DNA from: Thermoplasmata archaeon
GTDB taxonomy: Archaea; Thermoplasmatota; SW-10-69-26; JACQPN01; JAJPHT01
Direction of reading: 5' to 3'
Assembly (NCBI GenBank): GCA_034667685.1
Contig: JAXDQU010000084.1
Span: 1 to 19,701, forward strand
DNA: 19,701 nt
Part shown: one piece after another, positions 1 through 19,701 of the stretch
How the letters are laid out: each line of letters begins with the position of its first letter
Position numbering within the stretch: position 1 is the first letter of the stretch
Notes under the pieces: model-generated
Seen by the model: the letters and a program-made list of their open reading frames with translations, nothing else
The model's database searches: none
What the model was told of the DNA's origin: nothing
Program-made: the position numbers and the translations under genes

Positions 1-65
1 GGCCGCGCGCGGCCGAAGAAACGGCCACAACGCATAGGCGTGGCGCTGCGACGAGCCACGGCTTC

Positions 66-269
66 ATGCAAACGCTCGGATGGGGCATCGCCCTCGTGAT
101 CCTCGGCCTGGTCCTCACGTTCACGCACCTCTTCGGCTTCGTCGTGGGGCTCCCGCTCCTGGGCATCGGCCTCGTGCTCGTCGCCATCGGCATCGTGCTC
201 GGCGTCATCCACCTCGTCACGGGCGGCGCGCGCCGCGTCGAGGGCCGGGTGCGCGGACGGACGCTGTAG
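66..269 (+). CDS. Small hydrophobic membrane protein (67 aa, 2 predicted TM helices)
   Basis: ATG-started ORF with GC3-rich codons, two long hydrophobic stretches and a basic C-tail; convergent with the peptidase gene. Confidence 0.7.
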   Translation: MQTLGWGIALVILGLVLTFTHLFGFVVGLPLLGIGLVLVAIGIVLGVIHLVTGGARRVEGRVRGRTL

Positions 270-275
270 GCGGCG

Positions 276-1445
276 TTACGGCATGACAATCTCGCGCTGC
301 GCGCGCGTCGTGACCTCGGGCTTGAGGTCGCGGTGCACGTAGACGTCGATCTCGTTGCGCACGCCGAACTCGGGCAGGTAGACGCCCGGCTCGATGGTGA
401 CGAGAAGGCCGGGGATCAGCTCGCGCGTGTCGTACGTCTCGAAGCCGTCGAGGTTCGCCCCCTCGCTGTGCACCTCGTAGCCGACGCTGTGGCCCGTGCG
501 GTGCGTGAACCACTGCGCGAGCCCCTTGTCCGAGAGGTGCGCGCGCACCGCGTGGTCCGTCTCCGCGCCGGTCGTCGGCTTGCCGCGCTTGGCCGCCGCC
601 TCCAGGTGCGCCACGCCCGCGTCGCGCGCGTCGCGCACGGCCTCGAACACCTCGACGTGGCGCGGCGAGGGCTTCTTCCCCGCGAAGCCGGTCCACGTGA
701 TATCAGCGTACACCGTGCCGGGGCGGTCCATCTTGCCCCAGAGGTCGATGAGGACCCAGTCGTCCTTCCTGATGACGCTGGAGCCCTGCTCGTGCGGCTC
801 GTAGTGCGGGTCGCCCGCGTGCTCGTTGGCGCCCACGATGGGCGCGTGGTCGAACGTCATGCCCGCCTCGCGGAACTTCTTGACGAGGAGCTGCTGCACG
901 TCCCACTCGGTGATCCGGCGGCCCGCCAGCGCCTCGCTGAAGAGGTGCGCGAACGCGGCGTCCTTGCTCGCGTCGAGCACCTTCGCGGCCTCGCAGTGCG
1001 TCGCCAATTCCGCGTCGGAGAGGCGCGCGTAGGCGTACTGGTAGAGGTCGCCGCTGGGCACGACGCTCTTGCCCAGGCCGCGCACCAAGTCAAGGGTGCC
1101 GCCATCGACGCGGGAGACGTAGGGGAGCGTGCCGCCGGGCGCGTACTCCATCGCGACGCTGCGCGCCCCCTTGAGCACGTCCGTGAGCGCGTCGACGAGG
1201 CTGCCGCGGTGCGTGTAGGCGCGGACCTGCGCGTCGATGCCCTGGAGCGCGCTGTGGTCGATGGCGCTCCCGATCAGCGTGGGGCGCCCCTCGGCGGGGA
1301 TCCAGTAGAAGACGCGCCGCGTCAGGTGGCGGTCCTGGCCCCCGAGCACGCGCTTCAGGACCGGGTTGCTGCCCTTGAAGTCGTAGACGAGCCAGCCGTC
1401 GATGCCCTTCTGCCGGAGGTGCTCCTGCGCTTCGTGAAGGCCCAT
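276..1445 (-). CDS. M24 family metallopeptidase (Xaa-Pro aminopeptidase/dipeptidase-like)
   Basis: Pita-bread metal-ligand motifs IDLWG, YADITWT, HRTGHSVG, TIEPGVY, GVRNEID. Start placed at MGLHEAQ (1445); the ORF-track extension to 1535 only translates a GCCTCA repeat and a hairpin. Confidence 0.9.
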   Translation of the reverse strand: MGLHEAQEHLRQKGIDGWLVYDFKGSNPVLKRVLGGQDRHLTRRVFYWIPAEGRPTLIGSAIDHSALQGIDAQVRAYTHRGSLVDALTDVLKGARSVAMEYAPGGTLPYVSRVDGGTLDLVRGLGKSVVPSGDLYQYAYARLSDAELATHCEAAKVLDASKDAAFAHLFSEALAGRRITEWDVQQLLVKKFREAGMTFDHAPIVGANEHAGDPHYEPHEQGSSVIRKDDWVLIDLWGKMDRPGTVYADITWTGFAGKKPSPRHVEVFEAVRDARDAGVAHLEAAAKRGKPTTGAETDHAVRAHLSDKGLAQWFTHRTGHSVGYEVHSEGANLDGFETYDTRELIPGLLVTIEPGVYLPEFGVRNEIDVYVHRDLKPEVTTRAQREIVMP

Positions 1446-1466
1446 GGCCGCGGCACCGCCGCCCCC

Positions 1467-1506
1467 AGCCTTGGCCTTTGCCTCAGCCTCAGCCTCAGCC
1501 TCAGCC
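1467..1506. repeat. Hexamer tandem repeat (GCCTCA)n with degenerate copies
   Basis: agccttggcctttgcctcagcctcagcctcagcctcagcc, just upstream of the peptidase start. Confidence 0.85.
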
Positions 1507-1517
1507 CCCGCCCGTGT

Positions 1518-1627
1518 CGCTTCGCGGCTCCGCATGCGAAGTGCGCGGGGGACGCGGAGGTCGCGGACTCACTCAACCCCGCGTTCACCGCGCTCTCCGC
1601 AAGCCCCGCATGCGGAGCCGCGAAGCG
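1518..1627. repeat. 110-bp intergenic palindromic element (REP/MITE-like)
   Basis: Perfect 21-bp inverted repeat cgcttcgcggctccgcatgcg (1518-1538) / cgcatgcggagccgcgaagcg (1607-1627), with further imperfect internal pairing. Confidence 0.8.
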
Positions 1628-1690
1628 CCGGGCCCTCGCCGGAGGTCGGGACCGGAACCGCTTTCTCGGGCCCTCGCCGTCGCGCCCGCG

Positions 1691-2008
1691 GTGAAGAAAC
1701 GCCTCTGGCATCTCGTGGTCGGGACGCGGGGCGGCCTCAAGCGCGCGGAGATCATCGCGCTGGTGCGCCGTCGCCCCTACAACGCCCACGAGATCTCGCG
1801 CCTGATGGGCGTGGACTACAAGACCGCGCGCCACCACCTGCGCGTCCTCGTCGAGAACGACATCCTCGACGCCAGCGAGGACCACTACGGCACGCTCTAC
1901 TTCTGGAGCAGCGCGATGCAGGCCAGCGCGGCGACGTGGCAGGAGATTTGGGAAGCCATGGGGCAAAACGCTTCAGGCAAGTCGGACAAGAAGGAAGGTG
2001 AGCCGTGA
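1691..2008 (+). CDS. Winged helix-turn-helix (ArsR-like) transcriptional regulator
   Basis: GTG start; LWHLVVGTRGG..RAEII..RPYNAHEIS..MGVDYKTARHHLRVL..YGTLYF is typical of small archaeal ArsR-type wHTH proteins. Confidence 0.8.
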   Translation: MKKRLWHLVVGTRGGLKRAEIIALVRRRPYNAHEISRLMGVDYKTARHHLRVLVENDILDASEDHYGTLYFWSSAMQASAATWQEIWEAMGQNASGKSDKKEGEP

Positions 2009-2301
2009 TGGAAGCGACGTTCTACTGGTGGGCGGGCTGCATGGCGCTCTCGGCGCTCGCGGCCGCCGTGCTGATCGCCCTGCTGGCCGTCTACTGGCGC
2101 AACATGCGCAAGGCGCCCAGCCCCTTCGCCAAGGGCCTCGTCGCGTTCGCGGGCCTCTTCGCCCTGGAGGCGCTGGGCTCGATCGGCGTGTGGACCTCGC
2201 TCTCGGGCGAGTACGGCGCCGACGTCGCGATCCCCATGATGGTCATGCGCGCGCTCGAGGTCGTCGGTGCGGGCGTGCTGCTCTACGTCTCGTGGGAGTA
2301 G
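2005..2301 (+). CDS. Small 3-TM membrane protein, translationally coupled to the wHTH gene
   Basis: Start overlaps the wHTH stop (GTGATG); three hydrophobic helices. Confidence 0.75.
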   Translation: MMEATFYWWAGCMALSALAAAVLIALLAVYWRNMRKAPSPFAKGLVAFAGLFALEALGSIGVWTSLSGEYGADVAIPMMVMRALEVVGAGVLLYVSWE

Positions 2302-2321
2302 GACGCGCCGCGAGCATGCGC

Positions 2322-2473
2322 CGTGAAACGTGGAACGTCGAACGTGCGCCGTGAACGTTGAACGTGAGTCGTGAACGAGAACGTGAACGACGCGGCACGC
2401 ACGTCTCAGCTAGATCTGGCCAGATCTAGCTCAGGGGCGTTCACGTCCCACGTTGCACGTCGGACGTTTCACG
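2322..2473. repeat. Inverted arrays of heptamer repeats (GAACGTG-like) flanking a 24-bp perfect palindrome
   Basis: Left array cgtgaaacgtggaacgtcgaacgtg..., right array ...cgttcacgtcccacgttgcacgtcggacgtttcacg, and agctagatctggccagatctagct at 2408-2431; located between convergent genes. Confidence 0.8.
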
Positions 2474-3568
2474 TCGCCGTCTTCCGACGCGGTTCGCCAC
2501 GAGCATGACGGGGAAGCGCAGCGCGGCGCCGCAGAGGAGCACGGCGGCGACCATCGTGACCGCCACGAGGTAGCGGTTCGAGAGCGAGACCGCGACGGGG
2601 TCTTTCACCGGGACGAGCGAGGAGTCAGCGAGCGCGACCGTGGTGGCGCTCCCGTGGCCGCCGTCCACGGTGACGTCGGGCGAGGCGTACTCGTAGGTGT
2701 ACCCCTTGGGCAGGTGCAGCGTGAGGCCAAGGTCCCAGCCCGGGGGCATCTCGATGACGATGAGCTGCGTGATGCCCAGGAGGTCGAACGCGCTGCGCTC
2801 GTAGAGGGCGCCCGCGCTCTGGCCGCGGATGTCGGCGAGCATGCGGTCGCGCGCGTCCTTCTTGGCGCGCTCGGCGGGCGAGAGGTGCTGCCGGTCGAGG
2901 AGCTGCTCGACGAGGTCCACGAGGCTCTCGCGCTTGAGGTACTGCACGTCGAGCGTCGTGTCGAGCGTGACCGGCGGCTCGCGCGAGTCGGGGACGGGCG
3001 ACTGGACCGTCTGCGGGCTGGAGGGGACGCGCGGCGCGCCGGGCGTGGGCGTGTCCTGCGGGCTGACGTTGGACCACGCGAAGCGGGATGATAGCACCGT
3101 GGCGTCCGGGAAGGTGGTGGCCACGAAGCTCGTGAGGAGCGCCTGCTCCTGCGTCTCGAAGGCGGCGACGGCGGCGGCGCTGAGCGTGTCGCGGAACTCG
3201 CCCGCGGTGATCACGGTCTGTCCCGCCGGGCCCGCGGGGATCCCCTGCCGGGGCAGGGCGCCCTCGAGGTGCGAGACGTTGATCGCGCGGAACTCCAGGT
3301 GCGCGGTGAGCCGGCCCTGCGCGCGGAAGTCGCCGCCGCCGAACACGACGCCGATCGCGTCGAAGTCCAGCGAGCGGAAGTCGAGGTCGAGCGCGATGCG
3401 GACGTCCTCGCGCGTGAGGTTCGTGCCGGTGACGAACTCGCCCGCGTGGACCGCGGTGGGATAGGGCTGCGACGGATCGCCCACGATCGGGAGCGTCGGG
3501 ACCGCGACCTGCGCGCCCACCGCGGGAAGGGCGAGGACGAGCGCGAGGAGGAGGGCGAGGGCTCTCAT
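2441..3568 (-). CDS. Exported hypothetical protein with signal peptide and C-terminal TM anchor
   Basis: MRALALLLALVLALPAVGA signal peptide; C-terminal hydrophobic helix followed by RVGRRRR. Confidence 0.75.
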   Translation of the reverse strand: MRALALLLALVLALPAVGAQVAVPTLPIVGDPSQPYPTAVHAGEFVTGTNLTREDVRIALDLDFRSLDFDAIGVVFGGGDFRAQGRLTAHLEFRAINVSHLEGALPRQGIPAGPAGQTVITAGEFRDTLSAAAVAAFETQEQALLTSFVATTFPDATVLSSRFAWSNVSPQDTPTPGAPRVPSSPQTVQSPVPDSREPPVTLDTTLDVQYLKRESLVDLVEQLLDRQHLSPAERAKKDARDRMLADIRGQSAGALYERSAFDLLGITQLIVIEMPPGWDLGLTLHLPKGYTYEYASPDVTVDGGHGSATTVALADSSLVPVKDPVAVSLSNRYLVAVTMVAAVLLCGAALRFPVMLVANRVGRRRRETSDVQRGT

Positions 3569-3943
3569 TCACCACCTCGGCGTGCGCCCGCTGCTGAAGA
3601 GGATGAGCCAGACGACGAACGCGACGGCGCTGAGGGCGAGCGCGGCGCGGCGGCGCAGGAGCGCGGCCTCCAGACGCGCGGCGCGCGTCTCCGCCGGGGC
3701 CTCGTCGAGACGCGAGGCCAGCCGCGACGCGAACAGGACGGGCGCCCCCGCGTAGCAGAGGATCGCCGCGCCGGCGCCCACGTAGATCATGGGCAGGCGG
3801 AAGACGTGCAGGTCGTCAAGCGTCACGCCCGCGACGAAGAGAAGGAGCGCCCACGCGGTGGCGGCGGGCTTGCCGGCGCGAAGGGCCGCGATCCACGCCG
3901 GGTCCCCGCGCCTCACGCCCCGCACCCGGGCCCGCGGCCCCAT
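3569..3943 (-). CDS. Small membrane protein (3 TM)
   Basis: C-terminal part of the 3569..4555 ORF has three hydrophobic helices; start at 3943 is inferred; abuts the next gene on the same strand. Confidence 0.6.
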   Translation of the reverse strand: MGPRARVRGVRRGDPAWIAALRAGKPAATAWALLLFVAGVTLDDLHVFRLPMIYVGAGAAILCYAGAPVLFASRLASRLDEAPAETRAARLEAALLRRRAALALSAVAFVVWLILFSSGRTPRW

Positions 3944-4012
3944 ATGCCTTCCGGACCAGGACCCCGCCCGCTGCGGCGAGGCTTGAAGGTGCGCGGCGCG
4001 CCTGGCGGCCCG

Positions 4013-5425
4013 ATGCGGAGGTCCGGCGGCGCGCTCCTTCTCGCGCTCCTGCTCGCGCTTCCGACGGCGGCGGCATGGAGCGCGCAGCTCGCGCAACCCG
4101 TCTCGCCCGGCCTCCACCTGCGCGACGGCCTCCTCGTGGCGGGCGCGCTGCAAGGCGGAGCGCACGGCGCGCCCTTCGGCGCCGCGCAGGTCGACCGCCT
4201 CTTCCTGGGTGACGACGCCACCGTCACGCAATGTCCGCTCAACGGCACGCAGCCCGACGCCTCGTGCGGCGGCCGCAGCGACATGCCCAACGGCCACGCG
4301 CAGGTCCGCGTCCTCTCGGGCGGGCTCGTCGCGATCCCCGCCCAGGACGCGCCCGAGACGCTGGCCTCGCCCGCCGGCGCAGGGCTCCTGGGCCGCGTCG
4401 ACCTGCGCAACCTCTCGCCCCCGCTCCCTGTCGTCGGGCCCGCGCTGGCGCTGGGCGGACGCGCGCGCCTGCACAGCGACGCGACGGCGTACCTCCTGCG
4501 CCCCTTCGGCCGCGACGTGCAGGTCGAGATCCGCGGCGACGCGGGCATCAAGCAATACAACGGCACCGACGCCGTCTTCCAGATCACGGGCGCGGCCGGC
4601 CTCGACCTCGAAGCGCCCGCCGCGTTCCTCGTGCTATCAAACGGCAGCGCCGTGGAGGTCAAGTCCGCGCCGCTCGCCATCGCCGAGTCGGGCAACGGCC
4701 TGGAGGACCTCTTCACGCTCGTGCGCGCCCTCTCGCCCCCCGCCGAGGCCGACCGGCGCGCCGACCTCGCCAACGCCTTCGGCCCCTTCCAGCTCGTCCC
4801 CGCGCTCCTCGACGGCGCCGTGGCCGCGCACGCCAACCTCACGCTCAACGGCGCGCCCCAGACCGACTTCCTCCTCGTGCGCACGCGCGACGCCCGCGTG
4901 AGCCTGGCGAGCGACACCTGGACGACGCGGGGCAACGCGACCATGATGGTGCAGGCCGACGTCATGGCCGCCGACCCCGGAAGCCGCGTCGACCCGCCCC
5001 TCGTGCTCCCCGCGATCCTCGGCGTCCTGGCCCTCGTCGCCCGCATCCTCACGCCGCGCGCGCCCACGCCCTGGGCCGGGCGCCGCTGGCTCGCCCTCGC
5101 GCGCGCCGGCGGCCTGGTCGCCCTCGCGCTCGTGGCCTCCTTCGTCCTCGCGCGGCTCCTCGGCTTCCATCCGCTCCTCGACTGGGGCGCCCTCTCGCCG
5201 CGCAGCCGCGTCCAGCTCACGACGCTCGTCGCCCTCACCGCCCTCGCCGCGTGGCTCGTCGTGGGCCTCTCGCTCGAAAGCCTCGCCCGCAGCGCCTTCG
5301 CCCACCGCAAGCGCCCCGCCGCCCGCGCCTGGCCGCTCGCCGTCGGGCTGACCGGCGCGCTGGTCTTCCTGCTCGTGGCGGGAGCGCCGCTTGCCTCGCT
5401 CGTGGCGCGGTTCGTGCGGCTGTGA
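4013..5425 (+). CDS. Secreted/membrane protein: signal peptide, extracellular domain, about 4 C-terminal TM helices
   Basis: MRRSGGALLLALLLALPTAAA signal peptide; GC3-rich frame; hydrophobic C-terminus. Confidence 0.75.
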   Translation: MRRSGGALLLALLLALPTAAAWSAQLAQPVSPGLHLRDGLLVAGALQGGAHGAPFGAAQVDRLFLGDDATVTQCPLNGTQPDASCGGRSDMPNGHAQVRVLSGGLVAIPAQDAPETLASPAGAGLLGRVDLRNLSPPLPVVGPALALGGRARLHSDATAYLLRPFGRDVQVEIRGDAGIKQYNGTDAVFQITGAAGLDLEAPAAFLVLSNGSAVEVKSAPLAIAESGNGLEDLFTLVRALSPPAEADRRADLANAFGPFQLVPALLDGAVAAHANLTLNGAPQTDFLLVRTRDARVSLASDTWTTRGNATMMVQADVMAADPGSRVDPPLVLPAILGVLALVARILTPRAPTPWAGRRWLALARAGGLVALALVASFVLARLLGFHPLLDWGALSPRSRVQLTTLVALTALAAWLVVGLSLESLARSAFAHRKRPAARAWPLAVGLTGALVFLLVAGAPLASLVARFVRL

Positions 5426-5528
5426 CCGGGCAGCGCGCGGGCGAGTCGCCACGCACGTGCAGGCCCTTGGGTGCGCGTGCACCGGCAGCGCAGGCGCGGA
5501 ACCGAGGACCTCCGCACGAGTGACAAGC

Positions 5529-5541
5529 TTCTTATATAGAA
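5529..5541 (+). promoter_or_regulatory. Archaeal TATA box of the psmB-psmB-aCPSF1 operon
   Basis: ttcttatatagaa (TTATATA) in an AT-rich patch about 50 bp upstream of the psmB ATG. Confidence 0.6.
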
Positions 5542-5589
5542 GCGCGATTTCGCGACTGTTCTTCTGGGCATTTTCTCCAGGGTATCATC

Positions 5590-6231
5590 ATGGATGGCAC
5601 GCAGCAACTGAAGACCGGGACCACCACGGTCGGACTCGTCACCAAGGACGGGGTCGTCATGGGCGCCGACATGCGCGCGACCATGGGCAACCTCATCTCC
5701 CACAAGGAGACCCAGAAGCTCTTCCGCATCGCGCCCCACATGGGCTTCACCATCGCCGGCCTCGTGGGCGACGCGCAGGTGCTTGCCCGTTGGCTGGAGG
5801 CCGAGGTCGAGCTCTACCAGATCAAGCGCGGCAGCGAGATGTCGATCAAGGCGGCGAGCACGCTCCTGGCGAACATCATGAACCAGCGCAAGTTCGCGCC
5901 CTTCTACGTGCAGCTCATCGTGGGCGGCGTGGACCTGGAGGGCTCGCACGTCTACTCGCTCGACAGCGCGGGCGGCAACATCCCCGACAAGTTCGTCACG
6001 ACGGGCTCGGGCAGCGTCTTCGTGTACGGTGTGCTCGAAGACCACTACCGCGACGACCTCTCGCAGGACGAGGGGATCGACCTCGCCATCCGCGGCATCA
6101 CCGCGGCCATGAAGCGCGACAGCGCGTCGGGCGACGGCATGAACATCGCGAGCATCACGCGCAAGGACGGCTACGTCCACCTCACGAAGGACGAAGTCGA
6201 GAAGCGCAAGAAGAAGATGGGGCTGAAGTAA
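5590..6231 (+). CDS. psmB: 20S proteasome beta subunit (copy 1)
   Basis: Short propeptide ending LKTG|TTTVG; Thr1, Asp17, Lys33; [14 protein letters not shown] and RDSASGDG motifs. Confidence 0.95.
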
Positions 6232-6232
6232 C

Positions 6233-6880
6233 ATGGACGGCGACCAGCAGAAGCTCCTCAAGACCGGCACCACGACCGTGGGCATCGTCACGAAGGAGGG
6301 CGTCGTCATGGGCGCCGACCAGCGCGCGACCATGGGCCACCTGATCGCGCACAAGGACACGCAGAAGCTCTTCCGCATCGACAACCACCTGGCGATGACC
6401 ATCGCGGGCGGCGTGGGCGACGCGCAGGTGCTCGTGCGCTGGCTGACCTCGGAGGTCAGCATCTACAAGCTCAAGCGCGGCACGGAGATGAGCGTGCGCG
6501 CGGCCAGCACCCTGCTGGCGAACATCATGAACCAGAACAAGTTCACGCCCTTCTACGTGCAGCTCCTCGTGGGCGGCGTGGACCTGGAGGGCTCGCACAT
6601 CTACAGCATCGACGCGGCGGGCGGCTCCATCCCCGACAAGTTCGTCACGACGGGCTCGGGCAGCGTCTTCGTGTACGGCGTGCTCGAAGACCACTACAAG
6701 GACGACCTGACCCTCGACGAGGGCGTCGACCTGGCCGTGCGCGGCATCACCGCCGCCATGAAGCGCGACAGCGCGTCGGGCGACGGCATGAACGTCTGCA
6801 CGATCACGCGCAAGGACGGCTACAAGCAGGTCAGCAAGGAAGACGTCGAGAAACGCAAGAAGAAGCTCGGGCTGCGCTGA
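6233..6880 (+). CDS. psmB: 20S proteasome beta subunit (copy 2)
   Basis: Same motifs as copy 1 ([10 protein letters not shown]17, K33, [13 protein letters not shown]); IAGGVGDAQ; starts 1 bp after the copy 1 stop. Confidence 0.95.
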
Positions 6881-6886
6881 TCTTCC

Positions 6887-8800
6887 ATGGGCGTCGAAGA
6901 CGTACTCCGCGAGATCCGCGACGAGGTCAAGAAGGAGGTCCCCTCCTCCATCGAGGTCACGGACATCGAGTTCGAGGCCGCGGTCCTCGTCATCTACACG
7001 AAGCACCCCGAGAAGTTCGCGGAGGACGAGGACCTCGTGCGCCGGCTCGCCAAGAAGCTGCGCAAGCGCGTCGTCGTCCGACCGGACCCCAGCGTGCTGG
7101 CGAAGATCGAGGAGGCCGACAAGAAGGTGCGCGACCTCGTGCCCGCGGAGGCCGAGATCACGGAGCTGTACTTCGAGCCCGACATCGGCGAGGTCATCAT
7201 CGAGGCGCGCAAGCCCGGCCTCGTCATCGGCCGCCACGGCACCACGCTGAACGACATCAAGAAGGCCATCGGCTGGGCGCCGAAGGTCATCCGCACGCCG
7301 CCCATCCCGTCGAAGACGGTGAAGGACCTTCGTGAATACCTGCGCAGCGTGGCGGACGAGCGCAAGGACATCCTGCACCGCGTCGGCCGGCGCATCTACC
7401 GCGGCGGCGTCAAGGAGGAGCAGTGGGTCCGCTGGACTTCGCTCGGAGGCTACCGCGAGGTGGGCCGCTCGTGCCACCTGCTCCAGACGCAGGACACCAA
7501 GATCCTCATCGACTGCGGCGTCAACTTCAGCAACGACGACAAGGCCTCGCCCTACCTTCACCTCGGTGAAGTTTGGCCGCTCACGCAGCTCGACGCCGTG
7601 ATCCTCACGCACGCGCACATGGACCACTGCGGCCTGATCCCGCTGCTCTACAAGTACGGCTACGACGGGCCCGTGTACTGCACGCCGCCCACGCGGGATC
7701 TGTCCGTCTTGATGCAGCTCGATTACATCAAGATCGCCGCGGCGGAAGGCAAGAAGCCGCCCTACGAGTCGGACCACGTGCGCGAGTGGGTCAAGCATTG
7801 CGTGACGCTGGAGTTCGGCGACACGACGGACATCGCGCCCGACGTCAAGCTCACGTTCAGCAACAGCGGCCACATCCTGGGCTCGGCCGTCTCGCACTTC
7901 CACATCGGCGACGGCTTCTACAACGTGTGCTGCACGTCGGACATGAAGTACGAGCGCACGTGGCTGTTCAACCCGACGAACAACAAGTTCCCGCGTCTCG
8001 AGACGCTCATCATCGAGGCGACGTACGGGGGCCGGAACGACTTCCAGCCCACGCGCCAGCAGGCCACGGACCAGATGAAGGAGATCTGCCAGCGCGTGCT
8101 CACGCGCGGCGGCAAGGTCATCGTCCCCTCCTTCGCCGTGGGCCGCAGCCAGGAGATCATGCTCGTGATGGAGGAGCTCATCCGCAACGGCGACTGCCCG
8201 CGCGTGCCAGTCTACCTCGACGGCATGATCTGGGAGGCCACCGCCATCCACACGGCCTACCCGGAATACCTGAACAACGAGCTTCGGAACGAGATCTTCC
8301 ACGAGGGCTCGAACCCGCTCCTCAGTGACATCTTCATCCGCGTCGACTCGTTCGAGATGCGCCGCAAGGTCGTGGACAGCGACGAGCCGTGCGTCGTCGT
8401 CACCACGAGCGGCATGATGAGCGGCGGCCCGGTCATGGAATATTTCCGCAACTGGGCCGCGGACCGGCGCAACGCGCTCGTCTTCGTCGGCTTCCAGGCC
8501 GGCGGCACGCTCGGACGCCGCATCCAGCAGGGCTGGCGCGAGATCCCCATGGCCGGCCAGGGCGGCCGGAGCAACGTCGTCAAGATCGAGATGGACGTCG
8601 AGACCGTCGACGGCTTCAGCGGCCACTCCGACCGCCGGCAGCTGATGAACTACATCAACAACATCACGCCGAAGCCCGACCGGGTCATCACGATGCACGG
8701 CGAGGAATCGAAGTGCATCGACTTCGCCACGTCGATCCACAAGAAGTACCACATCCACACGGATGCGCCCTACAACTTGGAGACGATTCGCCTGAAGTGA
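6887..8800 (+). CDS. fttA: Archaeal beta-CASP ribonuclease aCPSF1 / transcription termination factor FttA
   Basis: N-terminal KH domains (PGLVIGRHG), metallo-beta-lactamase THAHMDH, beta-CASP FAVGRSQE and GFSGHSD, C-terminal NLETIRL; 637 aa; conserved synteny with psmB. Confidence 0.95.
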   Translation: MGVEDVLREIRDEVKKEVPSSIEVTDIEFEAAVLVIYTKHPEKFAEDEDLVRRLAKKLRKRVVVRPDPSVLAKIEEADKKVRDLVPAEAEITELYFEPDIGEVIIEARKPGLVIGRHGTTLNDIKKAIGWAPKVIRTPPIPSKTVKDLREYLRSVADERKDILHRVGRRIYRGGVKEEQWVRWTSLGGYREVGRSCHLLQTQDTKILIDCGVNFSNDDKASPYLHLGEVWPLTQLDAVILTHAHMDHCGLIPLLYKYGYDGPVYCTPPTRDLSVLMQLDYIKIAAAEGKKPPYESDHVREWVKHCVTLEFGDTTDIAPDVKLTFSNSGHILGSAVSHFHIGDGFYNVCCTSDMKYERTWLFNPTNNKFPRLETLIIEATYGGRNDFQPTRQQATDQMKEICQRVLTRGGKVIVPSFAVGRSQEIMLVMEELIRNGDCPRVPVYLDGMIWEATAIHTAYPEYLNNELRNEIFHEGSNPLLSDIFIRVDSFEMRRKVVDSDEPCVVVTTSGMMSGGPVMEYFRNWAADRRNALVFVGFQAGGTLGRRIQQGWREIPMAGQGGRSNVVKIEMDVETVDGFSGHSDRRQLMNYINNITPKPDRVITMHGEESKCIDFATSIHKKYHIHTDAPYNLETIRLK

Positions 8801-8903
8801 GCGAAGCGAACGAAGGCGAATCGGCGATAAGTTGGAGGGGGGCCGCCGTCTCCGCAGAGCGGCGAGCGCCCTACAACTTGGAGACGATTCGCCTGAAGTG
8901 AGC
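8765..8903 (+). mobile_element. 101-bp self-complementary mini-insert duplicating the aCPSF1 3' end (38-bp perfect direct repeat)
   Basis: gcgccctacaacttggagacgattcgcctgaagtgagc at 8765-8802 and 8866-8903. The insert contains GTGAGCGAAGCGAAC, an imperfect antisense copy of the repeat (8814-8843) and a small hairpin cgccgtctc-cgca-gagcggcg. The repeat is observed; mobility is inferred. Confidence 0.6.
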
Positions 8904-8911
8904 CCGCCGCG

Positions 8912-8950
8912 CGCTGGAGGCGTGTCAGCAATCCTCCACAACGCTGGAGA
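8912..8950 (+). promoter_or_regulatory. Conserved upstream motif of secreted paralog 1
   Basis: cgctggaggcgtgtcagcaatcctccacaacgctggaga, nearly identical to 11022-11060 and at the same distance from the start codon; contains CTCCA-N6-TGGAG. Confidence 0.65.
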
Positions 8951-8983
8951 TGCGCGCCGCCCTAACAGCGCGCGAGGCTCCTC

Positions 8984-9958
8984 ATGCGCGCACAAGGTCT
9001 GCTCGTTCCCTTCGGCATCGCGATCGTGCTCCTCGTGCCCGTGTCGGGCTTCGCCGCCACGGTCCCGCCGCTCCCGAACTGCGACTCGACGAATGTCAAC
9101 TACCAGCCCACGCAGACGACCCACGTCTTCGTGGTCGCTGGCGACTTCGGCGCGACGATCAACTCCCAGTTCGGCGGCGTCGGCGGCGCCACCAACGCGT
9201 TCGACACGTCGGGCTGCGCGACGGGCGACGGCGACAACGAGACGGGCCAGGGCGCCGCCCAGTTCCCTGAGGTCAGCCAAGGCGCTTGCGACCCCGCGCC
9301 GCCCGTCTCGGGCCACCACAACGGCGGCGTCGGCGCGACCGCGACGGTGCAGACCAACACGGCGAACCTGCCGATGGACTTCACCTTCGGCACGGATGGC
9401 CAGGACCCGGCCGCCTGGCTCGCGGCCCAGACCTGCACGGGCAACGGCATCGTCTCGGACAGCTACGACACGGACCCCTTCGATTGCGGCCAAGGAGTTG
9501 TGGGCCACTTCCCCGGCACGAGCGCGACGCTCGCGGCCAACCCGAACCCCCACGACAACAGCGTGACTGACCCTGACCCGTGGGCGACCTTCTTCGGCGC
9601 GGTCGCGCAGAACACGGCGCGCGCCGACCCCAACGGCGTCCAGTGCTTCGGCGTGCTTGACGGCAGCGCGTGGGCGTTCACCATCTTCGGACCCAGCGTC
9701 GGGGGCGTGCCCCCCCTGTCCGACCGCCTCCCGGACGTCTGGGATCCGCGACCCGCCTCGGACCATCCCGTCACCGACTCCTCGGGCTGTCCGAAGCCCG
9801 TCGGCAACGGCTCCTCGGTCGGCGGCGGCGTCGAGGGCACGGGCTGGCTCACAGGACCCTTCGACGGCAACCACGAGTGCGGCATCGGCTCGCTCCCGGG
9901 CGACCCCCCGACCGTGGGCGTGAGCACGCCCATCCAAGGCACCATCACGGCGCCCTGA
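8984..9958 (+). CDS. Secreted Cys/Gly/Asp/Thr-rich protein, paralog 1 of 3 (unknown family)
   Basis: Signal peptide then TVPPLPNC; 8 conserved Cys; ends GTITAP; extensive identity to the next two ORFs. Confidence 0.85.
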   Translation: MRAQGLLVPFGIAIVLLVPVSGFAATVPPLPNCDSTNVNYQPTQTTHVFVVAGDFGATINSQFGGVGGATNAFDTSGCATGDGDNETGQGAAQFPEVSQGACDPAPPVSGHHNGGVGATATVQTNTANLPMDFTFGTDGQDPAAWLAAQTCTGNGIVSDSYDTDPFDCGQGVVGHFPGTSATLAANPNPHDNSVTDPDPWATFFGAVAQNTARADPNGVQCFGVLDGSAWAFTIFGPSVGGVPPLSDRLPDVWDPRPASDHPVTDSSGCPKPVGNGSSVGGGVEGTGWLTGPFDGNHECGIGSLPGDPPTVGVSTPIQGTITAP

Positions 9959-10004
9959 GCAACGACGGGTCGCGGCGGATCGTAACACGCCTCGGGATTT
10001 CCTC

Positions 10005-10018
10005 GCAATCCTCCACAA
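10005..10018 (+). promoter_or_regulatory. Partial copy of the conserved upstream motif (paralog 2)
   Basis: gcaatcctccacaa is shared with the 8912 and 11022 motifs but lacks the TGGAG arm. Confidence 0.5.
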
Positions 10019-10049
10019 GGGCCGAACCGGGGCGTTACGATACCAGGGT

Positions 10050-10991
10050 GTGAAATCACCCATCCTCGTCGCGCTGCTCCTGCTCGCCAGCCTCGTGCTT
10101 GCGGTGGCGATGGCGGTCACGATTCCCCCGCTGCCGAACTGTAGCTGGAATCCCCCTCCTTCCCGCTACCTGCCCGCCCAGACGACCCACGAGTTCTTCT
10201 TCGCTTCCAGCTTCGGCGCGACGATCGACTCCCAGTTCTACGGTTTGTGGACGAAGCCGATGGTCTTCGACACGAGCGGCTGCGCGACCGGCGACGGCGA
10301 CAACGATGCAGGCGTCGGCGGCGCTCAGTTCCCTGAGACCAGCCAGGGCGCCTGCGACCCCGCGGCTCCCGTCGTGGGCCACCACAACGGTGGCGTCGGC
10401 GCGACCGCGACGATCCAGACGAACACGGCGAACCTGCCCGTGGACTTCACTTTCGGCACGGACGGCCAGGACCCTGCGAAGTGGTTCGCGGGTCAGACCT
10501 GCACGGGCAACGACATCATCAGCGACAGCTATGACACGGATCCCTTCGACTGCGGTCAGGGCGTGACGGGCCACTTCCCGGGCACGAGCGCGACGCTCGC
10601 GGCCAACGTGAACCCCCACGACGGCAGCACGACTGACCCCGACCCGTGGGCAGCGTCCTTTGGCGCGATCGCGCAGAACACCGCCCGCACTGACCCCAAC
10701 AACGTCATGTGCTTCGGCGTCAACGACGGCAGCGCTTGGGCATCCACCATCTTCGGCCCCAGCGTCTCGGGTCTCCCCGGCCTGACCGGCGGTCCCCTCC
10801 TCGACCTGACCGGCTGCCCCGTCATCGGTGACAGCTCGTCGGTTGGCGGCGGCCTCGCGGGCACCGGCCTGCTGACCGGCCCCCTCGCGGGCAACAACCA
10901 GTGCGGCATCGGCTCCATTCCGGGTATCGATCCTGGCAGCCCCAGCCTGGGCTGGAGCACCCCGCTCGACGGTACCATCACGGCCCCCTGA
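10050..10991 (+). CDS. Secreted Cys/Gly/Asp/Thr-rich protein, paralog 2 of 3
   Basis: GTG start, signal peptide, TIPPLPNC, 8 Cys, GTITAP end. Confidence 0.85.
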   Translation: MKSPILVALLLLASLVLAVAMAVTIPPLPNCSWNPPPSRYLPAQTTHEFFFASSFGATIDSQFYGLWTKPMVFDTSGCATGDGDNDAGVGGAQFPETSQGACDPAAPVVGHHNGGVGATATIQTNTANLPVDFTFGTDGQDPAKWFAGQTCTGNDIISDSYDTDPFDCGQGVTGHFPGTSATLAANVNPHDGSTTDPDPWAASFGAIAQNTARTDPNNVMCFGVNDGSAWASTIFGPSVSGLPGLTGGPLLDLTGCPVIGDSSSVGGGLAGTGLLTGPLAGNNQCGIGSIPGIDPGSPSLGWSTPLDGTITAP

Positions 10992-11021
10992 TCTGCAGCG
11001 AGCGTGGACGCGTCGCAGGCC

Positions 11022-11060
11022 CGCTGGATGGTTGTTAGCAATCCTCCACAACGCTGGAGA
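11022..11060 (+). promoter_or_regulatory. Conserved upstream motif of secreted paralog 3
   Basis: cgctggatggttgttagcaatcctccacaacgctggaga; the last 24 bp are identical to 8927-8950. Confidence 0.65.
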
Positions 11061-11094
11061 ACGCGTCCCGCCGTGGCGGGGGCGAGGCTTGGTC

Positions 11095-12030
11095 ATGCGC
11101 ATGTCCCCCTTGCTCGGTCCGCTCGGCGTCGCCCTCTTCCTGCTCTTGTCCATCGTCGCCACGGCGGCCACCGTCCCCCCGCTCCCGAACTGCGACTCGT
11201 CGAACCCCAACTACGTCCCCGCGCAGACGACGCACGCCTTCGTCATCGCCGGCAACTTCGGCGCGACAATCGACTCCCAGTTCGGCGGCGTCGGCGTGGC
11301 GAACGTGTTCGACACGTCCGGCTGCGCGACGGGCGATGGCGACAACGAAACGGGCCAGGGCGGCGCTCAGTTCCCCGAGACCAGCCAGGGCGCTTGTGAC
11401 CCGGCGGCCCCCACTGTGGGCCACCACAATGGCGGCACCGGTGCCACCGCGACGGTCCAGACGAACACGGCGAACCTGCCCATGGACTTCACCTTCGGCA
11501 CCGATGGGCAAGACCCCGTCGCGTGGACGGGTGGTCAACCTTGCACGGGCAACACGATCATCAGCGACAGCTATGACACGGACCCCTTCGACTGCGGTCA
11601 GGGCGTGACAGGCCACTTCCCGGGCGTCAGCGCGACCCTCGCGCCCAACCCGAACCCGCACGATGGCAGCACGACTGACCCCGACCCGTGGGCGACGTCC
11701 TTCGGCGCGGTCGCGCAAGGCACGTCCCGCACGGACCCCAACGGCGTCCAGTGCTTCGGTGTTCTCGACGGCAGCGCTTGGGCGTTCTTCGTGTTCGGCC
11801 CCAGCGGCTCGGACCTGCCCATCGTGGGCGACGTCCCCATCACCGACTTCTCGGGCTGCCCCATCATCGGCACCGGCTCCTCGGAGGGCGATGGCCTCGC
11901 GGGCACGGGCCTGCTGACCGGCCCCCTCCCGGGCGACAACCAGTGCGGCATCGGCTCGCTCAACATCGATCCTGGCAGTCCGAGCGTGGGCACGAGCACA
12001 CCCGTTCAGGGCACCATCACGGCGCCCTGA
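11095..12030 (+). CDS. Secreted Cys/Gly/Asp/Thr-rich protein, paralog 3 of 3
   Basis: Start at MRMSPLL (11095, alternative 11101), signal peptide, TVPPLPNC, 8 Cys, GTITAP end. Confidence 0.85.
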   Translation: MRMSPLLGPLGVALFLLLSIVATAATVPPLPNCDSSNPNYVPAQTTHAFVIAGNFGATIDSQFGGVGVANVFDTSGCATGDGDNETGQGGAQFPETSQGACDPAAPTVGHHNGGTGATATVQTNTANLPMDFTFGTDGQDPVAWTGGQPCTGNTIISDSYDTDPFDCGQGVTGHFPGVSATLAPNPNPHDGSTTDPDPWATSFGAVAQGTSRTDPNGVQCFGVLDGSAWAFFVFGPSGSDLPIVGDVPITDFSGCPIIGTGSSEGDGLAGTGLLTGPLPGDNQCGIGSLNIDPGSPSVGTSTPVQGTITAP

Positions 12031-12041
12031 ATCGGAGCGCC

Positions 12042-12809
12042 CTAGATCAGCTCGCGCGCCCGCGCCGTGAACGCGACGTCCGTGGGGCGGCGCGGCGAGC
12101 GCATGGGCGCGGTGCCGGTGGCGGCGAGGATGCCAAGGCCGGCGGCGAAGGCCAGCGCGCGCTCCGCCATGTCCCACCACCAGAGGTCGCCCACGAGCCA
12201 GCCGACGAGGTCGGGGGCGAAGAAGAGGAGCAGCGCGGCGGAGGTGAGGACGACGCGGCGGCGCGCGGCGCGGCCCGGCGTGACGCGGAGGAGCGAGGCG
12301 TAGGCAACCGTGGCGACGAGGGGCGGGCCGAAGAGCAGGAGGAGCAGCGCGTCCCACACCGGCGCGGGCTGTGGGCGCAGGTAGTCGAGGCCGAGGGAGG
12401 AGAAGCCGACGTGGACGCCGAAGGGGGCGCGCCACGCGTAGTACGCCTCCAGCGCGAGGAAGAGCGCGAGGTAGGCGCCCGCGACGGGGAGGCGGAGGCG
12501 GCGCGAGCCCGAGAAGATCACCAGGAGGTAGACGACGAGCCCCGCGAAGCTGGCGCACACGGACGCGAGCTTGACCTGGAGGATGGCGAGCGCGAAGGGG
12601 AGCTCGTCGAAGCGCGAGGTCCACGCGAGGCCCCAGAGCGCGTCCGCCCCGACGTAGCCCGCGGCGCCCAGCCAGAAGACGGCGAACGCGCGCAGCGGGG
12701 GTGAGCCGGTGGCGATCGCGCGGCGCCACGTGCGCACGCCGCCCCACGCGAGGAGCGCGGCGCACGCCAGCCCGAGGATCGAGCCCGCAAGCAGGTGGGA
12801 CGCCGCCAT
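12042..12809 (-). CDS. Polytopic membrane protein (about 7 TM), possibly a stand-alone sensor-like domain
   Basis: Seven hydrophobic segments across 255 aa; no recognisable catalytic domain. Confidence 0.7.
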   Translation of the reverse strand: MAASHLLAGSILGLACAALLAWGGVRTWRRAIATGSPPLRAFAVFWLGAAGYVGADALWGLAWTSRFDELPFALAILQVKLASVCASFAGLVVYLLVIFSGSRRLRLPVAGAYLALFLALEAYYAWRAPFGVHVGFSSLGLDYLRPQPAPVWDALLLLLFGPPLVATVAYASLLRVTPGRAARRRVVLTSAALLLFFAPDLVGWLVGDLWWWDMAERALAFAAGLGILAATGTAPMRSPRRPTDVAFTARARELI

Positions 12810-12882
12810 CCTTCGGGGCCTCTCCGCGCGCCTCTATTTGAGGCTGGCCCATCGCCGCGACGTCACCGACCCGTGGGCGGGC

Positions 12883-13605
12883 TCACGCCGGCGCGCCCTG
12901 CGTAAGGCACGACTGGTGCGCGTAGGGCGTCTTGTCGCGGGGCTGCGCGACGACCTTGTCGTCCGCCTTGCCGCAGACGGCGCACTCGCGCACGAGGATC
13001 GCGCTGATGCTGCCGAACGCCTCGACGACCTGCTTCGGAACGGGGTAACGCCGCACGCCGAAGGTGCGCGTGGCGGGGTCGAAGGCGAGGCCGAGGCTGC
13101 GGTCGTAGAAGTGCGGCCCGATGCGCCAGACGTACTCGGGCACCTCCTGCGAGAGGCGCCGGACGTAGCCCTCGACGAAGGGCGTGAGGTCGAAGTTGGC
13201 GACGGCCTCGCGGAAGTCGGACGACGCGAAGAAGACGACGCCGGGATCGCGCTTGCGCAGATGGAGCGGGTCGCTGTTGAAGAGGTCCTCGTGGCGCGCC
13301 ACGTCGAGCTGCAGGCGGTCGCGCGGGAGGAAGCCGCCGCGCGAGGCGCCCGCGAGCGCCACGGCCTCCGCGCTGTAGTATTGCGGCGCCTCCCCCTTGC
13401 GGTTCGTCTCGCCCACCCAGCGCTTCAGGCGCTCCCACGAGTCCTTGGCCTGCGCGAGGATGCGCGACTCCTGGCGCTGGTCGATGGCGAGGCCGCGCGC
13501 CTTGTTGCGCGTCTCCTCGTCGGGGCTCAGCGCGAGCGGACTGAACGCGCCGTAGGCGACCGTGGGCGGGATGGGCACGACGCGGCGAGACGCGGCTCCC
13601 GGCAT
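12883..13605 (-). CDS. Hypothetical protein with C-terminal putative Zn finger (CAVC...HQSC)
   Basis: C-terminal 240 aa of the 12883..14094 ORF has normal protein composition; start at MPGAASRR is inferred. Confidence 0.7.
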   Translation of the reverse strand: MPGAASRRVVPIPPTVAYGAFSPLALSPDEETRNKARGLAIDQRQESRILAQAKDSWERLKRWVGETNRKGEAPQYYSAEAVALAGASRGGFLPRDRLQLDVARHEDLFNSDPLHLRKRDPGVVFFASSDFREAVANFDLTPFVEGYVRRLSQEVPEYVWRIGPHFYDRSLGLAFDPATRTFGVRRYPVPKQVVEAFGSISAILVRECAVCGKADDKVVAQPRDKTPYAHQSCLTQGAPA

Positions 13606-13643
13606 GGGGTTTTCGCTACGCTCGGCGCCATGTGGGGCGAAGC

Positions 13644-14522
13644 TCACCCGCCGATGCCCAGCCCGGCGACCGTCACCTTCAGCTCGTCGCTCCAGAAGAG
13701 CGCCTGGCTGGTGGCGAGGTCGCCGTAGAGGACGACGCCGCGCAGGTAGTACGTGCCCGCGGTCGGGAACGTGCACGAGATCGTGTAGTTGTGCGGCACG
13801 GCGCCGGAGGTCTGCGTGCAGCCGTTCGGGTAGGCCGCGAAGCTGGGCGCCGCGGTGCTGTTGCCCCCGAACGTCGCGTTGACGAAGGCGGCGCTGCCCG
13901 CATCGCCCGCCACCGCGATGGTGAACTGCACGGGCTGCCCCGCGAGCGGGAGGCCGGTGCCCTGCGTGACGGTCACGGTCGCGTTGGCCACCCGGATCTG
14001 CTGCTGAGGGCCCCAGTAGTTGTGCGTGACGTTGTTCTCCGTGACGCGCGCGTGGCCGTAGAGGTAGATGGTGCCGGGCGCCGAGACGTTGCACGCGACG
14101 ACGAAGTCGCCGGGCAGGCTCCCGGGCGTGTGCGCGCAGGCGGTCATCGTCGCGGCGTCGGGGGCGGCCTGCGGCGAGGTCGCGTAGTGCGCGCCGATGT
14201 GGTCGCTGCTGAACTGCACCGCGCCCGCGACGTGCACCGTCACGTTGAACGGCTTGCCCACCGCGACCATGCTGGGCGCGCCGGGCGTCGTCACCGTGAA
14301 GGAGCTCTCGTCGAGGATGGTGGGCGTGCCCGGCGTCGTCGTGACGGGCGTGGTGCTCGCGGGCGTCGAGCTCGCCGGCGTCGTGCTCGCGGGCGTGGAC
14401 GTCTCCGGCGTGCTCGAGGCGGGCGTGCTGGAGGCGGGCGTCGAGGACGTGGTGGTGTTGCCGCCGGTGCAGCCCGCGAGGGCGAGCACCAGCACGAGCG
14501 TGGCGAGGAGGAGCGGTCGCAT
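13644..14522 (-). CDS. Lipoprotein with Ser/Thr/Pro-rich linker and two beta-rich (Ig-like) domains
   Basis: MRPLLLATLVLVLALAGC lipobox; (S/T)TPAS repeats; two similar domains ending PGTIYLYGHA and AGTYYLRGVV; TTAATG about 25 bp upstream of ATG 14522. Confidence 0.8.
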   Translation of the reverse strand: MRPLLLATLVLVLALAGCTGGNTTTSSTPASSTPASSTPETSTPASTTPASSTPASTTPVTTTPGTPTILDESSFTVTTPGAPSMVAVGKPFNVTVHVAGAVQFSSDHIGAHYATSPQAAPDAATMTACAHTPGSLPGDFVVACNVSAPGTIYLYGHARVTENNVTHNYWGPQQQIRVANATVTVTQGTGLPLAGQPVQFTIAVAGDAGSAAFVNATFGGNSTAAPSFAAYPNGCTQTSGAVPHNYTISCTFPTAGTYYLRGVVLYGDLATSQALFWSDELKVTVAGLGIGG

Positions 14523-14573
14523 CGAGGCGCGCGACTGCGCGGGCAACATTAACCCCTTCGACTTGCGCTGGCG

Positions 14574-15422
14574 CTATTGCCGCCCGACGACCATGATGAC
14601 GCGGCCGCCCTTGAACACGCGGATGGTGCCCGAGGACGACACGACGATGGCGAGCGCCTTGGAGGAGCGCGTGATGCTGGCCGCGGCGATGTGGCGCCCG
14701 CCCAGGCCCGATTGCACCTCGACCGCGCCCTCCGTGTCCACGTAGCGGCCCGCCGCCACGACGCAGCCATCGCCGCGCACGATGAACGCGCCGTCGATCT
14801 GGGCGAACTCCTTGGCCGTCTCCCAGAGGCCCTCGTCGAGGATGTTGCGGTCCTTCTCGGGGTGCCCCTCGAACGGGTTGAGCACGGCGGGGCGCGAGTG
14901 ACGCATGACCGAGTCCGTGTCGCCCACCACGAAGAGCGTGCCCACGGGCTTGCCCTCGCGGCCCTCGCGCGCCAGCTCCACCGCGAGCTTCAGGAGCCGC
15001 TCCACGACGCGCAGGTCCACGCCGTCCTCCAGCTCCTCCTGGAGGTGGACGATCTCGACGTCGCGCTGCACGTCGTAGTGCATCACCATGTCCACGGCGT
15101 CGCCCGCGGCCACCATGACGATGACGGAGTCGTGCGCGGTCAGCTCGCCCGCGAAGAAGGCGCCCAGCAGCACCTCCTTGACCTGCGGGAGGACGTTGAC
15201 GCTGCCCGAGATCGGCTGCGCGAGCTTGAGCGCGTGGCGCATCTTGGGCGCGTAGGTCTCGATCAGCTCCCCGTTGCCCGAGGCGAGGATGACGGGCAGG
15301 CGCATGGCCTCCAGCGTGGCGCGCACGACGTCCGCGCGGTCCGTCACGAGCACGACGAGCGTCGCCTCGAAGCGCTCGCTCAGGCGCTTGGCGGTCTCAA
15401 GGAGCACGCGCGACTTGTCCAC
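14574..15422 (-). CDS. dacZ: Diadenylate cyclase (DisA_N/DAC domain), archaeal DacZ type
   Basis: ELAREGREGKPVGTLFVVGD, EFAQIDGAF (DGA motif) and GLGGRHIAAA (RH motif), with an N-terminal regulatory domain; GTG start. Confidence 0.85.
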   Translation of the reverse strand: MDKSRVLLETAKRLSERFEATLVVLVTDRADVVRATLEAMRLPVILASGNGELIETYAPKMRHALKLAQPISGSVNVLPQVKEVLLGAFFAGELTAHDSVIVMVAAGDAVDMVMHYDVQRDVEIVHLQEELEDGVDLRVVERLLKLAVELAREGREGKPVGTLFVVGDTDSVMRHSRPAVLNPFEGHPEKDRNILDEGLWETAKEFAQIDGAFIVRGDGCVVAAGRYVDTEGAVEVQSGLGGRHIAAASITRSSKALAIVVSSSGTIRVFKGGRVIMVVGRQ

Positions 15423-15472
15423 TGCGTGGCGGAAGGCGCGGACCAGACTTCATGCTTGCGTCGCAGACGTCC

Positions 15473-15528
15473 GGGCTCCGGACTCCGGGCTCAAGGCTCC
15501 GGAGCCCAGAGTCCTGAGTCCGGAGCCC
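15473..15528. repeat. Palindrome built from heptamer repeats (CCGGGCT/CCGGACT-like)
   Basis: gggctccggactccgggctcaaggctcc | ggagcccagagtcctgagtccggagccc: 28-bp arms with 4 mismatches. Confidence 0.85.
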
Positions 15529-15549
15529 CGAGCCCCCGTGAGCGGTCGA

Positions 15550-15696
15550 TCAGCAGTATTTCCGAGGATCCGCGATCATGCCCTCGATGGCGCTCGCGGC
15601 GACGGTGGCGGGGCTCCCGAGATAGACCTCGGCCTGGCTCGATCCCATCCGCCCCTTGAAGTTGCGGTTGCTCGACGAGATGCACCGCTCGCCGGG
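15550..15696 (-). pseudogene. Displaced second copy of the leuC 3' end ([48 protein letters not shown])
   Basis: 46 codons encode exactly the same residues as the leuC C-terminus at a 250-bp offset; 20 of them are synonymously different. Confidence 0.85.
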
Positions 15697-15951
15697 CGCG
15701 ACACGGCCGAATCCGCCCGTGGGCGGAAACGCTCGCTTCGCTCGCTTTCGGCCTGTCGCGGCGGGAGAACGCTCGCCCGTCATCGGATGGTGGGCATCAA
15801 CTCACGTATTTTCTGGGGTCCGCGATCATGCCCTCGATGGCGCTCGCGGCGACGGTGGCGGGCGAGCCGAGGTAGACTTCAGCTTGGCTCGACCCCATAC
15901 GGCCTTTGAAGTTCCGATTCGATGACGAGATGCAGCGTTCTCCCGCCGCGA
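15697..15951 (-). mobile_element. 250-bp structured insert that supplies a recoded leuC 3' end
   Basis: 5-bp core TCGCG at both ends (15697-15701, 15947-15951); internal antisense to the recoded gene segment; GCGAGCGAAGCGAGC at 15731-15745 (- strand); hairpin at 15712-15727. Mobility is inferred. Confidence 0.65.
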
Positions 15952-17062
15952 GGATGCCGCCGGCCGCGCCCATGCACGGGCCGCAGCCGGGCGTGCCGAC
16001 GACCGCGCCGGCCTCCATGAGCGCCTGGAGCGTGCCGTCGTTCATCGCCTCGATCATCTGCGTCTTGCTCGCGGGCGTCACGATGAGGCGCACGTCGGGG
16101 TGGACCTTGTGTCCCTTGAGGATCCTCGCGGCCTCGCGCAGGTCCTCGACGCGGCCGTTGGTGCACGAGCCGAGGAACGCCTGGTCCACGGTCTTGCCCA
16201 CGACGCTCGTCACGGGGTGGACGTTGTCGACCGCGTGCGGGCACGCGACGCGCGGCTCCAGGCGGCTCACGTCGAAGCGGCGCTCGTCGCGGTAGCGCGC
16301 GTGCGGGTCGGCGGTGGCGAGGAAGGGGAGGTCGGTCTTGCCGCGCGCCGCGAGGTAGGCGCGCGTGATCGCATCGGGCGGGACCATCGCGGCCTGCGCG
16401 CCCATCTCGATGCCCATGTTGCAGAGCGTCTGGCGCTCCGGGACGCTGAAGCCCTCGATCGTCGACCCGTAATACTCCACGGCCCCGTAGTCGGCCCCGT
16501 CGGCGCGCACGTCGCGGATGATCTCCAGCGTGACGTCCTTGGCATACACGCCGCGCGGAAGGGCGCCGTCCACCTGGATGCGCATGGTCTCGGGGACGCG
16601 CAGCCACAATTCGCCCGCGGCCCAGACGGCGGCCATCTCGGTGGCGCCCACGCCGTAGCTGTACGCGCCCAGCGCGCCGTAGGTGCAGGTGTGCGAGTCG
16701 GTGCCCACGATGTGCATGCCCGGCAGCACGTGCCCCTTCTCGGGGAGCACCTGGTGGCAGATGCCCTCCTTCATGTCGTAGAAGCTCTCGATGCCCTGGG
16801 CCTTCACGAACTCGCGCACGATCTTCGCCTTGGTGGCCGTCTCGATGTCGGGCGCGGGGCTGCGGTGGTCGAGCGTGACGACCATGCGGCCCGCGTCGAA
16901 GACGGTGCGGACCGGGATGCCGCGGAAGATGGTGCCGATGAGGGCCGCGTTGTCGTGGCTCATCACCAGGTCGACCTTGGCCGTGACGACGTCGCCCGCC
17001 CGCGCGTCGGCCCGACCGCCCGCCCGCGCCAGGATCTTCTCGGCCATCGTGCGCCCAGCCAT
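15797..17062 (-). CDS. leuC: 3-isopropylmalate dehydratase / homoaconitase large subunit (archaeal LeuC/HacA type)
   Basis: [36 protein letters not shown] ([4Fe-4S] Cys) and [11 protein letters not shown]; 421 aa. Substrate specificity cannot be resolved from the sequence by eye. Confidence 0.85.
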
Positions 17063-17107
17063 GAAAAACCAAGACCCCGCTACGATTTCCAGCAGAAAGG
17101 CGCCCGC

Positions 17108-17120
17108 TTATAATACTTTA
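17108..17120 (-). promoter_or_regulatory. AT-rich TATA-like element upstream of leuC
   Basis: TAAAGTATTATAA on the - strand, about 45-55 bp upstream of the ATG. Confidence 0.5.
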
Positions 17121-17319
17121 GGCGCAGCCGGGCCCGGTTTCCCGCAAGAAGCCCGCGAATCTGAGCCGCATCCTGTAGCTTGCACGCGACAACCCCCCCG
17201 GGTAGGGGAGTTGCGGTTAAAGGGAACTTCCCGCGTCGTTGCCTCAACGGCCGCCTGACCGGTGGCCCGGATGGGAAGCGGCGCCGGACAACGGCGCCCC
17301 TCCGCTTGGAGGAACCAGC

Positions 17320-17844
17320 ATGAGCGATCTCCTTAGCCTTGCGTCTCGAAAGCGCATCTACGAGCACGTGGAGCAGCACTCGGGCAGCCACCTGCGCGAG
17401 ATCGGCCGCCGCTGCGGCCTGCCGCTCGGCACGGCGCTCTACCACCTCGACCGTCTCGAAGCCGAGGGCCTGCTCTCGGTCCGCCGCGACGGCCGCTACA
17501 AGCGCTACTTCCCGGCCCAAGGATTGGGGCGGAAAGAAAAGGACCTCCTCTCCGCGTACCGCCACGACGTCCCGCGCCGCATCGCCCGGGCGCTGCTGCT
17601 CGCCCCCACGCTCACGCAACGCGAGCTGTGCGCCGCGCTCTCCGTCTCCCGCAGCACGCTCTCCTTCCACGTCAACGACCTGATCCGCCGCGGCGTGCTC
17701 CAGCGCGACGTCGGCCACCGCGAGAACCGCTACGCGCTCGAGGACGCGCTCCTCACCGAGCAGATCCTCGCGCGCTACGGCCCCTCGCTCGACGCCAGCG
17801 GACCCACCCTGCAAGGACCCGCCACGATCCCCCTGGAGGCCTGA
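17320..17844 (+). CDS. Double winged-HTH transcriptional regulator (archaeal ArsR/MarR-like)
   Basis: GGAGGA upstream; two HTH modules (SHLREIGRRCGLPLGTALYHLDRL and LTQRELCAALSVSRSTLSFHVNDL). Confidence 0.85.
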   Translation: MSDLLSLASRKRIYEHVEQHSGSHLREIGRRCGLPLGTALYHLDRLEAEGLLSVRRDGRYKRYFPAQGLGRKEKDLLSAYRHDVPRRIARALLLAPTLTQRELCAALSVSRSTLSFHVNDLIRRGVLQRDVGHRENRYALEDALLTEQILARYGPSLDASGPTLQGPATIPLEA

Positions 17845-17849
17845 GCCGC

Positions 17850-18131
17850 ATGGCGATGAGCCCGACCGAGCCCGTCACCTTCACCCTCAACCCCGTGCGC
17901 TTCAACGGCCTGAAGTCCGCCGAGAACGTCGTGTTCTTCGGCAACAACCTCGGCGTCGAATGCCAGCGCTGCGGCGCCTACAACCAGACCAGCATGGGCC
18001 ACAAGTTCTGCGCCCACGTGAGCTGCCCCATCGCGCTGCGCGAGTTCAAGCGCCGCAAGAGGAAGAGGACCTCCTCCCTGGAGAAGGTCTACGTCCCCCA
18101 GAAGCTCGCCAAGCGCCTCGGCGAAGCCTGA
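17850..18131 (+). CDS. Small basic protein with putative Zn ribbon (CQRC...CAHVSC)
   Basis: ATG 6 bp after the wHTH stop, GC3-rich codons, Cys/His cluster and a KRRKRKR tract. Confidence 0.7.
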   Translation: MAMSPTEPVTFTLNPVRFNGLKSAENVVFFGNNLGVECQRCGAYNQTSMGHKFCAHVSCPIALREFKRRKRKRTSSLEKVYVPQKLAKRLGEA

Positions 18132-18167
18132 TCCCCCTGATCGCATCCATCCCCCGTTAGGCAACGC

Positions 18168-18230
18168 GACCCGACCCCCCGCCGCGCGGAACGCATCCCC
18201 CCGCGCGGCGAGAGGGGCGGGGTCTTTTTT
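18168..18230 (+). terminator. Long GC hairpin followed by T6
   Basis: gacccgacccccc-gccgcgcgg...ccgcgcggc-gagaggggcggggtc-tttttt downstream of the wHTH/Zn-protein pair. Confidence 0.6.
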
Positions 18231-18278
18231 CCCAAACCTCCGCAACCTCCTAATCACGGCGCCGGCTTCGCGCCCGCG

Positions 18279-19523
18279 GTGCTGCTCGGCCTCGCGCTCT
18301 TCGTCGTGGTCTATGCGCTGCTGGCCGTGCCGGGCCTGGCGTCGCGCGTCGAGCGGGCCACCGGCGGCTCGCGGCTGGGGGCATGGGCGCTCTCGCGGCC
18401 GGGCATCGCGATCCTCGGGGCCGCGCTGCTGCTCGCCGTCGGCGCGGTCGCGCCGGCCGAGGCCTGGCGCGCGATCGACTGGCCGACCCTCGCGCTGCTC
18501 CTGGGCATGATGCTCCTCGTCGCGGCGCTCGACGCGGCCAACGTCTTCGAGGTCCTCGCCAGCCGCCTCGCCACCGCGCTTCCCACGCCCGCGCGCCTGC
18601 TCGCGGGCAGCATGCTCGTCGTCGCGGCGCTCTCCGCGCTCGTGCTCAACGACGCCGTCGTGCTGCTCTTCACGCCGGTGCTGGTGCGCGCCGCGCGCGG
18701 CATGGGCACGAGCCCGTTCCCCTTCCTCGCGGCCGAGGCGTTCGCCGCGAACCTGGGCAGCAGCGCGACGCCCGTGGGCAACCCGCAGAACGCCTACATC
18801 GCCAGCGCGCGCCACGTCAGCTTCGGCGCCTTCGCCCTGCCGCTCCTGCCCGTGGCGCTCGTCTGCCTTGCCCTCGGCATCGGCCTCTGCCTCCTGGCGT
18901 TCCGCAAGGAGCTGCGCCTCCACGACCAGGCCGCGCGCCCCGCGCCCGCCCGCATCACCAACCGCGCGATGTTCGCCCTTGCCACCGGCGCCGTCCTCCT
19001 CGCGCTCGTCGCGTTCCTCGTCGGCCCAGGATACGGCGTCGCGCTCTGGATGGGCGCCCTGGGCGCGGGTCTCCTCGCGCTGGTCCTCGCCCCCGCCGCC
19101 CGCGTCTCGCCGCTGCGCATCGCCCGCGGCGTCGACTATGGCATCCTCGTCTTCTTCGTGGGCCTCTTCGTCCTCCTCCAGGTCGTCAAGGACGCCGGCG
19201 CCCTCGACGCGCTGGGCGGATTGCTATCACGGGCGGGCAGCGCCGGCTTCGTCATCGCCACCGCCCTCCTCTCCAACGTCGTCTCGAACGTCCCCGCCGT
19301 GCTGCTCCTCCTGCCCACCGTCACGAGCGACCACCAGGCGCTCCTCCTCGCGATGGCCAGCACGCTCGCCGGCAACCTCACCTTCCTGGGCAGCGCCGCG
19401 ACCGTCATCGTCGCGGAGACCGCGCGCTCCCGCGGCGCGGCCTTTGATATCGGCCGCTTCACGCTCATCGGCCTCGGGATCGGGACGCTGACGCTGCTCG
19501 TGGCATGGCTGATGCTCGGGTAG
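18279..19523 (+). CDS. ArsB/NhaD (IT superfamily) anion permease
   Basis: IDWPTLALLLGMM, LSALVLNDAVVL, AANLGSSATPVGNPQN, SNVVSNVPA and STLAGNLTFLGSAA motifs; many TM helices. Confidence 0.85.
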   Translation: MLLGLALFVVVYALLAVPGLASRVERATGGSRLGAWALSRPGIAILGAALLLAVGAVAPAEAWRAIDWPTLALLLGMMLLVAALDAANVFEVLASRLATALPTPARLLAGSMLVVAALSALVLNDAVVLLFTPVLVRAARGMGTSPFPFLAAEAFAANLGSSATPVGNPQNAYIASARHVSFGAFALPLLPVALVCLALGIGLCLLAFRKELRLHDQAARPAPARITNRAMFALATGAVLLALVAFLVGPGYGVALWMGALGAGLLALVLAPAARVSPLRIARGVDYGILVFFVGLFVLLQVVKDAGALDALGGLLSRAGSAGFVIATALLSNVVSNVPAVLLLLPTVTSDHQALLLAMASTLAGNLTFLGSAATVIVAETARSRGAAFDIGRFTLIGLGIGTLTLLVAWLMLG

Positions 19524-19605
19524 AGCGACCTCCGGCCCCCGCGATCGGGCCGACTGTGCGACGTGCTCCCACGTTCGGCGCGGGCGACGCGGCGCTCGTC
19601 ACTTG

Positions 19606-19696
19606 CAAGTCTCCGGTGACCCTCGACCCCCCAACCCCCCTGATCCCAGGGGGGCTTACGACGGGCGCTCCTCGCTCTGCTCGTCGCGCAGACTTG
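19606..19696 (-). repeat. Structured intergenic element (possible third mini-element, at window edge)
   Basis: Outer IR caagtct/agacttg; hairpin cccccctg-atcc-cagggggg; GCGC-GA-C-GA-GC-AGA-GC-GA-G-GA-GCGC on the - strand. Confidence 0.45.
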
Positions 19697-19701
19697 ACAT
19701 C

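Follow-up and report, generated by a model that had tools for sequence, protein, structure and literature searches.

Two conserved genes with a second copy of their 3' end

What are the short inserts found at the 3' ends of two conserved genes of this archaeon, and are they mobile? The window (the whole stretch of DNA that was analysed, 19,701 nucleotides) contains one insert at aCPSF1/FttA and one at leuC. A sequence-only reading had described the two as sharing one design, and both are present as described, with their direct repeats, antisense copies, motif (GAGCGAAGCGA) and GC hairpins. The target ORFs, which it took to be intact, are both open, with Pfam matches to FttA/aCPSF1 and the aconitase family, and the inserts are non-coding and target-specific. 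In the following, X1 is the gene-attached copy of the gene end, X' the antisense target copy and X2 the displaced native end.

Site 1, aCPSF1/FttA:
6887..8800, plus strand: target gene 1, aCPSF1/FttA (Pfam KH_TffA, metallo-beta-lactamase, Beta-Casp and RMMBL domains)
8765..8802, plus strand: X1, gene-attached copy, encoding APYNLETIRLK followed by TGA and GC; same as X2
8799..8809, plus strand: cap motif GAGCGAAGCGA, which includes the GCGAAGC mini-hairpin and overlaps the TGA stop
8814..8839, plus strand: X', antisense target copy, 81% complementary to 8768-8793
8844..8864, plus strand: GC hairpin from the fold, loop CGCA at 8853-8856
8866..8903, plus strand: X2, displaced aCPSF1 3' end, running on into native downstream DNA

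Site 2, leuC:
15797..17062, minus strand: target gene 2, LeuC-type aconitase-family large subunit (ORF; Pfam aconitase family)
15806..15951, minus strand: X1, beginning with TC at 15951-15950
15756..15773, minus strand: X', perfect 18-nt antisense of the first 18 nt of X1
15702..15754, minus strand: canonical foot hairpin AGGCCGAA...TTCGGCC-GTG, enclosing two nested hairpins
15733-15743, minus strand: motif of the GAGCGAAGCGA cap hairpin, nested in the foot hairpin
15713-15726, minus strand: GC hairpin, nested in the foot hairpin
15556..15701, minus strand: X2, displaced native leuC 3' end, encoding APGERC...KYC and a stop

At aCPSF1 the element-borne X1 comprises the last 35 nt of the gene plus the stop codon, and the 38-nt direct repeat (8765-8802 and 8866-8903, spacing 101) is perfect. 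X1 and X2 are thus exactly the same here, and the evidence for a foreign origin comes from other loci. In the DNA fold X' pairs with X2 at 8866-8894, and the GC hairpin corresponds, as a variant, to the canonical AGGCCGG...CCGGCC hairpin. At leuC the final 49 codons or so are element-borne. The repeat is 146 nt long (15556-15701 and 15806-15951, spacing 250) and 82% identical, and X', whose antisense target is 15934-15951, matches X2 at 78%.

A common architecture in about 30 sites

The sequence-only reading expected more copies, and the design does recur: about 30 times in this 3.48 Mb, 71% GC genome of a soil archaeon (G000), in nine other genomes of the 21-genome class and in two soil metagenome contigs. 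Nineteen of the G000 sites have the hairpin AGGCCGR...YCGGCC-GTG-TC, and about 11 variant sites have the identical part order. This order is X1, a GNA-looped mini-hairpin as an optional cap, X', a GC-rich hairpin whose loop is C-GNA-G, the junction G(T/A)(G/A)-TC and X2, and the inserts range from 40 to 250 bp. X1 is the unit's own copy of a gene or tRNA end, from a TC dinucleotide to the stop or start codon, and X' is the antisense of its first 4-26 nt.

What defines the family is the combination of antisense arm, GC hairpin and TC junction. GAGCGAAGCGA, put forward earlier as the family signature, is an optional cap only and is absent from minimal 60-nt units, which are found in tandem in L165 and G001:C5. 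In the genome the 11-mer is found 24 times, where Markov models predict 2.1-10.3 occurrences. Seven of the 24 are flanked by a perfect stem of 4 bp or more, compared with 1.0% of random positions, and nine lie between local direct repeats, counts that speak against chance.

The insertion site is NTC(G) inside the target, whose left edge reads NTC at 17 of 19 sites, and the right end of the element is ...CGGCCG-T-G directly before the TC. At three loci (C108, C21, C98) target and element have only TC(G) in common. The outer arms differ at every locus, and no core box beyond TC(G) is common to all sites. The direct repeats are of variable length, 8-164 nt, and end at the ORF boundary; no terminal inverted repeats were found in the units.

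Base pairing was assessed in 21 aligned units. Of the X':X helix 74.8% is paired, and 12 of its 14 pairs show double changes; the hairpin helix is 98.8% paired, with compensatory changes at three of eight pairs. Slid alignments gave 32-46% pairing, and none of 500 shuffles reached the observed value. The GNA-type loops are always on the GTG-TC strand; GNA loops are described as an extraordinarily stable DNA mini-hairpin (PMC13037366).

When circularised in silico, eight of eight units fold into two abutting hairpins, i.e. a dumbbell (z -3.6 to -10.4), and none of 100 shuffles was as stable. A dumbbell with the target copy in its stem had been predicted, and the folds reproduce it. The folds are driven by the X':X complementarity, and any mechanism that makes inverted copies would give the same.

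Targets and occupancy

The targets are the ends of FttA, LeuC, RpoN, RadA, S2, S7, S10, PCNA, TFS, GrpE and tRNAs. The proposal that gene 3' ends are targeted holds for most units, which lie 10-80 nt beyond the stop codon of a same-strand gene, but it is too narrow: units are also found at gene 5' ends, at the 3' ends of tRNAs and at internal sites that are apparently in frame. Two G000 units (C55, C21) are apparently read through in frame, and the 5' end-replacing type carries its own start codon and a GGAGG motif. The same gene can be occupied in several genomes. The S10 3' end has different units in G000, G001, G002, G004 and G008, units occupy the S7 gene in G000, in G002 and in the metagenome contig L170, and at aCPSF1 two tandem units are present in G001 and likewise in G004.

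Empty sites and the origin of X1

Empty sites in relatives, which had also been anticipated, are found at four genes. The leuC site is empty in G002, G003 and G004 and in four genomes from other genera of the family (G005-G008). The aCPSF1 site is empty in G003, and G002 has no duplicated gene end as judged by eye. The RadA site is empty in G001-G003, and the S10 site in G003.

We compared the two copies in 13 X1/X2 pairs. Of 191 codons, 131 are unchanged between the copies, 48 show a synonymous and 12 a non-synonymous difference. At leuC 22 of 49 codons differ, 20 of them synonymously (including Ser AGC/TCG twice and Arg CGG/AGA) and two non-synonymously, and the Pro in X2 is common to all seven relatives examined. 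Because X1 and X2 differ mainly synonymously, X1 is foreign coding DNA and not a local duplication; the codon comparison shows an origin that is foreign and shaped by selection. The S10 X1 is identical in G000 and G001, and their native X2 copies differ. At C82, as at aCPSF1, X1 equals X2.

X' complements G+TC+X1, which is the sequence of the would-be circle junction. It fits X1 at least as well as X2 at 18 of 18 sites, with a small advantage (1-3 nt of 16) in a comparison that is biased, because the match to X' helped to locate X1. For the arrays at aCPSF1 in G001 and G004 the preference of X' for X1 over X2 is not decisive.

A possible mechanism and its alternatives

We propose that the units are miniature, non-autonomous, site-specific insertion elements, "gene-end replacement cassettes", which would move as folded single-stranded DNA circles with the help of a recombinase acting in trans; we give this reading about an even chance of being right. 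Upon insertion X1 would become the working gene end, with the native end X2 pushed downstream, and in tandem arrays at single sites the newest unit would adjoin the gene. The transposing form may be a single-stranded circle folded as a rod or dumbbell, in which the conserved hairpin makes up one half and an X1:X' duplex that mimics the target the other. A putative trans recombinase would exchange one strand at the junction between the halves, between G and TC, compare integron attC and CTX-phage-type elements. X' may build the target mimic, or it may be a guide that pairs with the target strand.

A broader version of this reading is more tentative, and we consider it less likely than not. It sees a new class of mobile DNA, gene-less single-stranded rods or dumbbells of 40-250 nt, each programmed for one essential gene or tRNA by a sense copy and an antisense guide, which would pass from one archaeal species to another and pile up at the ends of genes. 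Their recombinase would recognise the small hairpin with its GNA loop and identify the target through base pairing, so that it would be a naturally programmable single-strand DNA integrase.

The sequence-only reading, in which non-autonomous elements are mobilised by a recombinase, HUH enzyme or reverse transcriptase, is partly supported overall. In this 99% complete genome there are no matches to the IS200 Y1 HUH transposase (PF01797; control positive in six of 14 reference genomes) or to TnpB (PF07282; control positive in eight of 14), and none to IS110 transposases, reverse transcriptase (RVT_1) or Cas1. Among HUH enzymes this result covers the IS200 type; for Viral_Rep the control was silent. 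Recombinases are present, yet none is linked to the elements. The genome has five tyrosine recombinases, with three integrases at other tRNAs, and three serine recombinases, including a divergent pair of short Resolvase+Recombinase ORFs. None passes as an integron integrase (best score 97 bits, cut-off 265), and the distribution of the C1 integrase across genomes does not match that of the elements. No longer, gene-carrying version of the element was found within 15 kb. In contigs, the form of sequence data that was analysed, no excised circle, circle junction or empty-site read was seen.

Alternatively, the elements could be mobile as double-stranded DNA. A serine or tyrosine recombinase in trans would then cross over at the TC core, a protein would bind the GC hairpin as a palindrome, and X' would belong to a half-site made of inverted repeats. 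The three loci where TC(G) alone is common to target and element fit this explanation, as do the candidate enzymes in the genome and the adjacent pairs of Resolvase matches in all five genomes of the genus; a 2-bp core suits serine-recombinase crossover. However, at 40-100 bp units are too short for easy circularisation as duplex DNA, the loops are strand-specific and of GNA type, and the serine-recombinase family does not follow the elements, being present in seven of 10 carriers and five of 11 non-carriers. We consider movement as duplex DNA rather unlikely.

In a homing process, transcripts of the hairpin plus X2, or of X' plus the hairpin, would guide a nuclease to unoccupied alleles, repair would copy the element in from an occupied one, and the recoded X1 would protect occupied alleles. 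A hairpin followed by native target sequence does resemble a repeat-plus-guide layout, X1 is recoded relative to X2, and the targets are essential genes. Against this, neither TnpB nor Cas1 was found, recoding is absent where X1 equals X2 (aCPSF1 and C82), and in the 164-nt C72 pair the differences are not clustered beside the junction. Homing is in our view improbable.

The units might also never move. Replication template switching at stable mini-hairpins could create local tandem-inversion duplications, which would be kept as 3' stem-loops that stabilise or terminate transcripts. The direct-inverted-direct order of copies is what snap-back synthesis produces, the direct copies at site 1 are identical, and most units are directly behind stop codons of highly expressed genes. 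However, with one of the two copies non-coding, synonymous-only divergence between X1 and X2 could not have arisen in situ, and about 19 unrelated loci have the same conserved hairpin and junction. The 5' end-replacing type brings its start codon and GGAGG motif, and two species have an identical X1 next to differing native copies. We hold this explanation to be about as improbable as homing.

Finally, the genome is metagenome-assembled (124 contigs), and one Logan contig joins across the leuC repeat via a 44-nt identical block, which could be repeat collapse, but a mixed-strain assembly artefact has a negligible probability, because independent Logan contigs from two soil runs agree with the flanks without a single mismatch and break off precisely at the repeats, and the same antisense arms and hairpins are found in independent genomes and metagenome contigs.

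Relation to known elements

Integrons include ORF-less cassettes and are also found in archaea (PMC9668308). As far as that source describes them, attC sites are similar to our units in having an imperfect inverted repeat at the unit end that is foldable as a single strand, and a recombination point at the start of a 3' arm which is completed by the next unit or the target; units also form arrays, and the enzyme is able to work in trans. However, attC is described there with one conserved box, whereas the arms here are target-specific at each locus. The present elements enter housekeeping gene or tRNA ends and form arrays there, not at an attI site, and they carry a piece of the target gene in place of a cargo ORF, in a genome with no integron integrase above the cut-off.

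CTX-phage-type elements integrate a folded single strand via host Xer recombinases. The proposed folded strand, the stem that mimics a duplex target, the exchange of one strand and the host or trans enzyme are alike. The difference is that our elements are gene-less, of 40-250 nt, and target dozens of gene ends; Xer-dependent elements at the dimer-resolution site were rejected as an identification, the targets being gene and tRNA ends.

Integrative elements at the 3' ends of tRNA and protein genes have integrase-less derivatives (cis-mobilisable elements). These also land in conserved genes, restore them with a copy of the target end and displace the native end as a direct repeat, as at leuC, where X2 keeps the Pro and X1 is recoded. 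In contrast, the units here are 100-1000 times smaller and carry a hairpin as well as an antisense target copy, a single family extends to at least 20 different targets and also replaces gene 5' ends, and no cognate autonomous element was found.

Palindrome-associated elements derived from IS200/IS605 and REP/REPIN-RAYT repeats (PMC3116915) are, like our units, tiny, non-coding, hairpin-based, presumably moving as single-stranded DNA and mobilised in trans; however, they have the same stem at every copy, no target duplication and a need for a Y1 HUH enzyme. With no PF01797 match, varying outer arms and direct repeats of 8-164 nt, this assignment was rejected. Rickettsia-type palindromic elements insert in frame in coding genes and show that short palindromic inserts are tolerated in or at the ends of essential genes, but they have neither a target-end copy nor an antisense target arm.

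Four further candidates were rejected: a MITE of a DDE transposon (terminal inverted repeats absent, direct repeats of variable length, 8-164 nt, with no fixed target duplication), a diversity-generating retroelement (no RVT_1; X1/X2 differences codon-synonymous and at all bases, not adenine-specific), a casposon (no Cas1; repeats vary in length, with no fixed target duplication) and TnpB/omega-RNA homing (no PF07282 match).

Implications

The family looks like a kind of mobile DNA that has apparently not been described before. Should its members move in the proposed way, no smaller site-specific mobile elements would be known, and their landing site would be specified simply by carrying a sense and an antisense copy. 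This would point to a recombinase whose target is set by base pairing, which would be relevant to archaeal genome dynamics and possibly as a programmable DNA-insertion tool. Regardless of the mechanism, foreign coding sequence repeatedly replaces the ends of core genes (FttA, RadA, RpoN, PCNA, ribosomal proteins), with consequences for phylogenies and strain typing that use these markers. Gene callers and assemblers will break or mis-annotate at element sites. In uncultured soil archaea, the family allows single-stranded DNA transactions to be tested directly.

Inserts in FttA/aCPSF1 and leuC

The host genome, G000, comprises 3.48 Mb in 124 contigs with 71% GC and is rated 99% complete. According to Pfam, the target genes in the window are FttA/aCPSF1 (site 1) and an aconitase-family LeuC-type subunit (site 2). 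We call the gene-attached copy of the gene end X1, the antisense copy X' and the displaced native copy X2. The sequence-only reading described a direct repeat, an antisense copy, an 11-mer and a GC hairpin at both sites, and all of these are present as follows.

8765-8802 and 8866-8903: site 1, perfect direct repeat of 38 nt, spacing 101
8799-8809: site 1, 11-mer GAGCGAAGCGA, overlapping the TGA stop
8814-8839: site 1, antisense target copy between the repeats, 81% complementary
8844-8864: site 1, GC hairpin with loop CGCA
15556-15701 and 15806-15951: site 2, repeat of 146 nt behind the minus-strand gene, 82% identical, spacing 250
15713-15726: site 2, GC hairpin
15733-15743, minus strand: site 2, 11-mer GAGCGAAGCGA
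15756-15773: site 2, perfect antisense copy of 18 nt

Rfam, at gathering thresholds, gives no match in the whole window. Within the otherwise 82%-identical leuC copies a 44-nt block (15569-15612 and 15819-15862) is identical, which points to post-insertion gene conversion between X1 and X2.

The window also holds a second, unrelated REP-like family. Its intergenic palindromes, of the GGAGCCCCGAGCC / GGACTC type, lie at 15460-15535, where the contig depth reaches 57x in that bin, and elsewhere in G000 at C8:26590, C101:5766 and C112:8234. A different contig of two soil metagenome runs (named X1 and X2, not to be confused with the gene-end copies) has 27 other letters in place of 15336-15564.

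Signature and architecture of the family

The 11-mer GAGCGAAGCGA, first proposed as the family motif, is found 24 times in G000 compared with 2.1-10.3 copies expected under Markov models. Seven of the 24 copies are flanked by a perfect stem of 4 bp or more, against 1.0% of random positions, and 9 of 24 lie between local direct repeats. Within the family the 11-mer is only an optional cap, missing from minimal units. A better signature, which immediately precedes X2, consists of (G)A(T/C)-AGGCCGR, then a loop or a set of nested hairpins, then YCGGCC-GTG-TC. This pattern has 32 matches in G000, of which 19 were judged bona fide on reading. A separate scan for hairpins with complementary flanks and an upstream direct copy added the variants C111:12943, C68:7721, C17:149, C112:5969, C118:55623 and C45:399. 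The hairpin-plus-repeat scan served solely as a candidate list; the counts in the reversed genome are identical (291 and 23), a control that is invalid because reversal preserves hairpin and repeat alike. A loose genome scan with AGGCCGR..YCGGCCGTGTC gave 120 single hits, nearly all in high-GC bacteria, and these were judged to be chance.

Each gene-end replacement cassette, or unit, has the following parts, in order.

1. X1, the gene end, starting with TC and ending at the stop codon plus 0-5 nt
2. An optional cap, GAGCGAAGCGA or GCCGCAGC
3. X', antisense to the beginning of X1
4. An unpaired A
5. A GC hairpin with a C-GNA-G loop
6. G(T/A)(G/A)
7. TC, followed by X2, the displaced copy

The leuC element has the canonical foot, which encloses both the cap hairpin and a second hairpin; the aCPSF1 element is a stem variant, yet it retains the CGCA loop. 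The metagenome contig L165 carries two tandem 60-nt units, each consisting of X (26 nt), X' (10 nt), a hairpin (21 nt) and GTG. Three tandem 60-nt units with an X' of only 4 nt are found in a relative (G001:C5).

A common 45-nt inner hairpin insert is present at two different targets in G000, a tRNA-Ile (C45:310-429) and a protein gene (C118:55623-55700), so some parts of the units appear to be modular and exchangeable. Upstream of one chance match to the 11-mer (C38:18990-19003) we noted a 26-28-nt sequence that is found at about 40 other places, many of them contig ends, and recurs as inverted pairs across G000; it probably represents the terminal repeat of an assembly-breaking insertion sequence or MITE.

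Target genes

According to Pfam, the protein targets are FttA/aCPSF1, the LeuC-type subunit, RpoN, RadA, PCNA, GrpE, NFACT, the ribosomal proteins S2, S7 and S10, a TFS-type zinc ribbon protein, an AAA ATPase, dihydroorotate dehydrogenase and an Lrp/AsnC regulator. In addition, the 3' ends of tRNA-Ile, tRNA-Leu and tRNA-Arg (named by Pfam or ARAGORN) are targeted. Most units lie 10-80 nt beyond the stop codon of a same-strand gene, in agreement with the proposed 3'-end targeting, but 5' ends are replaced as well. The gene body is on the X1 side in every case, and when the gene runs in the opposite direction it is the 5' end that is replaced. At C58:4145-4365, for instance, ATG and 21 codons are duplicated, and the units at C39:43763, G003:C27/C47 and G003:C33 supply a start codon and a GGAGG motif of their own. 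Two units look like in-frame read-through insertions inside an ORF, C55:25089-25154 (C55:25128, in NFACT) and C21:19370-19450 (C21:19425), where they appear to add about 22-30 residues.

Covariation and spread in the class

We aligned 21 units, 18 from G000 and three from metagenome contigs. Pairing reaches 74.8% in the X':X helix, where both sides have changed at 12 of 14 pairs, and 98.8% in the hairpin helix, where three of eight pairs are compensatory. Sliding the partners by 1-3 columns reduces pairing to 32-46%, and none of 500 shuffles attains the observed pairing or covariation. The covariation shows that each unit holds an inverted copy of its own locus; alone it does not demonstrate selection for structure.

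A covariance model, as the sequence-only reading had envisaged, was built from this alignment and run on the 21 genomes of the class (G000 and its relatives G001-G020). It matches G000 and nine others.

Covariance-model matches (E 0.01 or better) per genome. The counts are lower bounds because 150 candidates were scored per genome.
G000: at least 28
G008: at least 14
G003: at least 10
G002 and G004: at least 4 each
G020: at least 3
G001 and G015: at least 2 each
G018 and G005: at least 1 each
Remaining 11 genomes: none among the 150 candidates scored in each

The 28 matches in G000 are the 18 training sequences, two opposite-strand echoes, C72 and seven uninspected hits; the X1/X2 pair of C72 spans 164 nt. 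Twenty hits in relatives were read in context, and in those examined in detail the order of parts is unchanged while the hairpin stems differ; G001:C57, G004:C107 and G005:C327 are left outside this assignment. The relatives' stems, e.g. AGGACG, AGACCG, AGGCCC and AAGCCGCG, retain a GNA-type loop and the junction before TC.

Folding and the junction

As single-stranded DNA, site 1 from X1 through X2 folds at -39.2 kcal/mol (z = -5.9), with X' paired to X2 around the inner hairpin, and its interior on its own is unremarkable (z = +0.4). When units are circularised by their coordinates, all eight, including both window elements, fold in silico into two abutting hairpins, the rod or dumbbell that had been predicted, with z from -3.6 to -10.4 and none of 100 dinucleotide shuffles equally stable. 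The loops are of the GNA type (GCA, GAA, GGA) and always on the GTG-TC strand. DNA mini-hairpins of the GCGNAGC type have been described as extraordinarily stable (PMC13037366). Together, the strand and this stability favour a DNA-level, strand-specific role for the loops.

In 17 of 19 canonical sites the left edge of the target reads NTC, mostly with G as the next base. At C108 the sequence common to X1 and X2 is only TCGG, and at C21 and C98 it is little longer, so that extended homology seems not to be required. Recombination of double-stranded DNA at the TC core is one rival to a mechanism in which an enzyme acting in trans would exchange one strand at G|TC of a folded single-stranded circle.

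The reverse complement of X' starts with A or G and then TC, so X' is complementary to the element's final G together with TC and X1, a stretch that is contiguous solely in a circular unit or a tandem array. Out of 16 positions, X' fits X1 at 12.2 and X2 at 9.5 on average; the controls are 6.5 ± 1.9 when other sites are compared in a fixed register and 10.0 ± 1.0 for the best match within a search window. The fit to X1 is at least as good as to X2 in 18 of 18 sites (two ties), with a margin of only 1-3 nt, and this comparison is biased because X1 was located partly through its match to X'. For aCPSF1 in G004 and G001, X' matches the successive X copies of the arrays at 14/11/13, 15/16/14 and 16/15/17 of 24 positions, with no clear preference. 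X' may be a target mimic or a guide, and a guided homing system is a second rival explanation.

Empty sites and the origin of X1

The comparison with relatives yielded the empty sites that the insertion proposal called for. No leuC duplication is present in G002, G003 or G004, nor in four genomes from other genera of the family (G005-G008). At aCPSF1, G003 is empty and G002, judged by eye, has no duplicated gene end, while G001 and G004 each have two tandem units with three diverged gene-end copies. The RadA site is empty in G001-G003, and G008 carries a shorter unit of its own. At S10, G003 has an empty site, and different units are present in G000, G001, G002, G004 (several nested) and G008. 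Units at S7 are seen in G000, in G002 and on metagenome contig L170. X2 of the S7 unit in G002 (L195; G002:C23:5052-5113 plus flanks) has TTG at the position of the stop codon, as expected of a copy that has gone out of use.

A third rival, template switching in place, would make X1 and X2 a gene end and its local copy. We compared 191 codons in 13 usable pairs, choosing the frame by GC3 and excluding the mis-registered C9 row. Of these, 131 are identical, 48 show synonymous and 12 non-synonymous differences; several of the 12 are the junction codon or the last residues. In leuC, 20 of 22 differing codons are synonymous, including Ser AGC/TCG twice and Arg CGG/AGA once. The non-coding partner of an in-place copy would drift at all codon positions, so this pattern means that X1 and X2 each evolved as a working gene end before meeting. 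The sequence comparison thus shows the units to be insertions, not local duplications, and X1 to be foreign coding DNA; at site 1, where X1 and X2 are identical, a foreign origin is not demonstrated. The leuC X2 looks native: it keeps a Pro common to seven of seven relatives and has A or T at the third position of 5 of its 49 codons, versus 11 of 49 in X1. Over all pairs the difference is modest (32 in X1, 23 in X2). The 24-nt X1 of S10 is identical in G000 and G001, whereas the upstream gene sequence and X2 differ between the two. Readings as a DGR or as seed-proximal recoding were rejected on the pattern of X1/X2 differences.

The remaining rival is an assembly artefact. Five DNA runs (soil, rhizosphere, mine), with no RNA run among them, are listed, and the read-level evidence consists of Logan contigs of soil metagenomes. 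Contigs of run X1 break off at each of the two repeat pairs (8794/8866 and 15598/15833). In run X2, one contig links 15568 directly to 15819, a 250-nt skip via the 44-nt identical leuC block; the depth of the interior (5.2) is close to that of the skip and the flank (5.6), so the skip may be a de Bruijn repeat collapse and is not counted as an empty site.

Candidate mobilisers

As to the proposed RT or HUH mobiliser, profile searches of G000 gave no match to PF00078 (RVT_1), PF01797 (Y1_Tnp), PF07282 (TnpB zinc-ribbon), PF01548 (IS110 DEDD transposase) or PF01867 (Cas1); the PF02407 (Viral_Rep) search is uninformative, its control being silent as well. The sequence-only reading also suggested looking for longer, enzyme-carrying versions, and no distant X1 was found up to 15 kb upstream of nine hairpin sites.

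G000 has five tyrosine recombinases, and none reaches the integron-integrase cut-off. One of them, at C34:108027-109010, is Xer-like and counts as a candidate mobiliser. The fifth, an integrase on contig C1, was rejected because its phyletic profile mismatches the carriers: it is present in G004, G002, G009 and G010 and absent from G003 and G008. Tyrosine integrases adjoin tRNA-Val/Gln (C25:35533-36645), tRNA-Arg (C79:16377-17492) and tRNA-Ser (C78:20706-21857), the latter two beside stretches without coding-like ORFs, and these three are probably ordinary integrated elements.

There are also three serine recombinases in G000. The Resolvase family is found in 7 of 10 element carriers versus 5 of 11 non-carriers. 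Two divergent adjacent ORFs of 287 and 335 aa at C106:90610-92493 (L261:2111-3994) match Resolvase and Recombinase and have no zinc-ribbon; similar adjacent pairs of Resolvase hits are present in five of five genomes of the genus. We regard this divergent pair as a candidate mobiliser, as a lead only.

A proposed family of gene-end replacement cassettes

The architecture, its recurrence, the empty sites, X1's foreign coding origin and the tandem stacking at single sites are all established by the data. On the best-supported reading, the units form one family of gene-end replacement cassettes, miniature and non-autonomous, that have an NTC insertion site and move between species. In a tandem array the newest unit would be the one adjoining the gene.

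In their working the units most resemble integron attC cassettes and Xer-dependent folded-strand integrating elements, and like classical integrative elements they restore the target, but they lack some of the defining features of each. The archaeal integrons reported in PMC9668308 are canonical and not of the gene-end replacement design. No description of such elements was found in the full-text literature, a search whose coverage excludes subscription journals. Judging kinship by architecture, with the mechanism as a proposal, we rate the cassette family as categorically new in architecture.

Follow-up and report, generated by a model that had tools for sequence, protein, structure and literature searches.

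A recoded, duplicated gene end around a REP-like hairpin: a candidate gene-end cassette in a LeuC/HacA-family gene of a Thermoplasmata archaeon

The e14 element, which resides in the icd gene of Escherichia coli, encodes its own integrase. According to PMC13626634, the insert carries a replacement gene end and leaves the displaced native end downstream, and excision yields a functional hybrid gene that differs mainly synonymously (Hill et al. 1989 as cited there). A second type of rearrangement, insertion with long target duplication, is described in PMC2853133 as leaving repeats of tens to hundreds of bases, of variable length and often at gene 3' ends, which are single-copy in insert-free relatives and come with no transposase. 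The inserts reported there, which carry restriction-modification genes, are several kb long and lie between nearly identical repeats (Nobusato et al. 2000; Furuta, Abe and Kobayashi 2010; PMC2853133). By analogy of layout, e14 in icd is the closest working analogue of the locus presented here. Inverted triplications, of which the tandem inversion duplication of Salmonella is an example, provide a further point of comparison. These have a direct-inverted-direct order with small palindromes at both junctions, as set out in PMC4689423.

The window, i.e., the whole stretch of 19,701 nt of Thermoplasmata DNA that was analyzed, contains a large-subunit gene of the LeuC/HacA family whose 3' end is present twice (Table 1). 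The NCBIfam subfamily models PRK00402, hacA_fam and IPMI_arch scored above cut-off for the 421-aa protein, whereas the NCBIfam equivalog models LEU2 and HacA_Meth scored below it; "LeuC/HacA-family" is therefore the most precise name that the data allow. A paralogous large-subunit gene with 46% protein identity lies at C85:31377-32660, and the genome thus has two enzymes of this family. The DacZ-like gene keeps its place in relatives, and homologous sequence was seen by eye 3' of the ortholog in G002, G004, G005 and G007. Together with the archaeal-type RpoN and RadA matches given below, the DacZ match fits an archaeal host. A genome search with a query that took in the hairpin at 15470-15536 gave 66 matches, mostly to that hairpin, which has dozens of near-identical copies, often arranged as head-to-head pairs.

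As held by the original prediction, the two gene ends encode the same 46 residues, with 20 of the 46 codons recoded, all 20 synonymously, two TCG/AGC serine switches among the differences and an identical block of 44 nt. The upstream copy (copy A) and the downstream copy (copy B) are identical at 119/146 bases. Given that 21 of 33 codons differ outside the 44-nt tract, the chance of 15 consecutive identical codons is approximately 1e-5. A/T-ending codons make up 11-12/48 in copy A, 5/48 in copy B and 8/373 in the rest of the gene (Fisher p = 8e-8), which bears out the earlier count of 11 versus 5 and the view that copy B is the more host-like of the two. Beyond what the original prediction listed, the codon beside the junction is Ala in copy A and Pro in copy B, and the tails that follow ...KY read Val-Ser-stop in the former and Cys-stop in the latter. 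The 77-aa ORF at 15550-15783 is a by-product of this layout. Several simple accounts could be rejected. The 104 nt 3' of copy A are unrelated to the 104 nt 3' of copy B, which rules out a simple tandem duplication. The differences (G/C, C/G, G/A, C/T and the whole-codon serine switches) run in both directions and are neither adenine-specific nor confined to the adenines of a template copy, on which grounds a diversity-generating retroelement and mutagenesis of that kind were rejected. Read-through of the stop codon into copy B was rejected because the start-to-start distance from copy A to copy B is 250 nt, which is not a multiple of 3; spacing is in frame at a MutS-like locus (249 nt) and at rps7 (by eye), and the out-of-frame spacing is hence no general property.

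The 104 nt between copies A and B are made up of a linker with a new stop codon, an inverted copy and a REP-like hairpin. A perfect 18-nt inverted repeat (15756-15773 with 15934-15951, 18/18), likewise absent from the original prediction, extends to 33-35 nt if a small gap is allowed, and this perfect part is the side of the inverted copy that adjoins the hairpin. The last bases of the hairpin, ...CCGTG, abut the TCG that opens copy B. In the predicted single-stranded DNA fold, the inverted copy is base-paired to the beginning of copy A, and the hairpin forms a separate structure. The motif nested in the hairpin loop, GCGAGCG-A-AGCGAGC (15-17 nt), caps local hairpins elsewhere in the genome, e.g., at C8:40321, C11:62217, C21:90043, C58:4246 and C89:77245, and several of its copies adjoin duplicated tRNA 3' ends or duplicated gene starts. 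Neither the insert nor any of ten other loci could be placed in an Rfam family, the only matches being tRNAs and chance microRNA-like hits. An archaeal bulge-helix-bulge intron was rejected by eye, as a 2x3 internal loop at the hairpin base, and not a pair of 3-nt bulges 4 bp apart, is where the junctions fall.

Table 1. Features of the LeuC/HacA-family locus and its surroundings (positions counted from the first base of the window).
Position	Strand	Feature	Remarks
8765..8903	+	Young second event: exact second copy of the final 11 codons and stop of ORF 6887-8800, behind a 63-nt insert	38/38 nt
14574..15422	-	DacZ-like diadenylate cyclase gene	Pfam DAC; NCBIfam DacZ below cut-off
15470..15536		Hairpin of another, abundant repeat family, 3' of the native end	Inverted repeat, 31+31 nt
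15550..15701	-	Copy B, putative displaced native end; apparently untranslated	146-nt repeat (15556-15701), Cys codon and stop
15702..15755	-	REP-like hairpin of family F1 (YAGGCCG..CGGCCGTG), with an extra insert in the loop	54 nt
15730..15746	-	17-nt motif nested in the hairpin loop	About 20 genome occurrences as hairpin cap
15756..15788	-	Imperfect inverted copy of the 35 nt that open copy A	33 nt
15789..15805	-	Linker: two new codons (Val, Ser), stop TGA at 15797-15799, 8 further bases	17 nt
15797..17062	-	LeuC/HacA-family large-subunit gene in its present reading, ending in the putatively cassette-borne copy	421 aa; Pfam Aconitase E = 7.7e-103
15806..15951	-	Copy A, upstream, translated gene end, putatively cassette-borne; head at 15863-15951	146-nt repeat
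15819..15862	-	44-nt tract of copy A	Identical to 15569-15612 of copy B

The hairpin belongs to a family (F1) with the consensus CGA-YAGGCCGG..CCGGCCGTG-TCG, which the genome contains 16 times; the DNA folds have energies of -10 to -19 kcal/mol. At 8 of these 16 copies the full layout is observed, i.e., a gene end with its stop codon (copy 1), a loop, an inverted copy, the hairpin and a second gene end (copy 2) right after ...CCGTG. All eight junctions are in codon phase x/TC-G, and the repeats are 18-161 nt long. The targets are rps2, rps7, rps10, rpoN and radA, all named by Pfam, a MutS-like gene, called so by its P-loop motif as an ATPase with no family match, one unnamed gene and the LeuC/HacA-family gene. 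Thus, the earlier notion of a one-off element had to be given up in favor of one of at least eight putative cassettes around the same hairpin at different housekeeping genes. A comparison of 157 codons over these loci found 45 that differ, 44 of them synonymously, against a random expectation of 26% (p = 6e-25). At least two of the other eight F1 copies (C124:63702 and C108) show a short or decayed layout by eye. Outside the genome, the exact F1 pattern gave one match in 40 relatives, seven scattered matches in all GTDB species representatives and three JGI contigs, of which only one (L079) was informative.

At the MutS-like gene the two copies are identical at 154/161 positions and share 8 lineage-specific amino-acid states; the tail of copy 2, FQE-stop, resembles the FAE-stop and FSE-stop of relatives, and the GAS-stop of copy 1 is new. 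The radA copies are identical at 69/71 positions, and no second gene-end copy was seen 3' of radA in the six relatives shown. Another family, F2, of approximately 78 nt, has 12 genome copies (e.g., C81:30209, C111:18979, C41:3895, C68:31501), of which eight are flanked by direct repeats of 25-101 nt, including two copies at tRNA 3' ends and one at a gene 5' end (C58); the differences between the F2-flanking repeats are mostly synonymous. The repeat at 8765-8903 in the window is a young event of the same kind as that at the LeuC/HacA-family gene end, and its 63-nt insert contains a GGCGATAAG motif that resembles the F2 end, as well as a hairpin of 10 bp that spans the stop codon. The window also holds a tandem 619-nt repeat at 5608-6874 with 83% identity, which probably represents two paralogous domains or genes.

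Comparison with the systems named above showed both likenesses and differences. As in e14 and phage 21 at icd/icdC, the 3' end of the gene is found twice, flanking an insert, and the upstream copy is translated. In contrast to the 15-kb e14, there are 104 non-coding bases here with no adjoining recombinase, one hairpin serves at least eight target genes, and the insert lacks the site-specific recombinase of e14-type elements. With insertions with long target duplication the locus shares a direct repeat of more than 30 bp (146 nt), a single copy in seven relatives and in a metagenome contig (X5, below) and the absence of a mobility gene; it differs from them in that the insert is a non-coding hairpin that includes an inverted copy, and the repeats are recoded (82% identical, synonymous differences only). 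The direct, inverted, direct order is that of inverted triplications (tandem inversion duplication; origin-dependent inverted-repeat amplification), but their models need both palindromes in the parental sequence and work at kb scale, whereas relatives have no hairpin at the in-gene junction and the segments here measure tens of bases. Like REPs and REPINs, F1 is a short GC-rich imperfect palindrome in 16 copies, with compensating substitutions in the stem between species. Unlike them, it has no RAYT gene and no GTAG head, its ends reading CGA-YAGG and CCGTG-TCG; REP ends reportedly carry a conserved GTAG or CGTC tag (Di Nocera et al. 2013). In the literature searched, REPs are not known to lie between recoded copies of a gene end.

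Candidate classes of mobile element were also considered. The 99%-complete genome gave no match to PF01797 (RAYT/Y1 transposase, tnpA), and for tnpB it gave none to PF01385 and one to PF07282 of only 18.6 bits, below cut-off, on which grounds a hairpin element of the IS200/IS605 type with a TnpB guide RNA was rejected. A MITE was rejected because the inverted arms are copies of the target gene that differ by locus, and because the duplication measures 18-161 nt and is not short and fixed. There is no recombinase gene next to the cassette, and five tyrosine recombinase genes (Phage_integrase) lie on other contigs. The literature searches brought up no account of a non-coding hairpin cassette that carries a recoded gene end; the palindromic repeats of M. 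jannaschii (Suyama, Lathe and Bork 2005) might bear on the matter. The layout is not mentioned in the accessible portion of the review by Delihas (2008).

The ortholog was compared in seven relatives of the same genus or family (G002-G008). All seven have a single gene end, and none has a cassette at this gene. In six of the seven, Pro is found at the junction together with GC-ending codons, as in copy B, and Ala was found in none (0/7). A copy A-type end was not found as the own end of any of these relatives, nor was a donor found. The sample of relatives is small, and the evidence on alleles given below comes from contigs, not reads. In a mine metagenome (X5), a 233-nt contig joins 15696 directly to 15947, i.e., the gene body to the head of copy B, with 1 mismatch in 73 nt of the copy B head and 5 in 160 nt of the gene body. 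The 250-bp-deleted allele with its joint at the TCGCG junction, which the original prediction had put forward, is therefore seen in a relative that is about 97% identical. A 1920-nt contig from a soil metagenome of another study (X2) skips 250 nt with 0 mismatches on both sides; its joint can lie anywhere within the 44-nt tract, and its single gene end is a hybrid of the copy A head and the copy B tail, consistent with the earlier proposal that the two ends are interchangeable. Contig joints are thus known both at the 5-nt TCGCG of the junction and in the 44-nt tract. An X3 contig over the copy A head has 6 differences in 89 nt, of which 5 equal the copy B state, compared with 3 in its remaining 391 nt (Fisher p = 0.002); contigs of X3 leave the spacer uncovered, and this cannot be taken to mean that the insert is missing from X3.

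The k-mer contigs of X1, the probable source run, are broken within the 44-nt tract. One contig of 266 nt (15583-15848, 0 mismatches) leads from the copy B tract through the hairpin, the inverted copy and the linker to the copy A tract. Since this contig spans the spacer, the tandem layout is not the product of one assembler. The depth of the middle contig was 4.94, compared with 10.1 and 8.67 for its neighbours, and such depths cannot rank the parts of a gene; there are hints that the insert is present in only part of the source population. When JGI metagenome contigs were searched for exact matches to the 44-nt tract, none turned up.

The divergence of the two copies was compared codon by codon. 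Relative to six relatives, copy B differs at 20, 26, 14, 17, 20 and 13 codons and copy A at 23, 27, 17, 19, 22 and 13, respectively. Where amino acids are identical to those of G003, 23/45 codons differ in copy A and 20/45 in copy B, compared with 86/343 in the gene body; in pairs of relatives, the gene-end region diverges at no more than about 1.5 times the rate of the body. Both copies are therefore more diverged than the body, and copy B is nearer to each relative than copy A, or equally near. At the MutS-like gene, 4 of 6 assignable differences fall in copy 2 and 2 in copy 1, and at rps7 of this genome both assignable differences fall in copy 2; all are synonymous. The silent copy at the LeuC/HacA-family gene has about 5 changes of its own, also synonymous, an assignment that is weak because of two-codon families, and assigning changes to one copy is weak in general as most codons in the genome have two common spellings. 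A freely decaying relic should show mostly amino-acid changes, which suggests that both copies worked while they diverged or, alternatively, that exchange keeps the silent copy native-like. Decayed relics were found elsewhere: the stop codon is lost at G002 rps7, and there is a Leu-to-Pro change at G001 rps10. A uniform A/T enrichment of copy 1 was rejected as a rule, given that it holds at the present locus, rpoN, rps10 and L079 but fails at C9 and at rps7 of this genome.

The same housekeeping genes carry the layout in other species. At rps7 it is present in this genome (G000), in G001 and G002 and on the JGI contig L079, and absent from G003, G004, G005, G006, G007 and G009. The hairpin stems at rps7 differ between species by compensating changes, and the inverted copy matches copy 1 of its own genome; on L079 the match is 13/13. 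Compared with G003, which has no insert, L079 shows differences at about 1 in 100 aligned columns of the gene body and at 1 of 20 bases between its copy 2 and the native end of G003, whereas 5 of 7 codons of its copy 1 are changed, all synonymously. On L079 the divergence thus sets in abruptly at the junction, which makes copy 2 the native end. A second rps10 gene end after a hairpin insert was seen by eye in this genome, G001, G002, G004 and G010, and none was seen by eye in G003, G005, G006 and G009. The two rps10 copies of G002 are identical or nearly identical, i.e., a young event. Several of the rps7 and rps10 comparisons were read by eye from the sequence. The original prediction had supposed a history of targeting the site; this stands for rps7 and rps10 but not for the LeuC/HacA-family gene, where 0/7 relatives have a cassette.

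The cassette-borne ends of G000 and G001 differ at 0/20 bases for rps7 and 0/23 for rps10, compared with 27/183 and 19/180, respectively, in the gene DNA ahead of the cassette, i.e., 11-15%. G003, which is the closest relative and has no insert, differs from these ends at 3/20 (rps7) and 4/23 (rps10). The cassette ends hence depart from the host tree. Among the relatives, the end of rps10 is a hot spot, with second copies that span from 7 to about 40 of the final codons and lie behind hairpin inserts that differ from one another (L100/G004, L101/G002, L102/G001, L105/G010). By eye, the events in G004 are nested, and copy 1 in G010 has 8 of 13 codons changed toward A/T endings. At G001 rps7 (L083), a 10-nt inverted copy of the last codons of the displaced end lies directly 3' of that end, which suggests an older hairpin event beneath the present one.

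On balance, we consider it probable, by a modest measure, that 15702-15951 (250 bp) is a small non-coding gene-end cassette with a history of its own, placed ahead of a displaced native end. Such a cassette would consist of a working version of the gene's final 48 codons, ending in two codons and a stop of its own, the inverted partial copy that pairs with it, and the REP-like hairpin. It would have been joined at TCG in codon phase x/TC-G, leaving the gene intact and the native end silent 250 nt downstream. The end borne by the cassette would have evolved apart from the native one as a working gene end, which would account for dense but purely synonymous differences that start sharply at the junction. 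On the gene side it may have entered by recombination, with a join at TCG that was aligned by the hairpin, and we infer that the cassette was inherited or transferred as a unit between lineages. Its separate history is indicated by the identity of the G000 and G001 ends against the host tree and by the sharp junctions. We take the 44-nt tract to record a recent conversion or crossover. Copies A and B can recombine with one another, and a crossover within this tract would remove the hairpin part and leave a hybrid gene; the identity of the tract would make the layout unstable, with X2 as the resulting hybrid.

Copy B is best read as the displaced native end, in keeping with the original prediction, because it abuts native 3' DNA, has the Pro of 6/7 relatives and host-like codons, and forms the joint in X5, and because the L079/G003 pair and the MutS-like tail point the same way. 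Two observations run counter to this. Copy B is itself more diverged from relatives than the gene body (for G003, 20/45 versus 86/343), and the insert-free X2 allele has the copy A head, as does X3 with its spacer uncovered. A copy A head in insert-free alleles of the same species would, taken alone, make copy A native, and it was an A/T-rich end in insert-free relatives that the original prediction had named as the finding to set against its reading. The A/T-rich head is indeed there; X2, however, is the hybrid expected from recombination. The cassette reading as a whole is weakened by the lack of a donor among the relatives, by an exact F1 pattern that hardly occurs beyond this genome, by the absence of a RAYT or above-cut-off TnpB transposase and of an adjoining recombinase, and by the young events.

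The main rival, which we regard as possible but doubtful, is that the hairpin repeat entered the gene end on the spot by an error of replication or repair. A nick at TCG would have been followed by strand-displacement synthesis, a fold-back giving the inverted copy and a template switch giving the hairpin, leaving three identical copies of the gene end. Only old inserts with diverged repeats would then have survived deletion, the translated copy changing only synonymously and the silent copy being kept native-like through recombination with insert-free alleles. Several observations fit: the repeats of young events are identical or nearly so, the MutS-like copies have their 8 lineage-specific states in common, repeat length varies over 18-161 nt, it is invariably copy 1 that the inverted copy matches, the searches turned up no mobilising enzyme, and the 44-nt identical tract accompanies the observed deletion allele. 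The comparison of G000 with G001 tells against it, as 0 of 43 bases of their cassette ends differ while flanking gene DNA differs by 11-15% and the nearer G003 differs from these ends, and so does L079, where copy 1 is changed in 5/7 codons beside a body that differs from G003 at about 1 in 100. Furthermore, a neutral silent copy should hold most of the differences, and these should mostly change amino acids, whereas the changes in the silent copy are also all synonymous (four at the MutS-like gene, two at rps7 and about five here). Nevertheless, the identical or near-identical events at 8765-8903, radA, the MutS-like gene and G002 rps10 indicate that duplication on the spot does occur, and both processes may be at work, i.e., birth on the spot followed by a long life as a unit that moves between lineages. 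An unlikely further reading treats the cassettes as non-autonomous parasites that are guided to gene ends by nucleic acid. In it, the inverted copy would serve as a guide or splint that aligns the 3' end of the hairpin with the target TCG, and host repair enzymes or a nuclease supplied in trans would make the join. The recoded end would spare the essential gene and would avoid pairing or recombining with the displaced end, and spread between species would proceed via the invariant ends of ribosomal, RNA polymerase and RadA genes, by analogy with inteins and homing introns.

The remaining accounts fare less well. That the locus is a one-off scar, in which homology-facilitated illegitimate recombination, with one crossover homologous and the other illegitimate, brought in the gene end and 3' flank of a related lineage with no element involved, would agree with the look of the copies as two working alleles. 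We nonetheless judge it very unlikely, given that 8 of the 16 copies of one hairpin family share the junction to the base, the codon phase and the adjoining inverted copy, that the layout recurs at rps7 in four organisms and at rps10 in five, and that divergence begins exactly at the junction and not at a variable crossover point upstream. If a large integrative element, be it a virus, plasmid or island, had brought a replacement end and then lost its interior, similar to the cis-mobilisable remnants of ICEs or to e14 at icd, it would have left a doubled gene end with a working, mostly synonymously different upstream copy, which is the footprint of e14 at icd/icdC in PMC13626634, and the genome does have its five tyrosine recombinase genes. 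Just 104 nt separate the copies, however, and the hairpin repeats are common to 16 loci with different targets; a single integrase would not serve eight unrelated target sequences, no recombinase gene adjoins and the order of neighbouring genes is as in relatives, all of which makes this origin highly improbable. Lastly, the genome comes from a soil metagenome and the source-run contigs break inside the 44-nt tract, as would be expected if two strain variants of the gene end had been joined in tandem by the assembler. Such a chimera, also considered in the original prediction, is barely credible in view of the spanning 266-nt contig, which an independent k-mer assembly of the source run produced with 0 mismatches, and of the same layout at seven other loci of this genome and in other assemblies (G001, G002 and the JGI contig L079).

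If the favored reading is true, gene-end replacement, which has so far been described for integrase-bearing prophages and islands, also exists in miniature and can do without any gene of its own. This would explain the sharp differences in spelling between close relatives in the last codons of conserved archaeal genes, the apparent orphan gene tails 3' of housekeeping genes, and how small hairpin repeats enter essential genes without killing the host. At such gene ends, gene callers will report spurious small ORFs, e.g., that at 15550-15783, and synonymous-site clocks will be wrong.

Follow-up and report, generated by a model that had tools for sequence, protein, structure and literature searches.

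At the 3′-end of an aconitase-family large-subunit gene, a 250-nt insert (positions 15702-15951) was identified in the window, i.e. the whole 19,701-nt stretch of DNA analysed here, which belongs to contig C84 of a Thermoplasmata archaeon genome (G000). At a probability of roughly 0.45, we read this insert as belonging to a family of very small gene-end replacement cassettes that encode no protein, are confined to one lineage and would move as a folded single strand. The insert brings a second gene end, S_r, which is now in use, together with a conserved hairpin (H) and an inverted copy (X′) of part of that end, and it leaves the resident end, S_d, displaced downstream; the same layout recurs at at least 12 loci in G000, and empty sites are found in its relatives.

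The insert and its fold

The gene (15797-17062, minus strand; PF00330, E = 8e-103) encodes 421 aa with S_r, and its body (15952-17062, minus strand; PF00330) is ordinary up to the junction, the final 150 nt before which carry no unusual codons. In hairpin orientation the order is resident gene end, H, X′, a loop with the stop codon, new gene end and gene body. The displaced native 3′-end S_d (15550-15701, minus strand; C-terminal PF00330 match, E = 5e-12) reads ..APGERC..PRKYC*, with its stop codon at 15550-15552, and terminates as ..GCGCGA exactly at the hairpin foot. H (15702-15756, no strand assigned), recovered by pattern match on the window's contig, is a 55-nt long variant of the family hairpin, namely CACGGCCGAA ... 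TTCGGCCTGT with one C bulged, and it encloses a small hairpin, TCCGCCCGTGGGCGGA (15712-15727), as well as the motif CGCTCGCTTCGCTCGC (15731-15746), the opposite strand of which is GCGAAGC. X′ (15756-15788, no strand assigned), found by an inverted-repeat search, repeats, in inverted orientation, the stretch of the cassette-borne end that lies next to the junction, and an 8-nt spacer (15789-15796) separates it from the in-gene stop codon (15797-15799). S_r itself (15797-15951, minus strand), delimited by sequence and codon comparison, reads ..AAGERC..PRKYVS*. The two ends form a direct repeat of 146 nt with 82% identity and a spacing of 250 (15556-15701 and 15806-15951), within which a 44-nt block (15569-15612) is identical to 15819-15862.

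Just downstream of S_d lies a 62-nt palindrome (15470-15531) of TCCGG/GAGCC-type units, the 31-nt arms of which are 84% complementary; it belongs to a separate palindromic repeat family, of which other G000 contigs carry at least 10 more members that are 80-95% identical. An Rfam search of 15000-16500 at a lenient threshold returned 15 matches, all below their own gathering scores: 14 were miRNA-like and fell on the palindrome (15457-15545), and one was a weak ALIL match at 15860-15895 (18 bits versus 50).

The initial annotation had described an exact 18-nt inverted repeat with a second pairing arm inside it, both matching the recoded in-gene bases rather than the displaced copy, and these observations were borne out. 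The arms 15756-15773 and 15934-15951 are 100% complementary over 18 nt, which is the longest perfect inverted repeat in 15697-15951, whereas dinucleotide shuffles of that segment averaged 8.1 with a maximum of 12, and 0 of 300 reached 18. The second arm is present as 15778-15788 and 15917-15927, 11 nt with 91% complementarity. At all five positions that distinguish the two gene-end copies within the 18-nt arm, X′ follows the in-gene, recoded bases, and the displaced copy at 15686-15703 pairs less well with 15754-15771 (78%).

The insert (15702-15951, 250 nt) was then folded as DNA and as RNA, circular and linear, each against 200 shuffles, a control that the initial annotation had proposed, and it folded far better than the shuffles throughout. 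As a DNA circle it reached −73.7 versus −50.3 ± 3.6 in shuffles (z = −6.5) and as linear DNA −73.5 (z = −4.9), while as RNA the z-scores were −7.5 for the circle and −6.7 for the linear form. In the circular minimum-energy structure the helix 55-72:233-250 of the insert abuts the helix 1-54, so that the two would stack as a single stem across the would-be junction; the continuous stem that had been claimed is therefore real in the circular fold, and it recurs at at least 12 loci in the genome. The chromosomal arrangement of displaced end, hairpin and inverted copy (15660-15800) was unremarkable (z = −1.78, with 12 of 200 shuffles folding as well).

A circular single-stranded form of the insert is possible. 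One explanation built on it is a closed single-stranded circle, the folded stem of which is recognised by a dedicated site-specific recombinase in the manner of attC or CTX, with X′ and S_r co-evolving. The stem that becomes continuous only with the ends joined and the fold so far above shuffles speak for such a circle, but closing it gains only 0.2 kcal/mol, and with the excision and enzyme data given below we regard this explanation as unlikely.

Divergence and origin of the two gene ends

Over 49 codons S_r and S_d differ by 20 synonymous and 1 non-synonymous codon changes, and their tails read KYVS* versus KYC*. A tally over nine loci gave 46 synonymous versus 8 non-synonymous codon differences, seven of the latter lying in the extreme tails. 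Codons ending in A or T account for 11 of 49 in S_r versus 8 of 370 in the rest of the gene; they begin 5-13 nt past the junction and occur in no relative, nor in S_d. The unusual S_r codons are GGA, GAA, TCA, AAT, AAA, CGT, CAA, GCT and AGA, and at the position where the in-gene copy has Ala both the relatives and S_d have Pro. Two sources of such recoding were tried and rejected, i.e. error-prone copying, as the 27 changes are nearly all synonymous, and a diversity-generating retroelement, as 20 of the 21 differing codons in the aligned body are synonymous and the changes involve all four bases.

Compared with five outgroups, S_r and S_d matched at 112 and 119, 116 and 118, 114 and 112, 111 and 117, and 107 and 105 of 146 positions, respectively, so the two ends are roughly equidistant from the outgroups and S_r is not a recent derivative of S_d. 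Moreover, S_d has 0 private non-synonymous changes in 49 codons, its last residue aside, where about 9 would be expected by our estimate had it been unused. The undecayed S_d and the equal outgroup distances together suggest that both ends evolved as working gene ends before they were placed side by side, and, judged from these codon comparisons, the in-gene end appears to be the newcomer, the cassette having brought an allele with its own history. It is accordingly doubtful that the structure co-evolved with the synonymous recoding, as the initial annotation had supposed, since S_r looks like an independently evolved allele, as far from relatives as S_d.

A local origin was also weighed. By our reasoning, a nascent strand that copied the gene end, switched template or folded back at the hairpin and resumed would yield the order S_d-H-X′-loop-S_r with X′ matching S_r, the copies diverging only later, and identical or near-identical copies do exist on contigs C82 (0 of 5 codons differ) and C76 (2 of 24). 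However, the lack of decay in the unused S_d, the nearly equal outgroup distances of the two ends, and the finding that G000 and its relative G001 have a common S_r and X′ next to different S_d make a local duplication very improbable.

Only one gene end and no insert were found at the aconitase-family gene in all seven relatives examined; the site was likewise empty at the MutS-like gene in 5 of 5 relatives, and at the gene on contig C19 in all 4 relatives with a match. No donor lineage with the same S_r at the aconitase-family gene was found, the seven relatives being empty and the stretch itself being present in three soil runs only.

Two side observations concern synonymous changes at gene ends. 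Ser codons switch strikingly often between AGC and TCG/TCC in gene-end copies (in the window, in L177, at the S7 loci and on C13, C31 and C88), a switch that is unreachable by single synonymous steps. In addition, in same-genus comparisons the last 49 codons of the aconitase-family gene had about twice the synonymous differences of the preceding 49 (15797-16099; sense 964-1257), namely 22 versus 9 between S_d of G000 and G003 and 17 versus 9 between G003 and G004, as if gene ends in the clade had been recoded repeatedly.

The same architecture at other genes

The base of H is conserved as ACA-C-GGCC ... GGCC-T(A/G)T with one bulged C, and about 20 copies are present in G000, among them an 80% identical one on contig C72, where a MutS-like gene ends in the same arrangement. 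The pattern ACACGGCCG..CGGCCTRT was counted 15 times in G000, 5 times in G003 and once each in G006 and G008, and 0 times in the other 37 relatives searched; the reversed-pattern control also gave 0. A looser structural scan yielded 32 matches versus 9 in the control, of which 21 were assigned to the H family and 19 of these listed by locus. In the 19 aligned copies, compensatory changes were found in 5 of the 9 stem pairs while the stem base was invariant: the hairpin base ACACGGCC / GGCCTRT is present in all 19, with one bulged base and one mismatch in the structure and no GTT/AAC cores. Such a conserved bulged base and lower stem below a covarying upper stem resemble a protein-recognised hairpin, as a recombinase acting on a circle would use.

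The archaeal family searched for H holds 9 genomes, and outside it no member was found among the matches listed from genome and viral contigs with the loose hairpin pattern. Those matches were chance ones in GC-rich bacteria and phages, only 5 of 239 having a paired inner stem, all of them one unrelated phage hairpin; the metagenome contig L185 was rejected as a chance match as well, being AT-rich and without the architecture. Two copies, C55 and C11, sit in frame within genes, and no second copy of the C55 unit was found in the genome. For hairpins without a nearby repeat, no second gene-end copy was found up to 40 kb away, a distance at which a large element would have shown.

Nine well-defined 3′-end loci are identical in architecture, and three further short cases (C12, C68 and C124), judged by eye, fit it. 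In each of the nine the resident end stops exactly at the hairpin, at ..GA|CAC, and the right-hand copy spans from the stop codon to the junction, with the stop-codon loop often preceded by a GCTTCGC-type motif. X′ starts at the junction, the join coincides each time with the end of the X′ complementarity, and X′ always matches the cassette-borne gene end, never the displaced one. The duplicated piece measures 14-173 nt (9 of 9 loci); it is bounded in every case by the junction and the gene terminus, so that its length tracks the distance to the terminus. Besides at least 12 loci in G000, this layout was observed in G001, G002, G003, G004 and G008 and on two metagenome contigs, and the H-family targets that could be named by Pfam are S2, S7, S10, RadA, GrpE, dihydroorotate dehydrogenase and a MutS-like protein. 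Pfam also names FttA, at a gene of the window with a duplication at another hairpin, and RadA and FttA mark the organism as an archaeon. In G004, a paralogous aconitase-family gene carries a 213-nt duplication with a variant hairpin five codons off the window's junction, which is an event independent of the window's insert.

Four gene-start versions were found as well, at PIN-like and transketolase-like genes of G003, a trpG-like gene of G008 and on contig C39 of G000 (gene names by eye), and there a GGAGG ribosome site and a start codon come with the cassette. The stop codon of the upstream gene is still overlapped by the displaced start, which is thereby identified as the native one. Copies at gene starts differ at the protein level, as orthologues would, the proteins being less conserved there.

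The S7 gene allowed the same junction (gene end AKSAR*) to be compared among lineages. It is filled in G000, G001, G002, the metagenome contig L186 and contig C61 of G004, and empty in G003, contig C75 of G004, G005, G006 and G007. The new S7 end spells Ser as AGC, TCG or TCC depending on the lineage, and the inverted copy changes with it by double or triple changes, so that the pairing is kept, perfectly over 16 bp in G002 and 13 bp in L186 and with one mismatch in G000 and G001; the compensatory changes that the initial annotation had suggested looking for in homologous inserts are thus present. G000 and G001 have S_r and X′ in common at S7, while S_d (Ser AGC versus TCG) and H differ, which argues that the unit of inverted copy plus new end travels independently of the resident end. 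The covariation of X′ and S_r at S7 agrees with a co-evolving circle, and it could also stem from X′ being re-copied off the new gene end at each formation.

These regularities bear on an explanation that needs no element, in which a related lineage donated a segment that comprised its version of the gene end and, downstream, a flank with a passive hairpin; this segment would have entered by a homologous crossover in the gene and an illegitimate join before the resident end. Such a recombination scar would account for S_r behaving as a diverged orthologous allele, for the patchy and clustered divergence between S_d and S_r, for the orthologue-like protein differences of the 5′-end copies, for targets that are conserved genes with the best inter-lineage homology, for the mosaic alleles in other samples and for the failure to find an enzyme. 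But at no fewer than 12 loci the join is found at one and the same base of the conserved hairpin, and each time it coincides with the end of the X′ complementarity, which random microhomology joins would not do; the unusual codons start 5-13 nt past the junction instead of at a variable point deeper in the gene; and an inverted copy of the last codons in the donor flank goes unexplained. We consider it the main rival, though an unlikely one.

Since k-mer direct-repeat scans were too noisy in this 71% GC genome, they were replaced by a protein-level scan blind to hairpins, in which a C-terminal pentapeptide plus stop was repeated within 450 nt downstream 39 times, versus once for reversed peptides. 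By our own reading of the 39, six are low-complexity, two come from a single locus read in another frame and about two dozen represent genuine gene ends. Several of these genuine gene-end duplications carry other hairpin types, so the architecture is common to several hairpin families.

Presence, loss and possible movement of the cassette

The stretch is present in three soil runs and in no RNA run, and natural populations are polymorphic for the cassette. A 1920-nt contig of run X2, which stems from a different sample and study, skips 250 nt with no other difference on either side; its joint, 15568→15819, lies inside the 44-nt block and fits both sides, and the resulting allele without the cassette ends as a chimera, with the new end by the junction and the resident end by the stop. 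Runs X3 and X4 cover parts of the stretch. The X3 contig, the gap of which at 15692-15814 is uninformative, has resident-type bases at 15878, 15881, 15884, 15893 and 15905 and new-type bases from 15912 to 15951. The cassette is thus lost by recombination between S_d and S_r, which leaves recoded scars of varied length. Precise excision at the junction was not seen in the contigs of four runs, as both the insert-free and the mosaic allele arose by recombination inside the duplicated gene end, which counts against a circle cut out by a recombinase. A circle junction occurred 0 times in the genome's own assembly, and no such joint appeared in the contigs of the four runs, which is a weak test since rare circles are invisible in contigs. 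As a separate observation, contigs of X1 and X2 join 15335→15565 with 27 other letters in between; one side has 25 letters and may come from another organism or a repeat.

No enzyme was found that could be assigned to the cassettes. Y1/HUH transposases (PF01797) were found in none of 5 genomes, of which G000 is 99% complete, whereas the control search was positive in 6 of 14 known genomes. Five tyrosine recombinases (PF00589) are encoded in G000, on contigs C34, C1, C25, C79 and C78 and none on the window's contig; the one on C79 lies about 30 kb from the hairpin copy there, and the presence of these genes does not track the hairpin counts. At the copies examined no recombinase gene adjoins the hairpin, a further point, with the missing Y1 transposase, against the circle and its recombinase.

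A cassette consists of the conserved bulged hairpin H, X′, a short loop and S_r; the loop holds a stop codon, which in the gene-start versions gives way to a ribosome-binding site and start codon. S_r, a complete and apparently independently evolved copy of the target gene terminus, becomes the working end, while the resident S_d is pushed outward, intact but unused. In the proposed mechanism, the unit would move as a folded single strand in which X′ pairs with gene-end sequence of the cassette itself or of the target; this pairing would bring the resident end, by its 3′ terminus, up to the foot of H (..GA|CAC) for joining, and the other side would be joined via the homology of S_r and the gene body. 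The chemistry might be carried out by a candidate nuclease/ligase or by host repair enzymes, and the intermediate could be either linear or a closed circle. A folded single strand is suggested by the covarying hairpin and by a join that lies precisely at the hairpin foot, just where the X′ complementarity ends. A further step, that the cassettes are a new class of gene-free archaeal mobile DNA, a folded and possibly circular strand in which X′ serves as a base-pairing guide choosing the insertion point, seems unlikely to us.

Several points weigh against the replacement cassettes moving as a folded strand. No enzyme has come to light, as Y1/HUH transposases were not found and the tyrosine recombinases are unlinked; neither a linear nor a circular intermediate was observed; the sole losses seen are homologous recombination and not the reverse of the proposed reaction; and several unrelated hairpin types have the same architecture, which a general property of hairpins in recombination would fit equally. 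Nor does this reading explain how a cassette first forms for a new target, and no lineage that could have donated the S_r of the aconitase-family gene was recognised.

If the cassettes are self-mobile, they would be among the smallest mobile units known, with the target chosen by base pairing and not by a protein-recognised site. Should X′ indeed act as a guide, the design would be sequence-programmable, unlike integron or phage attachment sites, the spare gene-end cargo would make insertion harmless, and recurrent gain and loss would produce unnoticed bursts of synonymous change at core-gene ends, including the Ser AGC/TCG switches. Even as recombination footprints, they would imply that core genes (S2, S7, S10, RadA) swap ends between lineages with breakpoints fixed by hairpins. 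Gain and loss leave recoded stretches that can mislead analyses of codon usage, selection (dN/dS) and phylogeny at gene ends, and the displaced ends and in-frame copies can mislead gene callers.

We did not find this kind of insert described: none of the papers found in the literature searches reports a hairpin cassette without genes that carries a spare gene end together with its inverted copy. Integron attC sites and the CTX phage hairpin are folded single-stranded recombination sites, and the insert resembles them in its short imperfect hairpin with an unpaired base and in a site complete only in the circular form, and it resembles attC also in its small, possibly gene-free units and in arrays by repeated insertion. 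Unlike attC/CTX, it has no RYYYAAC/GTTRRRY cores, integron integrase, attI platform or dif target, its outer stem is target-gene sequence, and the cassette restores the gene end. An integron cassette was rejected, as the core sites R″ RYYYAAC and R′ GTTRRRY are absent and there is no integrase on the window's contig, and the same missing attC core motifs tell against an attC-like recombinase. In rhs/CDI C-terminal displacement and in the C-terminal duplication by fungal mitochondrial mobile ORFs, new gene ends are stacked before displaced ones; those bring new toxin tips or a homing-endonuclease gene, whereas here the protein is unchanged and no gene travels. An archaeal bulge-helix-bulge intron was rejected by eye, H having a single bulged base and one mismatch and not two 3-nt bulges around a 4-bp helix.

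A parallel at the gene end is prophage e14 in E. coli icd, a 15-kb element with its own integrase and a displaced icdC fragment (PMC13626634, citing Hill et al. 1989). The insert is like e14 in that it carries its own last codons, keeps the gene intact and leaves the resident end downstream unused, and in that the two ends differ by many synonymous changes and loss of the insert gives a chimeric gene (PMC13626634). Both a functional gene-end copy and a displaced resident end were found here, and no integrase in the insert. The present inserts differ from e14 in being 50-250 nt long without any gene, in having a conserved hairpin and an inverted cargo copy, and in that one hairpin family targets many different genes.

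Insertion with long, variable target duplication is described, in the sections consulted, for restriction-modification genes of bacteria, and no archaeal case survived the screen (PMC2853133); no transposase is involved, and the mechanism is given there as unknown with double-strand breaks suggested (Nobusato et al. 2000; Furuta et al. 2010, PMC2853133). Here, too, direct repeats flank the insert, as do the repeats of tens to hundreds of bp there, and a relative's empty site holds a single copy (PMC2853133): our repeat is 146 nt, and all 7 relatives examined, like the X2 contig, have it only once. The hairpin, the inverted copy and the alignment of the repeat with a gene terminus are features of the present insert that those sections do not describe.

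REP/REPIN, MITE-like and Rickettsia palindromic elements (RPEs) also are short GC-rich palindromes, and like them H has about 20 copies in one lineage, often after stop codons (PMC12306157, PMC2229807, as far as consulted); the in-frame copies C55 and C11 recall what the part of PMC2229807 consulted reports for RPEs. Different from REP/RPE as portrayed there, H comes without a RAYT/Y1 gene in the genomes searched and lacks terminal inverted repeats flanked by short target duplications of constant length, and the portions of these papers at hand describe no repeat that brings a second gene-end copy (PMC12306157, PMC2229807). Two related candidates were rejected, namely IS200/IS605-derived PATE or REP/RAYT elements, as Y1 HUH genes were found in none of the 5 genomes and duplications of 14-173 nt occur where none are expected, and a MITE, as the duplication length varies over 14-173 nt and is not fixed.

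Tandem units, as would be expected if a circle integrated repeatedly at a regenerated site, were found in L184, at the G003 PIN-like gene and on contig C61 of G004. At the start of the G003 gene, PIN/VapC-like by eye, two tandem 62-nt units lie at L029 1480-1603 and L022 1-110 (the end of contig C47 and the start of C27), each bringing GGAGGAG and ATG, with the displaced start overlapping the upstream stop codon; the repeat breaks the assembly there. The S7 array on contig C61 of G004 (L199 1-420) consists of two super-units of three different hairpins each, and after every hairpin come an inverted copy, a stop codon (taa, taa, tca) and a separate synonymous version of (A)KSAR*; the same MAG also carries the empty S7 allele on contig C75.

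Other hairpins were seen between duplicated gene ends as well. A ~90-nt element (..GGCTTATCGCCCCCGAAGC..GCCGGCTGGTACGCCAGCCG..) lies between such ends at five G000 loci (C31, C75, C81, C88 and C111), with recoded copies around it at some of them. Within the window, the end of an FttA/aCPSF1-like gene (6887-8800, plus strand) is duplicated as two identical 34-nt copies, gccctacaac..ctgaagtga, at 8767-8800 and 8868-8901; the part of this segment (8767-8901) between the copies holds a GCGAAGC motif, another kind of GC-rich hairpin and, as ggcgaatcg, a partial inverted copy. This arrangement matches the architecture of the aconitase-family insert, with a hairpin outside the H family.
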